This document shows positions 1 through 14,243 of a stretch of 14,243 nt of DNA, one piece after another. The stretch spans positions 31,354 through 45,596 of the forward strand of contig NC_000959.1 of assembly GCF_000008565.1 (NCBI RefSeq). The letters run 5' to 3'. Source of the stretch: Deinococcus radiodurans R1 = ATCC 13939 = DSM 20539. GTDB lineage: Bacteria > Deinococcota > Deinococci > Deinococcales > Deinococcaceae. How positions within the stretch are numbered: the stretch's first letter is position 1; each line of letters opens with the position of its first letter. The position numbers and the translations under genes are program-made. Below the pieces are notes generated by a model. That model was given only the letters and a program-made list of their open reading frames with translations, had not been told where the DNA came from and ran no database searches.

Positions 1-186
1 CTCGCTTTTGGGTTTCCAGGGTGGGTCTTTGCTCGGCGGTTGATTGGAGTTGCGGCTATCCAGACCAAGAAGGGCTTGAATAGCCCGCAGCTCGGCTTGC
101 AATGCGGCGACTTCAGCCTGGAGGCGAGTCACCTCGGCAGCAAGTCGTTCGCAGTTGGGACAGGTCTCTTGCGTGATGCCCCTACT
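1..186 (-). CDS. IS66-family transposase, N-terminal fragment (continues beyond the left edge)
   Basis: The minus-strand frame is open from 186 to 1 and reads [63 protein letters not shown] CxxC, a heptad Leu/Ala coiled coil and an NS-N-PPS-D-KP block match the leucine-zipper N-terminus of IS66-type TnpC as I remember it. A TAG lies immediately upstream (187-189). There is no ATG in the open stretch and the first GTG is at 132-130, so the start is unresolved. A GTAA-type terminus (plus strand ttac at 225-228) could be the IS end. Confidence 0.5.
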
Positions 187-592
187 CTACCCGTTTCCGC
201 TTCGCAAGTCCCCCTGCTGAGCAGTTACCAAATGTATATCCGATAGAATGTTAAGCAGTAATAACACAAATGTCTACTTGCGCTTCGGCATGTTAGGGGC
301 TATGCTCATCATTAACCCGGAGGTCACCGAGTAGCAGACCAAAGGGAACACCCCCCGGGTGGATTCGCCGTCCATTATCCCAGAGGGTGCTCACCACTAG
401 TTGATTTTTGACCGCTAAGAGCGGTGGCTTTCGCCTATGCCCATGTTACGCGCCATGGGCGTTTCGGTCAATGTATCGAACACCTTCAGTCGAGGGAAGC
501 GCGTCGGAGCAGGAAATGAAAGCAGTTCAGGCTGAGTTCAGCGGTTTTGGCCGGGGTGTCCTCCATCGTGGAGGAAAAACTGGAGGCGGGCT

Positions 593-1891
593 ATGAGCAG
601 GTCTCTGACCCCAGCGGAGGCAGAGCAGCTCTCCTATGAAAACTCGCGGCGCTTACAACTGGCGGCTCAGGCCAGGATGCTGCGGGGTGAGTCAGGTCCC
701 TTGCCGCCTCCAGCGGTGCGTCAGGTGCCACAGAAGCCAGAGCCGCCCACCCTGGACACCATCAAGGCGGAGAACGAAGAAAAAATCGAGGCGCTCAAGA
801 AGTTGGGCCTCTACCGCAAGACTCCCCGGATGCGTCCGGTCATCAGCGGCTACAAGCCCCGCAAGACTTGGCGTCCCACGGTCTTTCCTCACCAGCCGGG
901 CCAGTACCTGACCAAGCTCAGTCGCTCGGTCAGCCGGGAGTGGAGACAGATTCTCCTGAGCGTCAGCACGGCCAGTCTGTCGGGTGGCAAGCTGACGGGT
1001 TCGCAGGGGCGCAATCTCATTCGTATCGTCGAGGAGTTGCGGAAGCACTGCTTCATGCGGGTGGACGCCGAAGGCAAGCCTGTGGAGGTCAGGGAGCAGG
1101 TGGTGCAGGTGGTGGATGGGGAAGACTTCTGCTTTGCCCGGGAGTGTGGGCTGAGTCCCAGGAGCTTTTACCGGGCGCTGAATCATCCGCTGGCCCATCT
1201 CTTCATTCGGACGCAGAAGGTGCAGTACGTCGAGGCAGAGACGCGGGCGAGGCGCAACTGCGCCACGCTCTTCAGCGTAGCCCTGTACGAGCCGCTGATG
1301 CCGGAGGTGTTGGAAGATGCCTACTGGGAAGAGCCGGTGGAGCTAGAGGAGAATTTCGTCGTCCCAGACTTTAACTGCCAAGATGGCGGAACTAAAAGAC
1401 GACCCCTACAGAATCAAAAACAAAAGGCAAATTGTGGAAAACTCACCGCCCTACTCGGGGGGTCGTCCGCCAACGCACTCAGCGGAGAAGCCCGGCAAGA
1501 CTTCCTGGGCTGGATTGACAGCGCACGCCTGGTCACAAAGGCGGCGGATGCTCCTTACCATGATGCCTATGACGCCAATTTGGGCGGTTGTCTAGACAGA
1601 TTGCGAGATACCAACCCTGGACTCTTTGAATTTGCTGTCCAAATCGCCATTCATCACGACAACCCCAAGGTGCACGAGATAGCTGTGGTGGGCTACTACA
1701 AGGCCCTGATTCACCTGGGGGTCAAACGGGTCCGCTACTGGGTCCAGCGGGTCGAGAAGTACCGCCTCCAGAAGCAGCGCGTCGACAATCCCGGCAAACT
1801 GCTGACGTATCACCTCAACAAGGAGGCTAGGAAGAGAACAGGCTTTGGCCTCAGCGACCTGGGCACAGAACCAGGGCACTACATCAGTTAG
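593..1891 (+). CDS. hypothetical protein (432 aa) with a helix-turn-helix-like segment; function unknown
   Basis: Long ORF. The ATG at 593 is preceded by GGAGG (582-586) with a 6-nt spacer. The segment FARECGLSPRSFYRALNH resembles an HTH. I recognise no catalytic motif. The overlapping ORFs in other frames look like high-GC shadows. Confidence 0.75.
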   Translation: MSRSLTPAEAEQLSYENSRRLQLAAQARMLRGESGPLPPPAVRQVPQKPEPPTLDTIKAENEEKIEALKKLGLYRKTPRMRPVISGYKPRKTWRPTVFPHQPGQYLTKLSRSVSREWRQILLSVSTASLSGGKLTGSQGRNLIRIVEELRKHCFMRVDAEGKPVEVREQVVQVVDGEDFCFARECGLSPRSFYRALNHPLAHLFIRTQKVQYVEAETRARRNCATLFSVALYEPLMPEVLEDAYWEEPVELEENFVVPDFNCQDGGTKRRPLQNQKQKANCGKLTALLGGSSANALSGEARQDFLGWIDSARLVTKAADAPYHDAYDANLGGCLDRLRDTNPGLFEFAVQIAIHHDNPKVHEIAVVGYYKALIHLGVKRVRYWVQRVEKYRLQKQRVDNPGKLLTYHLNKEARKRTGFGLSDLGTEPGHYIS

Positions 1892-2073
1892 CCGTCCACC
1901 CTTCTAGAGGTGGCTACAGGTCTTGATGGGCTTCTATCCCTAATCATACGGGGCCGAACTATTCTTTAGAGATAAGTTTTTGCTAGAACAATCTGCAACA
2001 GTTTCTAAAGCCAAATAGAACGACTAAAGTTTACTTCATCCTAGTATCAGCTAGCATTCTATCTATGATGGCG

Positions 2074-2412
2074 CCTTCAGTAGGTGACAACTTCGCTTTC
2101 AGCGGTTCCTGGCGGGCAAAAAGCCCGGATTAACACCTCTAGGAGCGCCATGAACTGTTTGGGTTTCCACCGTAGGGCATCCACGAGATGCTGAGCACCG
2201 TGTCGCACCAGACTGACCGCTCTCCGACCATGTTTCAGAACGGGGATGGGCCAGGTCTGGCTGAGCCAGACCCCAAGTCGCGGACAGAATATCCAAGCCA
2301 ACGTCACCAGGCCGAAGAGTCGCTGTAGACGGCTCCTTTCCGTCATTCCAGGCCGATCCAGGTCAAAGCCCCGCTTCTTGAAGCTGCTAAAGGTGCACTC
2401 GATTGACCAGCG
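2074..2412 (-). mobile_element. IS4-family remnant: only the 3' end of a transposase gene plus its terminal inverted repeat
   Basis: Terminal repeat TCAGTAGGTGACAACTTC at 2077-2094 is the exact reverse complement of 3599-3616. The minus-strand translation of 2413->2077 is RRWSIECTFSSFKKRGFDLDR...FCPPGTAESEVVTY*, the C-terminal Y-x2-R-x3-E-x6-K region of IS4 transposases. The segment stops abruptly at 2412/2413, where the next IS copy begins. Confidence 0.7.
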
Positions 2413-3609
2413 CCTCAGTAGGTGACAATTCGTCTCCAGCCGCGCCTGGCGGGCAGAAAGGACGGGTGAGCAGTTCCAGGAAAGCCCTGAATCGTTCGGG
2501 TTTCCAACGCAGGGCCTCCACGAGATGCTGAGCGCCGTGCCGCACCAGGCTGACCGCCTTACGACCATGTTTTAGGACGGGGATGGGCCAGGTCTGGCCG
2601 AGCCAGACCCCCAAACGCAAACAGAACATCCAGGCCAGCGTCACCAGGCCGAAGAGTCGCTGCAGACGTCTTCTTTCTGTGATTCCAGTGCGTTCCAGGT
2701 CGAAGTCTCGCTTCTTGAAGCTGCTGAAGGTGCACTCTATCGACCAGCGCTGCTTGTAGAGCTTCCAGGTCTTCCGAGCACTGAAATCGGTAGCGATGAT
2801 GAGAGGTCACCCCCAGGTGACCTCGTCGCCACCACGCGCATCAGTTCCCCGAACACGAACACCTTTTCGCCGATCTCGTGGAAATGACCGTGCTGGACAT
2901 GTTCGAACCATTCTTTCCCACTCATGTCGTCCAGCATGTCGCTGTGCCGAATGCGGATCGCCCGCTTGATGCCATGACGACGGAGAAACCGGAACCATTC
3001 CGCACCGATGAACTCACGATCTGCCACCAGGCCCAGCCAGCGTTTCGCTGGCAAGGCCCGAAGAAGCTTCAATACCAGCCACATCCGGGCGTAGGTGTGA
3101 CTGTTCCCGGACTCGTCAAGGGGCACCCAGATCAGCGGCAGAGTGAAGCCGTGAACCACGGCTCCGAGCACCAGAAAGTTGATCGGGGTCTCGCCATGCT
3201 CCCAGTTCGTGCGGTCCAGGCTCAGCAAGACCTTTCCTGGTGGCAGGTGGACGACGAGCAGAGCGATGAAAAAGCCCATGTCCAGCTGCTCATCCCGGAA
3301 GGTGCGGTCTGCTCGTCTCTTCTTGCCCTGTGGGGTACTCATCCCCGGCATATGGGCACTCAAGTCGTGATGATTGACGCTCCTCGCGGCAATCATCGCC
3401 AGGAGGACATCGATGAGCCGCTGGAGCGTGTCGATGCGGAGGTGACTGGCGTGCGTTTTGAAGTGCCGGGTGAGTACGGTAGCCTGCTGAGCAGCGGATT
3501 CTGTTGATTTCACACTCCCAGGACACCGCAAACAGTCGGCCCCATCAAGCTTGATGGGGCCGACTGTTGGTTTTCTCCGTCTGGGACGAGGGTAAACTGA
3601 AGTTGTCAC
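2387..3609 (-). pseudogene. IS4-family DDE transposase, frameshifted
   Basis: The 290-aa ORF (2737-3609) carries D and D motifs. The E/YREK part (LIIATDFSARKTWKLYKQRWSIECTFSSFKKR...) continues in another frame. The switch lies near the C5 run and small inverted repeat GGTCACCCCCAGGTGACC at 2804-2821. A second 1-nt loss in the terminal repeat removes the normal stop, so the frame reads out of the element to 2387. The likely true start is the GTG at about 3512 (VKSTESAAQQ...), downstream of the 38-bp palindrome. Confidence 0.75.
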
Positions 3610-3618
3610 CTACTGAGG
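2413..3618 (-). mobile_element. IS4-family insertion sequence (about 1.2 kb), degenerate
   Basis: Inverted termini are CCTCAGTAGGTGACAA-TTC (2413-2431, one base missing) and GAAGTTGTCACCTACTGAGG (3599-3618). The element encodes a DDE transposase with LSLDRTNW, LVADREF and YKQRWSIECTFSSFKKR motifs. Confidence 0.8.
3531..3568. repeat. perfect 38-bp palindrome inside the IS4 end
   Basis: AACAGTCGGCCCCATCAAG / CTTGATGGGGCCGACTGTT, 19+19 nt with no mismatch, followed on the plus strand by GGTTTTCT. It lies between the IS terminus and the probable transposase start. Confidence 0.9.
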
Positions 3619-3685
3619 TCAACCCCTAATCGCCATTAAAGGTGTGCTAAATTGCTGTCATATCAAAAACGAAGGAGGTGAGAAA

Positions 3686-3766
3686 ATGCACTTTAAACCT
3701 ACTTTTGAGGTTATGGAGACGAATCCATGCAATGGAACCGTACTGCGCCGACCAGTGGTCGTGTGA
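3686..3766 (+). CDS. small ORF, 26 aa (MHFKPTFEVMETNPCNGTVLRRPVVV); candidate RiPP precursor peptide
   Basis: Not in the supplied ORF track because it is too short. AAGGAGGTG at 3672-3680 lies 5 nt before the ATG at 3686; TGA is at 3764-3766. It has the same orientation as the downstream maturase genes. The N-terminal F-KP-x-F-E resembles the W-x-KP-x-F leader motif of PqqA-type peptides. There is a single Cys and a VVV C-terminus. Confidence 0.5.
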   Translation: MHFKPTFEVMETNPCNGTVLRRPVVV

Positions 3767-3867
3767 TGAGCGAGCTGAAAGCTGAACAGCAGCCCGCTAC
3801 GATTAGTCCTGCTGAACTTCGCAAAGTTCGTGCTGCCATTAAGGCAGCAGTAGCTCAGGCCAAGTAA
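3766..3867 (+). CDS. small ORF, 33 aa (MSELKAEQQPATISPAELRKVRAAIKAAVAQAK); second candidate precursor or accessory peptide
   Basis: The ATG at 3766 overlaps the stop of the preceding small ORF (TGATG), which suggests translational coupling. It has no Shine-Dalgarno of its own. The sequence is Ala/Lys-rich and probably helical. TAA is at 3865-3867. Confidence 0.35.
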   Translation: MSELKAEQQPATISPAELRKVRAAIKAAVAQAK

Positions 3868-3887
3868 TTGATTCTAAGTAATTGATT
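3863..3887. repeat. 11-bp direct repeat AGTAATTGATT x2 separated by 3 nt
   Basis: Copies at 3863-3873 and 3877-3887 are identical. The first overlaps the TAA stop of the 33-aa ORF. The repeat lies 15 nt before the IS5 insertion point. Confidence 0.8.
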
Positions 3888-3901
3888 GATGTGGGAGCCT
3901 A

Positions 3902-4808
3902 GAGCCTGTCAGTCTAGCAATCTGACTTTTTATAAAAAATATGTAAATAGCATAGTAAGGGTGTCACGGCTGGGTGTAGAACTGGGACATGCTGTCAGAG
4001 CGAAAACCCTACAAGAGCGACCTGGATGACGAAACTTACCTCTTCATCCTGCCTTACTTTCTGCTCGCTCCAGAAGACGCTCACCAGCGCGTCTACCCGA
4101 TACGTGAAGTCCTCAATGCCGCTCTGTGGATTGGCCGCACAGGGAGTCAGTGGGAGTACCTCCCACACGACTTTCCGCCATACAAAATTGTCCATCAGCA
4201 ACTGATGCGGTGGTTTGAACGAGGTTGCTTCGAGAACCTCGCTCACGACCTGCATTCACTGGTTCGCGAGGACGCCCTCAAGGAGGGCGTTCCTACCGTT
4301 GCCATCGTGGATAGCCGCACTCTGCAAAGCACGCCCGAGAGTGGCGGACGTGCTGGATATGACGGTGGAAAGCGTCGTAAGGGCAGCAAAATCCACGCTG
4401 CTGTCGACACGATGGGTAATGTCATGACGTTGCTCGTCACCCCTGGCAATGAGCAAGACCGAGAACAGGTCTATGACTTGTGCCGCGAGGTGCAGCAGGT
4501 CACTGGTGACCACATTGATGTCGTTATCGCCGACCAGGGGTACACCGGAGAGCAGCCGCAGATTGATGCTTCCTTGAACGATGTGGAACTTGTTGTGGTG
4601 AAACGCCCGACTGGAGCGACGGGCTTTGTGCTGCTTCCGTTGCGATGGGTGGTTGAACGGACATTCGCCTGGACAGCACGTTTTCGCCGTCTATCACGTG
4701 ATTTGGAGAGGCTGCAAAGCAGTCTCCTCGGCTTTCACTGGCTCGCGGTATCTGTTACGCTCCTAAACAAATTAAAGCCAATTCTTGGCTCGCTAGCCTG
4801 ACAGCCTC
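3902..4808 (+). mobile_element. IS5-family insertion sequence (about 0.9 kb) flanked by a TA duplication
   Basis: Termini are GAGCCTGTCAG (3902-3912) and CTGACAGCCTC (4798-4808), inverted with 10/11 matching. TA lies on both flanks (3900-3901 and 4809-4810). It contains a single transposase ORF. Confidence 0.75.
3989..4801 (+). CDS. IS5-family DDE transposase (270 aa)
   Basis: The N-terminal [19 protein letters not shown]...[10 protein letters not shown] is typical of IS5/IS427-IS1031-type transposases. DDE context: [44 protein letters not shown]. Confidence 0.9.
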
Positions 4809-4837
4809 TATGTAGGTTTTTACATAGAAACCTACAT
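4808..4837. repeat. two mutually exclusive stem-loops between the IS5 end and the radical SAM gene
   Basis: Stem A: CTATGTA (4808-4814) pairs with TACATAG (4821-4827). Stem B: ATGTAGGTTT (4810-4819) pairs with AAACCTACAT (4828-4837). No U-tract follows either, so this is not a canonical intrinsic terminator. Confidence 0.6.
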
Positions 4838-4880
4838 CAATCCTTACTGAATTAGGGTGAGGCAGAGGAGTATCAATTCT

Positions 4881-6035
4881 ATGGTGGCATTTCTCCGTGG
4901 CCCAACACATGTAGATTTCAATCTAACGAACGGTTGTAATTTGGCTTGCTCTCACTGTCACAGTGCTTCGGGACCGAAACTGGATAACGAGCTTAAAACT
5001 GAAGAGATTCTTCAGACAATCGATGCCCTCCATATCATAGGTGCTTTAAAAATTGCTTTTGCAGGCGGGGAACCTTTTATCAGACGTGACATCTTTAATA
5101 TTCTGAGTCATGCCTGTAGTCTTCCTGGCTGGGGTATTTCAGTGATCACCAACGGTTTTTACCTCAACAGTCTAACAGTAGAAAAACTTAAGGCTCAATG
5201 TCCAAATTTAAGCATCAACATTAGCGTGGATGGTTCGACACCAGCCGGTTACAGCACACTCCGCAAGCAATTGAATCGCCCGGATGCCGATCCTCAACCT
5301 CTGTTTGAACGTGTTCTATCCGGCATCGACAACGTGGTGAGATCTGGCATGAGCAACTCGGTCAACTTCACCATTACCAAAGCCACTCTGCACGACATTG
5401 AAGCTACATATGAACTTGTTGTGGATCGCATAGGTGCCGACAACATGGTGGCGATTAAATTCTTCCCTGGCGGATACGGGAAAGAACATCTGGATCTGTA
5501 CGAAATTCCCTATGACATGTGGGACGAACATTTCGTCGCCTTGACCCGCGCGAAACTTGGAGGGAAACTTGAGCGGCTACAAATCTCGGTTCCGGCAGCC
5601 TGGGAGTTCTACCTGCCGTTGATCAATGCGGGTATTCCGATCGAGGAAGCGGAAGAAGTATGGGGTTACCGCAGCCCACTTAGGGAAGACATGTACGCTC
5701 GCATGCGGGAAGTGGGCGACGTGGCGGGCATTTCGGAACTGTGTATCTCTTCAGACGGCGAGGTGTACCCGTCAGTGCTATTGGTCGGGGAAAAAACGAT
5801 GAGCTGCGGGAACCTGCGCGAGCACTCATTGCAGCGTATCTGGCAGGAATCTTCATGCCTGATGGCTCTGCGAGAGTTGAAGCTCTTCGATCTAAATGGC
5901 AATTGCACAAAGTGCGGGGTAAGGGAGGTATGCGGAGGCGGCTCCCGCTCACGGGCCTTCTCCCGCGAAGGCGACTTCCGTGATATGGACTACGTGTGCC
6001 CGATCGTCGAGGTTCCATTGGTAAGTCACGCATGA
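4881..6035 (+). CDS. radical SAM enzyme with C-terminal SPASM-type domain (peptide-modifying maturase class)
   Basis: CNLACSHC (CxxxCxxC) at 4935-4958, with GGEPF and VITNG motifs. C-terminal cysteine pattern: C..DGEVYPS....C, then CTKCGVREVCGGGS, then a final VCP. I prefer the ATG at 4881 (GGAG at 4867-4870, 10-nt spacer) over the GTG at 4857 used by the ORF track. Confidence 0.9.
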   Translation: MVAFLRGPTHVDFNLTNGCNLACSHCHSASGPKLDNELKTEEILQTIDALHIIGALKIAFAGGEPFIRRDIFNILSHACSLPGWGISVITNGFYLNSLTVEKLKAQCPNLSINISVDGSTPAGYSTLRKQLNRPDADPQPLFERVLSGIDNVVRSGMSNSVNFTITKATLHDIEATYELVVDRIGADNMVAIKFFPGGYGKEHLDLYEIPYDMWDEHFVALTRAKLGGKLERLQISVPAAWEFYLPLINAGIPIEEAEEVWGYRSPLREDMYARMREVGDVAGISELCISSDGEVYPSVLLVGEKTMSCGNLREHSLQRIWQESSCLMALRELKLFDLNGNCTKCGVREVCGGGSRSRAFSREGDFRDMDYVCPIVEVPLVSHA

Positions 6036-6373
6036 AGACAATTTCTCCGCAAGTGCTCAGCTCCGCCTGTACTTCGGTTCGGTACTACAGGGAGGAACAG
6101 GGCTGCGAGATCCGTATTGCCAGCAAAGTCGTGTTCGGTGACGACCAGCTGGCCTGTCTGCTCGATCTTCTGCTGAGCCAGGTAGACGGCGCGACACTCG
6201 TCAAGCGTGTCCATATGCTCATTGGCGGAAAAGAACCGGCGAAATCGGTCGAAGTCGCACTGGGCGTGCTCCAGCAGCTTGAGGACGAGGTCGGCATCAC
6301 AAAATCGGTGTGGCCAAATGCTGCACCACTACTGGCGTTTAGGAACTCGAACGGACTGGACGCGACCCCATGA
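6032..6373 (+). CDS. small PqqD-like protein, putative RiPP recognition element (113 aa)
   Basis: The ATG at 6032 overlaps the radical SAM stop (ATGA). The pattern FGDDQLACLLDLLLSQVDGATLVKRV....SVEVALGVLQQLEDEVGI resembles the PqqD pattern (L-N-x-aa-x-i-l-x-l-x-DG-x-x-v..i ... v-x-x-f-l-x-x-L-x-x-x-g-l). Its position directly after a SPASM radical SAM gene is typical. The assignment is by eye only. Confidence 0.55.
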   Translation: MKTISPQVLSSACTSVRYYREEQGCEIRIASKVVFGDDQLACLLDLLLSQVDGATLVKRVHMLIGGKEPAKSVEVALGVLQQLEDEVGITKSVWPNAAPLLAFRNSNGLDATP

Positions 6374-7908
6374 CCTCAGACGTTCTCGTCATTGCGCCTT
6401 TTCGTCGTCCGACGTTCCGTACGGCTATCTCCCATCTATATCCCGTTACGGAACCTTGGGACTCACCACCGCTTATTACCTGCGGTGCCATACAGGAAGC
6501 GGGACTGGAAGTCGACTACGTGGCCCTCCAGAATATCTTTAACGGTTACGATCCGGAACGTGACGGCAGAGACCTAAACGAAATATTGGGTGTGTTGCAT
6601 CCGAAGGTGGTGATCTTCAGCAGCGATCACTTCATTCCCAGTCGCAGCACCGCCTCCATTTACGGCATTTCCTTGGTGTCGAAGATATTCAAGTCACGCG
6701 AACGGCCGCCCCTGATAGGCGTCTGCGGACGTCTAGCCACAGTGGCTGCGCAGCGCCTCTTCGCAGAGGTGCCGGAAGTGGATTTCGCCGTCATCGGTGA
6801 ATCGGATGGTGTTATTGGTGAGGTTGTGGCTGACTTACTGGCGGCCGACATGGAGGAGACGTCGAGGCGGCACGGCTATGTACATACCCGTACCGCCCCT
6901 GCTCGGGATATAGCTTACATGGGTGACGTCAATGACGTTGCCTTGCCAGCCTTCGCACTGGCCCTTCCGTCTATAGCACAGTACCGCAGCCGTTTCGGCC
7001 TAGAAGAAAACCCATTGCCTTTCAGTCTACGGACGTCGTTCGGCTGCAAGTTCAAGTGCCGTTTCTGTGCTGGCGTCCCCCACTGGCTAGATTACCGTAA
7101 GAAGTCGCCCGATCGTGTGCAAGCAGAGCTGGATGCATTCCTCAACCAGTTGGGTGATCAAGCACGAATTTCCTTCCTTGAGGACGAGATCTTCACACGG
7201 GATCCAGAGCATGTCGCTGCGATCACGGCATTACTCAAGGAACGTAACATCTATTTGGACGGTCTGTACACCCACTCGACCCTTCTGACGCCCGAGATCG
7301 CTGCCGACCTATGTACTGTGGCTGACCGCGTCTTTACGGGGCTTGACAACGCAGACGACCAGATCCTGCGCAAGATGGGTAAAGGTCAACTACTTGATAC
7401 TGTCCTTGACGCGGTCGAGAAAGCCCAGGCCGCCTCGTTGAAGGTGCATCTAGAATGGATCATCGGTACGCCTGAAGAGACCCTAGACACGCTCGTCACC
7501 TCGCTGAGCACCATCTTCAACCTGTTAAGCACACACGCCGTCGAAAGCATTAACACATACGTTTACTGTCCGCACCCAGGCACAGACTATACAGTGAACG
7601 CGAAAAAGTACCGAATGCGCGTTCTGGACACCTTCGACGGCATTCAAGAATCGGGGGGGTACCCCGCGTTCGACACTGCGAACTTGACCAGAAACCAGAT
7701 CTACACCGCATACCTGATGAGCCAACTTGTGATTGCAGAAGTGACCGCCGCAAGACAACACAGCAGCATCCCTCGAGCAGTCGTCCCAGCAAGCCGGAGT
7801 GAACTGCTGCGGCTGTTCGGAATGATTGGTGAAGGACAGGTTGCCTTCGATTTCGATGAAGCACCTGTCGGCAGAGTGTCCTACCCTGAAGGAACCAGCA
7901 GAGCATGA
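6370..7908 (+). CDS. B12-binding-domain radical SAM protein (class B architecture, 512 aa)
   Basis: The ATG at 6370 overlaps the upstream stop (ATGA). The N-terminal ~170 aa are Rossmann-like (VLVIAPF...AIQEAGLEVDYVAL...KVVIFSS...IGVCGRLAT...VDFAVIGESDG). This is followed by CKFKCRFC (CxxxCxxC) at 7045-7068. Confidence 0.85.
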   Translation: MTSDVLVIAPFRRPTFRTAISHLYPVTEPWDSPPLITCGAIQEAGLEVDYVALQNIFNGYDPERDGRDLNEILGVLHPKVVIFSSDHFIPSRSTASIYGISLVSKIFKSRERPPLIGVCGRLATVAAQRLFAEVPEVDFAVIGESDGVIGEVVADLLAADMEETSRRHGYVHTRTAPARDIAYMGDVNDVALPAFALALPSIAQYRSRFGLEENPLPFSLRTSFGCKFKCRFCAGVPHWLDYRKKSPDRVQAELDAFLNQLGDQARISFLEDEIFTRDPEHVAAITALLKERNIYLDGLYTHSTLLTPEIAADLCTVADRVFTGLDNADDQILRKMGKGQLLDTVLDAVEKAQAASLKVHLEWIIGTPEETLDTLVTSLSTIFNLLSTHAVESINTYVYCPHPGTDYTVNAKKYRMRVLDTFDGIQESGGYPAFDTANLTRNQIYTAYLMSQLVIAEVTAARQHSSIPRAVVPASRSELLRLFGMIGEGQVAFDFDEAPVGRVSYPEGTSRA

Positions 7909-10016
7909 ACCGACCACAGTATGTCCTGGGTGTGAGCATGTCGAACCACGACCGGTCAGCCTGCCTTCTGCGTGACGGAGAGATAGTCGCTGCCGTCGCT
8001 GAAGAGCGCCTAGATCGTCGGAAAAAATCGGAAGGCTTTTACGAACAGCACCTCGGAAGTGCTGTCCTGCCCCCATATCGCGCCATCACCGCGGTTCTGC
8101 ATGAAGCAGGCCTCACCGTCGGCGATATCGACCGTGTGGTGTGTGGGCGCTCCATCCTCCCTTGCCGAGACGATCTGCTCAACCAATTCCCGTTCCCGCC
8201 GGAAAAAGTAGTAGAGATTCCTGTTCCGGGGCATCACATAGCTCATGCCTGCAGCGCCTTTTTCACCAGTCCTTTCGAGAATGCTGCCGTACTGGTGCTT
8301 GACGAACAGGGCCACCGTTTGGAAGACGATAGGTTCGAGCGTATGACCTGGTACACCGCGCATGGCACGCAAGTCGTGCCCATCCGTCAATTCTACGGCG
8401 ATTCAGAAACATTGAGTCTGGGTATGTTCATGGACGCCTTCGCTACTTTTACTGGACTTAGCGAAGCAAAGCAGCCCTCTGCCGGGAAATTGATGGGATT
8501 AGCGGCCGTTGGGCAGGAAAGGCAGCAGTGGCCCTCACTCGTCACGACTGTTGATGATGGGGACGCATACGTCCGGCTGAGCGAGCTAGATAGCTTCTTC
8601 GCCAGCGTACTGCCGAGACGAGTCGAGTTCGAAGGCGGCATCGTCAGACAACTAGATGACCTACTGGCCAAGTACTGGCCTGTTCATTGGAGTTCCAATC
8701 TTGCCGCTGACCTCGCTTTTAAGGCACAAGCAGAGCTGGAGGGAGCACTTTTACATATCAACCGGCACCTGAAGGCGCAGGTCGGAAGCGAAAACCTGGC
8801 CTATGCCGGAGGGGTGGCGCTGAATTGCACCGCAAACGCCAAACTGAGCCTTGCTGGATGGCGTGACGTGTTTGTCCACCCCGCTGCCACTGACGACGGG
8901 AATGCCGTCGGCTTGGCCTACTACGGCCAGCGATCTCTGGCCGGCAAGCACCGCCGACCTGAACTATTCAATCCCATGACAGGCCCGAGGTACTCCCAGA
9001 AGGCGGTTGAGGAAGCTGTCCACCGCTTCGGTCTAGGCGAGTGGCTTGAACGGACCGACATGAGCGACGAGGCTGCAGAACGCCTGAGCCGTGGAGAAAC
9101 GCTCTGCTGGTTCTTAGGAAGAAGCGAGTGGGGGCCGCGAGCCCTGGGTGGACGCAGTATCGTGGCTGACCCAACGGTTCCCGGAATCAAGGCGCTGATC
9201 AATTCCCGCATCAAACACCGTGAACCATTCCGGCCGTTCGGAATCAGCGGCACACCACGCGGTGTGGAACAGGCCCTGGACGTTGGAGCAGCACTGCCCT
9301 CGCTCGCGCCGTATATGCTGGCCGTCGCCAGGGCGCGCGATACGCGTTTGAGCCAGCTCCAACACCAAGACGGTTCTATCCGTTACCAGATAGTACAGCG
9401 CGCGTGGCAACCGGAGTGGTTCGGTATGATTGAGGCGTTCGGGCGACGTTCGGGAGTGGAGTGTATCGTTAACACGTCATTCAACGTCCTAGGCGAACCA
9501 CTCGTCGAGACGCCCTCCGACGCTGTCCGGCAATTTGTGTTGAGCGGTGCCCAGGCCCTTCTCATCAATGGTTTCCGTCTGGATAGCGCCGACGTTCCTC
9601 GAGAATACCTTCGCCAGATACGACGGCAGGCTTTCCAGGCAGGTGGGCAGCACCCGTTGAAAGTCGCCCTAGGCATTGAGGCCGCCGGATACTGTGCTGC
9701 GGCAATCACATTCTTGGAGGATCAGGAGTTCGGCGAGGAAGCTGCCGAGGCCGAGGGAAAACAGGTACTTCGTGCCTACTACAGCCTCCATCTCCGGGGT
9801 GCTCTACTGAAGAATGAACATGAGCGCTCTACGGAACTCTCCAAATACCTCCTAGCCATGGCCGAATTCGACGGCGCAGTATTGGAAGCCGCCAGTGTTC
9901 TGGAGGCGACTGAACAACCCGAGACTCAGGCCATGGGTCAATTCTTCACGCATATTGGACGTTATGGTTCGGCCTTCAGGCATGCCAGCGGAATCTGGGC
10001 AGGAACCGATGGCTGA
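7905..10016 (+). CDS. NodU/CmcH/TobZ-family carbamoyltransferase with about 140-aa C-terminal extension (703 aa)
   Basis: The ATG at 7905 overlaps the upstream stop (ATGA). N-terminal motifs: VLGVSMSNHDRSACLLRDGEIVAAVAEERLDRRK and GHHIAHACSAFFTSPF. C-terminal domain motifs: GPRALGGRSIVADP, INSRIKHREPFRPFG, HQDGSIRYQ, NTSFNVLGEPLVETPSDAV. Residues encoded by about 9582-10013 lie after the last conserved block. Confidence 0.9.
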   Translation: MNRPQYVLGVSMSNHDRSACLLRDGEIVAAVAEERLDRRKKSEGFYEQHLGSAVLPPYRAITAVLHEAGLTVGDIDRVVCGRSILPCRDDLLNQFPFPPEKVVEIPVPGHHIAHACSAFFTSPFENAAVLVLDEQGHRLEDDRFERMTWYTAHGTQVVPIRQFYGDSETLSLGMFMDAFATFTGLSEAKQPSAGKLMGLAAVGQERQQWPSLVTTVDDGDAYVRLSELDSFFASVLPRRVEFEGGIVRQLDDLLAKYWPVHWSSNLAADLAFKAQAELEGALLHINRHLKAQVGSENLAYAGGVALNCTANAKLSLAGWRDVFVHPAATDDGNAVGLAYYGQRSLAGKHRRPELFNPMTGPRYSQKAVEEAVHRFGLGEWLERTDMSDEAAERLSRGETLCWFLGRSEWGPRALGGRSIVADPTVPGIKALINSRIKHREPFRPFGISGTPRGVEQALDVGAALPSLAPYMLAVARARDTRLSQLQHQDGSIRYQIVQRAWQPEWFGMIEAFGRRSGVECIVNTSFNVLGEPLVETPSDAVRQFVLSGAQALLINGFRLDSADVPREYLRQIRRQAFQAGGQHPLKVALGIEAAGYCAAAITFLEDQEFGEEAAEAEGKQVLRAYYSLHLRGALLKNEHERSTELSKYLLAMAEFDGAVLEAASVLEATEQPETQAMGQFFTHIGRYGSAFRHASGIWAGTDG

Positions 10017-11238
10017 CGGCCCCGTCGCTGCCCCCTTTATGAGACTAAGTTCGAAGCTGAGGGATGACCTTTACGAGGAAGTCAGGCACGACAAGACGTG
10101 GCACCAGCGCCTCACCTGGAGTCGTGGAGAATGGACTCCCGGAAGCCTGACTAGCTTGGCCTCTCGCTTCGAACGTTCCCTGCGGTGGAACAAAGTCAAG
10201 CCAGAAAAGGAAAACTTCGATTCTCCACGACCAACCATTCAGTCACAATCGATCTGCCGGGAACACTTGACAGGAACGGCACCCGAGTTCCTGAGCGAGG
10301 AGACGCTCAGAATTCTAACGGAAGCGGTTGGGTCGGCGCAGATCAAAGAAGCGGTTATCGATATGGAGTGCTGGGAGAGAACCTTCCTCAACTCCGAGGG
10401 CTGTTCAGTCACAACTCAAGGGAAATGGTTTGACTTCTACGCCTCGTACAATACAGGAGCCGCGCTCGTTCGCTGGAGGGATGGAACCTCCACTCAAGAA
10501 GAAGTATCGCGGCTTGCCCGGCCACCGCTGCCTATCCTCGGGAGAGGGGTCACCTGGAGTGAACCTAGAACGATAGACACGGTGCGGTACGACCTCGTAC
10601 TACTTTCGCCGACGGCCTCGTCCGTTGTCATCCACGAACTGATCGGACATGGGTGCGAACACTTCAGAGAAAAAATCGTTGGACTGCGTGTCGGGCCTGA
10701 GGAACTACGGGTGGTGGCTTTTCCGAAGAACGGCTCCGGGTTTGATGACGAGGGTACACCCTCCGAAGAGATTGTACTTGTGGAGAACGGCATTGTGAGG
10801 CACGCTGTCAGGGATCGGGCGACTGGAGGAATGGCGCCTTTTTCCGGTTTGACCAAAGTGGCATCACATGGTGTCAAACCTGGCTCAAGATGTACGCATC
10901 TCAAGGCGGAAGGGGAATCGTCACAGGAAGGAGTTACCGGAGTACCCGCCGAACGCACCGTTTGGATAGAGCATTTTTCTGCAGCGAACTACCATTCAGG
11001 TCGAGCCTTTTTCAGGTCTGGCCTTGCCTGGGTAGGCAGCCGAGAAGAACTCTTATATCCCTTAATGCCTTTCACCATGTCAATTGATATCTACGAACTG
11101 GCCAGCTTATTGTGGCATTTAGACGGTCAAACGGAACGAGCACGTAGTGGACTGTGCAATAAGGACGGTGAGTTTCTTCCAACGTTTAATTTTGCTCCGA
11201 AGATAGCTCTTCGACCCGTTGTATCTATCAGGCCATGA
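10009..11238 (+). CDS. TldD-like zinc metallopeptidase (TldD/PmbA superfamily, HExxxH present)
   Basis: HELIGH at 10633-10650, and GFDDEGTPSEEIVLVENGIV as in TldD (DDEG-P....L-ENG). I prefer the ATG at 10009 (an 8-nt overlap, ATGGCTGA, with the upstream gene) over the track start at 9895. Confidence 0.8.
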   Translation: MADGPVAAPFMRLSSKLRDDLYEEVRHDKTWHQRLTWSRGEWTPGSLTSLASRFERSLRWNKVKPEKENFDSPRPTIQSQSICREHLTGTAPEFLSEETLRILTEAVGSAQIKEAVIDMECWERTFLNSEGCSVTTQGKWFDFYASYNTGAALVRWRDGTSTQEEVSRLARPPLPILGRGVTWSEPRTIDTVRYDLVLLSPTASSVVIHELIGHGCEHFREKIVGLRVGPEELRVVAFPKNGSGFDDEGTPSEEIVLVENGIVRHAVRDRATGGMAPFSGLTKVASHGVKPGSRCTHLKAEGESSQEGVTGVPAERTVWIEHFSAANYHSGRAFFRSGLAWVGSREELLYPLMPFTMSIDIYELASLLWHLDGQTERARSGLCNKDGEFLPTFNFAPKIALRPVVSIRP

Positions 11239-12274
11239 AGTGGGATTTTCTACAATACGTCACTCGCGGCAAGATTCCAGGGCGTCCATTGACGGGCTCT
11301 CATGGAAGGAGAGCCTTACTGAGGAGAAGTATGTGCGTGTCAGAATCTTAGACGACTTCGGTCTACGCGTCTACGTCGGGCCGGGTGGAGCGGATGAGGA
11401 GCTTTTGTTTGAAAGGACGCTTGAGTCACCATGCCAAAAAGGGATCGGGCTAGCGTTGAGCGGGACTGTGAAATGCACCCGATTTGAGCCGGAGGATGCG
11501 CTTGCACTCGGGGAAAATCCTCTGCGACCCTTCATAGGAATGGTCACGACTACAAGGCAGGATTCATTCAGGGCGACGTTGCGCACTTTTGAGGAGAATG
11601 TTCTGGAGTGGGATTGGGAACAGCATTCATGCCACACACATGCAAAAGACCGGGATCACATAACGCAGGCGCACTTGCAGATGGAAGAACTCCTTTGGAG
11701 TCCGTCTGCCTTGTCCGGCCTACTTTACGAGGCTGTTGTGAAACGGTTGCAAAGCCAGGAACGCTGGGGGAAAGGGCTGTTCGTCGGGGAACTGAATCGA
11801 TGTGGGGCCGCTTTTGACTTGGACGGCACCCCCCACTCCTCGGCGGCCTTCGTGATGAACGGGGAATTCGTCATGTCCCCGCGAGGGCGGCTGGCACAGG
11901 AAGGGGATACGCACGGCAGTTCTGGGCACGGTGGCCTCTCGAAACCGTTTCTCACAGATCTGTACATCGGGAGTTACTCGTGCAACCCTCCGCTTCTTCC
12001 CCTAATTAAAGCGGGGGTGCCGTTCGTGGAGAGCGTCCATGAACTGTCGGGGGATATGTTTGCCCTTGACCTCTCGGTTTTCGAAGAGGGAAACACGACC
12101 GTAGCGAATAACATCGGGTCGCTGGTCGTCGGCTGGCGCGATGAGTTTTCCTGGCTAACGTTTCTAAACTCTCTGAGATGGTACGGCTCTTTAGAGCACG
12201 GAGTGGAAGCCTGGATTTCGTCCTGGGCCTTGAGTGGCCCTTATACAACCTATTTCCAAGAGTGGTGCTTTTGA
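11219..12274 (+). CDS. PmbA/TldE-like protein (TldD/PmbA superfamily, no HExxxH); start uncertain
   Basis: FDLDGTPHSSAAFVMNGEFV and GHGGLSKPF blocks parallel the DxEG...NG and GHAGG blocks of PmbA. It sits next to the TldD-like gene, the arrangement expected for a heterodimer. The track start is the TTG at 11219, and a GTG at 11240 is also in frame. The ATG coupled to the upstream stop (11235) is in a different frame (see findings). Confidence 0.65.
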   Translation: MYLSGHEVGFSTIRHSRQDSRASIDGLSWKESLTEEKYVRVRILDDFGLRVYVGPGGADEELLFERTLESPCQKGIGLALSGTVKCTRFEPEDALALGENPLRPFIGMVTTTRQDSFRATLRTFEENVLEWDWEQHSCHTHAKDRDHITQAHLQMEELLWSPSALSGLLYEAVVKRLQSQERWGKGLFVGELNRCGAAFDLDGTPHSSAAFVMNGEFVMSPRGRLAQEGDTHGSSGHGGLSKPFLTDLYIGSYSCNPPLLPLIKAGVPFVESVHELSGDMFALDLSVFEEGNTTVANNIGSLVVGWRDEFSWLTFLNSLRWYGSLEHGVEAWISSWALSGPYTTYFQEWCF

Positions 12275-12284
12275 AAGGTGAGCC

Positions 12285-13493
12285 ATGAGGAAAAACGTCA
12301 ACAATACGCTCTGGATCTTGCTTGCTGGAAGTATTGTCTCGGAAACGGGAATGTGGATCGGCTTCGTCGGAACACTCCAATTCCTACAACAGGTTCTTTC
12401 TTCAACGTTCAACCAAGCCCTTTTCCTAATTGTGCCATCTCTTCTCGGTCTGGCGATTGGGCCAATTGCAGGACGGGTCGTCGATCAGCACGCTAAACAG
12501 CTCATCCTGAAGGTGAGTAGTGCCTTGAGGATCCTAGCACCGGCATTGATGCTACTAGCAATAGAACAACGGTCTATCGTATTCGCCGTCATCAGTACCC
12601 TCATCGGAGGACTAGTCACGTCTTTCTACTACCCAGCCTTGCGTGCCACATTCCCACTAGTCGCGTCAGGGCAAGCTCTAGCTATGGCGAACATGTGGAA
12701 CTTCAACCTGATCACGCTCGCCAGGATCATCGGCACTACATTCGGCGGTCTACTCATAGTCAACGATAATTTGGAAGTGTCCTACCAGCTGGCTATGCTT
12801 TCCTACGTTGTCATCGCGCTCCAGACTTGGCTGATCCGTATAGATGAAGATGCCACGAGCAACCGGCACAATCAGGTGGACTCCCGAAAAATGGCGTTTA
12901 CCGAGGTTCTGCGCCTGATTGGGAATAGTAGGGAATTAGTCTTCGCGCTGACAATAAACCTTATTCCATATATCTTTATTGCCGGATTTAACATCTTCGT
13001 TATTGGCATCAGTACCCTGCAGCAAAACGTCGGGATCAAGGGCGCCCTCTACACTGTTGAAGGGGTCGGTATCCTGATATCAAGCCTCTTCTACAGAAGG
13101 ATGATAAAGAAATTCGACGTGAAGAATATCATCCTAGCAACTGCTTTCCTCATCTGCGCGGCGGAACTATTCCTGCTTGGTGCCGGGAACAAGTGGCTCT
13201 CAATTCTGGGATTCGCCATCTTCGGGATCTCAGGTGGGTTCTTCATTCCTACCCTTCAGACCTTTTTACAGAACTCAGTCGAAAACACCTACCACGGCCG
13301 CCTCTTCTCGCTCAAACGGATGCTCGAAACGGGCATAACCCTCGTCACCCTTCCATTCTATGGAATTGTGATCGATAGACTTGGTATCACATCGCTGATG
13401 GCAATCATCTTAACTCTCTCTACAGCAATCTACCTTTTTGCTATTGCACAGCTAGTCGGGATGAATTCGCGTTTAGCTGGAGAGAGACGTTAA
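12285..13493 (+). CDS. MFS transporter (about 12 predicted hydrophobic spans), probable exporter
   Basis: Hydrophobic throughout. The N-terminus LLAGSIVSETGMWIGFVG and loop GPIAGRVVDQHAKQ resemble the MFS motif-A region of EntS/MFS_3-type efflux pumps. AAGGTGAG lies just upstream of the ATG at 12285. Confidence 0.85.
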   Translation: MRKNVNNTLWILLAGSIVSETGMWIGFVGTLQFLQQVLSSTFNQALFLIVPSLLGLAIGPIAGRVVDQHAKQLILKVSSALRILAPALMLLAIEQRSIVFAVISTLIGGLVTSFYYPALRATFPLVASGQALAMANMWNFNLITLARIIGTTFGGLLIVNDNLEVSYQLAMLSYVVIALQTWLIRIDEDATSNRHNQVDSRKMAFTEVLRLIGNSRELVFALTINLIPYIFIAGFNIFVIGISTLQQNVGIKGALYTVEGVGILISSLFYRRMIKKFDVKNIILATAFLICAAELFLLGAGNKWLSILGFAIFGISGGFFIPTLQTFLQNSVENTYHGRLFSLKRMLETGITLVTLPFYGIVIDRLGITSLMAIILTLSTAIYLFAIAQLVGMNSRLAGERR

Positions 13494-13517
13494 TCGCTGT
13501 GCAATGGAGGAGACTAT

Positions 13518-14222
13518 ATGACAGACACATTAAGTCTATCGACCTTGACTGGCTGGAAAAAAGTAAAAGACACCCTTGAAGATTACAATTACCGGTTGCT
13601 CAGCTTTGAGGAACGTGGTACGCAATATCCCAGCTTCTTCCTTGCTTTTGACCTGCTGGATCCGTCACAGCATTTGAAAGTGCGGGGCGCGCTAACACGT
13701 GGACTTTCAGGGCCACGCCTGACACGCCTAGAGCAAGAACTCTGCCACAAATACGAGGGCAGGAAAGCCAACAATGGACCGGAAAAAGTTGACGTGATTG
13801 CGCTGATCAGGGACATTGTTTTCGACTGCGTCGGAATCCCGAAGGAAGAGGCGCTCGAGATCCTTGCAACATACACCGTCAGCCAGCGTTACCTGAAACA
13901 CGAGGGGGAACAATCGCCAGAAGGGCGTTATGCTTTGCAACTCGCACTCGAACGCATAGGTGAGGCGCTCGGTGACAGGCCACGGCTTTCCTCTTCGTTT
14001 GTCAGGTTCCTCGACGAGGATGCGACCTACACCGAAGAGCAAAAACTATACCTAGTCGTTCCATTCTTTGACATGCTCGTCGCAGAAAAAACCTTCGAAC
14101 TTCCGATTGCCCTCGCTAAGGCCCTTTCTGAATGCCCAGGGCAGACTCCTATTGTATCCAGCGAATTTGCGATAACCAGCGGAACTTCGATGACTATTTC
14201 CACGAATGTGCTCGCCTCCTAG
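13518..14222 (+). CDS. hypothetical protein (234 aa), no recognisable motif
   Basis: GGAGGA (13506-13511) lies 6 nt before the ATG at 13518, which is 24 nt after the MFS stop on the same strand. The protein looks soluble, acidic and helical. I recognise no family. Confidence 0.7.
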   Translation: MTDTLSLSTLTGWKKVKDTLEDYNYRLLSFEERGTQYPSFFLAFDLLDPSQHLKVRGALTRGLSGPRLTRLEQELCHKYEGRKANNGPEKVDVIALIRDIVFDCVGIPKEEALEILATYTVSQRYLKHEGEQSPEGRYALQLALERIGEALGDRPRLSSSFVRFLDEDATYTEEQKLYLVVPFFDMLVAEKTFELPIALAKALSECPGQTPIVSSEFAITSGTSMTISTNVLAS

Positions 14223-14243
14223 AAGGTATTCAGGTTCAACGGA

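Follow-up and report, generated by a model that had tools for sequence, protein, structure and literature searches.

What does a cassette of enzyme genes on a small plasmid of Deinococcus radiodurans make, and is one of these enzymes a PQQ synthase? The question matters because the radical SAM gene DR_C0034 has been published as the D. radiodurans pqqE, or "PQQ synthase" (PMC6300522). We analyzed a stretch of 14,243 nucleotides (the window) from plasmid CP1 of strain R1. Our comparisons indicate that the locus most likely turns a 60-aa peptide into an exported, modified product through a conserved, undescribed RiPP pathway, and that DR_C0034 is probably no PQQ synthase. The features are as follows.

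3686 to 3867, + strand: precursor-peptide gene, corrected product 60 aa (MHFKPTFEVMETKSMQWNRTAPTSGRVMSELKAEQQPATISPAELRKVRAAIKAAVAQAK), RefSeq A2G07_RS18110
3884 to 4842, + strand: split stem-loop downstream of the precursor gene, its two arms (3884-3895 and 4831-4842) parted by the insertion element
3898 to 4812 (ends approximate), + strand: ISDra5 insertion (IS5 family), between precursor and enzyme genes
4881 to 6035, + strand: radical SAM enzyme with SPASM-type C-terminal domain, 384 aa, DR_C0034 / A2G07_RS15860 / WP_010884089.1
6032 to 6373, + strand: 113-aa partner protein, stop/start overlap with both neighbors, no Pfam or NCBIfam family
6370 to 7908, + strand: class-B-like radical SAM enzyme, 512 aa, N-terminal domain of ~200 aa and then the CxxxCxxC core
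7905 to 10016, + strand: TobZ/NodU-type carbamoyltransferase, 703 aa, DR_C0037, extra all-helical C-terminal domain at ~566-699
10009 to 11238, + strand: TldD-like zinc metalloprotease, 409 aa, HELIGH and a conserved C-terminal Cys ligand
11235 to 12274, + strand: TldE/PmbA-like paralog with no HExxxH, 346 aa when corrected for the window deletion at 11255
12285 to 13493, + strand: MFS transporter of DHA3/Mef-like type, 402 aa, presumed exporter
13518 to 14243, + strand: short cytochrome P450, 333 aa in corrected copies, heme motif FGKGEHACLG

Compared with re-sequenced plasmid copies, the window is a version of CP1 with five 1-base deletions, at 2428, 2802, 3723, 11255, and 14165. They damage the small ORF at 3686, the TldE-like gene at its start, and the last ORF. 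The deletion at 3723 cuts the precursor gene into 3686-3766 and 3727-3867, and the P450 ORF is broken at 14165 before it runs off the end of the window. Some laboratory strains (L003) carry further disruptions of the cluster. The original prediction described nine tightly packed, co-directional ORFs. From 4881 to 13493 the + strand genes are indeed co-directional with overlapping stop and start codons, but the count fails because the ORF at 3989-4801 is the ISDra5 transposase. ISDra5, with inverted repeats at 3900-3918 and 4792-4810, is not a pathway component; its insertion produced the gap of ~1 kb between the small ORF and the enzyme genes.

The precursor gene is preceded by a strong Shine-Dalgarno sequence (AAGGAGGTGA, 3672-3681), and its corrected product is one of about 35 related peptides. 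M15, W17, N18, and R19 are invariant in this family (the M-x-W-N-R motif), and P, F, E, T, V, S, and Q residues are near-invariant, giving the family motif FxPAFEVTxVxSMQWNRT. The M-x-W-N-R block lies near the N-terminus of the peptide, and the C-terminal helix is amphipathic; conservation alone places the putative modified core. No family member convincingly matched any Pfam family, PqqA included, and the conserved peptide holds neither Tyr nor a Glu-x3-Tyr motif. Downstream of the gene, the split stem-loop contains an inner hairpin at 4810-4837, and the region without the insertion has a predicted folding energy of -27.3 kcal/mol (z=-2.7). Similar hairpins lie 3' of the precursor gene in several other loci (B. 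paranthracis, z=-4.2; A. marmarensis, z=-4.8).

Do the peptide and the enzymes travel together? Precursor peptides adjoin the same enzymes in Bacillus, Streptomyces, Kribbella, Sinorhizobium, and metagenomes, and 19 precursor-family matches lie on contigs equal in size to those of carbamoyltransferase homologues. The family and the enzyme set occur together in at least eight of the inspected loci, drawn from four phyla; 8 of 9 inspected loci keep the small ORF in synteny. The recurrent order is precursor, radical SAM/SPASM enzyme, ~100-aa protein, second radical SAM enzyme, carbamoyltransferase, P450, TldD, TldE, and transporter; it is found in B. paranthracis, S. canus, S. meliloti, A. marmarensis, Kribbella monticola, and two metagenome contigs. 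Each intact locus has a dedicated exporter (MFS or ABC). The S. meliloti locus adjoins a type IV secretion system and a relaxase, and the D. radiodurans cassette (~53% G+C) is a horizontal acquisition. Because a motif-bearing peptide family sits beside the same enzymes in distant bacteria, a conserved RiPP pathway is supported. The core of the original prediction is thus supported, and more strongly than could be known from the letters alone. We found no paper describing the enzyme combination or the peptide motif.

Both predicted radical SAM enzymes carry the CxxxCxxC motif, as CNLACSHC in DR_C0034 and CKFKCRFC in the second. DR_C0034 matches the Pfam SPASM model at 31.5 bits (cut-off 21.5), so the proposed SPASM-type Cys-rich tail stands, but not with its full CGGGC set: only four Cys are invariant (CxxCx5C...C), and the last Cys of CGGGC is a conserved Ser (CGGGS). 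The second enzyme gave sub-threshold full-length matches to the class-B models HpnJ, BchE, and HpnR over residues 36-430. These agree with the class-B-like part of the proposed B12-domain front end; cobalamin binding itself is weakly supported (Pfam B12-binding, E=0.039). This enzyme is missing from the Streptomyces canus locus.

The ORF between the two radical SAM genes is real, but its original label as a PqqD-like RRE failed every test. The partner and 22 relatives had zero matches in Pfam and NCBIfam, its profile had no match in the PDB, Foldseek returned nothing below E=0.4 against the PDB, and an hhalign comparison with a PqqD sequence yielded 2.6%. Its AlphaFold2 model, with three or four strands and then helices, does not match a known peptide-binding fold. 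In three to four loci (S. meliloti, L014, L016, P0179) the partner forms the C-terminal part of a fusion with the radical SAM enzyme.

The remaining assignments fared better, with one omission. DR_C0037 is a full-length carbamoyltransferase whose two Pfam domains score 164 and 111 bits and which matches TobZ at E=1e-51. The TldD-like protein scores 21.6 bits with the TldD model (cut-off 635); in its family, HExxxH is invariant, the Cys ligand is conserved, and the profile matches E. coli TldD (5nj5_A) at E=1e-15. Its neighbor is, as proposed, a paralog without HExxxH: hhalign relates the two families with 86% probability (E=5e-6), and the B. paranthracis orthologue matches PmbA_TldD_3rd at 5e-11. 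Family searches also confirmed that the transporter is an MFS protein. The cytochrome P450 that begins at 13518 had gone unrecognized, leaving the earlier enzyme list incomplete. Its orthologues elsewhere lie between the carbamoyltransferase and TldD genes, and in P0021 the P450 is fused to the carbamoyltransferase.

How might these enzymes act together? The individual chemical steps are inferred from the gene content. DR_C0034 and its 113-aa partner would introduce a radical-mediated cross-link or a similar change at the invariant Trp block. The class-B-like enzyme could then methylate the peptide or form a second carbon-carbon bond, probably as an accessory step since it is missing from some loci. 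The C-methylation originally assigned to it is thus one option among several, as BipD of the biphenomycin pathway forms a biaryl bond (PMC12707348). The short P450 may oxidize the peptide, and the carbamoyltransferase, using carbamoyl phosphate and ATP, may carbamoylate either the hydroxyl so formed or a Ser, Thr, or Lys, with its helical C-terminal domain possibly holding the peptide. The TldD/TldE-like heterodimer would trim the unmodified flanks until it reached the modified core, and the MFS pump would export the product.

Does the D. radiodurans copy still work? It may be impaired, because three conserved positions of the peptide carry residues other than those of the family consensus (A6T, T10M, and V12T) and an insertion sequence lies between its gene and the enzymes. 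Taken further, the cassette could be a decaying, non-productive relic, which would be compatible with a RiPP pathway for the family as a whole. Besides parting the precursor gene from the enzymes, ISDra5 splits the hairpin; an IS4-like element flanks the cassette and ends ~65 bp before the start codon of the precursor gene. The partner protein also deviates at conserved positions, the gene order is rearranged so that the P450 lies downstream of the MFS gene, and the disruptions in laboratory strains point the same way. However, every enzyme ORF is intact in the re-sequenced plasmids, DR_C0034 and DR_C0037 transcripts decrease together in recJ mutants (PMC11229311), arrays detected DRC0037 (PMC4507557), and a mutant phenotype is on record (PMC6300522). 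We regard decay of this copy as possible but less likely than not.

What kind of product does the RiPP pathway release? It could be a small Trp-built cofactor, signal, or antioxidant, similar to PQQ or mycofactocin and not a peptide antibiotic, with TldD/E freeing a unit of one to three residues. M-x-W-N-R is invariant across four phyla, as is usual for scaffold peptides of fixed products; the enzyme logic resembles that of PQQ (radical SAM enzyme, small partner, protease, oxygenase); and a TldD-type enzyme can free a tripeptide core, as for biphenomycin. The N-terminus of the peptide (KPAF...EVT) also presumably resembles that of PqqA. Against such a product, all intact loci encode an MFS or ABC exporter, no conserved client enzyme lies nearby, and the cassette occurs patchily, in association with mobile elements (plasmids, type IV secretion/relaxase, IS elements); other Deinococcus species lack it (PMC6300522). 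Exporter and patchy mobile distribution together fit a specialized secreted metabolite better than a cofactor, and we consider the small Trp-derived product unlikely.

Could DR_C0034 nevertheless be a genuine PqqE, the locus making pyrroloquinoline quinone alone or with unknown partners? A review summarizes reports of DR_C0034-dependent PQQ production, sensitivity of the mutant to H2O2, mitomycin C, and ionizing radiation, and in vitro stimulation of the kinase RqkA by PQQ (PMC6300522). PqqE (6c8v_A, E=4e-17) is among the better PDB matches of DR_C0034, but SkfB matches equally well. With the PqqE model TIGR02109 it reaches 79 bits, far short of the cut-off of 381; the AhbD (heme-synthase-like) and WgkB models do better at about 145 bits, the WgkB and DynA matches also being sub-threshold. 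Domain and family searches found no pqqA, B, C, or D within the window; the same review notes that the genome lacks other pqq genes, although PqqA, C, D, and E are all needed elsewhere (PMC6300522). Like the PQQ system, the cassette places a SPASM-type radical SAM enzyme beside a small partner and a short peptide and has protease and oxygenase steps. Unlike it, the partner is not detectably PqqD, the peptide has no Tyr, PqqB and PqqC are missing, and a carbamoyltransferase, class-B-like radical SAM enzyme, P450, TldD/E pair, and exporter are added. Indeed, in the inspected loci DR_C0034 orthologues invariably lie within the carbamoyltransferase/TldD cassette. A PqqE function is thus very improbable. 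By these tests DR_C0034 is most likely a peptide maturase of a conserved pathway, and the name pqqE or "PQQ synthase", long used in this radiation-resistant bacterium, appears to be a mislabel.

It is scarcely credible that the enzymes tailor a non-ribosomal, aminoglycoside- or nucleoside-like molecule and that the small ORF is irrelevant: the TobZ, GdmN, and NovN carbamoyltransferases and AprD4-like radical SAM enzymes do use small molecules, but here the syntenic ORF has invariant residues, the nearest relatives of DR_C0034 are the peptide maturases SkfB, PqqE, and CteB, a TldD/TldE protease pair is present, and the loci share no conserved sugar, NRPS, or PKS scaffold genes.

The RiPP pathway shares parts with several known systems. 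SPASM-type maturases act on short Trp-containing motifs in streptide (StrB/SuiB), darobactin (DarE), WgkB, and the triceptide 3-CyFEs. DR_C0034 differs in scoring far under these family cut-offs, in conserving only one auxiliary-cluster Cys set, and in having a discrete or C-terminally fused partner rather than an N-terminal RRE. Bottromycin has a conserved, modified N-terminal block and a long follower; its class-B radical SAM enzymes, P450, and MFS transporter have counterparts here, as does the N-terminal block, but it uses YcaO enzymes and an alpha/beta hydrolase and has no SPASM enzyme, carbamoyltransferase, or TldD/E.

In microcin B17 maturation, an HExxxH subunit and a motif-less paralog likewise strip a peptide to its modified core (PMC5810440); that protease is a host housekeeping enzyme, whereas the pair here is divergent, dedicated, and in-cluster. 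RiPP carbamoylation has precedents in crocagin (CgnI) and std (StdF), where NodU/TobZ-type enzymes act on ribosomal peptides (PMC10070186, PMC13174530), StdF carbamoylating Lys from carbamoyl phosphate and ATP (PMC13174530). Their partners are BURP-like/dioxygenase or YcaO/MNIO enzymes, and StdF is fused to an S8 peptidase; the carbamoyltransferase here has a helical C-terminal domain and is paired with, and once fused to, a P450. Biphenomycin (bip), also a RiPP, has a very small core between leader and follower (PMC12707348, PMC12257519). Its B12-domain radical SAM enzyme forms a bond instead of methylating, and its in-cluster TldD-type protease trims both sides like a "pencil sharpener" (PMC12707348). 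It differs in using an MNIO, an arginase, TldD without TldE, and a Phe-Arg-Phe core precursor, with neither a SPASM radical SAM enzyme nor a carbamoyltransferase.

The gene cassette in the window represents a well-defined, cross-phylum and probable RiPP family that is apparently uncharacterised. The original prediction had read this region as a RiPP pathway composed of a SPASM radical SAM (rSAM) enzyme, a PqqD-like RRE, a B12-rSAM, a carbamoyltransferase, a TldD/TldE pair and an MFS exporter. Our analysis supports this reading and extends it with a precursor family, a cytochrome P450, gene fusions and a wide distribution; moreover, Pfam and NCBIfam searches confirmed most of the families that had been named. 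The count of nine co-directional pathway ORFs has to be revised, as the ORF at 3989-4801 is the transposase of ISDra5 and the last ORF, which had gone unrecognised, encodes a P450. The resulting enzyme mix is unusual, combining a SPASM-type rSAM and a novel partner domain with a class-B-like rSAM, a P450-coupled carbamoyltransferase and a dedicated TldD/TldE. Our literature search on the enzyme combination or the peptide motif, conducted largely outside subscription journals, found no description of the family.

Features of the window
2077-3621, minus strand: IS4-like element, sharing 89-93% identity with ISDra1-type copies at other sites in Deinococcus
2428 and 2802: 1-base deletions, both in the IS4-like transposase
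3531-3568: terminator-like hairpin in the IS4-like element, 17-bp stem
3686-3867: precursor peptide gene
3723: 1-base deletion in the precursor gene
3989-4801: ISDra5 transposase; the inverted repeats lie at 3900-3918 and 4792-4810
4881-6035: rSAM/SPASM enzyme, DR_C0034 (Pfam/NCBIfam)
6032-6373: 113-aa partner protein, overlapping each neighbour by four bases
6370-7908: second rSAM enzyme, class-B-like by sub-threshold family matches
7905-10016: complete carbamoyltransferase, DR_C0037 (TobZ, E=1e-51)
10009-11238: TldD-like protein with HExxxH and a C-terminal Cys ligand
11255: 1-base deletion at the start of the TldE-like gene
12285-13493: MFS transporter (Pfam/NCBIfam)
14165: 1-base deletion in the last ORF
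Last ORF: short cytochrome P450, 333 aa in corrected copies, heme-thiolate motif FGKGEHACLG

How widely is this gene set distributed? The carbamoyltransferase has homologues at 39-53% identity, which make up a ~700-aa subfamily of about 90 clusters. Around several of these homologues the same genes appear together again, namely in B. paranthracis, S. canus, S. meliloti, A. marmarensis, K. monticola and two metagenome contigs. The recurrent set comprises a 54-105-aa peptide, an rSAM/SPASM enzyme, a ~100-aa protein, a second rSAM enzyme (missing from the S. canus locus), a carbamoyltransferase, a P450, TldD-like and TldE-like proteins and a transporter. The short precursor gene is syntenic with the modifying enzymes in eight of the nine loci inspected. 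Because intact, IS-free copies exist in Bacillus and Alkalihalophilus, the product could be directly accessible.

Individual loci vary in composition. In Kribbella monticola (L015, 14505-19906), the precursor gene closes the operon; next come a glycosyltransferase gene and sugar-nucleotide genes, and a pair of ABC transporters takes the place of the MFS pump. This locus may be a glycosylated variant. In three loci of the proteobacterial type (L010, L014 and L016), the precursor gene is preceded by a gene for a second P450 of full length (383-432 aa). A Nonomuraea locus was considered as an rSAM-free variant and rejected; it is a truncated remnant, since its 101-aa ORF corresponds to the C-terminus of the class-B-like rSAM.

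With the missing base restored, the product of the precursor gene reads MHFKPTFEVMETKSMQWNRTAPTSGRVMSELKAEQQPATISPAELRKVRAAIKAAVAQAK; a strong ribosome-binding site precedes the ORF, which RefSeq now annotates. No model in Pfam or NCBIfam covers the peptide. Searching with a profile built from five peptides brought up 35 family members with the consensus MxxFxPAFEVTxVxSMQWNRT, followed by a variable linker and a helix of the pattern PLSxxVLxxVRxAIxxE; M15, W17, N18 and R19 are invariant in all 35. Nineteen members lie on a contig equal in size to one bearing a carbamoyltransferase homologue. A scan of genome contigs with the precursor alignment, used as a single narrow pattern, returned only the known A. 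marmarensis locus. In rhizobia the precursors have 105 aa, including a long C-terminal tail, and lack the PAFEVT block. In several loci a stable hairpin lies 3' of the peptide gene, and in D. radiodurans its arms are split by ISDra5.

PqqA peptides read MWKKPAF...LEVTLY, which resembles the FKPAFEVT of the precursor N-terminus (3686-3745) and gives a lead at most. We rejected the precursor as a PqqA relative: no family member convincingly matches any Pfam model, including PqqA, and the Glu is absent from the S. meliloti peptide.

Most of the enzyme assignments hold up in detail. The SPASM rSAM called from its CxxxCxxC motif and Cys-rich tail scores 83.6 bits for Radical_SAM and 31.5 bits for SPASM (cut-off 21.5) in Pfam, and C19, C23 and C26 of the motif are invariant. 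The SPASM domain is thus present, but in the tail only C342, C345, C351 and C373 are invariant among five sequences, with the two upstream Cys variable. None of the five orthologues compared has all seven Cys of the motif that ligates two auxiliary Fe-S clusters, and each carries CGGGS in place of the canonical CGGGC. Since only four Cys of the SPASM region are invariant and CGGGC has become CGGGS, the sequences suggest a single fully ligated auxiliary cluster.

The enzyme proposed as a B12-rSAM is indeed a second radical SAM protein, and its best matches, all full-length but sub-threshold, are to HpnJ, BchE, HpnR and a RiPP C-methyltransferase model, with the N-terminal domain covered. The B12 part of the proposal fares less well. 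The match to the B12-binding family PF02310 is below threshold (E=0.039), that of the A. marmarensis orthologue is also weak, and PDB matches span only the core. Cobalamin binding is therefore weakly supported.

The carbamoyltransferase is full-length, as predicted. Both Pfam domains are found (Carbam_trans_N, 110.8 bits; Carbam_trans_C, 164.3 bits), corresponding to the Kae1-like and YrdC-like domains of the TobZ/NodU/CmcH family, and H110, H111, H114, D133 and the block K437/R439/E440/R443 are invariant in 30 homologues. The predicted structure (pLDDT 90.7) has an extra C-terminal domain of nine helices. Because distant relatives have TPR repeats at this position, the helical domain may be a peptide-binding module. 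The short P450 aligns over residues 35-312 to P450s in the PDB (E about 1e-7) and is N-terminally short; its own Pfam score is below threshold (18.1 vs 22.8), and its orthologues match PF00067. One locus encodes a carbamoyltransferase-P450 fusion, which suggests that these two enzymes act in sequence.

The pairing of a TldD-like gene with a paralog lacking HExxxH is likewise upheld. H209, E210, H214 and C383 are invariant in the TldD-like family and align to E. coli TldD (E=1e-15). The protein is not the housekeeping orthologue, scoring 21.6 bits against the housekeeping TldD model (cut-off 635). By hhalign, the TldE-like profile matches the TldD-like family with a probability of 86% (E=5e-6), with HExxxH replaced. 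The D. radiodurans TldE-like protein itself has no direct match in Pfam or the PDB; the B. paranthracis orthologue matches PmbA_TldD_3rd at 5e-11. The transporter proved to belong to the MFS, as had been proposed.

One assignment, that of the 113-aa protein as a PqqD-like RRE, found no support. A word-indexed search recovered four relatives of this protein and an exhaustive profile search 24. The protein and 22 relatives belong to no Pfam or NCBIfam family and give no match to PF05402 at E<=1. Its profile yielded only chance-level matches against PDB sequences, Foldseek found nothing in the PDB below E=0.4, and hhalign against a bona fide PqqD (PF05402 at 6e-16) returned a probability of 2.6%. 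Since the family, PDB profile, Foldseek and hhalign tests all failed, the label is not supported. The AlphaFold2 model (pLDDT 79.6, from a shallow alignment) has three or four strands and then helices, an order compatible with an RRE. Moreover, the domain is fused to the rSAM C-terminus in S. meliloti, two metagenome loci and P0179. It is a reasonable inference from these fusions that the protein serves as a partner or chaperone of the rSAM enzyme.

How might these enzymes work together? In the pathway that we infer, the rSAM/SPASM enzyme and its partner would modify the invariant Trp block, and the class-B-like rSAM would methylate the peptide or make another bond. The P450 would then oxidise the peptide for subsequent carbamoylation by the carbamoyltransferase, TldD/TldE would trim the unmodified flanks, and the pump would export the product. 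Several of these steps have precedents. The biphenomycin pathway has a B12-domain rSAM that forms a C-C bond, as well as a TldD-type protease, encoded in the cluster, that cuts back both flanks of a tripeptide core (PMC12707348). Carbamoylation of ribosomal peptides is known from crocagin and StdF (PMC10070186, PMC13174530), and the StdF preprint terms its own case only the second example of RiPP carbamoylation (PMC13174530).

The rSAM/SPASM gene of this cassette, DR_C0034, has been published as the 'pqqE' or 'PQQ synthase' of D. radiodurans. The claim that a lone 'pqqE' synthesises PQQ in this organism, together with the PQQ-RqkA model of the radiation response, rests on this gene. We argue that DR_C0034 is not PqqE. 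First, it scores 79 bits against the PqqE equivalog TIGR02109, far below the cut-off of 381.35, and scores higher on unrelated SPASM families (AhbD, 146 bits; WgkB, 143.5 bits); its solved relatives SkfB and PqqE match it equally and over the core only. Second, its neighbour is not detectably PqqD-like, and no ORF of the window contains a PqqB, PqqC or PqqD domain (Pfam/NCBIfam). Third, the adjacent peptide has neither a Tyr nor the Glu-x3-Tyr motif of a PqqA substrate. Finally, orthologues of DR_C0034 always lie within the cassette. On the basis of this genomic context, we argue that the 'pqqE' annotation is wrong. This goes against a functional annotation of long standing for a model organism. 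It also renders the question testable: PQQ without pqqA, C and D is an old puzzle that is now open to experiment.

As summarised in a review, the DR_C0034 mutant reportedly shows sensitivity to H2O2, mitomycin C and radiation, and the gene, taken as 'PQQ synthase', underlies the RqkA kinase model (PMC6300522). According to the same review, PQQ synthesis in other organisms needs PqqA, C, D and E together, and the gene is missing from every other Deinococcus species (PMC6300522). Because the genes of the operon are translationally coupled, an insertion in DR_C0034 would probably be polar on the whole operon. The phenotypes and 'protein-kinase inducer' activity credited for two decades to 'pqqE' PQQ could conceivably be due to a new Trp-centred, cross-linked, carbamoylated peptide-derived product of the cassette with a signalling or antioxidant role, a proposal to which we give only a small chance; on this reading the family would amount at the very least to a RiPP class of its own. 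A 2024 RNA-seq table lists DR_C0034 as A2G07_RS15860 and DR_C0037 as A2G07_RS15875, and both transcripts drop together in recJ mutants (PMC11229311); these RefSeq tags belong to the rSAM/SPASM and carbamoyltransferase genes, respectively. The IS elements may compromise the cassette in D. radiodurans, yet it is transcribed.

The window aligns over its whole length with 13 plasmid records at ~100% identity, and its carbamoyltransferase is identical to the copies on CP1 of D. radiodurans R1 and derivatives. Compared with the re-sequenced NZ_CP031503 and NZ_CP015084, it has exactly five differences, all 1-base deletions that each break a reading frame. Because the corrected frames restore conserved proteins, the deletions probably stem from mistakes in the original assembly. 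Some public assemblies also contain the precursor peptide as a 46-aa version (P0133). In the R1 derivative NZ_CP038994 (L003, 8467-15100), the class-B-like rSAM gene is split (438 + 74 aa), and a phage-integrase gene occupies the expected place of the TldE-like and MFS genes.

G+C across the region is 48-60%, which is low for D. radiodurans and fits horizontal acquisition of the cassette. The upstream IS4-like element comes to within ~65 bp of the start codon of the precursor gene, and it may have displaced the native promoter of the cluster. Further upstream, a 432-aa ORF (593-1891) without a Pfam or NCBIfam family shares 92.6% DNA identity with part of a small plasmid of D. wulumuqiensis. 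Downstream of the window (L007, 17363-19784), two genes come after the P450: one for a PEP-utilising mobile-domain protein, whose start may overlap the stop codon of the P450, and one for a PPDK_N ATP-grasp protein. The pair resembles a rifampicin-phosphotransferase/PEP-synthase-like enzyme that is split and reversed in domain order; we rejected them as pathway members, as they are present in no other locus of this cluster type. Just past the cluster on the plasmid (L007, 22455-23091) lie qatD of the Qat anti-phage system, a resolvase and the IS630-like ISDra3.
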